A stretch of DNA of 63,564 nt, filler included, from Salisapilia sapeloensis CBS 127946 (taxonomy: Eukaryota; Protista; Oomycota): NCBI GenBank assembly GCA_023334545.1. It is 9 parts of 9 records of this genome, joined end to end, with 100 filler letters (N's around TTAATTAATTAA, not from the genome) between each part and the next. Parts side by side here need not be neighbours in the genome. Positions count along the whole stretch, not along the records: positions 34,994 to 42,082 come from JAADVB010000531.1; 8 more parts are not named here. One strand, given 5' to 3'. Both the position numbers and the translations under genes were made by a program. Positions 1 through 63,564 of this stretch are shown here, piece after piece (within the stretch, counting starts at the first letter, position 1; each line of letters starts with the position of its first letter). The notes beneath the pieces are model-generated. The model was not told the origin of the DNA, made no database searches, and worked only from the letters and a program-made list of their open reading frames with translations.

Positions 1-237
1 GCCGCCGCACGTCTTCGTTCCCACCTCTCCTCCGACTTGATGTCTTTCTAGAGCCTACGGATTCCTTTCGATGCACCTCATCCGAAGCGTCTCCTAGCCT
101 CTACTCTATGAACCAAACCAATATAACGAAGATGATGCGTTCTATTTCTGTCTTTCGTGCTATTAATATCCTTGCGACTCCTGATGCAAGTCCGTTTTCG
201 ACCTCACTTAGCTAGCTAAAGAGTGTATTCTTAGAAG

Positions 238-1719
238 ATGTCGCGTCCGTCATCATGGGCGAATGTCAAGTCGGCCAAGGCGACGGCAGCTGCGTTGTAC
301 TACCAAGTTTCCAATGTCGGCAAGACGATCGAGAGTTCCAAGAAGCGTGTCATTTGGCGTATCAAGGTCCAAGAAGGACGTGAGTTTGAGATCTCTCTCA
401 CGCATTCGCTAGCGTCTGGGAAGAAGGTATTGCGGGTGGATGGACTAGTCAAGTACGATGGACAAGCAGTAAGTAACCATCCAGATTTCCATTCATTTGA
501 TACTCATAGCATTGGACGTAGCTTTCGTTTGGTGACTGGGACTATGTCTTTAATCTTGCTGGTGGTCACGTCATCCACATTATCATCAAGCCATCCGTCG
601 AGCTTAATGATATGTATGGTAAGTAGCTCGCTAGCTCGGTGCATGTCTTTGGTACATCTTTATATCATCTGCGTGTTTGTTTGTAGATCTGATCGTCGAC
701 GGTATTTCTTTCCGTCGGTTACCAGAGAGTTTAAATCCGTCTTCATCTCAATCGAATGCAGCGAAGCTAACGGACTATCCTTTTCCGAAGAATTCGAGGC
801 CATCACATAAGAAGACATACCGGTCGAGCTATATTGAGGACGATGAGGAAGAGGGAGCTACTCCAAAGCAAGCTTCTTTCGTTCCGTGGGAGTGTCCTCG
901 CTGCACTCTAGTAAATGAAAAACCTCTTGCTCCTATTTGTGAGGCTTGCGGTATTGCGAAGCCTAGAGAAGCTGACTTGAAGACAGTCAAACCAGTCAAG
1001 GAACGAGTAGCTCCGTTGACTGTCAAGGAGGTAACGAAGCCGAAGGAGTCAAAGAAAGAAGAAGCGTTTGATCCGTTCGGACTAGAAACTGAAGCATTCC
1101 CTTCGAAGACAAGTCCAGAGAAGGAAGCTGCAAAGCCAAAGGAGGATTTCATGACCATGCTGGATGGACTCGACTTTAACGCTTCACCTGCACAGCCTAC
1201 ACAGAAAGAGATGTATTCAACAGCTCCCATGTCCATGCAGCAACCTCAGAGTCAAGAGATTCGTCCTCCAGTACGTTACTTTAAATAATTTACGTGAATA
1301 CGCAGTGATATGGTGTATAGATGGCGAATGGAGATATGTGGAGTTCTCCGATGGCGAACATGAACTTGAATTCTACCAAGATGCAACCACTGGCGACGAA
1401 CACTGCATTTAACAGGCCTTACCAGACGATGGGTCAAGCTCCAATGCAGACGATGAATACACCCCAGATGTCCATGATGTCACCTCCAGCTCCTGTCAAC
1501 CCAGGAATGCAATTCAATCCGGCGTACATGACTTCACCAGCGATGCAGCAGCCGTATTCAGGTCAAAGCATGCAGATGTATCCTCCGATGCCAGGTCCAC
1601 CGATGAATCAAACGCAATCCCAGTCGATGCAGCAGCTGAATCCATTTAATACGTCTACAACTGTGCCATCAAGTACGAGTCGTCCGAGAGAGAATGATCC
1701 ATTCGCGACACTTTCGTAG
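238..1719 (+). CDS. FAIM1-like domain + RanBP2/NZF zinc finger + DPF/NPF-bearing Met/Pro/Gln-rich tail (4 exons)
   Basis: GT-AG introns at 469-521, 619-686 and 1271-1320 join three ORF-track pieces in frame. The spliced N-terminus VIWRIKVQEGREFEISLTHSLASGKKVLRVDG...YDLIVDG resembles FAIM (W...H..SGK+.+.VDG). WECPRCTLVNEKPLAPICEACG is a C2-C2 RanBP2/NZF finger. FDPF, LNPF and NDPF motifs are present. Confidence 0.75.
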
Positions 1720-1782
1720 GTAGATGAAGCTAGAAAGAGGTAGATGCAATCGGACATTGAAATTCCTTTTAAACTTGTTTCG

Positions 1783-3486
1783 TTAATTCGGTCCACAGAG
1801 GCACATGACCTTTGTTGGTTCATACAGACAGAGTCGATTGACTGGATCATTCGAGCTCTTGTTACTCCCATCCGTTCGTTTGCCATTATGATAGCAGTTC
1901 GGACCTTTACAATAGCATCGGAACATGTTAAAGTGACAATCTGCATCGGACGTACAGCCATCCAAATGCTGATTCATCGGGTCATTATCTAAACCTTTGC
2001 CTTGTCGTATCTCGAACTCGAATTTCGCCAAGACTGGAAAATGGTCCGAAAGGTCTATCAACTCCATCTTCATATTCGATGCTGGAGCTGTCCAGTCCGA
2101 AAGAAAAGGAGATACTTTATTCTCAAAGCTTTGAAGAGATGGAGGAGAGACTGGTTGCTGATATGGTGGTTGCGCGTGGAGAACGTAATCTAACCATTCT
2201 AACGGACAGCAAGGGCAAAAGCATTGGCCGTCAGGACCTTCCACGACCAAGGCATCGATGTTGGTCGCATTGTGCTGACAAGGCACACGGGTTGACATGG
2301 ATGGATAGTACGTATTGTTCTGTCGTTTAGAAAGTGATTAGTAAGATAAATATGATGCTGTCGTGCTAGAGTACCTTTGGGGATCCCCAGCTCGAGACAT
2401 ACTCTTGGAAGCACTTGTTACTACTCGCAGCTCCGTCTCGACCGACTAGAAGATTCGTTCGTGGACTACGTTCGAGGTATACTACTTAGTTCTAGGCAAG
2501 AGACGATGTAAGATGTTTCCTACTCGCTCGTGAAGGCGACGTCTCCAGTGGGAACGGGTGAATGGGCCTTTAGGATATGGATGAGGTTGGCTACTTCCTC
2601 TGCGTACGTGTGGTTGTCGACGTTAAAGTCTCCAGCAAAGAGCAGTGGCTCATGGTGCGGAATGCCCATCTCATCCACAAACCGACGCATTTGAGTCGCC
2701 TGTTGGATACGATCTGCTCTACCCTGTGGCGTCGACCAGGCCTGATGGTATGGATGCAGTTAGCATTCTTTTTTTCGTTTTATATGTAGTACTAGTCTAC
2801 CTGCATGTGAGTAGCAAAGACGTTAAAGACTTTGGATACTCCGTGCTCGGTCTTTACGACTCGTGCGTACTTGACACCTTTGGCAGCTAAGCAGTCCGAG
2901 TAATGGCATGCATTGCGATATACATGCTGTGCCTCTTTTACTATGGGCCATTTTGATACGATTATAACACCTCCGTTTAATAGACTACGTGTAGCATCTC
3001 ATTTATGATGTAGAAGGATAAGTAGGTCGAGTATCAGTGATACCTTGTAAAGGGATCTGGATCATTTAGTATGGAGGTAGAGTAGCCAAAGCCTTGCTTC
3101 TTGAACTGCTTGAGCATATCTTGTCTTTGATCAGCGAGATCTGCTTCGGCAAACGTGACGACATCAATGTCTTTAGATATCTGTCGAAGTGCTTCCGGCA
3201 CGCGCGTTAAGCGTTCTTCCTGAGCATCCTTAGAGACCTGATATGGCCTGCCGAACAAGTTGTACTAGATGGCTGTTAGGATAGGTGGAAGGAGGAAGGA
3301 CAAATGCAACTGAGAGACAACCTGGAGGACTTGAAAGGACATGGTGTGCACGATAGTCCGTGCATAGATATAGTACGAGATGGACGTAATGAGGAAGGCA
3401 CATGCAAGAGCTATGAACAATGCTATCCATCTCGAACGGCGTTGTTCCTGCCGGAAGCGGGAGGAAGGGAGCAGCGCGTCTTTCAT
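1783..3486 (-). CDS. Sphingomyelinase C-like endonuclease/exonuclease/phosphatase, N-terminal TM anchor, Cys-rich C-terminal domain (multi-exon)
   Basis: Spliced translation gives TFAEAD, LLNGGVIIVSKWPI, ACHYSDCLAAKGVKYARV, NVFATHMQAW, FAGDFNVD, EWLDYVL and LSDHFPVLAKF. This is the full EEP motif set in the style of bacterial SMase C. The hydrophobic WIALFIALACAFLITSISYYIY lies near the N-terminus. Confidence 0.85.
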
Positions 3487-4205
3487 CGTGAGTATGAAGC
3501 GTGCAGCTCGGCTTATTTTTGTCAGGAACAGGTGGAGGCGAAAGGAATGAATTTGACTTGAAGATCGACGAGTAGCTCACCTGACAAACGGATCCAATCT
3601 GATGAAAATCTTTATTGGTACATTTATCTTGTGATTGTTAGGCGAGGAAGTGTAGTATGGCTAGTACATGTTCATGCTCGTAGGTAAGTATGTTGTGGAT
3701 GTATAGATTATTAAAGCGATCGGTTGAGTCCGTCGATTGATATGAAATGACACATGTTCAAGTTTATGAGGTGCTGCTATCCTTGCGGTCTCCAAGTCAA
3801 TGACAAATTCAAGGCTAAGACCTCTTAATACGTGCCTAGTAGTTTCATCTAACTTGTCAAAATGTAAGAATGCAAACTCGTTTTCGTTCATCTTGTGAGT
3901 TTCCAGGCTACTGTTGTTCTACATCATTCACGTAGCACGATGAACTGATACTCTTAAAAGCTAATGGCTTATAAAAGATTGAAAATGAAAAAGTGGCGGC
4001 GAAGTATATTGCTTCAATTTCAGCTGTGATAAGTGCAAATGAGTAGTCTTGATGACCACAACTACCGCTATCGCAAAGGCATTTATAACGATATCTATTA
4101 AAAAGATATACTAAGACTTGAGCTATGTGACGGCTTGGTCGTGCTTTCTGTTAGCAAAGCTACATGCTCTTTGCTATTCTTAAGCAGTGGCAGGCTCGCT
4201 TAACT

Positions 4206-5375
4206 TTATTCAAAGTCATCTAGGACAAAGTTATTGTCGAACCTGGGAAGCTCTGACTCGCTTCTTCCACTCTTTCCCGGGGCCTTCGAAGCAGAGCTTG
4301 TTCTGTCGTTGCCATGCTTATAAGATGCACTTGATTTGGTAGCTTTGCTCTCTGACACGTACGAGTCAGCTTCCTTGTCTTCACGCGGAGTGATCTGCTC
4401 TGGCTTATCACGACGTCTTGGAGATCTTTCGTCGTCTTCATCAGAGCTCGCGTCATCATCACCAAGATCGAAAGTATTTCCACTTGCCGTTGGAGCAGAT
4501 GATTTGATCATAGCTACTAGTGACGATTTTTTCGAAGTTGGGTAGTTCGCTTGCTCCATTTCATCAGAAAATTCGTCACTACTATCTTTCTCCGATTCCG
4601 AACGTGCTTCATGTCGACGGTTTTCTTTAGACCTGTCTTGCTGTCTAGAAACGCTGTGCTTTGCGTCGTCCATCTGGCTGTAAACATCTTTCGACTTATC
4701 CTGATGGTTATAGCTTTCGTCATCGCTACTGCTCTGGTCGCTTGATGATTCCAAATGATGCCTGGCCGGTGCCTCTTTACTTTCATCACGCGTAGAATCT
4801 CTGCTTCTTGACAATCTTGCTGAATCCTCAGGCACTGCTTTATCTTCCCTCGCATGAGGTGCACTATGATCTGCTTTCGATTTGGACTGCTTATTGCTCG
4901 ACATCGCCCTGGACTCGCTACATAGTTTGTACAAACTGTCCGCCCATAGTCGATGCTCGGCATTCGTCTCTCCACGGAAACGGAAGGTTCGAGATGTCGA
5001 CACGAGCTCAATTAGGTCCTACATACGATTGACTCATAATATGATCACGTGGTTTATTAATCTGTGGCACTTACGTGGCGACAAGAGACATCGACCACAT
5101 CGTCCAGATAGATCCATCCGCTAGGTTCCTTTGCTGCCCTATAATTAAAAGTGCCACTCCATTCAGTATCGTTTGACCTTTATGCGGTTATGAATGAAGT
5201 ACTTGGATGAGAAATAGGTAAGGACAAGCTTTTGTTCCATATGAGATGGCTCCATGCTCACACGGAACCATCGCCGGGCCGAACCTTTATTAAACGCACT
5301 CGGATGGTTATGGAGTTTGATCAGCCATCCTTCCAATTTCGAGATATCTACTCCGTGTGCTAGTAGAGGGGCCAT
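4206..5375 (-). CDS. PH-domain protein with long charged low-complexity C-terminus (3 exons)
   Basis: Spliced LEGWLIKL...ARRWFRV...LTYFSSKAAKEPSGWIYLDDV...DLIELVSTSRTFRFRGETNAEHRLWADSL fits the PH fold. The tail is S/D/E/K-rich. Confidence 0.8.
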
Positions 5376-5449
5376 CGCCAGAAGGCAAACTAACAAGTGA
5401 AGGATGAAACGAACAACATTGACAATATCTTTTTATATCTTCCACTGTT

Positions 5450-6277
5450 TCAATTCGAAGGAGGTTTAAGGGAGAACGTAGTACGATTGCCAACGGCCGA
5501 TAGCATGTGCGTTTCATCAATGTACCAGATCTCTTGGATATGAACTGCACTTGCAAGCGATTTTAATTCTTTGGTAATTTGGTCACATGCTTCATGAACA
5601 AGACGAAGCGTATCCATCGGTACGTCTGGATCAATGATGCGTGCGAGCGTTGTGTGAATGATCGTTTTCGTGCCGTTTTGTGGTCCGTATGGAAATGTAG
5701 CCTTGGCTAATCGACGGACGTGGTCGACAGAGCAATCCGTACTCCAGTCCAATTCGTTTCGATCTTCCTTTCGTACTCCTTCATACTGAAGAGTAATTGC
5801 GCCAGAGTCAGCTAAAGCAACTTGGAATGGAGTGACGTCAAAGGATGGAATGGTAGCGAACAGTTTACGGAGTGTGTCAATTTCTTGAGGCTGATGCTGC
5901 CTGGCATTTGTGATCAAGCACCCGGGAGCAGACGTATGGAACAATGTGATGTGCATCGATTCCTCTTCATTGACGTACACGAGCGGCGGACCATCACCTT
6001 GTGCTTGCAATAAGGGTGCAGCTACAAATTCAGCTATGTCTCTGCATTTCTTTTGGAAAGAAGGAGGTAAATGAATAGCAATGAGATTGATGGCATCATC
6101 CGCATGCTTGAAATTCATCGGACGGAGCGCGAGAGTGTTGTCGTTACCGATGACGAGGCCGTCCCTCGCACTTAGGACTGCATCACGGCGTAGCCCCTTT
6201 CGACCACAACTACGCAAGTGTTCGTATAGTTCTTTTCGTTGCTGCCTCCATTCCTCCTCCTCGGCTTGGAAGCTCAT
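5450..6277 (-). CDS. 2H phosphoesterase superfamily protein
   Basis: Two HxT motifs (MHITLFH and IIHTTLARI) about 100 aa apart. First ATG at 6277; ORF intact. Confidence 0.65.
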   Translation of the reverse strand: MSFQAEEEEWRQQRKELYEHLRSCGRKGLRRDAVLSARDGLVIGNDNTLALRPMNFKHADDAINLIAIHLPPSFQKKCRDIAEFVAAPLLQAQGDGPPLVYVNEEESMHITLFHTSAPGCLITNARQHQPQEIDTLRKLFATIPSFDVTPFQVALADSGAITLQYEGVRKEDRNELDWSTDCSVDHVRRLAKATFPYGPQNGTKTIIHTTLARIIDPDVPMDTLRLVHEACDQITKELKSLASAVHIQEIWYIDETHMLSAVGNRTTFSLKPPSN

Positions 6278-6736
6278 GAGTTTCGATCTCTGTCGTATGG
6301 TAAAAGCTATACAGTGCCATCCATCTTGAAGTTTACTGAAAGACAAACAGAGTCTACTTGGATATGAAACTACTTTAAGAGGCCACAGTTTATGATATCC
6401 AGTACTTGTATGCTTTTAAGCAGACGAAAGCACGTTTATTATACCGCTCTTCATATCGTGTCTCTAGTTTACCTCAAAGTGTCACTCACGGACGAGACTT
6501 CCACGCCATTTACGCTTGTTCCTTGAAAAAGGTGTATGAACGCTCGGTCCACCACCTGATTTCAAGCCGCAGAACCATAAGAAACTATTCTTGCGCTTCG
6601 ATATTAGCCGTCTCAATGTTATAACTGTGATGAGTACTAAAGTAGCAAACGAAGAGAAAGCGCTATCGGCATTGAAAATGCCTGATGTATTGGGGAAGTA
6701 CATTACACTCCAACCTCTTTGCAAACATTAAACTCG

Positions 6737-7771
6737 TCACTTTCCTTCTGCGGCTTGGCGAGCACGCTCTTGAGCACGCTCATAAATTGAATTTCGTCCT
6801 CCAAGCCTCTCATTTTTCTTTTCTTCCGCGGTTTTGCTATAAGTTCGTTCTATAGCCTTTTGAATCATTTCATATTTAGGTGCAAGTGCAACATGAATTA
6901 CTGGAGCGTCACTGCTGCATATACCCGTCCCCATGACGTGCACTGCTACAACTTTACCATTTACGACAACTGGTCCACCAGAGTCGCCCGAGCAAGGCTT
7001 GCTTGGGGTTGGTCTACTGCAGATAGTTCTATCTGACAAGACAGGAGTCCTGCCAGTACCAGCCGACATAGATGGCAAAGCATTCTGCAACGCGGTCCTG
7101 CAATATTCGAGACTTGTTGTGGTCATCTTTCCAACTCGAAGGGGGAGTGGTAGGTGATCATTATCAGTCGCTAGGCCATAGCCGTAGACTGTTGCTTCCG
7201 TCATTGGCGGTACTTCGATATTGTCTCGAGGACGGACTAAGTCAGGCACTTCAACACCTGGCACTGCTTCGTTTAGCACTAGAAGAGCGAAATCCTGATC
7301 AACATCTGCTTTAAAATCAGCGTACTTATTGTAGTGCACTTCTTCCACTACATAATATACCATGTCATGTCTATCACCATTCGACATCACCGCGTTCGCC
7401 CTTACCCTTATATACCGTGCGATTGGATATTCGGGCTGGTGACTAGGATGTATCAAGACGCAATGGGCGGCAGTCGCTACGTGTCTGGGGTCGACGAAGA
7501 AGCCACTGCATATCCCAAGGTCTACATCTGGTGCATCGCTATGAATGAGAGCGATGTACGGAACTCTTTCGACAGAATGGAGCTTTTCACCCCAACGCAC
7601 TCGATTTTCGTCGTTTGCTGTCATATTCTTTGTCGCATTAACTACTGGTGATCCAGCACTTGCGTGACCAGCAAAGACAAAACCGTCCATTTCATCAAAT
7701 TTGATTGCTGTGATAGTGCTTAGCACCAAGACCATCGTGTATATCCATAACTCCGAGGTTACCAAAGTCAT
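6737..7771 (-). CDS. Secreted chymotrypsin-fold (S1) serine protease with intact triad
   Basis: Hydrophobic N-terminus; TAAHC (His57), DQDFALL (Asp102) and CSGDSGGP (Ser195). Confidence 0.9.
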   Translation of the reverse strand: MTLVTSELWIYTMVLVLSTITAIKFDEMDGFVFAGHASAGSPVVNATKNMTANDENRVRWGEKLHSVERVPYIALIHSDAPDVDLGICSGFFVDPRHVATAAHCVLIHPSHQPEYPIARYIRVRANAVMSNGDRHDMVYYVVEEVHYNKYADFKADVDQDFALLVLNEAVPGVEVPDLVRPRDNIEVPPMTEATVYGYGLATDNDHLPLPLRVGKMTTTSLEYCRTALQNALPSMSAGTGRTPVLSDRTICSRPTPSKPCSGDSGGPVVVNGKVVAVHVMGTGICSSDAPVIHVALAPKYEMIQKAIERTYSKTAEEKKNERLGGRNSIYERAQERARQAAEGK

Positions 7772-8792
7772 TGCAGATCGATGAAGTTGACTAGTGCGTG
7801 CTCAAGGTAGAGTAGTATAATGAAAAGCAGTTTGCCGTGTGGATTTACTAGGAGAAATATCCCCGACTTGCGCAAGATACCACAATTGATCAACTTTTTG
7901 GAAACACCCTCGTGCTATTGCCCGTGCATGATCATGACTTTATACTAACAATGTGTTATTATATGAAAAGATAAATAAGCTGCAAAAATCATATGTCAAT
8001 TAAGTACTTCTGGCGCCATCTACTTGCTGTACAGCTCGTAAAACTGGATTGTCATTGATTTACTCAGAAGTCCACTCTAGGGTGCTCCATACAGTATGCA
8101 TTTACGCATGAGCAAACGAGGTAGAGGAATAACATATAACTACATAGGAGGGAAATCGATCGGAGAATTGTAGTCAATAGTACTGTTCATTGCAACGCTC
8201 TAGAACTAAGTTTTATCGTCATATCGAATCCATCGTACTGTATAAAAAGAATGTCCACGTGCGAAAGACCAAGGCATCCACTGAATCGAATGTTTCGGTG
8301 AGTTATGCACGCGTGGTGTTCTAGCAAGGGTAAAAAATTGAACGCGGCCACTGATTCCGTAGAATTAGACCACGCACAGAGTGTATCTTGCAAAAATACA
8401 TGTAAAAATGTCGGAAGATGATCCAAACAGCGGCGTAGGAGCTAGCCAGACTGCCATCTTCAAACGTGAACAGCGCTCCCATTATCCTATCTGCGACATA
8501 CTATGCCCATTCACACACTTGATATGGTGCAAGCGGGCTGTTGGATGCGCAACATCAATCGGGTCTACTTGGCTACTTTGTCGCGATTTACTTTATGACA
8601 CATCCACACTCATGCCGTATCAAACGACTGGATGAGCAGCTTCCTTGCAAAAGTAGCCATACACATACAAACACCAGTCAATAAATGCAGCTCTTCGTTC
8701 CTTCGTATGGCTATTTTTAGAATTAGCCCAATCTACCCTCGAAACTTCGAAGCGACCATTTATGTCTACTGTACTCGTCCGAGAGCGCCGCA

Positions 8793-10463
8793 ATGACCGA
8801 CGCCAAGCACGACTCCCCATCTTCTTCCTCTTCCTCTAGTGACGCTCCGTCGCTTCACAATTCCCTGCGTCTCAGTCTAGAGGAATTGCATGATGACGCA
8901 CACATGCACCTCGTACCACCTTCTTCCGCTGACCGGTCACTTCTGAAGTCCTGGCGTAACCTTCCATCCCCAACGAGTCCGCATGACGGACATGCCCATC
9001 ACTCATGGTTTGGAGCTCTCCAGCACTCGTTCAGCATGGAACCACAAGACGTACCAGAGGGCTCCCCGTCTCAACCCAAGCACCACACGCGGACGATCAA
9101 CCACATTACGCTTGGCTTCATCGCGTACTTTGCAGTCGCTGCCGGTCCGTTTGGGATCGAGTCAGCTGTCCAGGCAGCGGGGGCGTTGCCAGTTCTCATT
9201 GCTATCTTTCTGCTTCCATTTACATGGGGTCTCCCACAAGCACTTATGGTATACTACATATTTATTCTGTTTTGGTTATTAAATTAATAAATATGCTACT
9301 AGACGGCCGAGTTGAGCTCGATGATCGATGAGAATGGTGGTTATATCTTGTGGGTACGACGTGGACTGGGTGAATTCCCTGGATGGGTCAACGCTTTCAA
9401 CTGCATCGCGAGCAACATTTGCGACTTACCGACGTACCCAGTGCTCTTCTGCAGCTACATTGAAGCCTTTGCCAAGTCTGGACTAGGCCATCCGTTCACG
9501 CACTTGGAGCGGTGGATGGTGAAAGGTGTAGCGTTGCTCTTTGTCTTCATCTCGAACGCCTTTGGCATGCGAGCCGTCGCCTTGTCTTCCATGGCCATGT
9601 CGATCTTTATCCTCGCTCCTTTCATCCTTGAACCTCTTGCTATTGATACGTTTAACTTATCGACTTGGGGGAGTGTTGCCCCAAGTATCGACTGGTCGCT
9701 CTTCCTCTCGACGATCCTATGGAACTACCAAGGATGGGATTCCCTCGGCTGCATCGCAGGAGAAGTCAAGGACGGAGGCAAGACGTATCCGCTGGCGATC
9801 CTACTGGCGATGGTACTTATTACAGTCAACTACGCTTTTCCAGTCGCTACAGGTATCATGATCGAGTCGGACTATTCCCAATGGGACGATGGATCGCTGG
9901 AAGTAGTAGCGATGAAGCTCGGCAAGTGGTTTGGCGTCTGGGTCGGTGCTGGTGCTGTCGTGGCTACTTTGGGCGAGTTTAACGTCGTCATGGCATGTTC
10001 CAGTCGAGCGCTGTGGGCGACGGCGGACTATGGCATGCTGCCCAAGTGGCTCGCGTACGAATGGCCTCGCTTCGGCACACCTATCGCTGCCGTCGCACTC
10101 CAGACGCTCACGACTGCTTGCCTCATGAGTTTTTCCTTTGGTGATCTCGTGATCGTCGACACCTTTTTCAATAACTTGACACTACTCCTCGAGTTCTTTG
10201 CCTTCTTACGGCTCAAGTACGTCGAAGAGTTTACAGGTCGGCCGTTCGAAGTGCCCTTCGGGAAGGTTGGTGCATGGGCAATTACGATTCCAAAGATACT
10301 TGTATTAGCCGGTGTACTATTGGCGCAATCGGCGCGTGTGTGGTCCATCTGCACTGGATTCAACGTCTTCGTAGCACTTGCGTACGTCGTATGGAAGCGT
10401 TTCCAGCACCACTTGTCGCCACGACCTCCACACTCGCTTTACGGTAGCATCAAAATGTCTTGA
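8793..10463 (+). CDS. APC-family amino acid/polyamine transporter (plant PUT/RMV1-like)
   Basis: One intron at 9249-9302 gives AGPFGIE...PQALMTAELSSMIDENGGYILWV and WNYQGWDSLG, with about 12 hydrophobic segments. Confidence 0.9.
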
Positions 10464-10741
10464 AATACCTTTATAAAGCCAATACAAGCAACTATTTCTC
10501 TTTTCTAGCTTGTGTCTACATGGTCCGTCCAGACGAGTCGGTGGGAACGCAAGACATGCATAAAGCGGACGGCGGTACTCGCGAAGCAAATCAAGATCGG
10601 ATCCAAGATGACGCTCTATTTTGATCCAATCATATTGCTCTCTAAGGAATATAAACCAATCGTTCATCCGTGACGCGCCTCTCTTCGATCACGTATTCCG
10701 GTCCTAGACCACAATCCGATTTTTGACAAGCATCCCAAGTC

Positions 10742-13328
10742 ATGGCCTCCGAGAGCTCTCCTCTGCTTTCCAGCAGTGGACAAGCGAATCAGAATGATGC
10801 CAGAGCTGCTCGCAACCGCCGATGGAGACGTATTGCACTGCAAGCATTGATTCCACTAGCTGTCATTGCGGTGGTAGTGATCTCATGGCAAGCGCTGCTA
10901 TCGTCCAACGATTCTTCTGCCGACGAATCAGTTCCAGCTACTTCGGCACCAGAGGTCGTGCCGTCGATGGAGTCGAATAAGACGGAGGAAGATAGTGGGA
11001 AGGATGAGGAGGAAGCGAGGCTCATGACTCTCCTCCCTCCTTTCACGACCAAGCACCATGCGCTCCCCCCGAAGCTCATTAACCGCAGTGACTTTAACAC
11101 AGCCATTCCCACGAATGCCTTCTGGACAGATCTCCTCGTAGGAGACGACCATGGTCTAAACGCCGGTATGCTTCCTCCATATTCATGTGTTTATAATCAG
11201 TTCTGATAATGATATCGTAGGTGCTGGTGAGATCACACTCAGTCCGTACACGATCCGCAGTCTTCCCAAGCGTCTCGAAGTGTCCTACGGAGACTCTCGT
11301 CGAGTCGTCCGATCGACTAGTATCATCGAGTACTTTAACGTCGACATGGCCTTCACCGGTTACGCCCACAAGCCGATTGAGAACGAGACGTCTCCCGAGT
11401 TGCTCGGCGATGGCAACAGCACATCTCGTCGCGTCGTTGCGTTCGACCCGCTCTCCGTCACCGTCCAGTACTTTTTTAATGGCGAAGATCAGGGCGACGC
11501 GACGCAGTGGATGAAAGCACCTCTTATGCGCGGATCTCCCTACATCACCGTCGAGTACGAAGACCTCGTGCCTGTCGTCGAGATGAACGCATCGCTCGTG
11601 ACGGTGAACCACATTCCGATCAACACACAAGATGGGAAGCTCGTAGAACCAGTCACTTTCACGTCCTCTCGCTTCGAACTCGATGTCGAAGTGTATGGTG
11701 CAGACCAAGGCACAGCACTTCAGAAGTGGGTCTTGTACTTTGAAGAGCCTCGGACGCTGCAGTTGCAACTAGCGAACGAATTGGACTACCGCAAATACAA
11801 TCTCAAGGGCGAATTGACCATTCCAACCAACTTCCGTCTAGTCGATACGGAAGTATACACCGGCGCAGCTCGTCTCGCGATCGTTCCGACGATGGATGGT
11901 ATGGTCGAAGCTGCTGCTAGTCGTGCTCTCGACACATTCGTGAATGCTGTGCCGTACGCTTCGCACGTGAATTCCAAGGTCGAAAATGGTGTTGGGACGA
12001 TTGAGTTCTGCTGGGACACGAAGCGCTTCGGAGGGAACGGGACGCAATCCCAATCGCTGCTTATGATGGCGCAACCGCATCATGCTGCAACCTTACGTCG
12101 CTACCAGCCAGACCCGTCGTTCCAGATCCTCACGGGCTTTGGCTTCCGCACCTTGAAATCCCGCATGACACCTATCGTCGGTACGTGCTGGACGCTCGAG
12201 GAAGAGCTCCCGGATGTCGGTTTCCGTATGACGGAACCTGTTGTCGAGCTAGAGTTCTTATCGGTCATCAAGATGGCACTCGCACAAGACGCAGACTTTG
12301 AACCGTACTCGAAGGACCCATACTTCTTCGGCAAAGAGATTGGTCGTCAAGCACGACTGGTGATGATCGCCGATACGTTAGGAGAGTTAAACATTCGAGA
12401 GCGATTGCTTGATAAGCTCCAGATGTGGATCCAACCATGGCTTCTGGGCCAGAACGACAATCCGTTCGTGTATGATGAGACGTGGGGTGGTATCTGCAGT
12501 CAAAACGGATTAAAAGGTATCTTTTACATGACTGACTTTGGCAATGGATGGTACAACGACCATCATTTCCACTACGGCTACTTCATGTTCTCCGTCGCGA
12601 TCGTCGCCAAGTTCCGACCACATTTTGCTTTGACGCATAAAGCTGCGATCTTGTCGATCGTCCGAGATGTCGCGAGTATGGATGGAGATGATAGCTACTT
12701 TCCTTTCACACGTCACTTTTCATGGTTCGACGGACACTCGTTCGCGAGTGGCGTGTACACTCTGAATGGTGGCAAGTCGCAAGAAAGTGTTAGTGAAGCC
12801 ATTAACGCGTACTACGGTGTGTATTTATTGGGCAAAGCGATGGAACTATCTGAAGTCGAGCATACGGGGCATTTGCTCATGGCGATGGAGATGCGTGGTG
12901 CGAAGACGTATTGGCAGATGCCATCGACGTCAGATATCTATGAGCCGCTGTATGCTCAGAACAAGATGACGGGCCAAGTCGCGAGTACGCAAGTGCTGTA
13001 CACGACGTGGTTCGGACCACAGGCAGAGCACATTCATCTGATTAACGTCATTCCCTTCACACCTGCGACGGAAGTGTTCATCACGCCAGAGTACGTGATG
13101 GAAGAGTACCCTGTCTTAGCAGACCAAGCGCTTCATCGAGAAGAACCGGTGGATAATATCTGGCAAGGGTACATGGCGTTGGATCTAGCGATTATCAAGC
13201 CGGAGGAAGCGTGGATTGAGCTGGCGAATCTCGAGTCGTTTGACGATGGAAGCTCTCGTACGAACTCCTTGTACTGGATTGCTACTCGTCGTACGCTCAT
13301 GCATGCCAAGAAGATGGAGCAAGTGTAG
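10742..13328 (+). CDS. GH81 endo-beta-1,3-glucanase, type II membrane-anchored
   Basis: Intron at 11166-11220. PTNAFW, PLMRGSPYIT, DFGNGWYNDHHFHYGYF and QESVSEAINAYY (catalytic D and ExxxE) are present, with a TM helix near the N-terminus. Confidence 0.93.
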
Positions 13329-13380
13329 GTAGAAGCGACAGATAACGAATGGTAGTTGCTTTCAAGGGAAGGATGTTGGT

Positions 13381-14459
13381 TTATAGGAAGTAGTTGGATT
13401 CTAGGATACATTCCCATAGGCGATGGATGATCTTGTCTGGATCATGGAGATGGACGCTGTGGACGCCAGAGCTAGTGTCCAAGTCCGCGCTCTCGTCTTC
13501 CCAATAGACCGACTCGATCGGCGTCATGACCTGCACGGCATCTATCGTTTACGTTAGGATATGCAAGTAGGAAGGACGGTATCGATGGTACTTGTCGTGA
13601 AGGCAGCCTGCCACTTGTGTCTATTCGACCAACGAGGGCACTCTTCTACGACGGAAATGCTGAGCTTTTCGCATGCCTGTAGTACGAGATGTCGCATGGA
13701 ACCTAGGAGTACATCTTCCTTCGCAGTGAAGACTTGGCCGTCTTGGACGATGAAAAAGTTGGAGACAAGACCTTCGAGTAGGAATTTGTCGTTGTCGATA
13801 GCAGAGTACAAGATGACTTCACGTAAAGGAGCGACTTTTGCACTGAAGAGTGCTTTGTGCTGGTCAAGATGCTCCCGGTCCAAGATCCACTTGGTGTGTT
13901 TGCAAATGGCATTCTCCCGACCATGGCCATAGATGAGAGCATTGTCGGGAGATGGAAGTGTCTGCTTTCGTGGTGCAGTAGATGCATAGACACTGATGTT
14001 GTAAGACGCTGATGGTTGCTCTGGTGTACGCCACCATAGTGTGTACAGGATCACATCGACTTTGGAAGCCGATGGAGTGATACCATGCTGCTCATAGCTC
14101 TCAAGAAGGCGAGAGCAGAGTGAATGAGTGGCATGCTGTAATCCATGCAATAGATTTTGCTTCACATTTTCATCTACATCCACTCGATCATGTTGCAAGA
14201 CAGTTTCGAGGCCAGTGGCTAAGCGATTCCATTGAAAGTCAGAGCCTATGATGGCGTATTGCGTCGCTGATGGCACTCCGCTTGCTCGAATGACCGAGTA
14301 GACACCAGTCGGTCGTTGCATCATATACTCTTTTCCATTATTTGCTCCAATACCCTCCGTAGCAATCGGACATTCATGCAAAAGCTTCGATATATCAGCA
14401 CTATCGTTAGCAGAGGTACCAGTGACACCGATGACTTGGACTGCTCGTGCATCCGCCAT
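13381..14459 (-). CDS. Class IV (D-amino acid/BCAT/ADC lyase-like) PLP aminotransferase-family protein
   Basis: RENAICKHTKW (candidate PLP Lys), LLEGLVSNFF, VLLGSMR and, after an intron near 13550-13603, AFTTNAVQVMTPIESV. Confidence 0.8.
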
Positions 14460-14588
14460 TGCGACGATTTGTTGTCCAATTTGACGTTTGCTTGCGTTTA
14501 AAATGTAAGGTTTGCACTTTTTGTAGCGTGCGATTGGATGAATTAGCACTCCATTCCGGAGGTCCCCACCGCACAAATCGAAAACGAG

Positions 14589-14997
14589 ATGCTACGCCGA
14601 GCTACTCTAGCTACGCAACGGACGCTCGCAACGGCGATCCGTGCGCCTGCGACTCGACGCACAGGTGCAGTCCAGGCCCGTGCTGCCTTCTCCACCATCT
14701 ATGATGACATGATCCCCTACTCGGTACGTCCTGCCGTATTGAGCAAGCATTTGCATCGAAACTTATTGTATTGCGTAGGAAACGAATCGTCACCGTAGCG
14801 ATGCAGAGGAACGTATTGCCAAGGTTCCGATCGTGGAAGTCGCTGGCGACGTAGCTACTTGCGATGGTGGCGGAGGTGCGCTCGGTCACCCGCTCGAATT
14901 CATCCAGCTCGACACGGTGGAGCACAACAAACCCCAGACGTGCAAGTACTGTGGTCTCCGTTTTAAGCGCCAGGAAGGACACCACGGCGGACACTAA
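14589..14997 (+). CDS. NDUFS6: NADH:ubiquinone oxidoreductase 13 kDa-A subunit (zf-CHCC)
   Basis: Arg/Ala-rich mitochondrial presequence; intron at 14724-14778; IAKVPIVEV...CDGGGGALGHPLEFIQL...CKYCGLRF. Confidence 0.93.
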
Positions 14998-15084
14998 AGC
15001 ATCATGAATACAATGTCCTTGTCCCTTTCGACCTTGGTCTCTCTTGCATACAAACTTTAAGTATTTTTCAGTGGCCAATAAACC

Positions 15085-16706
15085 ATGACAAGTAACAAGC
15101 GCCATCACGAGGATGCGAATCAGACCTCTTCTACAGCTCCTGTAGCAAAGAAGAGCAAGTCAAAGTCTACTGTCGATCCAGATAAGGAACTGCAGGACAT
15201 TAATGCACTATTGCAGAGCGAAGAAACATCGCAAAAACGTATTTTTATGCTTGTTTGGTAGCCCGTTATTGACACTTGTGCTGATAGAAGCGATACTAGA
15301 GACTTGGCAGATCGGGAAGCGACTAAAAAAGCTTCTGGATAGCGTCGACCCAGCTCTAACATCGTCTCAGTCGATGGATGCATTGTTCCTATGGGGCACG
15401 GCGCTGTCTCGACTCGGCACCGAGACGGAGGATGATGCGATGGCTGCTGCTGCTGTTGACAAATTCGAAGAGATTGCTCGAATAGCTGGACAGGAGAATG
15501 ACGTGGATGAAGCGTTGGGTCCAGTCGGGTACTCTCTCTGGGCCTCTTCACTGCTCTTAATTGCCACAGAGCAGCAGAAGAGAGATGTATTGGACCAAGC
15601 TCTTGTTAAATTCAAAGTACTACCTCCCTTCTTCTTGTATCAGTACAATCAACTTATACCAGAGATAGCAAGCGGTGGAAGTGGATGCAGGTACGACTTT
15701 TGAAACGAATTTCCAGTTTGCAAAAGCCTTGAAAGAAGGTGGTGATCTCGTCCAACACCTCGAACCGGATGCCACGAGCTATCGGACATACTACGAAAAG
15801 GTATTTTAACCAAAAAAACTTGTGCTATCGATATTCATACTGTGTTGCAGGCACTTGTAGTGTGCAAGAAGCTAGAGGAGATTTACGAGAGTGAGGTGAA
15901 CAAAGAGACACAGAGTGACAAGGGAAGTGGATCCGAGGCAGAGGACGAGCGTGATATCGTCGAAACGGAAGACTATGGGGAAGTCAAGCTATTGGAAGCA
16001 GTGGTGACTGCTGCTTTAGAAACCGATGCGAGCACGAAGTCTGATATGAACCATACTTTATCTTTATATCGTCAAGCACTGGAGATCCAGCCTCAGAATG
16101 GAAATGTTGTTATGGAAATGGGTAGCTACATCTCTCGTAAAGCTTTGGAAGAGAATGCGAAACTAGACCAAGTCGACTGGACAGCTATTCGACAAGAGAT
16201 TGAAGATCTGCATGTGAAGCTACTAGGAGAAGCAGACTTCGATATGTCACATTGTCAAGAAATTTGTCGTCGAAAGGACGAGGTCGAAGAAGATGAAGAA
16301 GTGGAGGAGATTGTACCTCACCTATTGCATTCACTAGGACGGACGCTCGCTGCGTTTGTCCGAGCTTCAAAGTACAAAGAAGGATGTGAATATACTGTCC
16401 AAGTATTGCGATCAGCTCACCACTACCACGATAAGCTTGGATGTTATCCCTTAGCCACGCTCTACGCCTCCATTCCCGATGAGGAGGTGCGTTTCCATAT
16501 TGAGTTAATTTGTTTTTAAATAGCATTAACGTTGATGACAGGCAACGCAGGTGTGGTTGGCTACGGCTGATAGCTATGGTGTGTTGGAGGATGATTTTGA
16601 TGAGAAAGACTTTCCGCTAGTAAAGGAAGAACCTTGGTTCCAAAAGTATCTCCAAGAGGAGGAACTCGTAGCATTAGATGATGAGGAAGAAACTAAAGCT
16701 GAATAG
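15085..16706 (+). CDS. Hypothetical acidic alpha-helical (TPR-like) protein, multi-exon
   Basis: ATG at 15085. Successive ORF blocks are linked by GT-AG introns, with a basic NLS-like N-terminus and TPR-like segments (LFLWGTALSRLG; LYRQALEIQPQNG). Confidence 0.6.
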
Positions 16707-17210
16707 AGAAATGCCAAGAGTATGTTTTCTATTCAACGTTATATTCCATAGCTCTTTTGTATTCGCACGGAGAATGCTCATCCAGAACTATGAGCATCCT
16801 ATGTAGAGGTGTCACCGGCTGATATTTAGGAGGTAAGGAGACTGCAAGTGTTCTTGCAGCACCAGAGCCATGAAACCAAACTTTATAAATGTACTACCTC
16901 TATGTGAAATACTAAAGAAGGAGATCATATTAGAATCAGGTAGCTCTCTTGCACATCACGCGCCAAGCTATCATCCACAACGAGCATGAGCAGCACACTG
17001 CTTTAAAGTGTCTTGATTACTTTGGTCATACAGTTCAGGTTCGTGAGTGCATAGATGTTATTCACCAACAACGAAATGCCTCTCAATTCTTTTATTTCAT
17101 ATATATTGCTTACTTGCAACTTATAAAGGGCTACCTCTTTTTATCAGCGAGTGTCCGTGGTATTGCATGGCTATACGATACGCTGTATTTGCTCAGTTGA
17201 AATGATAACT

Positions 17211-19833
17211 TCATTTGCGAGCATTACGGCGCTTCAGAATATCAAGAGCTTCATAGAATCCTGACACATCCTCATCTACAGAGCTACAAGCAAGACTTAG
17301 CATAAGTCTTTGTCTATACTCAATCTGTCAATGAAAGATACCTTGTTGTAGTCGATGATGAAGCAACTGAACTTCTGACGCTCTTCGATTTGCTTTTTTG
17401 AGTGTCAAAGTCTTTGGAGCTTCGAACATGACCATCTGCAGCTTTAGATCTTGCGCTCATGGGCGACTCTGGACGCCGAGGTGACTGAGTTCGCTCTAAA
17501 CTTCGACCTTTAGCTTCATGGACCCTTTTGTCAGTCGTATCGGTCTCCTTTTCGTTATTATTACTTCCTCGCACTTGCTCCTGGCTTTTTGACGACGATA
17601 AGAGTGATTGAGCTAGAAGTACTCCTTTACCCTGTTGCTGATACCACATGTCAAAGTCCTTTTGAAGCTTCAGTCGACTCATCTCAAGCATCTTCTGAAT
17701 GTGTTGTATCTCTTTCTTAAGCTCACTCAATTCATGGAAGCCCTTCTTATATGTAGCTTTATAGCTTTCGATCTGCTCTTTCAGATCTTCCTCTTGTCTT
17801 TGCAAGTCACCATCTAGCTTGTGTTCCTCATCTTGACCTTTTTCCTCATTTTCGACTAGACCTTCGCTTACCATCGCTTGCTGCTTGCGTACCTTTTCCA
17901 TTTGCGCCGTCAATTGCTTAATTTGTTGTCTTGCTTCATTGACGCTAGTTGCCAAGCTCTTTGCAGCATCGTACTTTTGTTTCAAAGTGCGTTTATTCTC
18001 CTGAATGACGTCGTTTTTCGGGTACCTAGCTTTGAACGCATCCAAAGCTTTCATCGGATCCTCCAATACGGACTTTTCAACCTGAAACTCAGATATGTAG
18101 GCTCCAACCGGGTCTAAGGGCTTCCGTGCCTTTAGATCATTTGCTATGTCTAGTTGATTGCCACTGGGTGGCTTTGCAAATGTCTTGGTGCTGGATGCGA
18201 TGGACGCTACATCCGGTAACTTGGCGCCATGAGCTTTGGCATCTTGAATCATTTTAACCATGATTGCAATTTCGTTATCTCGCTGTTGGACTAGCTGCTC
18301 AAGCTCGGACTCGCGTTCACTATTTGCCTGGTTTTCTCCTGTAAAACCGGTGGAACGACCAACGCTTTGTCCACTTTGATTGCTTTGTTGACAAAGTTCC
18401 TTAAAGATAGCAAAGCATGTTTTCATTTTCGCATAAGTGAATTCACCCATGGACATGTGTGCATGTGGATCGGCATCATCAATATAGTTTTGGCAACGTT
18501 GGCGGAGTTTCTCAATCTCATAGTCTTTCAATTCGCTGCCTTCATCGACATCACCCTTTAGAATTGCTAGTTCTTCCTCCAGGCTTGCAACGCGAGCTTT
18601 TAGCTGCCGAATAATGACGGCCGGGTCTACTTCTTCGTTTAAGTGAGCATCGTTCTGGACTCGAGCAACTCGTTGCGCAAAGCGACAAGTGGAGACTGAT
18701 TCCTAACATGTACATTATTTAGTTCGAAAAATCACTACGAAATTTAGAAAGCGTACGTCCGTTTGTTCCGATTCAGCACTGACGGTGGCAACCATCGCGG
18801 TTTTACAGTTACCACCAAGACTATCTCGAAGCACTGAAGTCAGCATAGAGTTTCGATACGGAATATGTACTCGTCCTTTGGTTCGTCGTTCATGTAGAGC
18901 TACAATGACCATCTCAAGATAGTGCAAACTAATGTTGATGTAGGATGCTTCTTTCAACACTTGCCCTTTTGCTCCTGTCTTGTGTGCTCTCTCTGATCCA
19001 GCTAGATCGACAAGATGAAGCTTTGACCGTAACACGATTTCGCTTCCTGCTCGTCGACTCTCTAGTGACACTGTAAATACACAGTGGGAACGAGATGATG
19101 TCAAGTTCATTGCCGTCTCACTGACGGCTCGATTTGTATCTCCGAGAAACAATAAGTTCAAAGCTTCTTCTTCAGAGTGGACGAGGTGCATGGACAAGTT
19201 ACGAAGGTGACAATTTCCGTCTTCATCTTCGAGCATCGATACTTTCGGCAGATCTTCCAAACTCTTAGTACTTTCATGATTCGGATCGAGCAAGTCATAG
19301 CCTTGGTTATTGTAAATTTCCAAGTACGAGATGTGGACAATCAGTTGATTCGACGGGTTCCTTTTCATTTCTTCAAATACATAAGACAGTGCTCGAGGAA
19401 TTAAACCTCGATCTTCGTAGCGTTCAGCTCCACCGGTAATAGTGAATGTTTTACCAGAACCAGTTTGGCCGTACGCAAACACGGTCGAGTTAAATCCACG
19501 TAGTGCGTTATCGACACAGGGTTTGCCAACGCGATCGAAAACTTCCTCTTGTTTTGACTCCATGCCGATTACAGCATCGAAGCGGAACTTGTAGTTCGTC
19601 CGAGTGTTATTGATAAGGCCACCAGCGACATCACGTGGAATATTGTATTCCATGATGGAAGTATCATCGTCCCAGTTGAAGAAACCGGATGCTTTCCTTG
19701 TTGGCTTCACTCGGAGAAAAATACGGACATTGGTATCTGGGTCTGCTTGTGAACTATGCTCGTCTGCTGTCACAGTGGAAGCCGTCTCATCATCATCATC
19801 ATCCATCTTCAGATTAGCCTCTTTATCAGCCAT
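17211..19833 (-). CDS. KIF6: Kinesin-9 family motor (KIF6/KIF9-like)
   Basis: RIFLRVKP, FAYGQTGSGKTFT, SSRSHCVF and LHLVDLAGSER are present. An intron near 18703-18756 leads to ESVSTCRFAQRVA, then coiled coil and a last exon DEDVSGFYEAL. KIF6 versus KIF9 is tentative. Confidence 0.85.
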
Positions 19834-20193
19834 TTCTAGTTCACCTTGTGCCAGCACGCCGACTACGAATAAACCTAAGCAAGTGACCACGAAGAGGCAC
19901 AACGATCCTCTCTGCGACCCTTCAAGTGACGTTGATATAAGCAAATGGATTTGGATAAAATTGAAGCTAACAATGGAAACTTGGACATGCTTATGGAAAC
20001 TCAAACAGTCTGTAATGCAGCTAGCTTTGTTTCAACTTAAGGAAACAAAGGAAGAAAAGGATGTGAATATGTTGGAATTCTGCTATGTTGAGCATCATCT
20101 TCAATGCATTCATCTAAAAATAGCTCGAAATGTCTGCGCTAATCGCCGAGAGGAATCGATAGCGACTCAATATTTGTGCGATCACACATAAGA

Positions 20194-20835
20194 ATGCCAC
20201 TAAAGTCATGCTTGCTGCTGGGATTAGATGGAGCTGGAAAGACACTGTTACTGCGTCAGCTCCAAGCAAGATTAGCTCGCTCCCATCACACGCCTTCGGA
20301 TCGTGCGATCAACTTTTTGCGCACAGGATCCTGCTTGATGCCATTGTCTGTCCGCGACAACCAGTCTGATCATGACGGCGTCTTGGTAAATCCTGAAACA
20401 CAGCCTACTATCGGTGTTGAGCATACTCAGCTACAAGTCGACGTAAAAGTCCTATCTGTGTGTGAAATTGGCGGACAACTAATACCGATGTGGCCAGCGT
20501 ATTTCAGCACATGTGATTTTTGGATCTACCTAGTGGATGTGTCAAGTCCAGCACAAGTGATCGGTGCGGCAGTAGAGCTATTTAACATCCTACGTGTGGA
20601 GCCAATGCGTCGGAAGCCAACGTTGGTAATCCTTAATAAAATGGATCACCCGTCCGCAATGGATGACGATACGTTGCAATCGTACTTGGCTTTGGATGAG
20701 CTGATCGAACATGACGGTGGTGGGGTGTTCACGGTGGTGAAGGTGAGCGCTCGGACCGGCAGGAACGTGGACACGGTGGTGCGGTGGCTGGCGCAGCGGT
20801 GGTCGAGCAGCACGTCGGTCGCATTGACGAGCCGA
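20194..20835 (+). CDS. ARL16: ADP-ribosylation factor-like 16, 3' end runs into a gap
   Basis: SCLLLGLDGAGKTLLLRQL, QPTIGV, EIGGQLIPMWPAYFSTC (ELGG-type switch II characteristic of ARL16) and LNKMD. Confidence 0.8.
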
Positions 20836-20935
20836 NNNNNNNNNNNNNNNNNNNNNNNNNNNNNNNNNNNNNNNNNNNNTTAATTAATTAANNNNNNNNN
20901 NNNNNNNNNNNNNNNNNNNNNNNNNNNNNNNNNNN
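20836..20935. other. Artificial contig-join spacer (44 N + TTAATTAATTAA + 44 N); repeated at 28862-28961, 34894-34993, 42083-42182, 43882-43981, 45994-46093, 48573-48672 and 62402-62501
   Basis: Eight identical 100-nt spacers; the 12-mer places stops in all six frames. Confidence 0.98.
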
Positions 20936-22367
20936 ACAGATGCTGCACAAAGCCATCGATATGAAGAACATGCAGATCGCTACAACGCTGCTGGAGAGAG
21001 GTGTCAGTGTAAACGCGGTGGATGACCTCTCGTCGGATGGAACAGGAGAAACGCCACTTGAACGTGCCTGTCGACTAGGCCTCGCAGAATTCATCGTCTT
21101 ATTACTCGACCATAGTGCCGATACTGCACCAAAAAAGAACACTTCGCCTCTTCCTGTGCTGGTAATTTTAGTCAAGGCCGGTAATTCTGCAAGCTTAAGA
21201 AGGCTGATAAAACACAATCTCTCCCTGGATGTCATAGACGAACGGGGTCGGACAGCACTGCACTATGCGTGTGAGCTCGGGTTTTCAGATATTGCATTGA
21301 TCCTGTTGGATGCTGGGGCATCGCCAAATTTGGAAGACTATGCAGGAGAAACTCCACTATCTTTGGCCTTGAAAAGGAGTCAGATTGAAATCCAGACACT
21401 TTTAACAAATCATCCATTGGTCGATCAGAAAGACTTGAGGGAGATCCGACGTCCTTGCTGGTGGCTGGATGGAGAGCGTATAGCGATGGAAAAACAGCCA
21501 TTTGCGACAAACGGAAGCTTTGGAGCTGCTCATTTTGGTAAATGGAAAGGTATCGATGTTGTCGTAAAAGTTTTAAAGACCGATACGAATGACAACCGGG
21601 ATAAACTTGCCCACAGTTTCCACCACGAAATTCGAGTATGGAATGGACTTCAGCATGAGAATGTGATTCGACTGCATGGTTTCTGTGAGCTACCGGCAGG
21701 AAATACCTTCCTTTTTGTGTGCGAGAAGGCTGATAAAGGAGATTTGTCGAGATACCTCCAGGAGAGGAAGGAGATGCCCATGTCTTTACTTTGGAAATTA
21801 CTTAAGGAGACTGCTCAAGGCCTCAAGTTTCTGCATAACAGAAAAGTGGTGCATGGAGATCTAAAGTGCAACAATGTCCTCGTCAGCGGTGAGAAATGCA
21901 CAGCAAAAGTGGCAGACTTTGGTCTAGGCGCCACCCGGGGTGTTATTGAATCCCAGAACATTGCTTCTCATACTGGTGCGATACAGTGGGTCGCGCCAGA
22001 GTGTCTGAAAGGACATCCTACATCTTTTGAATCGGACGTGTACTCTCTCGGCATGTGTGTACTTGAGGCTAATAGTGGGAGAACGCCTTGGGGTTGGCTT
22101 AGTGGGCCTGCTGTCAAGAAGCATGTACTAGAAGGAAAACAGCCAGACAGAAGTGAACATGAAAGTGTTCCTGACGAGGTTTGGAATCTAGTTCAGCGCA
22201 TGTGTGCATTTAATCCAGCAGACAGACCAAAGCTTGATGAGGTAATTAGCACTTTGGCTGAATTGGAAGGTTCAGACAAAAGGATGTTATCTTCTCTTCA
22301 GCGTGATGAAGTGGACTGTGGCTTCTCTATCAGCTTGCGATTTACAGACCAAATAGTTGAATCCTAG
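20936..22367 (+). CDS. Ankyrin-repeat TKL protein kinase (non-RD), 5'-truncated by gap
   Basis: At least four ankyrin repeats (GETPLERAC, GRTALHYAC, GETPLSLA) precede a kinase with VVVK, HEI, HGDLKCNN, DFG and WVAPE. Confidence 0.92.
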
Positions 22368-23168
22368 ATTTACTACTAAATCAAATTTGTCTGCGATTTC
22401 TTCTTTCCGCTGATCCTTAAAAAGAGAGCGCACATTGTTATAGTTCCATGTCTACCTCAAGCTCTAGCGAGATGACTGACTTGGTACGCCTACGAGCGCA
22501 AAGACCAATTCCAAGGAGGATATTTTGAGAGGCTTTCACTTAGCAGTGTGATCGCTTTCTAGAGCGACGAACGGGATAACACGTATGGAATGACGTCTAC
22601 CACGACTGTCTTTTGAAGGAATCACGCTATTAAGTGAAAAGCTAGCGGAATGTAGGCAAGCGAATGCAGTTGTGAAGATCTCTTAGCATGCTTAACTGCA
22701 TTTATGAATCCTTGAGAATAAAGAGTGCTCTAAAGCTCACGTTGTAACGCATAGGTTTGCATCTGTTTGGTGTTTCATCAATTCAAACTTCAGTTACGAT
22801 TGGTAAAATGGGCTTTTGACCCTAGACGAAGGTTTGCAATACTTTGGAAAGAGCGATGGATAGAAGAGATAAATACCACTTTCTATTTCGTGCCTACCTA
22901 GTGCATAAATTTACATCGTCTTGCAGGCAAGCATGACCGTATTATTGGTACTACATTTGATGAGCTCATCAACCTTTCGTAAGCTTTCCTTTCCACGTCA
23001 AATACTCGATTACAGCAGCAAGTTTCAGTATTATTCAACTCAACAAACAGGCAGTAAATGTTCTCTTACTCGATCCATGCGTTTGACTTTAAATGTCATT
23101 TTATTGAAATGAAGCAATACAAGCACATCTTTCCTTCTCTTCAACTGCTACCGTAGTCGCGTCGTGCA

Positions 23169-25370
23169 CTATGACAAGTACCTAGAATCTCCCAAGGAAT
23201 CTTCAGTGTCTGACTGCTCATCTTCGTCCACGAGCACTCCGGAATCACCTTTTGCTTTCCAGGACACGCACAAAGAAATCGTACACTCTGAAATCGATGC
23301 TTGCTCTCTTTGCTTCTTCACCCATCGCTCCTCAAGCTCCAAAGGCAAGGAAAGCTTCTTTCCCTTTGCTTCTGTCAAATACTTTTCAGGAGTTATTTGC
23401 ACCGTCGCAAGCTTTTGATCGCTTGATCCACGATCATCGTAGACTTCCATACGGATAGTTCCGTGGTACTTGTTTTCGATCTTGAAATTAAATGTCTCGG
23501 CTGTATCCTTTCCGTCCCAACTTGGATTCGAAGTGATATGCTTCGAAACAGTGCTAACGTGCACGACGCCTTCCACTTCAACTCTTACGTAGGCACGTGC
23601 ACGGGGAAGGTTGGAGATACCAAGCAGCTTCACCTCCAAATCGAGTTTCTTCAGACTGGCATCGGAAATTGACGACTGACGATCAAATTGGGAGGAAAAT
23701 GAATGCCCTCCACTTGACGGTGTAAAGCTTCCGTTGGATCCCACAGACCCGAAGGAATTAAAGGGAAGGTTCTCACTTGAGTACATATCTTTCATCGACA
23801 CAATTGCGATTGTATGCTTCAACGCATTATCGCTTGGACTGTCGTTCGAAAAACGGTTAACAACGATCTCACCTTTTAGCTGCTTGTTCGCCAAGTTTGC
23901 GAGTTTCTTGATCACTTGTGGAAGCTCCAGTCGATGATTAGCATAGGGCTTACACATGCCTTCAATCAATTCCCACATTTCATCGATAACATTTGCTGGA
24001 CGCGATGGTAGCTTGTGCGTGAGGATGTTGTTGCATATCTCATCTTCACTCAAACCCTTCCAAGGAACCTCCTGAGCAATGACCTCGTAAAAGCACATAC
24101 CAAGGGCAAATATATCGGATTCTGGCGGAACTTTGCCAGTGACACCTTTCTCTGCTAAAAGCTCTGGGGCTTTCCAGCGCACGCTGTTCCAGGACGGCAG
24201 TCGGCTTACAGAAAGGGACTCCGTTCGTATGCGGCTGTATCCAAAATCCGAGATCTTGGCTGTCTCGTCGTCGCTTACGAGAATGTTGCTTGCCTTGAGA
24301 TCAGTGTGGACAAGACCGTTGCCATGGAGATGATTGAGTCCATTTGCAGCATCACGGAACAATTTAAACAGCATGCGCTCGTTTCCAGCTTTTCCAAAGT
24401 ACTGAGCAAAGTTACCGTTCGAAGCATACTCACAGACAAAGAAGAGAGGCTTTCCGACGTCGCAAATACCGAGCAACTTTAATACATTTTCATGATGATG
24501 AACTTTTCGCCATTTGTACGCCTCCTTTAGAAGCGAACGTTGCGTTGTTTTACCATCTTGAAGCAGTTGCTTGATTGCCACATATGAAGTTTCAGACTTC
24601 CACTTGGCTTTGTATACCATGCCATAGGATCCTTCACCAAGAAAACCACCACGAATTTCCGTCATTACGTCTTCTCGTGGGACGTACCAATCAGGTGGTG
24701 TACTCATTCTGTCCCTCCGGTCCGTTTCTTTTATCTCTCGTGCAACGAGCTTGAGCATGCTTTGCTCAGTATCTGAATGCTTCTTGAATCTGTACTTTTC
24801 TTCATACAGAAGGGTTCTCTGCGTGGACTCGTTGGAGGTCCTTACGTCGTCCAAAGCAGATCTTATTTTCTCAGTGTCGTCGAGTAATCTGTCTACCTTG
24901 AGCTCCTGCTCCTGCAATTTAGCTTGATACTTTGCCCCTGCAGCTCTCCATTCATGGTGAAAATTGCTTCTCACTCTCATATCGTCAAGATTAAGATCTT
25001 GAAATAGCAACTTTACTTCTTTCTTGTACATGGCAGTCGTATCATTCACTTTTCCGCGAAGAATGTACCGCATAATCTTCCCCTTTCCTGTGTACTCTAT
25101 TAAGAAATCATGGTAGTTGTAGACGATGTTGAAAAAGCGGTAGACGATTTTTTCGGACACAGCTCCCTGCTCAGTCAGCTCAAGTAGTGTTTGCGTAAGA
25201 TGCTGCAAATGGTCATTGACCTCCATACATTGTGCATGGCTTTCTTCCATCTCCTTGCAACATGTGTATATTCCCTCGAGCAAGTTGGCCACTCCTCGAA
25301 GTCCAGGAACTGCATCCTCCACGACATCAAGCAATTCACGCGCGATTAGGACGCCAATATCGGTCGACAT
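23169..25370 (-). CDS. MLKL-like N-terminal four-helix bundle + coiled coil + TKL kinase (non-RD) + C2 domain
   Basis: Intronless 733-aa ORF. The N-terminus IYTCCKEMEESHAQC...LTQTLLELTEQG...RF...IMRYI parallels the MLKL 4HB. The kinase has GEGSYG, VAIK, HTDLKASN, DFG and WKAPE. The C-terminal beta-rich segment (NPSW...FNF...MEVYD...DQKLATVQI) fits a C2 domain. Confidence 0.85.
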   Translation of the reverse strand: MSTDIGVLIARELLDVVEDAVPGLRGVANLLEGIYTCCKEMEESHAQCMEVNDHLQHLTQTLLELTEQGAVSEKIVYRFFNIVYNYHDFLIEYTGKGKIMRYILRGKVNDTTAMYKKEVKLLFQDLNLDDMRVRSNFHHEWRAAGAKYQAKLQEQELKVDRLLDDTEKIRSALDDVRTSNESTQRTLLYEEKYRFKKHSDTEQSMLKLVAREIKETDRRDRMSTPPDWYVPREDVMTEIRGGFLGEGSYGMVYKAKWKSETSYVAIKQLLQDGKTTQRSLLKEAYKWRKVHHHENVLKLLGICDVGKPLFFVCEYASNGNFAQYFGKAGNERMLFKLFRDAANGLNHLHGNGLVHTDLKASNILVSDDETAKISDFGYSRIRTESLSVSRLPSWNSVRWKAPELLAEKGVTGKVPPESDIFALGMCFYEVIAQEVPWKGLSEDEICNNILTHKLPSRPANVIDEMWELIEGMCKPYANHRLELPQVIKKLANLANKQLKGEIVVNRFSNDSPSDNALKHTIAIVSMKDMYSSENLPFNSFGSVGSNGSFTPSSGGHSFSSQFDRQSSISDASLKKLDLEVKLLGISNLPRARAYVRVEVEGVVHVSTVSKHITSNPSWDGKDTAETFNFKIENKYHGTIRMEVYDDRGSSDQKLATVQITPEKYLTEAKGKKLSLPLELEERWVKKQREQASISECTISLCVSWKAKGDSGVLVDEDEQSDTEDSLGDSRYLS

Positions 25371-27005
25371 CTTCTTCGTCAGGCGGATCTATTTATGCGC
25401 TTCTATTTGCCGATCCTAATCTGGGTACACTTTGCACGTAAAGCATATTGACTGGATAAAAAGACCTAGATGGGAAATGTAGAGTCTTTTATATGTCCGA
25501 AGATCATAATTGCAAAGAGAATGTAATGGACAATGTAAGCTAGATATTGCTAAGATTTTCTCTGCTTGGCATACCTAGCAGGAAGGGCTGTGACCGTCAA
25601 AGTTGGAATCTAACGCGAAGATGACGATGATGTGATGGAGCCAAGACAACCATATGATGAACGTTATCAGAAAGGACAATTAGACAAGATAGACGGATAA
25701 AGTACAAAGTATTAGTAAGATACTGGATGTGACTTGCTATTTCATTACTTTTTGTTAGGCAGCGCATCCTAAATATTCCAACAAGTGACATTTTGAATAG
25801 TATTGTGAATTCAGCAAAATCTTTCCAACGTGGGCTTAATTGAAATATAGCCAAAATATAGCTATTGAGCAACGATGATGATGATGAAAATGAGAAGTGA
25901 GGTACATCGACGTCGATAACGCTACGACGTCTTCAGTCCGTACCATCACGGTCTAGTAACGTGGCAGCCGATCTTCCGGTTGTTGCATTTTAAATGCCTA
26001 GCGTTCCTGCTTTCTTGGCAGGTTTTCGATGAACCTGTGAGCGGCTTCTTTGAGGTTGCAAAGAACTGATGTATGTGTGGTGATGTGCAAGCAAATTTGC
26101 GATGATAATCAATGCTGCCGTTACCAGCTGGTATACTGCCACCGATAGTTTTTCACTGTTACCCGTGATGGCGCCAGGAAAGTATATAAAGAATTACCTC
26201 GGACAGCACTAACCAGCAGCCCGAGGAGCTACCCCTGTATGTACCAGCATATATTTAGTTTGAGCCAGACGTATTCCCGGATATCCGGTGAAGAGTCGGC
26301 GTATGTACGACGATAGTTGGCGATAGGGTCAACGAGACTCAAGGCACCCGGATGTAGTACCCGATAGTGCTAAATTGCCATGTATCAGGTGGAGCCAGAA
26401 GTAATCGCCGGTGCCGGCTAACATCGATCACTACCAGTGAATTGCTGATTGTAACGGGCGCTCCGTCCGTTACTTTAGTAAGAGACTTTGTCTTCCTTTG
26501 CTTTTAGTACTTGTTTGGTACAGATGATTAGATGTGCAGCCTATTCCTCCATAGAATATGGAAGGTACATTTGATAGAAAGATGTGTAAGCTAGTGCAGG
26601 ATTTAAATGTACCAAATATAGCTAATTTTTAGGTTTCTCACGCTTTTCCTATCGCACATGTAAGCCACTCACAGGTAACAAGAGTCCCAATGCCATAGCT
26701 TGAGATGGAACCGTAAGGATCCTGCAGCGGCGGCTGCACACAGAGATCGATCGTGGACCCTATTCCGTGGAAGGCGAGATCGCGTGTCTATGGGCAATGG
26801 TTAACACCGTCACCGCTCTTTCCATCCCTATTTAAGAGGTGGACGCAACTCATCTGGATCTCAAAGAGAGCGTAATCGATCAATATACACTCCATTGAAA
26901 CAAAACAAATACGAGATGTTGGAAGTCGTTGCAGGATGTTTGAAGTTGTTGCCAATAGTTGCACAGTGTTCCTGAACGTTGCGAAGTGTTGCAACTGTCT
27001 CCAAT

Positions 27006-27357
27006 TGTAACGGGAAGTTACATGAATGTATCCCAAGCTGGGGTAACATTCCGGATCTTGAAGCGGGTCCTTGTAATGGAGCATGTGACGCAAATACAAA
27101 GGTACAAGGAACATGAATGGTCGTTAGACCTTTCCATACTAAGTTGAAGATTAAGGAGATTGTATTAGGATTTAGTAGGTATATAGAAACTCGAAGTCTA
27201 GTATTCGAATTAAGCCTCAATCCAATCAGTTCTCATTTTGCTTTCTAAAGCACAAGTGTCTTACACTACTTCCGTACTTTTTAAGTATCAGAGTTTCATA
27301 CTCCGCGTTTTACGCTTCTCTTACGTTTACAGGGCTATCATTGTGACTTCCGTTACA
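27006..27357 (-). mobile_element. Solo-type Gypsy LTR (352 bp)
   Basis: TG...CA ends with terminal inverted repeats TGTAACGG(G)AAG/CTTCCGTTACA. Closely similar to the LTR at 45690-45993, which adjoins gag/protease. Confidence 0.85.
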
Positions 27358-27958
27358 CGGTCCATGCCAGAAGTATTGAGACTACTATTGTGGGAACGAC
27401 TTGCATCGTGTCCCATGTAATGGTTGGTCCATTACATTATCTCACTAAAGTACAATCTACTATTTCCTTGGTTTCAATTGGTATCTTCATACAAATTGCT
27501 AAAGCATCCTTGCACGCAAAGTGTAAGCTAAAGTAATACAGCGGTAACTCTATTACATGACACGTGCGTTGTGAGGATGACGGTTTAAAACTAGAAGTGA
27601 GAATATATTGATACTTTAGACTGATCCTACTTTTGCACATCTTCCTAAATCTACCACCATGTGATATCTAGGAAGGATGCAAATCATCTAAACTTGTACC
27701 AACAAAGAACCAAAGTAAAATAAAGTAGCGCTAATCTGAAGTAAAGGTAGAAGCCCGTTGCACGTACTGTTGAGCAGCTGATGCACGTAGTGAGTAGAGT
27801 TTATTACAATATTTTCGTAGACGTAGACTTACCATTTCTGTTCGGTATAAATTTTTGTTTTTCCCTTTCGCAACACTAGCGGCAGGTCTTCGACACAAGG
27901 CGTTTATGAAGCTTGAAAACAGCTAGACTACAATACAATTAGACATTGTAAAAGTCGT

Positions 27959-28213
27959 TCAGTGTAAGTTATTACATGGTATCATACACTTATGATGTTC
28001 TTTGGTCGCGTCAGCTTTAGCTAGTTTCTTCTCTTGTTGTTTACGTGCCAGCTGCTTCTTACGTCGTTCCCGTGCCTGTATGATTAAGTCGTATCCATAG
28101 ACTCCAAGAAGTGTCGGTGCGAACGTGTCGATGGAAGTGCCGTCATTAGGTTGGCCATGCGTAGGAGAGGTTGGCGGTGTTATCGTCTCTGGCTCGGACG
28201 ACTCAGTGTTCAT
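27959..28213 (-). CDS. Possible small hypothetical protein (basic coiled-coil C-half), exon structure unclear
   Basis: ATG-initiated ORF with a P/T-rich then K/R/E helical composition; no family recognised. Confidence 0.3.
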   Translation of the reverse strand: MNTESSEPETITPPTSPTHGQPNDGTSIDTFAPTLLGVYGYDLIIQARERRKKQLARKQQEKKLAKADATKEHHKCMIPCNNLH

Positions 28214-28630
28214 CGCAAAGCTCTTCGTAAAGGGATCGCGGATACCGGCCGTGTGATGACCGTTGATTTAAACGCTCGAATCTAATTGTCTTGCTTTTCA
28301 GATAAGATTTGCTTCTGATTATGGAAACTTGAATTTCTTCCTTGAACTTGGGCATTTAAAGAAGGGATGCTTTGGTAGATGCAAATCTGATTTATTCAGA
28401 TTTGCTTTCAGTATGAGTTGCACTTCCTATATCTGCCTATATCTGCCTAGATCACTCATCATCATGCGCAAATACCATTTCCTCAACCACGTTTTATTTG
28501 CCGATAGAGCTAAATGCTAACTTTTGCACACTAGACTCTATAGGTTGCGAGTGAAACTTACGTATCTTCGGTTGAAGAAGTAATCAGATATCAGGTCAAA
28601 ATTTCTTCCATAAAAAATTAAGGGGAAATA

Positions 28631-28731
28631 AAAAAAATGATACATTTTCAAATTTAAATTAAAAAATGTTACACAATTCGAGAAACTAAGAAAAATGTTA
28701 CACAATTTCGAGCATAAATTAAAATGTTACA
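28631..28731. repeat. AT-rich degenerate direct repeats (AAAATGTTACA core, about 30-nt period)
   Basis: Copies start near 28631, 28661, 28691 and 28721; the two central copies share AAAAATGTTACACAATT(T)CGAG. Confidence 0.7.
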
Positions 28732-28961
28732 TCAGTTAAAAATACGAAATTATCAAGGAATTATCAACTATTTCTGGTAAAGTTTGGGGTCAATTAGCAG
28801 TATGCGATGAGTATCGTGTAGAGCCACTTGATCACCCAGATCTATCAGCGATTGTTAAGTCNNNNNNNNNNNNNNNNNNNNNNNNNNNNNNNNNNNNNNN
28901 NNNNNTTAATTAATTAANNNNNNNNNNNNNNNNNNNNNNNNNNNNNNNNNNNNNNNNNNNN

Positions 28962-31045
28962 AGCCACCTAGTACAAGTCCAACCAAGGCGCCTACATCAG
29001 CACCGACATCAATTCCTACCGAGTCTCCGTCTTTATCCTCGAGTGGAAGCTCTACTGACGCACCGACTGAGGGACCAACTGAGGAACCAACAGAGGCACC
29101 GACATCGTCTCCCACTGAGTCTCCGTCTTTGTCTTCGAGCGGTAGTTCTACGAGTATTCCAACAGAGACACCGACGCAGTCGCCTACATCGCCTCCTACC
29201 GAGTCTCCATCTTCATCCTCGAGTGGAAGCTCTACTGACCCACCAACAGAGCCCCCGTCCTCTTCATCTAGTGGCAACTCTACGAGTAGCCCAACAGATA
29301 CACCGACGTCTTCACCAACAGAGGCACCTGAGGACCCTACACAAGCTCCGACAGATCCTCCATCTTCTTCGTCCAGTGGAAACTCTACCGACTCACCAAC
29401 TCAAGAGCCAAGTCAGGAACCAACCGAGTCTCCGTCCTTGTCCTCGAGTGGAAGCTCTACATCGACTCCGACAGAACCACCGGCATCGCCTCCAACGGAC
29501 GCTCCATCGTCGTCGTCCAGTGGAGACTCTACGAGTACTCCGACACAGTCGCCTACATCGACTCCGACGGACGCTCCTTCAGTAGTTCCAACAGAGTCTC
29601 CGTCATCTTCATCTAGTGGAAACTCTACGGCCAATCCGACTGAGCCACCCACCGAAGGTCCAACAGAGTCCCCATCTTTGTCCTCGAGTGGTAGCTCTAC
29701 GTCGACTCCAACAGAAGTTCCATCTTCATCGTCAAGTGGAGACTCTACAGAGTATCCGACAGTGACGCCAACGGATTATCCGACTGAGACGCCTTCTACT
29801 TCATCAAGTGGAGACTCCTCGGATCCACCGATACAAGTCCCGACGTCGACCCCAACCGAAGCTCCGTCTTCGTCTTCATCCAGTAGCAACTCTACTACTC
29901 CCACGCAGTCTCCAACCACGGCTCCGACACTGCCTCCAACGGACGCTCCGTCCTCGTCCAGTGATAACTCGACGTATCCGACGGAATCTCCATCTGGCAG
30001 TGGATCGGACTATACGCCATCGATAACTCCACCTACATCAGGCAGCAACTCGGGCAGCAACGCAACGGACTATCCTCCCAGTCCATCCAACGACAGCTCT
30101 GACAGTAACGATATCGAAGTACCTTCCTCCTCTCATAGCCACTCTGGATCTAACGCTACCGATTATCCTTCCGGCAGTGGTTCTGGATCTAATGCTACCG
30201 ACTATCCTTCCGGTAGTGGTTCTGGATCTAATGCCACAGACTATCCCTCGAGTAGTGGTTCCGGTTGGGCAGGTTCTTCTAGTAACGTGACAGACTCGAT
30301 CTCTGGATCGGATAGTGGCTCTGGCAGTGGTGTCACGGACCCTCCAAATGGTTCGAACTCATCTTCTGACTCTAGTTCGAAAGATACTAGTGATAGTGGC
30401 TCCAATGTCGTTCCTTTGCCGTCTATATCTGGTTCCGGTAGTGACTATGGAAGTAACGACACGGATGCGAGCTCTGGATCGGATGCGTATGGAAACTCTG
30501 GGTCCGAGACACCAGCGCCAGATTTCTCTCAAGACGACGGAAGTGATCCGAGTGTTGGCGACTCGGATAGTAAGCCGGATACGCCGACACCGACGACGCC
30601 AAAGCCGACGTACTTGCCACCGATTGGCGTGGACCCGACGCCGACGCCTTCTTCCGATAGCAGTCAGCCAGCGTTTCTCGGTAGTGACATCGGTGGGAAG
30701 CCGAATAGTACGTCCAAGAACGACTTGATCAACATTGCACCGATCACGTCGGACTCTGGGAGCGACGAGCGTCAGATTAATGATCCGGGTGGGAACTCTG
30801 GCATCGATACGGGCACGAGTGGAGGTGACGGAGGTGGTTTCTGGGTCTTCATCCTCGTTGCCGTGATCGTCGCGATTGCGATCTTGATCGGACTGTTTAT
30901 CTTTTTGTATAAGAAGAAGGGGTGCATTCGACCGAGGCGGATACGAGGGTTAGTACGCGGACGTCAGTTGCAATTCATGGTCGTAACACCGCCGGGTCGA
31001 GGTGGCCACACGCCCTTAGCAGGCGGATATGAAGACCAGGCATGA
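28962..31045 (+). CDS. Mucin-like Ser/Thr/Pro-rich type I membrane protein, 5'-truncated by gap
   Basis: Repeats of TE(A/S)PSSSSSG(D/N/S)ST..PT, three NATDYPS(G/S)SGSG units, a single TM (FWVFILVAVIVAIAILIGLFIFLY) followed by KKK, and a short tail. Confidence 0.9.
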
Positions 31046-31105
31046 ATGTGGTAGCAGAAAATTTTTGACAAGTGTGCAAAGCATTTTTTTCAACGGTAAA
31101 AAAGT

Positions 31106-31869
31106 TTATTCTTTCAAATGATGAAAGCGTTTCGAAGTGTAGTTGGTGTAGGTACAGAATTGGTTCGACAGTTTCGACTGGAAGGATGGTTCAAAGTCTG
31201 TCGGGAGGAAGCCGAGTTCATGGTGGATGGATGCTTGCATCACACGACCGGTCACGAAGCAACATGGCGTGAGGATCCGAGGTTTCTCTGGCGACTCGAT
31301 GCTCTCTTCCACGTCCTTTGCCAACCAGCGCATCGTGTCGGCGAATTTACGTAGACAGTCATCGTTCTAGATATCGTAGATTAGCTTGTGGATGTAGGAA
31401 GGAAGTGAAAGGTCGTTACGAGGTAGGGTGGGTCGACGACGATGTAGTCAAAGAAATGGTGGAATTTCTCCGGTAACCTCGTCGGCTCGTTGTAGTCATA
31501 GTAGACGTACTGGCTCGGGTATTTATTAGCAAACCTCCGGTCGTACTCGAACAGGTAGACATTATCATTCTTTGCCAGGTCGGCGTACCAGAATGCGGCC
31601 GGTGTACTAATGAAGGCAATGCGACCGGTCGCACTGACATCCTGCGCCTCCTTGGCCAAGGTCATGCCCGTTTTTTCGTCATAAAAGCTACTCCATCCGA
31701 TTGAGTTAACGTAAATATTCCATGGAAAAAATCGAAGCTAGAGTAGGTACAATTGGGAGAGACCAAAGTCTTCATCGAGTTTATCTTCCTGCGTCTGCTG
31801 CTCGGTGAGATGCTGCTGGAGCGCAGCGAGCGTGTCGGCGGAGAGTTCACTAGATAAGAGAGCGTCCAT
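31106..31869 (-). CDS. EEF1AKMT1: EEF1A lysine methyltransferase 1 (N6AMT2-like), 3 exons
   Basis: LSADTLAALQ, EDFGLSQ|FWYD, IAFISTP, LFEYDRRF, YYDYNEP, VVDPPYL and FEPSFQSKLSNQFCTYTNY. Confidence 0.9.
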
Positions 31870-32011
31870 TGTCGAGTGTGAGTGGTGGGTGGCGCGAAAG
31901 ACGATGCAGCCACCAGGCCGAAGGTCCAAGAAATTTTCATATTTGCACAAACGATCCAACTGGAAAATTGACATTTGAAATGCTATTAAATACGCGGTTT
32001 AAGTTATCCAT

Positions 32012-32497
32012 CTAGGCGAGCTCTTCAGTCGAGCATACTTCAGGAATGATATCGAGGTAGTCGATGCCATCGCGATGGAGTCGCTGCATCTCGCGACTGA
32101 ACGGGACTTTTCGGCCACTGACTAGTACTCGGATACCACCGTCTAGCTCCTTAGGGAGTTCGATCGTACCCAGCGTTTTCTCTTTCTTCTTCGAATGAAT
32201 AAGACGTCGCCAAAAGCTCGTCTTCTTCTTCTTCTTGTCTTTGGTCTTTTTCGAGCGTAATTTGGAAAAGAAATTGCTTGGGCGCTCTTCATCGCTGCTA
32301 CTGGAAGTTGAAGCTGTCGATGGATATGAGTCACGAGTACTCATGTCCTCGTCTTCGCTGGCTGGAAGGATCGACGTTGGGGGTAGCACTGGCTCACACA
32401 CCATGTTAATTTGTAGATCGCCTGTCAGTCGTTCGAGGAGAATCGGATAATGGTCGTGCCGAAGCACCAGAAGCGATGAGAGTGAATGTAGATTCAT
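32012..32497 (-). CDS. Hypothetical protein with Lys-rich segment
   Basis: 161-aa ATG ORF with coding-like composition; no family recognised. Confidence 0.6.
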   Translation of the reverse strand: MNLHSLSSLLVLRHDHYPILLERLTGDLQINMVCEPVLPPTSILPASEDEDMSTRDSYPSTASTSSSSDEERPSNFFSKLRSKKTKDKKKKKTSFWRRLIHSKKKEKTLGTIELPKELDGGIRVLVSGRKVPFSREMQRLHRDGIDYLDIIPEVCSTEELA

Positions 32498-32964
32498 TCG
32501 GTTTCGGATGAAGGTCTTCTACACCCTGATTGGTTGAAATGCCTTGTAGTCGATGATGATTGGTTAATACGAAAAGTATGTCTCATCTTTCGAAATTTTC
32601 ACCTACAGTCAGACTAAAGCACAGGATGGCTCGCTAGAGTCCAACACGTCCAAAGTTCCATTTGCCTGGATTTTCCACTCACGTCACATTGAAGCAGACG
32701 ATACGATCAAAAATGACTGGGCGAAAGCGTCTCTACGTTTCTTGAAGGCTTCCCAGCACTTTACTTGTGCCGTCCACACATCACTAGGTGCATCCTGTTG
32801 GCGTGTCCGACCTCTTCCTTCCAATACATCGCTTCTGCCAGGTTTGAACCCGCGAGCGAGTGTACCGCACGTGTGCACTTAAATACGCCACTAGCCAGAT
32901 TCGAGTCTATTTCACTTCGAGAAAAGAACCACAGGCACGAGAAGCTCCAAGTGCAACGGCAAGA

Positions 32965-33807
32965 ATGGCAGAAAACATGACTGCGCTCAAGATTGGCTAC
33001 AACGGGGAGATGCACCGCACTCGTGTCGCCCTCCCATCCTTTTCACTCGCGCAGCTCCACCAACTCTTCATCACGACGTTCCACCTGTCGCCCAACACGT
33101 TCGTCGTCCAGTACACGGATGCCGATGGCGACAAGATCAACGTTTGCTCGGATGCAGAGTTTGCGGAAGCCTGCCGCGTCTTTACGGCGGAGAATGCCAC
33201 GGCCCCAACGCTCAAGTTCATCGCGACGGTTCGTGAAGGAAACCACTCGTCTGCTCAGGCCTTCCAAGAGCAAGTCCAGGACCCGATTGTCAGCTCGTTT
33301 GAAAAGTTGATCACGGCGTTAAAGCATGACAGTCAGGAAGGCATGGAGATCACGCAGGGTGCTTTTCGCGTTGCGGCGGCGGACGCCATGGAGAGCCTGG
33401 AAACGGCGCGCATGCGTTTGAACGAACTTCCTTTCGACGAGATGTTAAAGGAGACGTCGGATGGACTCCAGACAGCCTACGAAGGTCTGTCGAAATTCGC
33501 ACAGGAGTTTGTAAATGAAGTGCAGCACGAAGCAGAGAAGCTGAACAAGGAGACGGAAGTCATGGAAAAGGAGCCGGAGGTGAAGGAGCCAGAAGTGAAG
33601 GCACCGGAAGTAAAGGAACCGCCAGTCCAACAAGAAGTGGAAGAACCCAAGGAAGCGAAGAAGACGCCGGCAGAGTTGAAGTGGGAGAATGAGCTCGCGA
33701 TGGTCCACGCCATCCTGCCAGAGACCGAGACTGCGCGTGTGATTGCGCTCTTGGAAGCGAACCAAGGCGATGTCAACGTCGTCGTGAACGCGCTCATGGA
33801 GGCGTAA
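32965..33807 (+). CDS. PB1 + C-terminal UBA-like protein (p62/NBR1-like)
   Basis: ALKIGYNGEMHR...VQYTDADGDKINVCSDAEF is a PB1 domain with Lys and OPCA motif. KWENELAMV...LLEANQGDVNVVVNALM is UBA-like. Confidence 0.8.
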   Translation: MAENMTALKIGYNGEMHRTRVALPSFSLAQLHQLFITTFHLSPNTFVVQYTDADGDKINVCSDAEFAEACRVFTAENATAPTLKFIATVREGNHSSAQAFQEQVQDPIVSSFEKLITALKHDSQEGMEITQGAFRVAAADAMESLETARMRLNELPFDEMLKETSDGLQTAYEGLSKFAQEFVNEVQHEAEKLNKETEVMEKEPEVKEPEVKAPEVKEPPVQQEVEEPKEAKKTPAELKWENELAMVHAILPETETARVIALLEANQGDVNVVVNALMEA

Positions 33808-34504
33808 AAAGAAGAGCTCTAATGCATATGTAAGACGAAATGAAAAGAACTCCAAGCTTTGTTTGGTTCCAATCGACATGTACCGTTTCTTTATATTGCC
33901 GTTTCATGTCCAAATGCATAGTACGCTGTTGCTCCGAAACTGCTTCATACGTGTACCAAGATGTAATTTAACTCGTCTGTGTGAACGCTGTTAGGTAGAA
34001 CTTTGGTGCATCAAGCAGTCTCATGGCACCCTACCGATCCACTATTGGCATCGATCTTTTATTCATCGACAAGCGGTATCGGCTAGCTAAATTTGTGGAT
34101 CGAAAGGTTCAATTATAAAGCGAGCGTACGTAGCGGCAGTCTGAATGAGGTTTCTGATATTTTAAGTCGTGTGGATTCGCTGCAAGCTAGATATCTGCGT
34201 AGTTAGCAGTAAAGATAGTTACGACTGATCGAAATCAGACAGTTTGCGCATTATAAATGGCATCGAGGTGGAGGCTGGTACGAACTATTAAGCGCATGAA
34301 GTCCAGTGCTGGAAGAATGAGCGCCCTATCATCCTCCGTTGTGGGGTTTGTCGTTTGATCACAACAGGAAAGTAAAGAGAGAGTCTCCACGACTAGACCG
34401 GGAAAGTGTATCGCTTACTGTCGGAGTAACAGCACTCTCTAGGGTAAAAATACGTTTCCTGTGATCCATCATTCAGCTTACACTCGGTCATGGTCACCAC
34501 CATC

Positions 34505-34893
34505 ATGTCTAACTGCTTTGAATTTAACATCCGGCCTGGTCATCTATCTTCCTTCACTACCACATTAAAACACTCTTGTAAGTGAGTAGATTGACATTTA
34601 CTCAACTCCAACCACAATGCATCACTAGCTTTAATACAAAGTAGTAGCTCAACCATTCTCTATACTTATTAAACATGCAGTTGTACGCGACAAACTCAAT
34701 GACACAAACGAAATTGCCTTAAAGCTAGCAAGGGCATCCTACAGATCGCTTCCACTCCAACCAAGGCTGCATGCTTTTCTACCGTTGAGCATGTACAATT
34801 TATGTCATCGTTGTCCCTGCCTCCTGACGAGTACGAAGTCATCCTTCACTTTGCTCAAGACTGAACGCTCTTTGCCTCGCCTCGACAATTATA
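34505..34893 (+). CDS. Possible 5' exons of a gene cut by the gap (weak Rad9/9-1-1-clamp-like flavour)
   Basis: MSNCFEFNIRPGHLSSFTTTLKHS followed by a GTAAGT donor, then LNDTNEIALKLARASY. The similarity is from memory only. Confidence 0.25.
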
Positions 34894-34993
34894 NNNNNNN
34901 NNNNNNNNNNNNNNNNNNNNNNNNNNNNNNNNNNNNNTTAATTAATTAANNNNNNNNNNNNNNNNNNNNNNNNNNNNNNNNNNNNNNNNNNNN

Positions 34994-35139
34994 ATGAGGC
35001 GCTTCCGTCTCCAGCAGAGAGCGTCGGCCAAGTCTATCGCTTGGCCAAAACCACGTCTGTAAGTGATGAAGTGGCAGTCGACATGGGAGATATGATCAAC
35101 ACCATCAGCAATCGAGGTCAAAGCAGAATCGATGAGTAG
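34994..35139 (+). CDS. 3' fragment of a gene emerging from the gap
   Basis: Open frame EALPSPAESVGQVYRLAK...QSRIDE* begins at the contig edge. Confidence 0.4.
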
Positions 35140-35229
35140 TCATCTTAAATCTTAAAGATAAATTTAGCTCTTGTTGTTCAGCAATTTTCTTTACAACGGC
35201 GTATTCGAGAACGAAATTAGACTTCTAGC

Positions 35230-36525
35230 ATGAGCATTCGGAAACTCAAGTCACGTGGCATCGGACGTCTTGAGCTGCTTGCCTGGATCAATGCTTTCCT
35301 TGAAACGGACTACACAAAGGTATACTTACACCTAACTATAGGCTTGATATAATATGCTTACAATGATACTGTTGATAGCTTGAGCATTTGAACGATGCCA
35401 TTGCCTATTGTCAAGTACTTGATGCAGTCCATCCAGGCAAGCTACCTCTTCAGGCGGTTAACTTCCAGCCTAAATCGCGGCTGGATTATGAGCATAATTG
35501 GCAAATTTTTCGTCGGGCTCTCAATGCCTGTGGTGAATCAACGGTATATCGTCGTTTTCATTGCAATACCTTATCTCTGTACGAATCTCCACTCATGCTT
35601 ACATATAGGACATTGCTGTTAAGCGATTAGTTGATGGCGTGTTCCAAGAGCACTTTGAGCTACTCCATTGGCTTCATAGTTATGTCTATCGAGTATATCC
35701 GGATGCGATTTTCTCTTATCAAGGTTTCGAAAAGAGAAAGCAGGTGCTAGGTTCGACGCACCAGGGCATTAACATTCACAATTTGAACCTTATACCTAGT
35801 GGAGAGATCAAACGGCCAAATGCAAATGCTACATCATTTGACCCGTCGATGCCTGAGGGTGACAGCAATAAGATCGAAGGTCGTGAGATAGCTAAAAGGG
35901 GTGTCCTCGATAGCGCTCCACTAGATCCCGTTGAGACCAAAGAAGTATCTAATCAATCGTTTCGATCACACATCCATCTCGTCTCGTAAGTATCGTGGCA
36001 TACAATATTTACATTTGCTGTATTAACGGTGAAGCTGTTTGATATAGCCACTCATACAATTGCACTATGCATGCCAAGGCGATCGTAGAGAAGGCAGAAA
36101 TTTGGCTCGAGAGGGCAAAAGATAGTGCCAAACAAATGGAGAAAGATGACAAACAATGTGCATCAAAGCTTCGTGGTACCGTACAAAGTCACCGTACAAA
36201 GGGATTAAAGAGATCCTCTTCCCTCAATCCTGCGCAGCTATTGCTACAACGACATCTTGCGGAATTAGTGAGCTACTGCGACTTATAGTCTGTCCTGATA
36301 GCAAAGCCTAAACTTTCATGACTTCATAGTTTGAGGTGTTACAGGGAGAATTGAATGGGCGTGTGGACGATCTAGTAAGGACTCATAGACACTGACATCT
36401 TTATAAGTTGTATTGTGAGCTAATCGTTTTGACGTACAATTTCACATGTGTAGATAGAGCTCCAAAAGGAAGTTGATATCATCGCTCACAGTCTAGACCC
36501 GGTTGAATGCTCTGTCAACAAGTAG
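35230..36525 (+). CDS. EB1/MAPRE-like calponin-homology protein, multi-exon
   Basis: GRLELLAWINAFLETDYTK|LEHLNDAIAYCQVLDAVHPG...VNF...YEHNWQIF...FQEHFELLHWL is the EB-type CH domain. The last exons are a short coiled coil. Confidence 0.75.
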
Positions 36526-36843
36526 TTGTCATTACCGGGAATGCCCTCACGTAAGCACTAGTGCTATTTGATTTTAAGTTGCTCTCAGAAAGAGGTACCC
36601 CGACGCAGAGATATTTTGATGCCTAAATTACCGGTAATCTATAACATATAGATGCTACGATAACCAAAAACTCGCGAATTCAAAGTAGTCTCTCCGACGG
36701 CCGCGTATTGTCTTAAACGAAATACTGTCGACTTGATTCTCGTCAAATATTACCAGACTTTCAGCACATTGCATCGTTCGAAATCGAAAATTCCCTTCGA
36801 TGTTGCGCACTGTGTTGAGGGGTACTTCCATTCACTTGGTCTC

Positions 36844-36850
36844 TCACTTC
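36844..36850 (+). promoter_or_regulatory. Candidate oomycete initiator (YCAYTYY) upstream of the LRR gene
   Basis: TCACTTC begins 47 nt before the ATG at 36891. The motif is short and could occur by chance. Confidence 0.3.
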
Positions 36851-36890
36851 AAAAAAAATTCTTCAGCTACTACTCTGTTTTTCAGCAGCT

Positions 36891-38749
36891 ATGAAGTGCA
36901 TCGGTCGAGCAACTATATACATCTTACTATTTCTCTGGGTATCTGCACGCATACATGCTGAGGACACCAATCGATATTTTCAATTTTATCGAAACAAAAG
37001 TATCGATGATTAATATCTTTTACATCATGTCTTTCAATACGACCAGGAAGAATTGTAGGCGTATCAGTTAAATATGAATAAGATTAACCATTTAATTTTT
37101 AAACATTTAGCGACCTGAGCGACAACTATATCACAAAACTAAACGCAACTCAATTTTCTCAAACCAAAATTCTGTACAGTAAAGTGGCATACTTGCTGGA
37201 TTAATCAGCTTTGACTCTTTGGTTTATGCTGTGTCTTTCATAACAATCCTGTCCAGGAGATTACAGGAATCTTTATAAAACTGGAAGAGCTGTACGTCTT
37301 CTATTGTCACAGATGACTTGAACTGGTAAACTTACTATCGATTAAACTGAGCAGGAAGATGAAAAATACAATGATCAAGGCTCTGGATGGAGACAACTTT
37401 CTTAAGCTTCGCAAATTGTAAATATTCATCTCGTGAAAGCAGCTTTGATGGTTCTATATGAGTTCTCTCACGCATATTAAACAGACAAGTCCGTTGGGGT
37501 AAACTGGTGGAGACTAGGGGTACCTGGGAATGTGTCGAAGAAGTGTGAGTCTTCAAATACCGCCAACTCCTGGTAGAAATTTCATTGTTTGTACTTGAAT
37601 AGAAATCTGCAAAATAGCAGTAACTCCAAATTCAATGTGAATATGCCCAATCTCAGAGACGCGTACGATCTCAGTAGTCAATTGTGTACTATATGTAACC
37701 GATAGAGTTTATAAATGTAGTCGCCTGGAAATAAATTTGATCAGAGAAATCTCAGAAATCTGTCCAAAACTGGAAATACTGTACGCTTAATATTACCTGG
37801 TTCAAACAAGCATTGTCCTTACCGATCGTTCGTTTAAACAGGTCAATGAGCGAGAACTTATTCAAGAGTCTGGATGGAAAAAACTTTTTCAAGCTCCGCG
37901 TCTTGTATGTATCCAACATGCTACTGCGACTTGGACGGCTGGATATCAAAACTCTAACGCATACAAATAAGAAATAACTTCATGGGCGAATTGACGAAAA
38001 TAACTGGTCCCTAGAATCACCTCGAAAGATTGTGAGTCTTCAACTAATGTCAATCCACCATCTATAGTTTGCATTCGTTGTTATGTAGAGACTTGGTGAC
38101 CACTAAAGTCACTAATATCAGCGCATCGATGCCTAAGCTCACAGAGGCGCATGATTTAGGCAGAATACTGTCTTTTCAGTATAACTGATACTTTATATGA
38201 GAGCTAGGATGTTCGCAGACGACAAACTCACTGATTTTGACTGCGTGAATACAAAGCTTCAGAAACTGTAAGTCTTATTTCCCAACAATCGAATACACTA
38301 AAGTCACAGGTTTGAGAATAGAGACCTGACAAAGAATAAACTGACGAAAGACAGTCTAAGTGGAGACAAGTACAAGCATCTCTGATTCGTGTACATTTTT
38401 ATTGCTTTTTCTTGCAAGCACTTGGCTAGAACATTGAAATAGTCGCATAAGCTTTAATGATATCAGGATTCTTGATAATCCGCAAGCGCATACTCTTGGC
38501 TCGATTACAAATCTGTATGTGACAGTACTTGAATACACGAGATCCGACACTTGTATCCTGAACTTGTTACAGGGTCGCGGACCACGCCAATTTAAAGAAG
38601 TGGGATGGTACCTGGGAAAATTTGGAGAAAGTGTAAGTATCTCTCGACTATGTAGTTCTATTCTCTGATTGTATATCGATCGTATGCAGAGACATTTATG
38701 AAAATGATTAGAAGCCTATCGACGCATACCTTCCAGTCATCAAGAACAT
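36891..38749 (+). pseudogene. Signal-peptide LRR gene with one LRR per 60-72 nt exon; in-frame stops
   Basis: Exon 1 (36891-37054) reads MKCIGRATIYILLFLWVSARIHA... Phase-2 exons follow at 37111-37173 (DLSDNYITKL), 37229-37291, 37355-37417, 37485-37544, 37603-37662, 37721-37780, 37842-37904, 37972-38031, 38089-38148, 38208-38267, 38322-38390, 38443-38514, 38573-38632 and 38690-38749. Stops at 37011, 38012, 38383 and 38709. Confidence 0.8.
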
Positions 38750-39153
38750 GCCCATAGTTGGAGAATAAACTCAAGACTATGTACATAAGCACCGTCTGCC
38801 ATTCGACCTCGAACACTCATCTGTTTGAATACATCTCAGCCAATTTTACAATGCATGACACGTTTTTAAATATATAGATTACTGTATACATTCAAAGTTC
38901 TTTTCAAATTAAGGATGGAGAGGATCAATCTACGTGAACGATGATGTATCCAATAAACATCCCTTACGAACAAGCTTTTTAGCAAGCTTTAATTCTCACT
39001 TTTGATCTCTTTATGACGATCGCACCCAAGCGTTAGACTCTTTGTCGACAAAAATGATGTGATCGGAGATACTTGTTCACCGTGGATCAAATATGAGAGA
39101 AGAAATGAGATAAAAGTACATCCTTGAATAAACGAGTTAATTTCCATATCTCT

Positions 39154-41165
39154 TCAATTTTCTTCATCACGATCGACGCCTAGCTGTTCAGCCCAATTGA
39201 ATTTAAAATTAAAATCAACACCTACATAGAGTACCACAGTTAATTCGCTTATGTTGACAAAAGTCTATCCTACAGACAGTTGCTTACCACAATGCATCAA
39301 AGTAAATTGGAGAATGAACCATATACTTGCAATACTCCTTGCTGTGATTTGACGCCATTGGGTTTCCAAAGAATATCCAAGCAACTGCATTGCTGAGAAT
39401 CTGAATCGTTTCTTGAGCATGTATTGGAAAGCAAGCAGAGTCGCTGCTTCCATGAGTGCGTACAGCAGAATATCGATGGATCCAATTTTCAGGCCTTCAA
39501 AAGACATGTTGCGTGTGTGTGGATAGTATAGTGCATTTGGTAAGTGATACAGCACCCATGTATGCACGACGTACACTATTGGAATTGCAACTTCGACAAG
39601 CTCTGTCATCATACAATATTCGGCATGATAAAGTAGTTTCAAGGCTTCATATACGAGTTTCACCTCCTCTGGCTCAGACTGGGGACGCTCTTGGAGGTTG
39701 AGCCCTTTGTCTGCAATCGGTGCTAGCGGCATGATGTTCGTATTCGATTCGAACATACTACTCTTGTCTTTCGCTTGGATCACTTTTATCTCACTTATCT
39801 TCTTGCGCGTTTTAGGCTTTGCAGTAGCATTCGGCTTGCCATTACTGTCACTTCCACATGTTCCATCTATAAGTTCCTCAATTCTAAACTGCTCTGGCTC
39901 AACTGTTCGTTTAAAAAATATCGATTGGCCGTTTTCTCTTGCAACTAGCGACTCTACCTGTTCCCTGACGCTCGGTATTTGACATAGCTCGATCACGCTG
40001 GATACCAAATCTCCCTTAGAACTATTACTGGCATTGTATTGTGCTAGTGCTTGAAGCAAAGTCTTGCTATCGCTCTCCATCTCTAAGATCGACAGTAGAG
40101 CTTGGATAGCATCAACACCAATGACTATGATAGATGCCCACATCGATTTGGCTGTCTGCATACAAATAGAGACGAAAAGAGCATGAAAAACCTGTAGCAA
40201 TGGAGATGTCGGGAATTAGATACATTTTGAATCTCGCAGTCATACAGTGTATACGCACGTACCTCGACGTTAAACGTTGTAAGCTCCGGTATGGACTCTT
40301 CTTGAGAAGACATGGCAAGAGCATAAATGTTTTTTAGGCCAAACTTCAATAGTGGTAATACACCGATGAATAAGACTTGCTGTGTTTTAGAAAGCAGTTG
40401 GAAGATAGCGTTATAGCCATTGTAAAGTAGGACCATCCATATATGAAGCGACGATACATTAAGTTGAGTTTTTAACGCACGCTCTTGATGAGGACTACCG
40501 TCAAATCCAACTTTTCTGAGCAACACGAAAAAGAAGGATGTGTTCACTAAGACAAAGGGCACAGAGCATGTCACTGTCGTAAATGGAACAGGAAAAGTCC
40601 AATAGGCAGCAAGAAACATGTTCGATCCTAGCACGAGTAATGCGGTGGTAATCGCAAATAGGAAAGTTTTCCCCAAGTGAATTTGTACGTTCGGGACGAA
40701 AGGTAGTATCTGATAGGCAAAAGAAAAGCTTGTAAGTACCAAAGAGAAATAGGATCGGATCCAGAAGACATATTGTTCATCCCAAGGATCAAGCGGTGAA
40801 CGCAATGGTACTAACTCGACGGTTGTTTCCAGAATAAGACCTGATAGAGTCGCAAGCAAACAGTACCATAGTACTCGCCAATTCGAGGCTGCAGAGCAAT
40901 ACTGCTCTAAGTCATGAAGGCGTTTAATAGAGTAGGCTCCTCGATTGTAGATCTGTATCTTGAGGTATGCATAATAAACAGCTATAAGCTTTGGTTGGAT
41001 GCTTTTGCACAGTGAAATCTTAGACGGCTCAGCTATAGTCTCGGCTTTGTCCTCATAATAAGCTTCTGAGAGTAGACTAGAATCAGCTACTTTCATTATA
41101 GTGATAGCTACGTCGCAGTCTTTAGAGGTAGGCAAAATGGCTCCTTCAAGAACTGGCATGCACAT
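39154..41165 (-). CDS. Oomycete multi-pass membrane protein (YNRGxYSIxRL family), 3 exons
   Basis: IQIYNRGAYSIKRL, many TM segments, an intron after FNVEV-type sequence leading to FHALFVSICMQ, and a terminal exon GVDFNFKFNW. Confidence 0.75.
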
Positions 41166-42182
41166 GATCCGTGAAACGGACATCCTTCACTACTATTTAT
41201 AGCGTCTATCGAAGAGAATGTTTGATTCGTCCAATTGGAGCAATCGAGAGCAAGTGCATGATGGAGCAGATTCCAATTTAAAAAGAAATTGGTGAGATGA
41301 TGTCAATATGGGCATACGTTCAAGAATATCACATGCATTTCATCAAAGTTATGCACGAGATCCGTAAGAGAGAACCGATAGAACGGCTATACAGAGCTCT
41401 GAACATGCCAGGTTACCGTTTATTTGTACCTTTCGGATACAGTAGAAATCAGAAGACTTCTTATTCTCAGCATTCAAAGTGATATATATTGAATGGACAG
41501 CTAGCAGAAATGCGACGAGAAGCGATATGGATATTGTAGTAGGAGCGAATGGGCGAGCGCAGGACACCACCTACCAGTGAGTCAAACGCATGTCAGCCTA
41601 GCCTGCGCATTTCTCCAAGGGTTTTAAATGCATCTACAAGCATAAAATTGCTATCGAAGACACAAGAGCAAATGTCTACCCGTTGCAACACGTACATTTA
41701 CTAGCAAGGTATGGCTACATTTTCAGACTTGGTAATGAATGCACTCTTGTTTAAATAGAAACCGGCACAACGAATCGCTCATAGCCTAGTGTCCAATTCA
41801 ATGCTGCGGACCTCTAAAATACCACAGGAGATATCACCTAAGTCTGAATAACGAGATATGGAGCTGCTCCACATAGGAAGCACGCATCAACTTTGACGAT
41901 AGGCTTCGCTCTGTGCCCTACAATCATTCAGTTATTTCGCTATGGACACCCATTGCTCTTTAATTTATATTCGCACTCACACCATGGAGTACCTTTGCTT
42001 TGGTGTTTGCATTTCATCGTGGACTATGGTTGATGAAGCAATATTCATGCAGACATTTCTACATCAATTATGTCCAAGGTAGNNNNNNNNNNNNNNNNNN
42101 NNNNNNNNNNNNNNNNNNNNNNNNNNTTAATTAATTAANNNNNNNNNNNNNNNNNNNNNNNNNNNNNNNNNNNNNNNNNNNN

Positions 42183-42323
42183 TTCTTCTTGCGGAGACTT
42201 GTAAGCGATGTGGACGTTGTCTACGCCATCACCATTCACGCTGGCAAAGAACTTGAGCGCACCCTCTGCATCCGAAGAGAAGTTGAGCGTCCAGGTCCAG
42301 GAAGCACAGGATTCGTCGCTAAA
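42183..42323 (-). repeat. Exact 141-bp inverted copy of 43741-43881
   Basis: Reverse-complement identity by inspection; the two copies terminate at the two contig edges. Confidence 0.9.
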
Positions 42324-43401
42324 AGCTAAAAGCTCATTAATCTTGGTTGCCAGTGGTTTGATGTGGTATGGAACCTTGGGCTTATCGCCACCAGTAGAAT
42401 CTGTCAATAGAACCTACTGGTGGTTTTGTTGAAATAATTTTAAATTCATATATCGATTTTATAATCTGAACTACAGCCTAACACGTTGGAACTCCAGCTA
42501 TCTTGTTTGACATATTCGCTTGTAAGTACAGCACTCAACGCTCACGTGAATAGCAACAATTCATGTCGCTTTTGCATTACATTACTTTCTTCTACAGGTA
42601 GCTCATCAAGCACAGCGTTCTTGATGTGCCGTAGATCTTAAAAGCTGCGTTCGAGCTATACCACGGTCGGATGTCATGCTACAAACGCAGACATTCCTTC
42701 CTGCTCTTTTACGCTGAAGAATTATGTATAAATGGAGCAGCAAGGTCGGGTCATCACGTTCAGGATAAAAATCCATCAACGTGCGAAATAGACTATGTGT
42801 TTATGTCGAATTGATGCAAAGACATCAAACTAGCAGCAGCACATTCATTTAATCTTGACCATTATGCTTTTTTAGCTATAGAGCTGCCCGGTACTCTAGG
42901 CAAGCAAATGCGACGATGCGAGTACAATGCGATCCGTTCGGACAGGATGTGTGATTGTTGTTCAAGCTGTTTTTAATGACACACGGTGAAACTGAAGGAC
43001 TTCAAGGCAGATGAGCTTCTACTGACTGTCGTTCATGATACCCACAGCAATCCACCATTTACGCGCACATCCGAAACATGTCTAGAAGCTTTGGAATTTA
43101 CTAAGACAAAGTTTATTAAGCCCAAATGGCAATCACAGAGGTCATCAGTCCGAAAATGAACACGATTGACGATCAATCGCGTTTCATGTGTCGACCAAGT
43201 TCAGGTATATCTTCAACAACTGTCTTCGAACTTCCTGCAGCCCTGAACGAAGAACAAATTCTATCAACGGCTTGTCTAGTCTGAATATCACGATATGTGG
43301 TTGAACTTGTACATTCAACCATGCGCGTTAATGCAGCCAAGGTCCAATCATTCTTTATCTTATATTATCGGCAGCAAGCGTGACGTTGATTTGCCTCAAA
43401 G

Positions 43402-43881
43402 ATGAAGGTTTCCAGCTTCCGCTCGCTACTAGTAGCCGCGACGGCAGTCTCGACTGTAACGACTTCGTACGCTTCCAACGCCGACTACAACGCTGGCAAT
43501 TTCACCATCAGCGTCGACACCGACGCAGGCTCGATCGCCATTCACAACGGAAATGGAGATGAAGTCTGGCAGTCTCCTGATGACCGGGCTTTCATCTCCG
43601 CTTCCAGCGGTCTCACGGATTTCCCACAAGCGTCTGGTAACTTCCAGATCGACGGAACGAACGTTTCTGCACCGTGCGCGAACGCCACGATCTCTGATGT
43701 CCAAAAGTCAAACGACTCGACAGTGAACTTGAGCGGAGGCTTTAGCGACGAATCCTGTGCTTCCTGGACCTGGACGCTCAACTTCTCTTCGGATGCAGAG
43801 GGTGCGCTCAAGTTCTTTGCCAGCGTGAATGGTGATGGCGTAGACAACGTCCACATCGCTTACAAGTCTCCGCAAGAAGAA
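43402..43881 (+). CDS. Secreted protein N-terminus, probably GH31 alpha-glucosidase-like, cut by gap
   Basis: A signal peptide (MKVSSFRSLLVAATAVSTVTTSYA) precedes a beta-rich domain ending HIAYKSPQEE, where GH31 N-domains continue into an FxGxGEQ motif. No catalytic region is visible. Confidence 0.5.
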
Positions 43882-43981
43882 NNNNNNNNNNNNNNNNNNN
43901 NNNNNNNNNNNNNNNNNNNNNNNNNTTAATTAATTAANNNNNNNNNNNNNNNNNNNNNNNNNNNNNNNNNNNNNNNNNNNN

Positions 43982-45993
43982 CTGGAGAGGCACCGAATGC
44001 GAGTGCGTGATAGGAAGGGTCGACAACGGACACATCACGCCAGTCCGTTGGAAGGGAGTGTAATATAGAACACACTTGATCCACATCCAATCTCTTCTTC
44101 TTCTGGATGGACTTCGTAAGCCGGTTGATTTTAGGCTGATGCCGTAAGAGCCACGGCATCCCAAGAATAACATCGAACTTCTCGTCAAGCTCAACGACGA
44201 GAAATTCATCTTTACCGACAAAGTCATCAAACCGATACTTCAGCTTGACTTCTCGCCCCGGGAATCTCCGCGGCTTCCAGTCCACCATTCGGACGATGAC
44301 CTCAATCGGCCCTTCCTTCACAGCAATTCCTGGGGGCAAGAACTGGAGACTCTGAGAACGAACGAAATTGTTCGTTGCACCAGAATCGATTAGCGCGCGG
44401 AGTTTCCGCGCGCCGCCTGTAACGTGAAGGTCGATGATGATTAGTCGATCGTCTCCACGAGCATTATTGGCTTGCAATCGCACCTTATGCGGTTGTGGTC
44501 CAGGAGAGCGAGATGCCACCTCCCTCAACACTCTTCGCTGACTAGTAAAAGGCCTGACGCCTTCTGGTCTTTCCCATTTGCGATCGATGCAGCATCATCT
44601 CCGTCCACAGTAATGACAGAGACTGGTACATGAGATCGACACCCCTTGGCATACTGACGATGTTTCTGGCAATGGTGGCAAGTGACTGATTTCTTGCTCT
44701 AGAAATTCCCAGCGGGCTGGTGCGGACGCTGGTCAGCGGCTATCAAATCTACCTGCAGTGGCTCATGGCCGCTGCCAGCCGACTGTGGAGCAAACCAATT
44801 TGGAATGTAACCACCGTATGCCTGGCGCTGTGTATATTCCTCACGCAGTCCCAGCTGGATTGCATCCTCAAGTGTAAGAGGACGCTACCGGAAACATTTC
44901 ACCTTGACCGGACCATCCTGAAGGCCTTGGACGAAGGCGATAACTTGGGTCGTCGCGTCCAAGGGCGCCGTACGCAGACACGAGGCCATATAACGAGCCT
45001 TCTGACAGTACTCGTTAAGGCTCATCCTGCCTTGCTTTATCCGCAGGGTCTCAGAACGAACTCGTATTTCGTTCTCTGGAGAATCAAAGGTCACTTCCAA
45101 CTACAACTTCAAATCATCTGATGTCGGGAAGCACCCTGAATCTGCAAGGCGGCGTCCAAAAGCCCAGTTCTTCACCTGGCCCATCAGACGCGACATCATG
45201 TACATGAACTGCTTGGCACGTTCTGTAATGGACTACCCTTTACATGGGACACAATGACAATTGTTCCCAATGCTTTCGTACAGATACTTCCGAAACAAGG
45301 CGGAAGTGATGATGCACACGTCATCACTCCGATTGCCAGAAGCCAAGATCTTAAAGCTGTTCTCAGAAGAAATCTGAAGAACGTATGACGGCATGTGTCA
45401 CACGACGAGCGGCAGGGACACATGGCAGCGCTTCAGAACAAGCAGAGAAGAAGCACAAATATACGAAGAAGAACATTCCATGGATAGACAGACAATGATA
45501 TCAGTAAGTATTTCCGATGACGCAATCCAAGACATTTGACTTTAGTATGCATTTGAGCTAGAAGACATCAGCCAACCAACAGGGTAGGACAGGATAGGAC
45601 ATAGTCTAGCTTTCTAACATTTTCAATTCAGTTGCAACTTTCCTTTCTACTACTCAAGTGCCTTCCTTCTCTCCGCCGAGCTTCGGATATGTAACGGGAA
45701 GTTACATGAATGTATCCTAAGCTGGGGTAACATTCCGGATCTTGAAGTGGGTCCTTGTGTTAGAGCATGTGATGCAAATACAAAGGTACAAGGAACATGA
45801 ATGGTCGTTAGAACTTTCCATACTAAGATGAAGTTTAAGGAGATTGTATTAGGATTTAGTAGGTATATAGAAACTCGAAGTGTAGTAGTCTGATTAAGCC
45901 TCACTACAATCAGTTCTCATTTTGCTTTCTAAAGCACAAGTGTCTTACACTACTTCCGTACTTTTAGTACAAGAGTTTCATACTCCGCGTTTA
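43982..45993 (-). mobile_element. Degenerate Ty3/Gypsy LTR retrotransposon: 5' LTR (45690-45993), gag, aspartic protease
   Basis: The LTR matches 27006-27357. The gag-like VKNWAFGRR...TFDSPENEIRVRSETLRIKQG..Y.QKARY...FVQGLQDGPVK contains stops. Protease motifs LRALIDSGATNNFV and DVILGMPWL are present. Confidence 0.9.
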
Positions 45994-46388
45994 NNNNNNN
46001 NNNNNNNNNNNNNNNNNNNNNNNNNNNNNNNNNNNNNTTAATTAATTAANNNNNNNNNNNNNNNNNNNNNNNNNNNNNNNNNNNNNNNNNNNNATTTCCT
46101 TTTATCAAACTTGTCCGAAATTCATTGTCGCAGTATCAATTCTGTCCTCTCGTCATATCGGCCGCTTATTCCTTACGTAGAAGCAAGAGGCAGTGTAGTT
46201 CGGGTGCTCCTAGTCTGTGCGTGGGTATATTCGTGGCGTAAGCGACATCCTGTCGACCTCCGACTGGCCAAAGTAGCCAAAGTAGTCGTAACGCTCGCTA
46301 CGACCACTCTCGCCACCTGTTTACATGGGCACGAAAACCACGAAAACACAAAAAGCGGACGAAATTCGAGGCGAGAGCGACCGCCAAG

Positions 46389-48572
46389 ATGCGCTACTTG
46401 TGCCTCACGTGCGACGCCGTGGAGGACGACGCGAGTGGTGCGGACTTGCGGACTCTAGACGCGACCGAAAACCGAAGAGCTCCGTACGAGCGGTCGTCAT
46501 TCCAAGTGAAGAACGGCGTGCAATGCGAGAGCTGTCTCGGCCTGTTCCACGCGCCGTGCCAGTCAGCGTCGTCGCCCGGCTTCAAATGTGTCACCTGTCA
46601 AGACGATAAGGGCATTTCTAGCAAGAATGGCGCTCTGATGCCTCTCGCAGCGCTGTCCTACCTCCGAGGCAGCGATCTGAGCCGTCGAGAAGAGCAGAGG
46701 TGGGCCAAGATGGCGGATTCTGTGTGGCGAGTAGAGTCTCGAGAGGTCTCTTTTTGCTCGAGCTGTGGAGAGACAAGTCTCGGGTCGAATGAGCAGTTCG
46801 TGTGTGCCGGAAGTGGCCGGCTGCATCACTTGAGCTGTCTCGTGCGTTGGCAGGACATGTCATCAGGAGGCCGTTTGCTTCCAGGTAAGCGAAAGAAGCG
46901 TCGGAAGCAACGATCGTGCGAGTCTTGCGCTAGTCACAAGGAGGAATCAGAGAATGCAGGAAGTTTGGTCGTTAAAAAAGACTCTGCCTGTGGTCTGCTG
47001 TCAACTACACCGGCATTTTTTCTCGTTTCGAACAGTGGCATGCCAGGTAGTAGCGCAAGTCTGGAAGTGCACCCGTTCGAGGCATGCCCGACGTGCGAGA
47101 GACTTTTCATACATGGATATGTGTCGGAGGACGGATGCCGTCGATGTGCGCCGCCCGTCGCAAGTGCTGCCGATGCCAGTGACGCTTCTTCTGGGCCATT
47201 GGAAGTGGTGACGATGGTGATTTGCGACGGGTGCGAGTCTGAGTTTGAGCTTCCTGCTGGCGAAGCAGTTCCTAGCGGTGATTGGTTCTGCGCCGAATGC
47301 TCTTCTAGCAATGCTAAACGGAGAAAGGTCGCGGAGGACTCGGCGAGCGGTACTCCGGCTCCAACGAAGCGAAATAGGAAGCCGAAAGAGACGGCAGCGA
47401 TGTCTTCTCCGATCAAGTCAGAAGAGTCGGTAGCTCCGTTAGTGGCGGAGACATTACTCATCTGCGACGGGTGTGAGTCCGAGTTCGCCATGTCCGAGAT
47501 GAGCCTGACTCGGGTTCCCGACGGCGACTGGTACTGTGTCGCGTGTACAAGCCACCGCGCGTCTGCGTCGAAGGATCCTCCGCTGAAGCCAGAGCCGAGC
47601 GCAACTTCGGGAGGAAGAGGCAAGAAGAAGGGGAGCGGGAAGGCGTCTAGCGCTTCTGGGAAGGTCAAAGAAGAGAACTTCAACATCCCACTCCGGAAGT
47701 TTGGGATGGAGCAGTGGCTGCCTCAACCTGTGGTTGTGACGAGCACCAAGAGCTGGAACATGGATGCGGCTGCGAAGAAGGCCAGCAAAAGCAGTCAGAC
47801 GAACGTCATCCAGGTGGAGAACGAGATGGTGGACGCGAGCGGAAATGAGGAGGAGCAGCCGAAAGCGGAGCAAGAGTCGGTGGTGATCGTGTGCGACCAG
47901 TGCCTTCAGGAGTTCCCACTGGACGCAGCGTCAGATATATCGGAGGAAGGAGAGTCGGCCAAAGTGCCTCCGAGACCGTGGTACTGTGCTCCTTGTCTGC
48001 GCCAGCTGAAGAAGAGCAGGAAGCGGAGACAGAGGTTTAGTAAGCAGATGCTGCTGGAGATGCAGCTGTACGGAGGTCTCCTTCGTCCGACTGCCGAGAA
48101 GGTGGAGGACCCGGACCTGAAAGCGCTCCGAGCCGATCCCCCGACGTCCTTCCACGAGACAAAGGACATGTTTTCTCTCGTCGGCAGCAATGTGGGCATC
48201 TTTCACAAGCCGGAGAAGCTGTGGGCATGGGGGCGTGTGCTGTGCTTTGACTTCCAGGAGAAAACGCACCTGGTGCGATTCGAGGACGGCACGCAGCAGT
48301 CGCTTCCGCTGCACGCGCTTCCTCTAGCCATGGGCACCGGCATCTTCTGTCGAGCAGGCTTACCCGGGGATTCTTCTCACGCCGGGGCTGGCGAGATCAT
48401 GAAACTGAACGCGTTGGGCCGGAAGGTCTTGTTCGGGTCGCAGGTGGAGAAGGAGGTGAATGCCAGTCGCCACTTCCGACTCGTTCACGTGTTCGCGTCT
48501 TGTCGAGCCGTCGGTGGGAAGGAAGGAGAAGTGGGGAACTGTTTATGGTGGCTGCCAAAGTACATGTGTCAG
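46389..48572 (+). CDS. Chromatin reader: PHD fingers, several half-PHD zinc fingers and a Tudor-like domain; 3'-truncated by gap
   Basis: CLTC...CESCLGLFHAPC...CVTC (C4HC3), repeated ICDGCESEF...GDW(F/Y)CxxC, and VGSNVGIF...WAWGRVLCFD...HLVRFEDG. Confidence 0.8.
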
Positions 48573-49443
48573 NNNNNNNNNNNNNNNNNNNNNNNNNNNN
48601 NNNNNNNNNNNNNNNNTTAATTAATTAANNNNNNNNNNNNNNNNNNNNNNNNNNNNNNNNNNNNNNNNNNNNAGATGAGAAATCATGGTATTATTCGAGG
48701 GCAATTTCCACTGTATCTAAAAGTCAACCTGGCAGCATAACCAAAAGCAAGCAAGAATAGAAAAGACTATGTATGTCGAGCAGAAAAGCGGGTAATATTG
48801 AGCGGGTAATATGCTTCGTGACCAAACTCGCAAAACCCAGAATAGGAACCATTGCCCAAGTCTTTGGCGGCACATCCTATGCCTACATCGCTCTCTACCT
48901 TTCCTTTTCTATCCACGTATATCGTCCGCTCTTCAGCCAAGCTTTGGCGGGTCATAGCGTCGAGCGTATCCTCAGAAGCCATTCAGGTTGAAGTCGCATT
49001 CGATTTATTTGCGACATTGAGCTCTTCATTTCAGTGGGACCAATACAGTGTGATTCATAAATATCGCCCAATTATTCCATCCACCACTGTACTACGCCTG
49101 TTCCGAAATAAAGCGAAGAGCTCACCGAGTTCTTCGCGCGCTTTTTTTAATTTGCACATTACGAGCACCAGGAATGTCTGGAAGTCTTCTCGAAGATCGC
49201 TCCCCTATGCTTTCATCAAAGACGAACGATCACTTGCTCTTGTACTAGTAGGAGGGAAAGTTGTATTAAAGTGTCACGTTGAGCTTCCAATGGCAAGTGG
49301 TAAATGAAATCGGCTATTCTCAGTGAACACGGAATTGCCCGATTTGATTATAACGAATAGGATCGCAAAAGGCGAATCATGAATCATGCCGAATCGGTAT
49401 TCAGCATGAATGCGACCTATGTGTCAAAACAAGCTTATGCCAT

Positions 49444-49561
49444 GGGTACAACTCGGCCAAATAACTTTATGGGAACCACAATCAATAGCCAATGGTACCA
49501 TTATGGATGGAATCGCAAACACAAACATCCATCCATTTTGCATGATTATTTTCCAAACCCT
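49444..49561. repeat. 118-bp sequence duplicated in inverted orientation at 62284-62401 (contig end)
   Basis: Reverse-complement identity by inspection. Confidence 0.9.
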
Positions 49562-49989
49562 GACGTTTAACCGTTTCAAAAGTGGTAAGTATATTGCTCA
49601 ACTTCTCCAGAACCCGAAGACTGGAGCTTAGTTGCAAGCGTGGTCTAAACAGTGCGATATAAGTCCGTAATAAAAAGAAACAACATATCCCTAGATTCCT
49701 ATATTTATCTCATTTCTCTCGAATCTTGCTTTAATTGTGCTACAGTCCACTTTGTGTTCTCTCATGGAGCTGTTGAAACGATCCAACTGATTGCTACCAT
49801 CGCTTTCACTCTGTCTCATACTGAATTGTATAGACCACAATAGACAGTGCATCTTTACATGGAATGTACTCAAAAGCCTCTTAGTACTAGAACTTTTTCT
49901 TTTCCACTTCAAACTAGTTTATTTTGAGATGTCTTTGCCATCAAAATCCACTTGGACATCCTTCTAAGCTGCATCAGAGTGTCTCGAAA

Positions 49990-51460
49990 TCGTCAATTCT
50001 CGCATGGTTGTGAGTCTTTCAGGCTTCGATGTATAATAACCTCTATTCCGGATATACCACAATGTATCGCCTAGGTGAAGTCCCCACGTGCTTCTCGATA
50101 AGGATCCGTTGATGGAACCACGTACCTCCCCGACATATCTACACAGGACTCAAACTTTTTCGCATACGCTTTGGAAGCTGGCAAGACAACACGTTCCCAT
50201 CTCGAGTCATGAAGGTTCCAGCTCAATCCCATTTCATTCAACTCCTTTCGTGTTTCGTTCGTCAAGGTCCTACCTCCACTTCTCGCTCTTTCAATCCAGA
50301 ATTCTAGATGAAAACTTCTGGATTTAACTGGTCAAGGTTGCTTCGTCCGGAACGACAAACTTCGCTGATGTATCTACATATCCATGCAGTTTCTTGTAGT
50401 ACCGCATCGATGGAAACAATTTTACAGAGTATTTTATTCCTTGACGATGTGTCTCGTTCCAAACGAAATTCCTCCTCATCGTGCTTGGATATCTCTTTAC
50501 GTCCACTGTGTCGGGTATTGTTCATCACTAGACCTATTTTTAATCCAATCGTTCCTTCTGGCCACTTGTCGCTTTCTGAATTGGAAGATGGGACCTGGAA
50601 AGCAACTGGTACGTCGGTATGCCCATACTTGGTCTAATATGCTCGCAAGGCAGGCATGATCAATTGGTCCCACCACTCTTGCCGAGGACTAAAGCTAAAA
50701 CCAAGGTCATTCACCTCCTTCATCTGTTCTTACACGAACTCTGCGTATGCCCCTTCATAGCGGACATCACTCCACGCCTTCCCGAGCATATAGTCGTGCA
50801 TGTGCTTTGGCCATGGCTCTTCACGAGGGATTATAAATCTAAGCGGGATGCTTGCATGGCCATGTATCTGTTTATAAAGATGAAGACCTGGCATCATCAA
50901 CTTCTTCCATGTATCCTCCTTTACATACCATACAATGTCGATTTCATCCGGCCGTCTGGCATGCATTTCCGAGAGCCTTCCTTCGTGTCGAAATTTACGA
51001 ACAAGTCGGCCAAGTCTGAGATCCCAAGTCGGTCGAGGCAACGCCGAGTCTCTATAGGGCACGATGAACGCGCGTGGAACGAAGCGGTCTCCATATAGAG
51101 CACAATAGGTTTCCAATGCTGCCAGCTCCACCGTTTCAAAGTATTAGTCTTTCCAGTCAGCAACTGGAAACCCGATCTCAGCAAGCTTGCGGATGACAAA
51201 ACGGTCGAGGCTGGAGCCAGAATAATTGTTAATGGTGAGATGTATACGAAAGCTGAATTACATGCCTCTCAATTCCTCCGGCCAATGTTCATACAGTTTA
51301 TCGCTTTCATTCTCTGTTTGTCTTTTCGAAACCTCCTAGTATGATGTGCTTGGAATGACGAAGGAAGGTTGGACAGCAAAATGGTTTTTGCACTGGTAGA
51401 ATTCCTGCATGGCACATACGAGAAGATAATCACGTCGTTGACGGGCGGTAAGCTTTTTAA
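49990..51460 (-). pseudogene. Helicase-associated (HA) repeat protein pseudogene
   Basis: Repeated W...LPAL..Y...G...VP..F++P...WP units (LETYCALYGDRFVPRAFIVP; MPGLHLYKQIHGHASIPLRFIIPREEPWP; WERVVLPASKAY) are broken by stops and frameshifts. Confidence 0.75.
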
Positions 51461-51946
51461 TTGATTCCAAGGGCAGAATTGGGTACGATGAAGTAAATTA
51501 TTTTGACGAGAAACATGCCTTTGACGGACGGCTCATAATTGCTCATCGACGCATTCGCCCGACCAGCGTCGCCATACTCGCCTTCGAGGACGAATTGTGC
51601 GGTGATAAAACGCGTACTGGCGAAAAGATAGCTCCATCGCCCAAAACAACTGGTACATATGGTAACTTGGACGAAAGTGTCCAAAACCGCCTTTTAAAGC
51701 ATGCTAGTCCGAGTATGCTAAAGGTGATACTTTATTATATGCTTCTGAAAGACAAAGTCAGAAAGAAAGCATGACTTACATTTATAGGATATCACCATGC
51801 AGCCTCACAAAACACTTCGACACACAAGTAGATATAGATAGAAAGCAGAGATAACGCTACCTACTATCAACGAGTACATAGTTTTTATCCAACTGAAATT
51901 AAACTCAAGTATCAGAACCTCTTGTTCCATTTAATTCCGTAGAGGT

Positions 51947-53462
51947 TTAACCATTTTCTCGTAGTCGCTGCTCAGCCAACTTCAGCCACGCCAGTTGCCG
52001 ACCACGCTCTTGATCGTTAAAATCAAGTTCCGATATGCTACCTCTCCATACATTTTCAGTCAAAACTTCCAATTCACCTTCGTCATTTCCAATGTCCCTT
52101 TCAAGGGAGTCTCCATCTGACGATCTTTGCTTAGATTCGGCCATTTGCAAAGTTTCAGTAGACGATGTCAGTTGGGCAAAGGCACTCAGCAAGCTTCCAG
52201 TGGATGGGCAAAGTTGATGCGAGTCGAACGCGTATACTTAACCGGCACATGAGCCTTTGCTTAGCAAATTACTCGATCCTTCCGTCAGCTGAGAGATCCT
52301 GATTGACTCGATGGTTGTGGACCCAGTGCTGTCTAGTCCGTGTCTACCAGCTAAAGTTTCTTGTCGGGGTACTTTATACGAATTGACTCGGTCCGTTACT
52401 TGATCACAAGTAGAGTAGAGATTAACCTTCTTGGTGACTACCTCTAGCTTGGGAACGACCTCAAACAGCTTGATAGAAACAATACATATCCCACAGACGG
52501 ATGATTTGCACAAAGCGCAGGGTGAGCTTTACGCATAGAGCCAAACTGCTTCTTGCAGAACCAGCATAGCGACTTGCTTTCGGCTTCTCTATTGCAAGTC
52601 AATTGCTTGACATCATCCTTGTTAACACTCTTCTCCTGGAGAAGCCACGAGAGTTTTTTGTTTCACACATTAGGTAGATACTTAAGAATCTATAAGCGCA
52701 CCGGACACGGTAATAAAGACGATAGAGTCCAGAACATTATTTCGAAGTATTTGGTAGAATCCTTTGACAAATACTTCGGCCGATCGATCCGCAATTGGCT
52801 TGAAAAGAACGCAAGAAGAAAAAGGTGTCCGTATAATACCTTGTCCTTCCAGTGGCGGCGTGGACGGTAGGTCGACTGGGTGCATAAGGTTGTATCCTAT
52901 GCGCTCATTTTCATTAATTTGGAGGATGCCAATTGCTCGAATATAAACGCACTCTCGGTCTTTGGCAGCCCCTTGGAGAGCTGGACTTGGGTTACCGGCA
53001 TGCCATCGGAGGAGTCTGCAGCGATATGGATGCTCTAGAGTTGGCTTCTCAATCGTCGAGAGAATCTGAGCATTCTTCAGTTGTGAATCGGCGTAGCTCA
53101 TACCTTGCAAATCTGCTGCCTCATCGCCATACACGAGGCCGAATAATAGATCCTCAAAATTACTTGAGGTCGTTCCATTGCCGACGAGGATACAAGGCAA
53201 TTGCCAGCCCATCACTATCGTTGTGTGAGCCTTTCGCCACGCGCCGAGATGGGTTTCGCTTGCGGTACATAGTCACGTTATTGGGTGACTTGATCGGTTT
53301 CCAACGCTTGCTGTCCATTTCTCGAGGTACTAACTGATCAAGCTTTTGATAATGTCGAAGTGCCTCGTGCACAAGTATCATTGCAATCCGCTTGCAATCA
53401 ACCTTCTTTTCTTTGGAGAGGATGAAGCCTTCGTAGGCGTCTGCTGTCCAGTGCGTTGTCAC
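51947..53462 (-). pseudogene. START-like + FYVE-like protein pseudogene (oomycete-expanded family)
   Basis: RWKPIKS...MYRKR, a frameshift, GTTSSNFEDLLFGL...KPTLEHPY...RECVYI...ERIGYNLMHPVDLP, then CWFCKKQFGSMRKAH / CALCKSSVCGIC split by a further frameshift. Confidence 0.75.
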
Positions 53463-55911
53463 CGGTTTGAATAAAGACCCAGTCTGCTAATTTGAAAATA
53501 AAACGAAGTCTCAACGCTAACCCTGCAGGTGGAGACAATACGGCGGAAATTATTGTTGGTATCCTTTACGTACCACCCTCGGTAGCATTTGGGATATCTC
53601 GCGCGAGGTATGGTATCTTACTTTGAACAGAAAGCGGACATTGTGCTTGAACATCCGGAGGCTTATGATCGTCCGATAACAACCTTAGATGGTATCTGCT
53701 TTGGTAGTACCCGAACTTGTAGTATCAATCAGATAGAAGAGAATCAAGTATCAATTGCTATCGATAATAGACCAAAATGATATGCAAGCGAAATTACGTC
53801 GTCTTAGCCATTTACATCCTGTCAGTCTTCAATGGCGAGCATCTTTGTAGCTCTCGAGGGAATTAGATCGAGTCCCATCCTTCTTGAACTCTTGGTAATG
53901 TAACTCGCAGAGTTACCAGACTGCATGAAGCGTCTTCGCCAGTCAAACCACTTGTTTTATATAGTGCTACCGCCAAAGATGGCGGGAAATGACAGCAAGA
54001 GAGTACGAACCGATTTCCGTACAAAGCTATTTCGTTTTTCAAGCAGAAAAGAACTCTTTTGTAATAATGGATGGTGTTGGTTCGTTGTGGTAGATGCTAG
54101 ACTCGAAAATGTTTGCAGTATAAAACACATTTTTCTACAATGCCAATCAGACGCTCAACACAAAGATGCAAATGTATCTTGCTCGTTGCTATTTTGTCGG
54201 ACGTTGCTTCTGTGTATTGCGCTTCTCTTGGCGTAGAATATTTGTGCTTGTATTTAATCTGTGAGCATATGAATCACCGCTCTATGTACATTAACAGGGC
54301 GTTAGTCCGAGCGCGACCTAGGACCCTGCGCCTGATTGTGGTCCCTGTTTCAACGTCCATGTCGATTTACAGTACATTTGCAATATTTTCTATCTCGTTA
54401 CTATTCATTCGAAGTGCTGTGGATGCACAGACTATTTATTTCAGGCAGTTCTGAACATGGCACGGTACTGGTAACTTGAACGAAGATACCAATTCGAATT
54501 TTCGCTTTGGTGATAGTGTTTCGGAAGTAAGCCTGCTTTGCCATTCAATTCATACCAGTTACATTTAATTGGTTCCGACAGATATCCACGAAGAGACGAT
54601 GGGCACATTTTAAGCTCAAAAGGGATACAGGATACGCTGAAATCATTTGCTGTATCCTTTAACGGGGACATTACGGAGTCCATTCTTCTTCCTCGATCTA
54701 GCCGTTTCAGGTCTAGAAGGAAATAGGATGACTGAAATTACATATTTAAATCAAATATCGCTGAAACGACTTGTGCCGTTTCTTGCTAGGAACGAGGTAT
54801 CCACCTATTCGAAAAGTCGACTCTTCACTCAGTACTTGCAAATGTACTTCGTATCATCTTAATTTATTTTAGCGTACATCACTAATGGTTTTCTGCTCAT
54901 TCCGCCTTGCGTTTGTGTCACTTTTATGGTTCGCATCGTAAATAGATTATCACGACATGAGTGTTAACTTGATAGATGCTGCGGACCTTGTAACGTTAAA
55001 AGAAAGATGGAAGAAGCTCTGCTTTTTGGTTTATCTGCGTTGAGACAAGCTCCAGGCATTTAAAATGCTGCACTCGAAGCGTCTGAATAGGTTTGAGTCG
55101 ATATCAAGTTTGACTCATTTCTGTAGACAATGCTGACAAGACGCTACATTAGCTTACAATATAAGCCCGCTTCGTTTCTCATAGCTCCATGACCCCGTGG
55201 AAAGATAAGCCTGTTGCCATTTATAGTAGTGATGATTTACAGTAAGACTGTATCTGAGTCTATTATTAAAACAGATTTCTCACCAGCGTCTTCTAGTCTT
55301 GAAACGACTAGCCGTGTATGAAGAGTTCGTGGTTCATATTAAACCGTACAAGCCGAAGTGACATCCTAAGCTGATGAAGCATCTATCGCAAACGTTACCG
55401 ACGATTCTTCGAGCATAATTTTTTAGAAAAAGTATAATTGATCGTATAAAACGTCGATTGCTTGTAAATGATATGCTCGAAGGTACATTTAAGAAGAAAC
55501 TGAAGGGATGGACTGGATTCACAAGCGACCGCTAAGACCGGTGATCGAATAGCATACTTAAAACTCGACGCCCACCCTTTGCCTGCTTGTGTCTGCCTAC
55601 AGCTTTGCTGTCTCTTGCATCACAGAGCTGAATGAATACGATGGCTGGAAATGAGCTCCATGGACGTATCTTTCGTCAAAATATCAGAGTTATAGTGCTT
55701 TCGAGTTATCAACTACTGATAGTGCGGTTTCTCGTTGCATTGTCTTGCTTTGTCACATTGTTTGGACGTGGGTGCTCTCCCAAAATATCCATTGAAGTGG
55801 ACCTCTTTCCATCCATTGATCCTCTTCAAAGATCTATTTCATTTCCAATTTTGCCTGCCACATCAAAGTCTCGACTTGGCGCAAGATTAACTGTCGCGAA
55901 CAAGATTACCA

Positions 55912-58878
55912 ATGTCTGTGCTTGGAAATACAAACGAGGAGCTATACACTTTTGTGATGGCAGGGGATGTAGAAGGTGCTTGCTTAATGATTGAGAATGG
56001 TGGCGATGTGAACTGGAAGTATGAAGAGGACAAGTATGCTTCACCTTTGAAAATGGCGGTAGAGGATGGTCATGTGTACATGGTTAAGCTCTTAATAGAA
56101 AACGGTGCAGATGTTGATGTACTGGACTCTGATAATAGGACCCCCCTTCATTCTGCTGCCCAAGAAGGACAAGTGAAGGTTACAAATGTGCTAATACAAA
56201 ATGGCGCAAGCGTCGACAAGCAGGATACGTCTAATGATACGCCACTTCATCGCGCTGTTCTGAAAGGACAAGTCGAAACTACAAGCGTGCTGCTACAAAA
56301 TGGAGCTAATGTTAATTTGCCGGGTTTTGAAGATAGGACTCCACTCCATTACGCTGCCAAATGGGGCCAAGTGGATGTTGCGAAAGTGCTATTACGAAAT
56401 GGAGCTGACGTTCTTCAACAAGATAAGAACTATGTCACCCCTCTTTATGACGCTGCAAAGTTTGGAAAAGTCGAGGTTGCAAAGTTGCTGGCTGAATGGG
56501 GAGCAACCCCAATTGTGAGAATTGGTAGCAGTAACTTTATCAAAAGTTCTCCCTTTGGTAACTTTTATGGGAATGGTTTGCTGCCACATCTAAAGCCCTT
56601 TACAAGCCTTACGAGAGCCATCAAGAGTGGACATCAAGGGACTGTGCAAGGCGTATTACGTCAGTCTATCGTTCAAAGAGATGTGCATGAGATGAAAAGC
56701 AGCTACAAAAATCTCGAAAAAGCTACACGAGATATGGCAGAGTCGGAGTGGAAGCTTACACTCAGCCATCTCTTGCATGACCATAAAGTCGAAATGTTAT
56801 ACATCGCATTCGAGACAAATGATACCGGCAAGAGAGATGCCATCTTCAATTGTATTACCAACAAGAGATGGATTCAAACAGCGACATTTTCAAATGGATC
56901 GACGTTGATGCATCGAGTAGTAGACTCCCAAAATGCCACTGCACTGGAGCGTATGCTACGTTATGGAGTAGATCCTTACAGAAGTAGTGACAAAATTCAG
57001 TTGGTGCCTGCTTTGTGTCAGTCGATCGTTCGGATGTCGGTGGACGAGGCAATAGCCAGCTAGCGTCGAGTTAAACGTGCTGCAGATAGTTTGAAGGAGC
57101 CAAAGGGAAAGCATACCTTTGCCTTTGTCCTGCACGATCATAAAGTTGAAATGTTGTATTCTGCTTTTGTGACAAAAGATACAGACAAAAGAGATGCTAT
57201 CATTAGCTGGATCTACAAGAGCAAGCAATGGATTGAGACCGTGACATTTTCGGACAGATCGACTTTAATGCAGCGTGCTGTGCATTTACATCATCTGGAT
57301 GCACTAGAGCGCATGATATGCTATCTACTCGATCCCTACAAAAGCATCAACGACAATTACCACATGTCAAAATCAGACAAAAGGGAAAAGTTAAAGGGCG
57401 AAACAAGAGACAAGATCGTGGAGATTATGAAGCGCCATTACGCTGGGTACCTCGAGAAGCTTACTGGAAGCCAGAGCGTGTCAATAATTGATCGAGCAGA
57501 GCTGATAAACTCGATGCTCTTCTTTTCAACGTCCATGCATGACGTCGTCCTTATTATGAATTTTGTCGTTGTTCATCTCCAACTAAAGGAAACAAAGGCA
57601 GCTATTCAGAAAGGATTGAGTATGGCAACATCTCGTTGCTTTGTCTACGAAAATGATGACCGAAAACTGTTCATCAAACTTGTATTAGAAATGACAAAGC
57701 GAGAAATACTTTCAGAAGAGGAGAAGTACAACTTTCTTGCAGAAGCGACGAAAGTAAATACGGAAAACTCAGATTGGGTACGATGCATAAAGGTATCGAT
57801 CCAAAGGCTTGATGAGCGTTTGACAGCTACTGAGAGTGGATTATTGGCACTTCAAAATAACTTTCAAGCACTCGTCACAGCGCTTCGAGATAGAGAACGA
57901 CGGGAAGCCGAGAAAGAAAAGATCCGGTTAGCCATTTCACTCACGTGTGCATCACTCGCTCTTTTTGGAGGTCTTCTTATAAAAGAGCTTCTAGAGTGTG
58001 TTGTATTTATGGACAATCCGGGGCTTATACTCGATGCCATCACGGAAATTTCGGAGGAGGTCGCTAGCGGGGTAGCTATAAAGGAAGGCGTAAAGCACGT
58101 GCTTGAAAGGGCTCTCATTCTTCCAAGTGATTTTCTCACGAAGCTACAAGAAGCTCAAACCAGATTAAGCGATGAATCCAAAGACGTTTCTACTGTGGAA
58201 GGAGCTGATGACGGTAGCACACATCATGGTAGCACGATATTAGCTCCTTTCGACAAAGATGAGAAGACGAAACCTGGGTTGATGAACGAAAAAAGCTATG
58301 GAATTGACTGCTTTGATCAAAACGATAATTGCGAAAAGAAAAACGTGTCAGCAGAAGACAATATGTCTAGTCAAGCTAATGCTAAGAAAAATGGCCACGC
58401 CAAAGGGCTTAGCATGTGGGATATTGTCAAGATGATTCAGAGCCAGCAGAAAGAGAAGAAAGCAAGAGAAGAAGGAACTTTTTATGCCAAAAGCGATAGA
58501 TCCTTTACACTAGCCATGGCTACGAAGTCTACATTCGTGGATTTGTCCAATGTTTCAAAGAGAGACTTCCGACCACATACTCTTCACTATGCCGTCTACG
58601 TCAGTGCAGGTGACAAGGACGAGTTCGTACTCTGGACGAAGTCGATATCGTCAAATGATCTCAGTTTAAACGACACTATAATGCTTCGAGTGCGCGAAGT
58701 CTATGCATCAGAACATTGGGAAGACAAGGAGTGCTCGGCAATTCTGTTTGCATCTTACATGGGATATAAATCAATTGTCGACTGGTTTATTGATCAAGGC
58801 AACCTACAAACTAATGAATCTCCGTTTCTCATCCGATGCCGTGCGGACGACATCGCGGAGGCAGTTACAGCAGCGTAA
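55912..58878 (+). CDS. Ankyrin-repeat protein of about 988 codons interrupted by one in-frame TAG at 57061-57063 (recent pseudogene, error or readthrough)
   Basis: About five ankyrin repeats (RTPLHSAA, DTPLHRAV, RTPLHYAA). The two ORF-track pieces share a frame, and the stop lies inside an internal duplication. Confidence 0.8.
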
Positions 58879-60105
58879 ATGATGCATGGCATTAACGGCA
58901 AAGGATTTGAGAACAGGATATAGTGCATATTTAAACATTCCCAGTGAATGTGCAAAATTGTACCTAGCTAAATTGGACTTATCTGCTTCTTTTCGCTTTT
59001 GCATGTACATCTTCAATACCCTTTGTGTAGGCTGCTTTGAAGAGATTCAATTCAATTCAATTGGTTTAATGTTATTTATAGAAACATCTTCTGCGACATG
59101 CATATAGCAGGCGCAACAAGTGGCATAGCAGTAAAAGCATCGCATTGCATACTAGTACGTGTAAGCACATGTGTTCGATCCTTTGCTTGCTGTTTAAGCT
59201 TGATGAAAAGTCACAAACTTGTGCGTGTGCAAAATTAGTAAAGTCTTCAACTGTAGGACATTTCAACTTTTGCTTAGCGCATTCGACTAGTATTTAACTT
59301 TTACCTTTTTAACTCGATCGTGTTATCCTTAAGCGGATAGACAAGACGAAAATTTAAAATAAACAATTGTTCGATCGTAAAAATTACGCATATGGTACCG
59401 TCACACATTAATTAGTATATTGTTTTGCAAATCTGCCCAAGCGAAAGTTGGCGACGGTGATAAACCCTGGATACATGTCCTTTGTCACTTCTATTTCAAC
59501 AGACATAGACTCCCATAACCCAAATCGATAACTCTCGGTCAGTGTCAAAGTTGTTTGTTCAATTATTAGGATCAATGTTGCCTAATCTGCCTGATAAGTT
59601 CTCGTTTTTGATGCTGATCTTTTAGTCTTCCAAGCTTGATACTCTTTGATTCGATAGTCCAAATTAGCTGCCTTTGAACGTAGCTAATATGGAGATGTAG
59701 GATGCTGATAACCTGCAAGGTAAAAGCCGCCAAAGAGAACATAGCAACGGATAATGCACGAAATCTTTCGCCGATAAGCACGATCGTCATTCGTTCAGCT
59801 TCAGCATATAGAGCGATAAGAAAAGAGATGATCGTAGGCTCTAGGAAAGCTTTGCATGTATTCTTTTAGACTTGAACACTAAAAGTCGTACTTCAGAGTC
59901 GAGACGAGGAGGGCTCAATTTATAAGCTTCCAATACTCTTGCAGGCTGGCGAACTTTCTCGTGGGCACAGATAACTAATACTTAGTACAAATTTTATCTT
60001 TAAATTCTAAATGCATAGTTTCAACAATATTATCACAGCTATCTTGCTTATCGAAAAAATGCAAAATTTGGATTTGAGCATCAAAGTATCTTCGTGTGTT
60101 CTTGG

Positions 60106-61908
60106 CTATCCATGAAATGGCACCACTTTTACCGGCAAGTCGCTGCCCACTGATAGATCCAAGGCAGGAGTAGAGACAATTTCATGTGGATTCTCCAGCA
60201 TCTTCAAATTGAACTTGCTGAGTATCGAACACATCACGATCTGCAATTCAACTATCGCCATCCGCTGTCCGATGCATCGTCCAGGTCCAGTAGCCTATGA
60301 TCAAGATTGACACAGTTAAACGCATATCCTAGTTTAGATGATAGATAGAAACATACGAAGACCGGGAACTGAGATGACTTGAAAGCGATAATGCCTCCCG
60401 TCGACGGGTCAATCCAGCGCTCAGGCTTAAACTCATGTGCGTCTTCTCCCCAAACATCATCCAAGTGCCCTGTTGCCCCAATGGCAGCTACGATCTCAGT
60501 GCCCTTGCTCACATATGTACCATCAACAAGCGTAGTCGATTGGATAGCATATCGTGGTGAAAACGGGATTGTCGAGTCTATACGAAGTGTCTCTCGAATC
60601 ACAGCCTCCAGGTAGTGGAGCTGTTCGACCTCTTCCACGGTCGGAACATCCGCATTTTCGTCTAAAAGATGAGGTAGCTTTTTTTGGATCTCTGCGCGAA
60701 TTCTAGTCACAACTCCCGGATGACGATTCAGCTCGACGACAATCCAGGACATCGTTGTACTTGTCGTCGCGGATCCCGCGAAAAAGAAGTTTATAACCAA
60801 GTCGCGCATTAATGTAGGGTCAGCATCCAACTTTCCTGTCTTTAAAGCTTCCTTGGCTTGACTATCTAAAAAGAGGGAAATCAAGTCCTTTGAACGGACA
60901 ATAGAGCTGCCATCGGTGTGCCCATCTTGCAACTCTCGTTTCTTATTGACAATGGACTTGTGGATGATATCGTAGATCAATCCGTCCAAGTACTCTTTAC
61001 TCTTTGCAAGCTCCGCTTCTTCACCAATACGGAACATCCGTTCAAAGTGCCATAACCAACCTGGCTCTTGATGCCGACGAAAGCTAACGCGAGACATGAC
61101 GCGTATATTCTCGATAAACTCGTTCGTCTCTCCTCGTAATCCTTTCTGCATACTTTCTAAATCAACGCCAAATCCAATCTAATTTCATTAGAGTCATACC
61201 ATTGATTATAGCAATAGTATCGAGTATTCTTTTACCTGGGTAAAGACATCCGTCGTCAGTTCCACGAATGCGATTCGAGCAGAAACGACTGTCTCGCGCT
61301 TTGCATACTCATGTAAGACTTGAACAAATTCATGACTCCGCTGTCGGATCGTCGTATGCATGACATCCTTCATCATCTGCATACTGAACAGGTGCGAAGC
61401 TACTTTTCGTTGGTATTTCCAATGACTGCCACTGCTGTTAATAATGCCGTCTCCAAGAAAATCATGTAGGCGATCCGTCGTAATTGGACTTCGGACAAAC
61501 ATATCCTTCTGAGTAGTGTAAACATCTTCGATGTGTTCTGGAGTCGAAATAATCACCCATGGAGTTTGGTAGAGAACTTTTAGCATCCAAGGCTTCCCTC
61601 GCTTCTCTTTACATACTTCGGTAAACCATTCACTCATCCTGTCGAATCGAATGTATATATCAAATGGTTGGTAAATGTAATCAATTAGGCGATGATATGT
61701 ACCGATGACGATTGCGTAGAAGCTGTAGGGTACTACCTAAGAATGGTAGCACTCCCTTTGGTCGAGGTAATGGATGTCCGTCAGCAGTATAAGCACGAGG
61801 TCTTTGGACATACGATAAGAGCACATATCCTGCCGCAAATGGAAGCGCTACAACTGCTATCGATTGCGACGTAGAAAGCTGCTTGAAACTTTCCATCGCG
61901 CGGTCCAT
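60106..61908 (-). CDS. Cytochrome P450 (CYP86/704-like oomycete clade), 4 exons, atypical motifs
   Basis: N-anchor and PRP hinge, W(KY)QRK, I-helix AGSATT, ETLR and PERW are present. After the intron at 60295-60356 the heme motif reads FATGPGRCIG. The spliced frame is intact. Confidence 0.9.
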
Positions 61909-63564
61909 TTCTATTGACAGCAGTTCTCCTAGCAGGTTGACCGATAGCTATCAAATGGACAAGGTCTGATTCTTTAAGGTACGTCGGAGGTACGTCATTT
62001 CAACCAACTGCTATCAAAGTATCCTAAAGCGGTGCAACACACATCAAAAGCACCAAGGCTGGTTAAGTACCCTACAAACAGACAGCATAATCAGTGGCAG
62101 CAATGTTTCTACGCAGGGTTGCTACACTTCGTTTACGACAAGAGACGTTCAGTCGATGGAAATTGATAAATCAAAATTAGGGGATGTCAAACCTACGGTA
62201 ACCTCGAATCAATATCAAGCATCCAGTGGCCAAAGTATCTTCCTACACTATCCACAGTAGACAAACACCTGAGACTGAAGGCAAGGGTTTGGAAAATAAT
62301 CATGCAAAATGGATGGATGTTTGTGTTTGCGATTCCATCCATAATGGTACCATTGGCTATTGATTGTGGTTCCCATAAAGTTATTTGGCCGAGTTGTACC
62401 CNNNNNNNNNNNNNNNNNNNNNNNNNNNNNNNNNNNNNNNNNNNNTTAATTAATTAANNNNNNNNNNNNNNNNNNNNNNNNNNNNNNNNNNNNNNNNNNN
62501 NAAGCTTGCCAACTAGACAACATTAATAGAGAGATAGAGCGATTTGCGTAGTTGTAAACTTCATTGGAGTTGGGGCCATCGATTCGAAGCAAAACTGGAA
62601 GTGAAGATGTATGCTGTTCGACATAATAAAAGAAAATCAAGTTGCAATCGGTAGATCATCCAAGGGCAGCCCAACGAAAGTTGTGCAGATCTACGGTCCG
62701 AGCTGCCTATCTGCAAATTACTGCATCGAAGATTCAATTTCGGTGTGCGCACACTGGGGCGTAAAGTAGCTGTTATAAGTCATTTGTCGTCAATGTATCT
62801 CCATTCTACTTTAATTCAATTTAATCGTTGCTAGATCCACGTTGGGTACGAGTAACAGTCAGAAAAATGTTATAGTTTACTTTCCATTCATACCTTAGAT
62901 TATTTTTGAAGTCTGCCGAATACAAATGGGTTTAGAATGCACCATTGAAGGTTTTGTAGCCCGTCGATGCTACCGAAAATTCCATTTATTAAACTCTCCC
63001 ACCATCTTGCTTATTCAGCGGTCTCGTGGTAAATATATTAATCTCAGTACTACCTGACAAGGGTCCATGTCAGAAATGCTCTGGCTATGTAGCTTTTTAT
63101 CTGTGCAATGTTCGATAAGTGTCATCGGAGATATACAATATTCAATAGGCACATATTTAGTTTTGAGTTTTACTAGATCTGAAGGCTGACTTCACCCGGC
63201 GCCGCATGAAGCAGCAGGCACCATATACAGAAATACTGCGGAGTTCTTGCGGTAGCAACCCGTGAAATAGGCACAGATCCCTCCGTTCATGCTACTAGAA
63301 GGTACTCAACTTGATTCCGCCATTCAATTTGATGAACAATTTTAATTATAGATTGTTTGAGCGCGTTCGATGATGCATTATATAGGTTCCCGACCGCACA
63401 TGGCACGAAAGAACTTCGATCAACGTGACTTTAGCTTAAGCGTTAATATACTATGAACGCATTGTACCTTTCGAAGTGAGATTTCCCTCCGATGTCTCAC
63501 TCTGCATTGATCGACATTTTGAACATTGTTCATTATCCTCACTTCACGATTTTCTCATCAGCAA

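What the first reader, a model, noticed from the sequence alone, without database searches (positions are those of the whole stretch)
23169..25370. MLKL-like 4HB fused to an active non-RD kinase and a C2 domain
Seen: IYTCCKEMEESHAQCMEVNDHLQHLTQTLLELTEQG...YRFFNIV...KIMRYI, followed by a coiled coil, a kinase with intact K, D and DFG, and a C2-like tail. Known: human MLKL 4HB (recalled as IHKRCEEMKYCKKQC...LIKPLEMLQDQG...RFKAAL...ICRFL) permeabilises membranes in necroptosis but carries a pseudokinase; non-RD kinases are enriched among innate-immune kinases; C2 domains bind phospholipids. Inference: a self-activating, membrane-targeted cell-death or allorecognition executor in an oomycete. The domain may already be flagged in databases, but I know of no functional description.
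Basis: partly seen in the sequence, partly recalled or inferred. Interest (0 to 1): 0.82.

Follow-up and report, generated by a model that had tools for sequence, protein, structure and literature searches.

The report
MLKL-like bundle, active kinase, C2
This intact oomycete-type gene joins a domain related to the membrane-breaking head of the animal cell-death protein MLKL to an apparently working kinase and a lipid-binding C2 domain; it belongs to a large oomycete family that databases flag but no paper I could find describes.

Summary
Window 23169-25370 (-) is one uninterrupted 733-aa ORF.

- **aa 24-125:** four-helix bundle.
- **aa 131-223:** helical brace.
- **aa 243-490:** TKL kinase with every catalytic residue and HTD in place of HRD (non-RD).
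- **aa 496-577:** Ser-rich linker.
- **aa 578-667:** C2 domain, above Pfam's threshold.

The query alone misses Pfam MLKL_N (14 bits against a cut-off of 27). A profile of 141 homologous N-domains finds only MLKL N-terminal domains at the top of the PDB (E 9e-6). Of those 141 domains, 44 hit MLKL_N individually. The AlphaFold model (pLDDT 87) matches MLKL helix for helix, and MLKL is the best natural Foldseek hit, though only weakly (TM 0.43-0.48, E about 0.3).

The bundle-brace-kinase cassette defines at least 427 protein clusters. Every named one is an oomycete protein. None has Arg in HxD, and about 30% have lost the catalytic Asp. C-terminal tails vary (ARM, PX, C2, TPR, lectin).

This copy is the most divergent member sampled. 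It has an acidic bundle and a C2 without loop-1 aspartates.

A role in cell death or at membranes is inferred, not shown. An active kinase fused to an MLKL bundle already has a plant precedent (Pm13). I rate it a new variant of a known kind, of moderate to high interest.

The parts
23169..25370 (-). Whole gene: single uninterrupted ORF of 733 aa (ATG to stop), no intron needed.
   Evidence: The N-terminus aligns from residue 1 with Globisporangium P0005.
25320..25367 (-). aa 2-17: extra N-terminal helix, low confidence, not part of the MLKL-like core.
   Evidence: AF2 pLDDT 52-69 for the first 20 residues.
24996..25301 (-). aa 24-125: MLKL_N-like four-helix bundle. Helices 24-40, 42-67, 73-94 and 105-125, plus a short 'top' helix at 98-103 (KIMRYI, aligned with MLKL NICRFL).
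   Evidence: Family profile against the PDB: top seven hits are all MLKL NTD, E 9.1e-6. Pfam MLKL_N hits 44/141 relatives, and the query itself at E 0.032. 8/10 nearest relatives hit, 3 above the cut-off. AF2 pLDDT 87. Foldseek's best natural hits are 2msv/6d74, prob 0.90-0.95, E 0.3-0.4.
24702..24980 (-). aa 131-223: brace of four helices (about 131-164, 166-177, 181-193, 200-223) linking bundle and kinase.
   Evidence: AF2. Family conservation runs through it (W137/W141, L187, E190). MLKL's brace start aligns to profile positions up to 144-158.
23901..24644 (-). aa 243-490: TKL-type protein kinase domain. All catalytic residues are present and it is non-RD (HTD). It is preceded by the family motif P-x-W-(F/Y)-(I/V)-P at aa 225-230.
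   Evidence: Pfam E 4e-45. PDB alignment. Motif census. Foldseek TMt 0.8-0.88 to Lck/FGFR/BRAF kinase domains.
23640..23885 (-). aa 496-577: Ser/Gly-rich low-complexity linker, probably disordered.
   Evidence: Read from the translation. No Pfam hit.
23370..23639 (-). aa 578-667: divergent C2 domain with a short loop 1 that has no acidic residues.
   Evidence: Pfam C2, 31.1-33 bits against a cut-off of 22, E 7e-8. Weak pairwise match to the PLC-gamma1 C2 with gaps in loop 1.
23172..23369 (-). aa 668-733: C-terminal tail ending in an acidic Asp/Glu/Ser stretch. No known domain.
   Evidence: Translation. No Pfam hit.
20940..22367 (+). Neighbouring gene, convergent, cut at its 5' end by the edge of the piece: ankyrin repeats plus a TKL kinase (HGD, also non-RD), 34% identical in the kinase domain to the finding's kinase.

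Best explanation
**What it is (shown, about 0.9).** This is an intact gene for a divergent member of a large family found so far only in oomycetes. Each member has a conserved cassette of about 480 aa: an MLKL_N-type four-helix bundle, a helical brace, and a TKL kinase that is never of the RD type. In this copy the kinase keeps every catalytic residue. The cassette is followed by a Ser-rich linker and a C2 domain whose loop 1 has no acidic residues, so a calcium-independent type is likely.

**How it most likely works (inferred, about 0.4-0.45).** It would be a single-chain, kinase-gated, membrane-acting switch of the MLKL kind.
1. At rest the bundle is packed against the brace and kinase. AF2 gives one confident rigid arrangement (pTM 0.86).
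2. The C2 brings the protein to a membrane. In sister proteins a PX domain may do the same job.
3. A change in the kinase's state, by nucleotide binding, auto-phosphorylation or trans-phosphorylation, frees the bundle and brace.
4. The freed bundle then oligomerises and disturbs the membrane.

By analogy with animal MLKL, plant MLKLs and fungal HeLo/HELL domains, the outcome would be regulated cell death or ion leakage in defence or self/non-self reactions.

Because the bundle here is acidic, membrane affinity probably comes from the C2 rather than from a basic bundle surface.
For: **Intact ORF and domain order:**

**Homology of the N-domain to MLKL_N**
- Family profile A2 gives MLKL NTDs of several different sequences as its top seven PDB hits (E 9.1e-6 to 3.4e-4), covering MLKL residues 14-153.
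- In the other direction, Pfam MLKL_N hits 44/141 family N-domains, best E 1.8e-8.
- It also hits 8/10 of the query's nearest relatives, three of them above the cut-off.
- The query is pairwise similar to those relatives at 38-54 bits.

**Structure**
- The AF2 model of aa 1-225 has pLDDT 87 and pTM 0.80, with helices that map one to one onto the MLKL sequence aligned.
- MLKL NTD structures are the best natural Foldseek hits, prob 0.90-0.95 and 22-25% identity.
- The model of aa 1-500 has pLDDT 88 and pTM 0.86.

**Kinase:** all catalytic motifs are present.

**Family context**
- 427 representative clusters at E<=1e-3.
- N-K is the dominant architecture, 67 of the hits analysed, with tandem N-K units as well.
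- Lipid-binding tails recur: PX in 5 and C2 in 2 of the 39 C-terminal tails scanned (38 relatives plus the query).

**Precedent:** Pm13 has an MLKL_NTD, a three-helix brace and a predicted active kinase, and all three parts are needed for resistance (PMC10951266).
Against: - No functional data exist for any member.
- The query itself fails Pfam's MLKL_N cut-off (14.2 bits against 27).
- The Foldseek E-values (0.3-1.4) and TM-scores (0.43-0.48) are weak, as is usual for small helical bundles.
- Helices alpha1-alpha2 carry a net charge of -6, in the lowest tenth of the family, with no run of basic residues like the one in the human MLKL sequence shown.
- The query replaces four of the most conserved family residues (R54H, H116K, D120K, W137F) and has the longest branch among 81 cassettes. 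The ancestral activity may therefore be altered or lost.
- Many relatives carry ARM, TPR, ankyrin or lectin domains, or several kinase units. That also fits ordinary signalling scaffolds.
- The C2 match is modest and its lipid specificity is unknown.

Confidence: 0.45

Rival explanations
1. It is an ordinary, non-lytic signalling kinase. The MLKL_N-like bundle and brace would be only an autoregulatory, dimerisation or docking module for an active TKL kinase. The C2 would place the kinase at a membrane so that it can phosphorylate substrates there, with no membrane damage.
For: - The kinase is catalytically complete.
- The family is very large, with many paralogues, tandem kinase units and typical protein-interaction tails such as ARM, TPR and ankyrin. 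This matches the oomycete-specific TKL subfamily OS1 described as carrying protein-interaction domains (PMC3019232).
- The bundle is acidic and lacks several family-conserved residues.
Against: - From what I know of the literature, every characterised bundle of this superfamily acts at membranes (animal MLKL, plant MLKLs, fungal HeLo/HELL, RPW8/CC-R). PMC10951266 says the same.
- About 30% of family cassettes have lost the catalytic Asp yet keep the bundle, so phosphotransfer cannot be the family's only output.
- PX and C2 tails recur.
Confidence: 0.38
2. It is a decaying or neofunctionalised paralogue. A fast-evolving duplicate would have lost the ancestral bundle function and now be evolving neutrally, or serve as a decoy or regulator of intact paralogues.
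For: - Longest terminal branch of 81 cassettes, 1.64 against a median of 0.50.
- Four highly conserved family residues are replaced.
- No close orthologue in about 15 billion proteins.
- TKL genes lie in clusters and duplicate often (PMC3019232), and the neighbouring gene is another TKL kinase (34% identical in the kinase domain).
Against: - The 2.2-kb ORF is intact, with all kinase catalytic residues, the glycine loop and a recognisable C2.
- AF2 folds it confidently.
- The long branch may simply mean the source lineage is missing from the databases.
Confidence: 0.12
3. The MLKL resemblance is a chance or compositional match between generic helical, coiled-coil-like sequences.
For: - The query alone scores only E 0.032 on Pfam MLKL_N.
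- Foldseek E-values are not significant, and designed helical repeat proteins are mixed among the hits.
Against: - The profile search returns MLKL from several different sequences as the top seven hits, with a gap of more than three orders of magnitude to the next protein.
- The Pfam matches in the other direction cover positions 3-132 of the 142-position model in many relatives.
- The conserved C-x2-M-x-E-x4-C-x2-V-x2-R-L and R-L motifs align with the corresponding MLKL residues.
- The domain order is the same as in MLKL.
Confidence: 0.04

Closest known systems
Animal MLKL (necroptosis effector; PDB 2MSV, 6ZVO, 4BTF)
   Same: - Same order of parts: N-terminal four-helix bundle with a short top helix, helical brace, C-terminal kinase-fold domain of the TKL group.
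- Profile-level sequence homology of bundle and brace (E 9e-6), and the best natural fold match.
   Different: - MLKL is known as a pseudokinase (PMC10951266), switched on by RIPK3 phosphorylation (abstracts listed). This protein keeps every catalytic residue.
- Its HxD motif has Thr instead of Arg.
- Its brace has four predicted helices; MLKL's brace is shorter (two helices, from my knowledge of the structures, not measured here).
- Its alpha1-alpha2 are acidic rather than basic.
- It adds a linker and a C2 domain.
- No RIPK3-like partner is known.
Plant MLKL-type kinase fusion protein Pm13 (Aegilops longissima/wheat) and Arabidopsis MLKL1-3
   Same: Pm13 has an MLKL_NTD (cd21037), a three-helix brace and a kinase predicted to be active. 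All three parts are required for function (PMC10951266). That is the same logic as the cassette here.
   Different: - Different kingdom, and no evidence of orthology.
- No C2 in Pm13.
- The Arabidopsis MLKLs have pseudokinase domains (PMC10951266).
- No member of the oomycete family has Arg in HxD.
- Pm13 is a disease-resistance gene; no role is known here.
Oomycete-specific TKL subfamily OS1 of the Phytophthora infestans kinome (Judelson and Ah-Fong 2010, PMC3019232)
   Same: OS1 members are soluble oomycete-only TKL kinases with ankyrin, Armadillo, PDZ or TPR accessory domains. The relatives found here, and the neighbouring gene, show the same repertoire.
   Different: - The 2010 study did not recognise the N-terminal bundle.
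- I did not compare PITG sequences, so the equivalence is probable, not shown.
- The paper's accessory-domain table lists C2 and PX only for AGC kinases, not for TKLs.
Fungal HeLo/HELL domains (HET-S, HELLP) and plant RPW8/CC-R domains
   Same: Helical-bundle domains regarded as relatives of the MLKL bundle, acting on membranes in cell death (as summarised in PMC10951266).
   Different: - No sequence match to these Pfam families among those reported for the query, or among the 25 families shown of 111 for the 141 family members.
- Those domains are attached to prion-forming or NLR modules, not to kinases.

Membership tests
MLKL_N domain family (Pfam PF22215 / CDD cd21037) | The protein itself scores above the curated Pfam cut-off (27 bits). 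| tested here: not met
   Query aa 29-74 only, 14.2 bits, E 0.032. Not listed at all in the full-length scan.
MLKL_N domain family (Pfam PF22215 / CDD cd21037) | Homology detectable at profile level or through intermediate sequences. | tested here: met
   Profile A2 against the PDB: top seven hits are MLKL NTD, best E 9.1e-6. 44/141 relatives hit MLKL_N, best 1.8e-8. 8/10 nearest relatives hit, three at 27.2-35.3 bits. Query against those relatives: 38-54 bits.
MLKL_N domain family (Pfam PF22215 / CDD cd21037) | Four-helix bundle with a short top helix, followed by a brace helix. | tested here: met
   AF2 pLDDT 87; helices 24-40, 42-67, 73-94, 98-103, 105-125, then 131-163. The same helices appear in the 500-aa model. 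This is a prediction, not a solved structure.
MLKL_N domain family (Pfam PF22215 / CDD cd21037) | Statistically significant structural match to solved MLKL bundles. | tested here: inconclusive
   MLKL NTDs are the best natural hits (prob 0.90-0.95, rmsd 4.5-4.8 A over about 118 columns), but E is 0.3-1.4 and target-normalised TM is 0.43-0.48.
MLKL_N domain family (Pfam PF22215 / CDD cd21037) | The isolated bundle binds and permeabilises membranes or kills cells. | not testable with these tools
   Needs expression and liposome assays.
Animal MLKL proper (necroptosis effector) | Domain order bundle, brace, kinase-fold domain. | tested here: met
Animal MLKL proper (necroptosis effector) | Catalytically dead pseudokinase domain. 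| tested here: not met
   GEGSYG, K267, E283, D357, N362, DFG 375-377 and APE are all present.
Animal MLKL proper (necroptosis effector) | Basic surface on bundle helices alpha1-alpha2. | tested here: not met
   Net charge of aa 24-67 is -6; family median is -1. The human sequence shown is rich in Lys and Arg there.
Animal MLKL proper (necroptosis effector) | Activation by an upstream RIPK3-type kinase. | not tested
   No partner was searched for, and only 7.9 kb of context is available.
Non-RD protein kinases | The residue before the catalytic Asp in HxD is not Arg, and the catalytic residues are intact. | tested here: met
   HTD at aa 355-357. Among 81 family cassettes: G 60, N 12, S 5, T 1, A 1, D 1, R 0.
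C2 domain (Pfam PF00168) | Score above the curated cut-off (22 bits). | tested here: met
   31.1 bits and 33 bits on the tail alone, covering profile positions 3-94 of 104.
C2 domain (Pfam PF00168) | Full set of calcium-binding aspartates in loops 1 and 3. | tested here: not met
   Read from the sequence: loop 1 is short (NLPRARAYVRV) with no acidic residue, and loop 3 keeps YDDRGSSD. Loop 1 is gapped against the PLC-gamma1 C2. No structure model of the C2 was made.
Oomycete TKL subfamily OS1 (PMC3019232) | Kinase domain groups with P. infestans OS1 members. | not tested
   Only the repertoire of accessory domains matches. No PITG sequence was placed in a tree.
HeLo / HELL / RPW8 domains | Match to their Pfam models. 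| tested here: not met
   None among the query's hits. None among the 25 families shown of 111 for the 141 relatives.

The most novel reading that the evidence does not exclude
Oomycetes would carry a large, diversifying arsenal of single-chain 'sensor, switch, executioner' proteins. An MLKL-type membrane-attacking bundle would be gated by its own non-RD kinase, or by a pseudokinase in about 30% of cassettes. Variable C-terminal modules (ARM, TPR, ankyrin, lectin, PX, C2) would target or trigger it.

This would be a necroptosis-like immunity or incompatibility system independent of RIPK3, in a lineage reported as not known to have innate immunity (PMC3019232). The C2-bearing copy would be a membrane-resident variant.
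Probability: 0.2. Interest if true: 0.85.

Novelty: new variant of a known kind. Interest (0 to 1): 0.6.

Why it matters
MLKL-type bundles carry out regulated cell death in animals, and related bundles act in plant and fungal immunity. How old this kinase-gated design is, and how widespread, remains open.

This work shows that the complete MLKL layout of bundle, brace and kinase fold exists in oomycetes as a family of several hundred sequence clusters. Most copies have active-looking kinases, and some have their own lipid-binding domains.

If these proteins act on membranes, necroptosis-like execution would reach the stramenopiles. It would also give a natural series of active-kinase and pseudokinase versions for asking what the kinase fold does in gating the bundle.

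Oomycetes include major crop and fish pathogens, so a built-in death or defence pathway would also matter for their biology. Nothing here has been tested functionally, and automated databases already flag the domain. The value lies in the lead and in the family-level picture, not in a demonstrated new mechanism.

Tried and rejected
- **Word-indexed homologue searches.** The search restricted to aa 1-225 found nothing. The same tool run with the 141-sequence profile A2 also found nothing. The exhaustive HMMER search found 427 clusters, so the two negatives reflect tool sensitivity and length filters, not absence.
- **Foldseek on the 500-aa model.** It returned only kinase-domain structures, so it could not test similarity to full-length MLKL.
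- **Pairwise PDB search with the C2 tail.** It gave only a weak PLC-gamma1 C2 match, E 0.14. The C2 of P0126, the only relative seen with a C2, is barely alignable with this one, so a shared origin of the two C2 fusions is not established.
- **Source organism.** Not identified. The closest relatives are 27-35% identical, and the best one comes from an unnamed Logan run, SRR15309551.
- **Literature.** Five searches for oomycete-encoded MLKL or HeLo proteins found only papers in which oomycetes appear as pathogens of plants.
- **Bacterial promoter/terminator scan.** Irrelevant for a eukaryotic locus.
- **Flanking 3.5 kb.** tRNA, tandem-repeat, dispersed-repeat and Pfam scans were all empty or trivial.
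- **Chance similarity between helical sequences.** Considered and rejected on the evidence.
Full report
**1. The observation**

It encodes 733 aa from an ATG.

Pfam places a protein kinase domain at aa 243-490 (PK_Tyr_Ser-Thr, E 4e-45) and a C2 domain at aa 578-667. The C2 scores 31.1 bits against a cut-off of 22, and 33 bits when the tail is scanned alone. Nothing at curated level is found for aa 1-225.

The catalytic residues can be read from the HMMER alignment to a Src/Abl ancestor kinase and from the sequence itself:
- glycine loop GEGSYG
- VAIK (K267)
- alphaC Glu283
- HTDLKASN (D357 and N362, with Thr356 where RD kinases have Arg)
- DFG 375-377
- APE 401-403
- R480

So 'intact K, D and DFG' and 'non-RD' are both correct.

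**2. Is the N-terminus MLKL-like?**

On its own the query gives only a sub-threshold Pfam MLKL_N match (aa 29-74, 14.2 bits, E 0.032). A word-indexed search with aa 1-225 found nothing.

Pairwise alignments showed that the similarity to oomycete TKL kinases runs through the whole N-terminal 220 residues, not just the kinase. This holds for Globisporangium P0005 and for Phytophthora P0008 and P0002.

A five-sequence profile of this region (A1) was searched exhaustively against 1.84 billion representatives. It found 427 clusters at E<=1e-3 and 188 at E<=1e-10. I aligned 141 N-domains (A2) and ran three tests.
- **Against the PDB.** The A2 profile returns MLKL N-terminal domains as its top seven hits, E 9.1e-6 to 3.4e-4. 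They cover MLKL residues 14-153, that is the bundle and the start of the brace. The next protein is at E 0.019.
- **In the other direction.** Pfam MLKL_N hits 44 of the 141 domains individually, best E 1.8e-8. It hits 8 of the 10 N-domains most similar to the query. Three of these are above the cut-off, with matches covering positions 3-132 of the 142-position model. The query is similar to these relatives at 38-54 bits.
- **Structure.** AlphaFold2 with A2 gives a confident model (pLDDT 87, pTM 0.80). Its helices are at 24-40, 42-67, 73-94, 98-103, 105-125 and 131-163, followed by three more. Through the alignment these map one to one onto the MLKL bundle helices, the short top helix (NICRFL in MLKL, KIMRYI here) and the brace.

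Foldseek against the PDB ranks MLKL NTD structures (2msv, 6d74, 6ux8, 6zz1, 6zvo) as the best natural hits, with probability up to 0.95 and 22-25% identity. The E-values (0.3-1.4) and TM-scores (0.43-0.48) are weak, and designed helical repeat proteins are interspersed.

My reading is that homology to MLKL_N is well supported by profiles and consistent with the fold. The structural test alone would not carry it.

**3. The family**

Local HMMER mapping of N-domains and kinase domains on the hits shows the N-K cassette as the basic unit. There are 67 N-K proteins and 38 N-only proteins, many of the latter fragments. Many proteins have tandem cassettes, up to N-K-N-K-N-K in the 2465-aa Lagenidium giganteum protein P0121. 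The query aligns over aa 8-500 at 27-30% identity with dozens of cassettes.

Every relative that carries a name comes from an oomycete: Phytophthora, Pythium, Globisporangium, Lagenidium, Aphanomyces or Saprolegnia. One Pythium oligandrum protein is already named 'Mixed lineage kinase domain-containing protein' in UniRef, so automated annotation flags the domain.

Among 81 aligned cassettes (A4), none has Arg in HxD (G 60, N 12, S 5, T 1, A 1, D 1). The catalytic Asp is kept in 57, the DFG Asp in 65 and the VAIK Lys in 69. Non-RD status is therefore a family trait, and about 30% of cassettes have lost the catalytic Asp and look like pseudokinases.

C-terminal tails are diverse:
- Armadillo/HEAT repeats in 13 of the 39 tails scanned
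- PX in 5
- C2 in 2 (this protein and P0126 from a Logan assembly)
- TPR, a ricin-type lectin and an AAA ATPase domain, one member each (a phosphatase-type domain also appeared once)

This repertoire, together with the ankyrin-kinase neighbour, matches the soluble oomycete-specific TKL subfamily OS1 of the P. infestans kinome (PMC3019232). That paper was written before an MLKL_N model existed. I did not test the equivalence with PITG sequences.

**4. This copy within the family**

In a FastTree of the 81 cassettes the query has the longest terminal branch, 1.64 against a median of 0.50. It has no close orthologue in the collections searched.

It replaces four of the most conserved bundle/brace residues:
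- R54 to H (Arg in 136 of 141)
- H116 to K
- D120 to K
- W137 to F

Its alpha1-alpha2 segment has a net charge of -6, against a family median of -1. The human MLKL sequence displayed is rich in Lys and Arg there.

The C2 is divergent. Pairwise it finds only the PLC-gamma1 C2 at E 0.14, with gaps in loop 1. Loop 1 has no acidic residue, so a canonical calcium-dependent C2 is unlikely. That conclusion comes from reading the sequence; I made no structural model of the C2.

A 500-aa AF2 model built with A4 is confident overall (pLDDT 88, pTM 0.86). This suggests a defined packing of bundle, brace and kinase. Foldseek on it returns only kinase domains such as Lck, FGFR and BRAF, with TMt 0.8-0.88. 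That confirms the kinase fold but says nothing about similarity to full-length MLKL.

**5. Mechanism**

What is shown is the architecture and the homology. The rest is inferred.

The most likely model is a kinase-gated, membrane-acting switch of the MLKL kind. The bundle would be held by the brace and kinase. The C2 (PX in sister proteins) would provide membrane recruitment, which the acidic bundle probably cannot provide itself. A change in kinase state would release the bundle, which would then oligomerise and disturb the membrane. I put this at about 0.4-0.45.

The main rival, at about 0.38, is a non-lytic signalling kinase that uses the bundle only for regulation or docking. The scaffold-type tails and the sheer number of paralogues favour it. 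Against it, a quarter to a third of cassettes are predicted to be catalytically dead yet keep the bundle, and lipid-binding tails recur.

A decaying or neofunctionalised paralogue (about 0.12) is suggested by the long branch and the lost conserved residues. The intact 2.2-kb ORF with all kinase motifs argues against it.

Chance similarity (about 0.04) is largely excluded.

**6. Comparison with what is known**

It works like MLKL in layout, but it is not MLKL proper. It has a complete catalytic site rather than a pseudokinase, no basic alpha1-alpha2 surface, a longer brace, and an added C2.

The closest published analogue is the plant kinase fusion protein Pm13. Pm13 has an MLKL_NTD, a three-helix brace and a kinase predicted to be active, and all three parts are required for resistance (PMC10951266).

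Five full-text searches found no paper on oomycete-encoded MLKL-like proteins.

**7. Verdict**

The structural interpretation is supported. The functional interpretation is plausible but untested, and somewhat weakened for this particular copy.

I class it as a new variant of a known kind: an MLKL-type kinase fusion in a new lineage, with a non-RD active kinase and a C2 added. Interest is 0.6. The family-level finding is of more interest than this single gene.

**8. Surroundings**

The neighbouring convergent gene (20940-22367, +) is cut by the edge of the piece. It encodes ankyrin repeats plus a TKL kinase with HGD, 34% identical in the kinase domain to the finding's kinase.

The 3.5 kb on the other side (25371-28861) has no ORF over 119 aa, no Pfam hit, no tRNA and no significant repeat.

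Noticed in passing
window 20940-22367 (+): The convergent neighbour encodes ankyrin repeats plus a non-RD (HGD) TKL kinase. Its 5' end is cut by the edge of the piece. It is 36-43% identical to the two kinase units of an ankyrin-kinase-kinase protein from a Logan assembly (P0001), and 34% identical in the kinase domain to the finding's kinase. Two TKL kinase genes therefore sit tail to tail about 800 bp apart.
   Followed up: partly
window 25371-28861: About 3.5 kb upstream of the gene has no ORF longer than 119 aa, no Pfam hit on the longest ORFs, no tRNA and no dispersed repeats. There are only two tiny tandem repeats (26915-26952 and 28662-28731). GC falls to 0.37-0.39 in places. Its nature is unknown: it could be intergenic, could hold intron-rich genes, or could be a decayed element.
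   Followed up: partly
window 24960-25211 (aa 54-137 of the ORF): The query differs from the family at four of its most conserved positions (R54 to H, H116 to K, D120 to K, W137 to F). It also has the longest terminal branch of 81 cassettes. I cannot say whether this reflects an unsampled lineage, fast evolution or loss of function.
   Followed up: partly
family alignment A4 (81 cassettes from P0002-P0268): No cassette has Arg in the HxD motif, and about 30% have lost the catalytic Asp. Active and dead kinase units occur side by side in tandem-cassette proteins, for example P. citrophthora P0002 (HGG, HGN and HAG units next to an HAD unit).
   Followed up: partly
L001:1015-3567 (Logan SRR15309551): P0126 is the query's best BLAST hit (30% identity over 522 aa). 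Its layout is bundle, kinase, second bundle, then a canonical C2 (77 bits). The next gene on that contig is another kinase, with a zinc ribbon. Its C2 is barely alignable with the query's C2, so the two C2 fusions may be independent.
   Followed up: partly
relatives P0161, P0125, P0131/P0136/P0266/P0005: Other cassette proteins end in a ricin-type lectin domain (Lagenidium P0161), an AAA ATPase domain (P. citrophthora P0125) or PX domains (four of those checked). A varied set of C-terminal modules is attached to the same cassette.
   Followed up: no
tools: The word-indexed homologue search found nothing for the N-domain, either as a single sequence or as a 141-sequence profile. The exhaustive HMMER search found 427 clusters. 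Negative results from the indexed tool for short, divergent helical domains should not be read as absence.
   Followed up: yes

Follow-up and report, generated by a model that had tools for sequence, protein, structure and literature searches.

Does the stretch at positions 36891-38749 of the window, that is, of the 63,564 nt of DNA (filler included) analysed here from the oomycete Salisapilia sapeloensis CBS 127946 (assembly GCA_023334545.1), contain a gene for leucine-rich repeats (LRRs) cut into one-repeat mini-exons and, if so, does that gene still have an open reading frame? An earlier note on this DNA had described a hidden LRR gene in which a signal-peptide exon is followed by 14 symmetric mini-exons, and had likened it to modular LRR genes of brown algae. 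The locus lies in a piece of the window (positions 34994-42082, from JAADVB010000531.1) that has a G+C content of approximately 40% and contains intron-rich genes.

For the exon listing, we collected all segments flanked by AG and GT that have a length divisible by three, start at the third base of a codon, and end after two bases of a codon; E3 and E10, each of which is missing one canonical splice site, were placed by homology. The resulting mini-exon array spans positions 37111-38749 on the plus strand and follows a signal-peptide-like ORF (Table 1). It contains 14 exons with the lengths that had been claimed (nine of 60 nt, three of 63 nt, one of 69 nt, and one of 72 nt), and both peptides quoted in the earlier note were found, in E2 and E8. 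Nine exons are fully clean (E2, E4-E8, E11, E13, and E14). From E2 to E15, the introns measure 58, 63, 67, 58, 58, 61, 67, 57, 59, 54, 52, 58, and 57 nt, and all 13 of the 13 junctions are in phase 2. The earlier statements that every junction is in phase 2 and that introns measure 52-67 nt thus hold for this part of the locus, but neither extends to E1, which ends in phase 1 and is separated from E2 by an intron of 111 nt. The codons split between E2 and E15 specify, in order, L, L, L, V, A, L, L, L, A, L, V, L, and V, and the residue at the split is the hydrophobic position directly before the "xLxxNxL" part of the next repeat. In every case the intron thus interrupts, between bases 2 and 3, the codon that supplies the first hydrophobic residue of the LxL..N.L core, and this constant position makes every internal exon a symmetric (2-2) module; the claim that loss or doubling of any internal exon leaves the frame unaltered is therefore formally correct.

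Table 1. Exons, defects (a to f), and neighbouring genes of the mini-exon locus, in coordinates of the window.
Feature	Position	Strand	Length	Description
CH-domain (EB1-like) gene	35230-35800, continuing towards ~36300	+		At least two short introns
E1	36891-36999	+	109 nt	ATG and signal-peptide-like exon; 36 codons plus 1 base; ends in phase 1, out of frame with E2 (defect a)
E2	37111-37173	+	63 nt	Type A; clean LRR exon
E3	37232-37291	+	60 nt	Type D; donor intact, TG at acceptor, no in-phase AG upstream (defect b); inactivated exon
E4	37355-37417	+	63 nt	Type A; clean; cassette copy 1 (37355-37780)
E5	37485-37544	+	60 nt	Type B; clean; cassette copy 1
E6	37603-37662	+	60 nt	Type C; clean; cassette copy 1
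E7	37721-37780	+	60 nt	Type D; clean; cassette copy 1; homologous to E3
E8	37842-37904	+	63 nt	Type A; clean; cassette copy 2 (37842-38267)
E9	37972-38031	+	60 nt	Type B; in-frame stop at 38012-38014 (defect c); cassette copy 2
E10	38089-38148	+	60 nt	Type C; GC at donor instead of GT (defect d); cassette copy 2
E11	38208-38267	+	60 nt	Type D; clean; cassette copy 2
E12	38322-38390	+	69 nt	Type A; in-frame stop at 38383-38385 (defect e); third, rearranged copy (38322-38749)
E13	38443-38514	+	72 nt	Extra canonical LRR exon; clean; third copy
E14	38573-38632	+	60 nt	Type B; clean; third copy
E15	38690-38749	+	60 nt	Type C; in-frame stop at 38709-38711, no donor (defect f); third copy, array end
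Convergent neighbour gene	41183-40269 and 40191-39265	-	613 codons	Open

That the array encodes LRRs is indicated by several comparisons. With stop codons entered as X and all breaks left unmended, the exon-by-exon translation contains seven LRR core motifs, as compared to a mean of 0.53 and a maximum of 4 in 2000 residue shuffles; under loose and strict definitions the counts are seven and six, respectively, versus 0.5-0.7 in the shuffles. A profile built from the 12 stop-free exon peptides matched 21 PDB entries, 19 of which are LRR proteins (LRRTM, repebodies, variable lymphocyte receptors, LRRC8, LRIG1, TLR2, and dynein light chain 1 are represented among the LRR matches); the best match, LRRTM (E = 2.5e-06), aligned as 10 successive repeats. 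The array thus has the make-up of an LRR protein, with 14 tandem units of 20-24 residues and an L..L.L..N/C/T.L core, and the hydrophobic residues show autocorrelation peaks at lags of 81 and 20 residues. A chance arrangement of AG and GT dinucleotides and hydrophobic codons in AT-rich non-coding DNA might be read from the silence of Pfam, which gave no match to any single exon peptide; however, only five of the 12 peptides reach the 20-residue minimum of that scan, the others falling below it, and the longest chain of clean exons (five, E4-E8) exceeds the maximum of three obtained in 300 first-order Markov simulations of the region. The simulations, the residue shuffles, and the PDB profile together refute a chance pattern, to which we give practically no weight. 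Exon anatomy, PDB profile, and motif counts therefore bear out the central proposal of the earlier note, namely one LRR-like unit per symmetric phase-2 mini-exon.

All-against-all comparison of the exon peptides separates four exon types, A (E2, E4, E8, and E12), B (E5, E9, and E14), C (E6, E10, and E15), and D (E3, E7, and E11); of these, A and D are canonical LRRs, and B and C depart from the canonical pattern at the Asn position. The types recur in the order A-B-C-D, except that the first copy comprises A and D only (E2 and E3), and direct repeats at a spacing of 487-489 nt connect E5, E9, and E14 as well as E3 and E7. These two observations identify the array as a tandemly duplicated cassette of four exons and approximately 488 nt, which also accounts for the 81-residue periodicity. 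Apart from the extra E13, cassette order is constant within the locus, and tandem duplication of the cassette is the only process visible there; neither the recognition repertoire proposed in the earlier note nor exon shuffling is evident from it. Tandem Repeats Finder reported nothing relevant, the cassettes being too diverged, and Rfam gave no match on the piece. No other LRR units or array remnants were found in the flanks or on the opposite strand of the piece at 34994-42082; downstream of the array end at 38749, approximately 500 nt without any ORF of more than 52 aa precede the convergent neighbour gene.

The cassette copies have diverged considerably. Copies 1 and 2 show an identity of 0.51 in exons and 0.58 in introns; pooled pN/pS between cassette copies is 0.70, and copies 1 and 2 differ at 41, 32, and 44 first, second, and third codon positions in 77 codons, values that, in exons too short for the purpose, do not separate neutral decay or relaxation from diversifying selection. 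Despite divergence of approximately 50%, all exons are still multiples of three with the same phase, yet intron lengths drift. Because exon length, phase, and hydrophobic skeleton were kept, most of this divergence probably occurred under selection on the reading frame, and residues outside the hydrophobic skeleton were probably free, or driven, to change. Several introns of copies 1 and 2 (37418-38321) match each other as well as the exons do or better; for example, the introns at 37545-37602 and 38032-38088 are 66% identical (z = 3.3), and exons E5 and E9 are 48% identical. The pattern implies either exon change beyond the neutral rate or constraint on parts of the introns. This conservation of introns alongside exons would also fit a silent reservoir of LRR cassettes from which recombination or gene conversion supplies functional paralogues with exons, as would the LRR-only content of the locus, which includes no downstream domain; LRR-only loci have been considered a possible reservoir in brown algae (PMC11378527). 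However, a start and signal exon is present, as in an ordinary gene, and cassettes as old as these (approximately 50% diverged) fit poorly with active homogenisation, making such a reservoir very improbable.

The neighbouring genes bear on both the origin and the quality of the sequence. The gene upstream of the array encodes a CH-domain (EB1-like) protein, the first 30 residues of which are near-identical to an oomycete-specific family of CH proteins (Pythium, Lagenidium, Aphanomyces, Phytophthora, and Achlya). A 56-residue exon of this gene has its best relatives in Pythium oligandrum (58%), Globisporangium ultimum, Lagenidium giganteum, Aphanomyces astaci, Phytophthora, and Achlya, and three CH exons taken together are 65% identical to a P. 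oligandrum protein over 142 columns; in the CH tree, the gene groups with P. oligandrum (support 94/89) on a long branch. No near-identical protein was found in a collection of 15 billion proteins, and the DNA seems to come from an oomycete lineage that is fast-evolving or unsampled. The oomycete origin assigned to this DNA is thus upheld by the best matches of the CH-domain gene and by its grouping with P. oligandrum. Beside the CH orthologues of P. oligandrum and L. giganteum, we found neither an LRR gene nor a relative of the convergent gene's membrane protein, and the LRR locus is therefore not conserved by position. The convergent gene contains a single canonical intron of 77 nt (40268-40192, GTACGT...CAG) and at least five hydrophobic segments resembling membrane spans. 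For its 352-residue N-terminal ORF, searches of 5.8 billion proteins and of metagenome contigs gave no homologue, and the sole Pfam signal in the gene, DUF1235, is sub-threshold (21 bits, with a cut-off of 25); the gene seems to encode an orphan membrane protein. Five of the 13 GT donors of the array (within 37174-38396) begin with GTAC (GTACAG, GTACGT, GTACGA, GTACGC, and GTACAT), and so does the donor of the neighbouring gene's intron at 40268; a GTAC donor may be a preference typical of this lineage.

The array carries six defects in approximately 290 codons (Table 1), so that, as the sequence stands, it does not form an open spliced reading frame, and the hidden gene of the earlier note does not survive as an intact gene. 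A ciliate-like variant code behind the in-frame stops was ruled out, as the standard code leaves the neighbouring genes open and the CH gene belongs to an oomycete. Sequencing or assembly errors in a gene that is intact in the organism could be suspected at the phase break between E1 and E2, because a short homopolymer lies there and length errors are common in such runs; base substitutions, however, which do not alter length, make up five of the six defects. The adjacent gene of 613 codons and the CH-domain exons contain neither frameshifts nor stops, which makes a generally error-ridden assembly unlikely, and we consider it improbable that errors of this kind account for the defects.

The E1 ORF has a basic N-terminus followed by a hydrophobic core at residues 8-17 (mean Kyte-Doolittle value of 2.45); when E1 is joined to E2, a stop is reached within two codons. 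Over its final 20 nt, E1 is similar to the 3' end of E2 (17/20 nt) and shares its codon register, and the two differ in their distance to the donor, which is where the phase difference arises. No alternative ATG exon combining phase 2 with a signal peptide was found within 600 nt upstream. By the RxLR/Crinkler definition (a signal peptide followed by RxLR(-dEER) or LxLFLAK), the locus does not qualify as an effector gene, since no RxLR or LFLAK motif was found in E1 and the exon peptides showed none either. There is nothing to mark the product as a translocated effector, and a part in host interaction is conceivable. The role in extracellular recognition suggested in the earlier note would derive solely from the signal-peptide-like N-terminus predicted for E1, the exon that is out of frame with the array.

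Taken together, these data lead us to regard the locus as probably a decaying member of an exon-modular and probably secreted oomycete LRR family, whether as a pseudogene or as a gene with "inactivated exons". Each exon codes for one leucine-rich repeat of 20-24 residues, and the array grew by tandem duplication of the cassette of approximately 488 nt, with its two canonical (A and D) and two irregular (B and C) exon types, giving an 81-residue super-repeat. Under this reading, the repeats would have diverged strongly while the gene was in use, retaining exon length, phase, and hydrophobic skeleton, and function would have been lost later: the signal-peptide exon is now out of frame with the array, stops have arisen in three exons, and a splice site is gone from each of two others. 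The sequence of E15 past its stop still resembles that of its sister exons. The ancestral product was probably a secreted LRR solenoid serving as a binding surface, intact paralogues probably exist, and the copy described here is probably non-functional now.

Several observations weigh against decay. The exons that bear stops, lack an acceptor, or have a GC donor could each be skipped in frame, so that most of the defects need not be fatal; the stop in E15 could be a normal terminator, GC donors are sometimes used, and the notion that the E1 tail is a former phase-2 end would have just 17 of 20 matching nucleotides behind it. The main rival of the decay reading is accordingly a working gene in which E3, E9, and E12 (and perhaps E10) are skipped and translation ends at the E15 stop, yielding an LRR protein of 9-10 repeats; the dead exons would be tolerated inside longer introns, as they are in Ectocarpus ROCO genes. 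The symmetry of all internal exons, which makes every skip frame-preserving, the nine fully clean exons, and the precedent of "inactivated exons" within expressed Ectocarpus genes are all consistent with such a gene. Against it, the sole signal-peptide and start exon is out of frame with E2 and is not replaced by any phase-2 first exon in the 600 nt upstream, and skipping would require introns of 175-303 nt in an array where the others measure 52-67 nt. We therefore judge a working gene unlikely, though less so than either assembly error or a silent reservoir, and continue to favour a decaying copy.

The arrangement of one LRR per phase-2 exon is established for the ROCO genes of Ectocarpus and other brown algae, which use 72-nt exons (Zambounis et al. 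2012, PMC3341825; PMC11378527), and the analogy with Ectocarpus ROCO-LRR exons that the earlier note had drawn is backed by these two papers. In Ectocarpus, disruptions of the kinds seen here affect approximately half of the ROCO-LRR loci, and individual LRR exons that carry a stop or have lost a splice site are annotated as "inactivated exons" (PMC3341825). The locus shares with the Ectocarpus type its stramenopile host, an array of many symmetric phase-2 exons of one LRR each, and the frequent occurrence of pseudogenes and inactivated exons in that type. In contrast, brown-algal exons are uniformly 72 nt (24 residues) and their introns are long, whereas the array here consists of exons of 60-63 nt plus one of 69 and one of 72 nt, separated by introns of 52-67 nt; brown-algal LRRs precede a ROC-COR GTPase, whereas the locus here has a signal-peptide-like N-terminus and no other domain. 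Here, unlike in the Ectocarpus type, four exons in fixed order were duplicated together as one cassette, and the shuffled order and antisense LRR exons of that type were seen neither at the locus nor in the piece. The locus thus works like the Ectocarpus ROCO family but is not a member of it, as it differs in both the 72-nt exons and the GTPase domain.

Two further systems are comparable. The 90-bp-exon LRR genes of Tetrahymena consist of tandem exons of equal length with an extreme phase-2 bias (Xiong et al. 2019, PMC6564038); they have in common with the present locus tandem LRR exon arrays, phase 2, a shared junction codon, and growth by repeated duplication, but differ in having exons of exactly 90 nt, the ciliate genetic code, and thousands of genes, as opposed to one broken locus. 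In vertebrates, LRR units correspond to exons with a single intron phase in the LH, FSH, and TSH receptors and in the LRR domains of NLRs (cited in PMC11378527; PMC6642158); in the gonadotrophin receptors this phase is 2, and having all introns in one phase permits in-frame exon skipping. The vertebrate receptors differ from the array here in that their exons measure approximately 70-75 nt or hold two repeats, and in that they are conserved, single-copy, unbroken, and combined with other domains. Full-text literature searches found no report of such genes in oomycetes, which is an absence of evidence only. The design of one LRR per phase-2 exon being already known elsewhere, the oomycete locus adds a broken example of it.

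A metagenome scan with an alignment of the type-A exons returned 435 pattern matches, none of which was related. What this one locus demonstrates is limited to the occurrence of the architecture in this lineage and the decay of this copy. On a more speculative view, which we put forward tentatively, secreted LRR proteins made of symmetric exons of 60-63 nt make up an expanded family in an unsampled oomycete lineage of low G+C content and diversify by cassette duplication, exon death, and exon skipping; such a family would form a modular surface or recognition repertoire, either parallel to the brown-algal one or co-inherited with it, and the locus described here would be a dying or reservoir member. 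For genome annotation, ORF-based and many ab initio gene callers overlook genes of this kind, and broken copies are easily over-interpreted. Oomycetes include major pathogens of plants and animals. Should there be intact paralogues, the construction of LRR binding surfaces from frame-neutral exon modules, known from brown algae, Tetrahymena, and vertebrates, would extend to oomycetes, which would bear on whether this architecture is ancestral in stramenopiles or arose repeatedly, and on the means by which a filamentous pathogen could alter a binding protein that it secretes.
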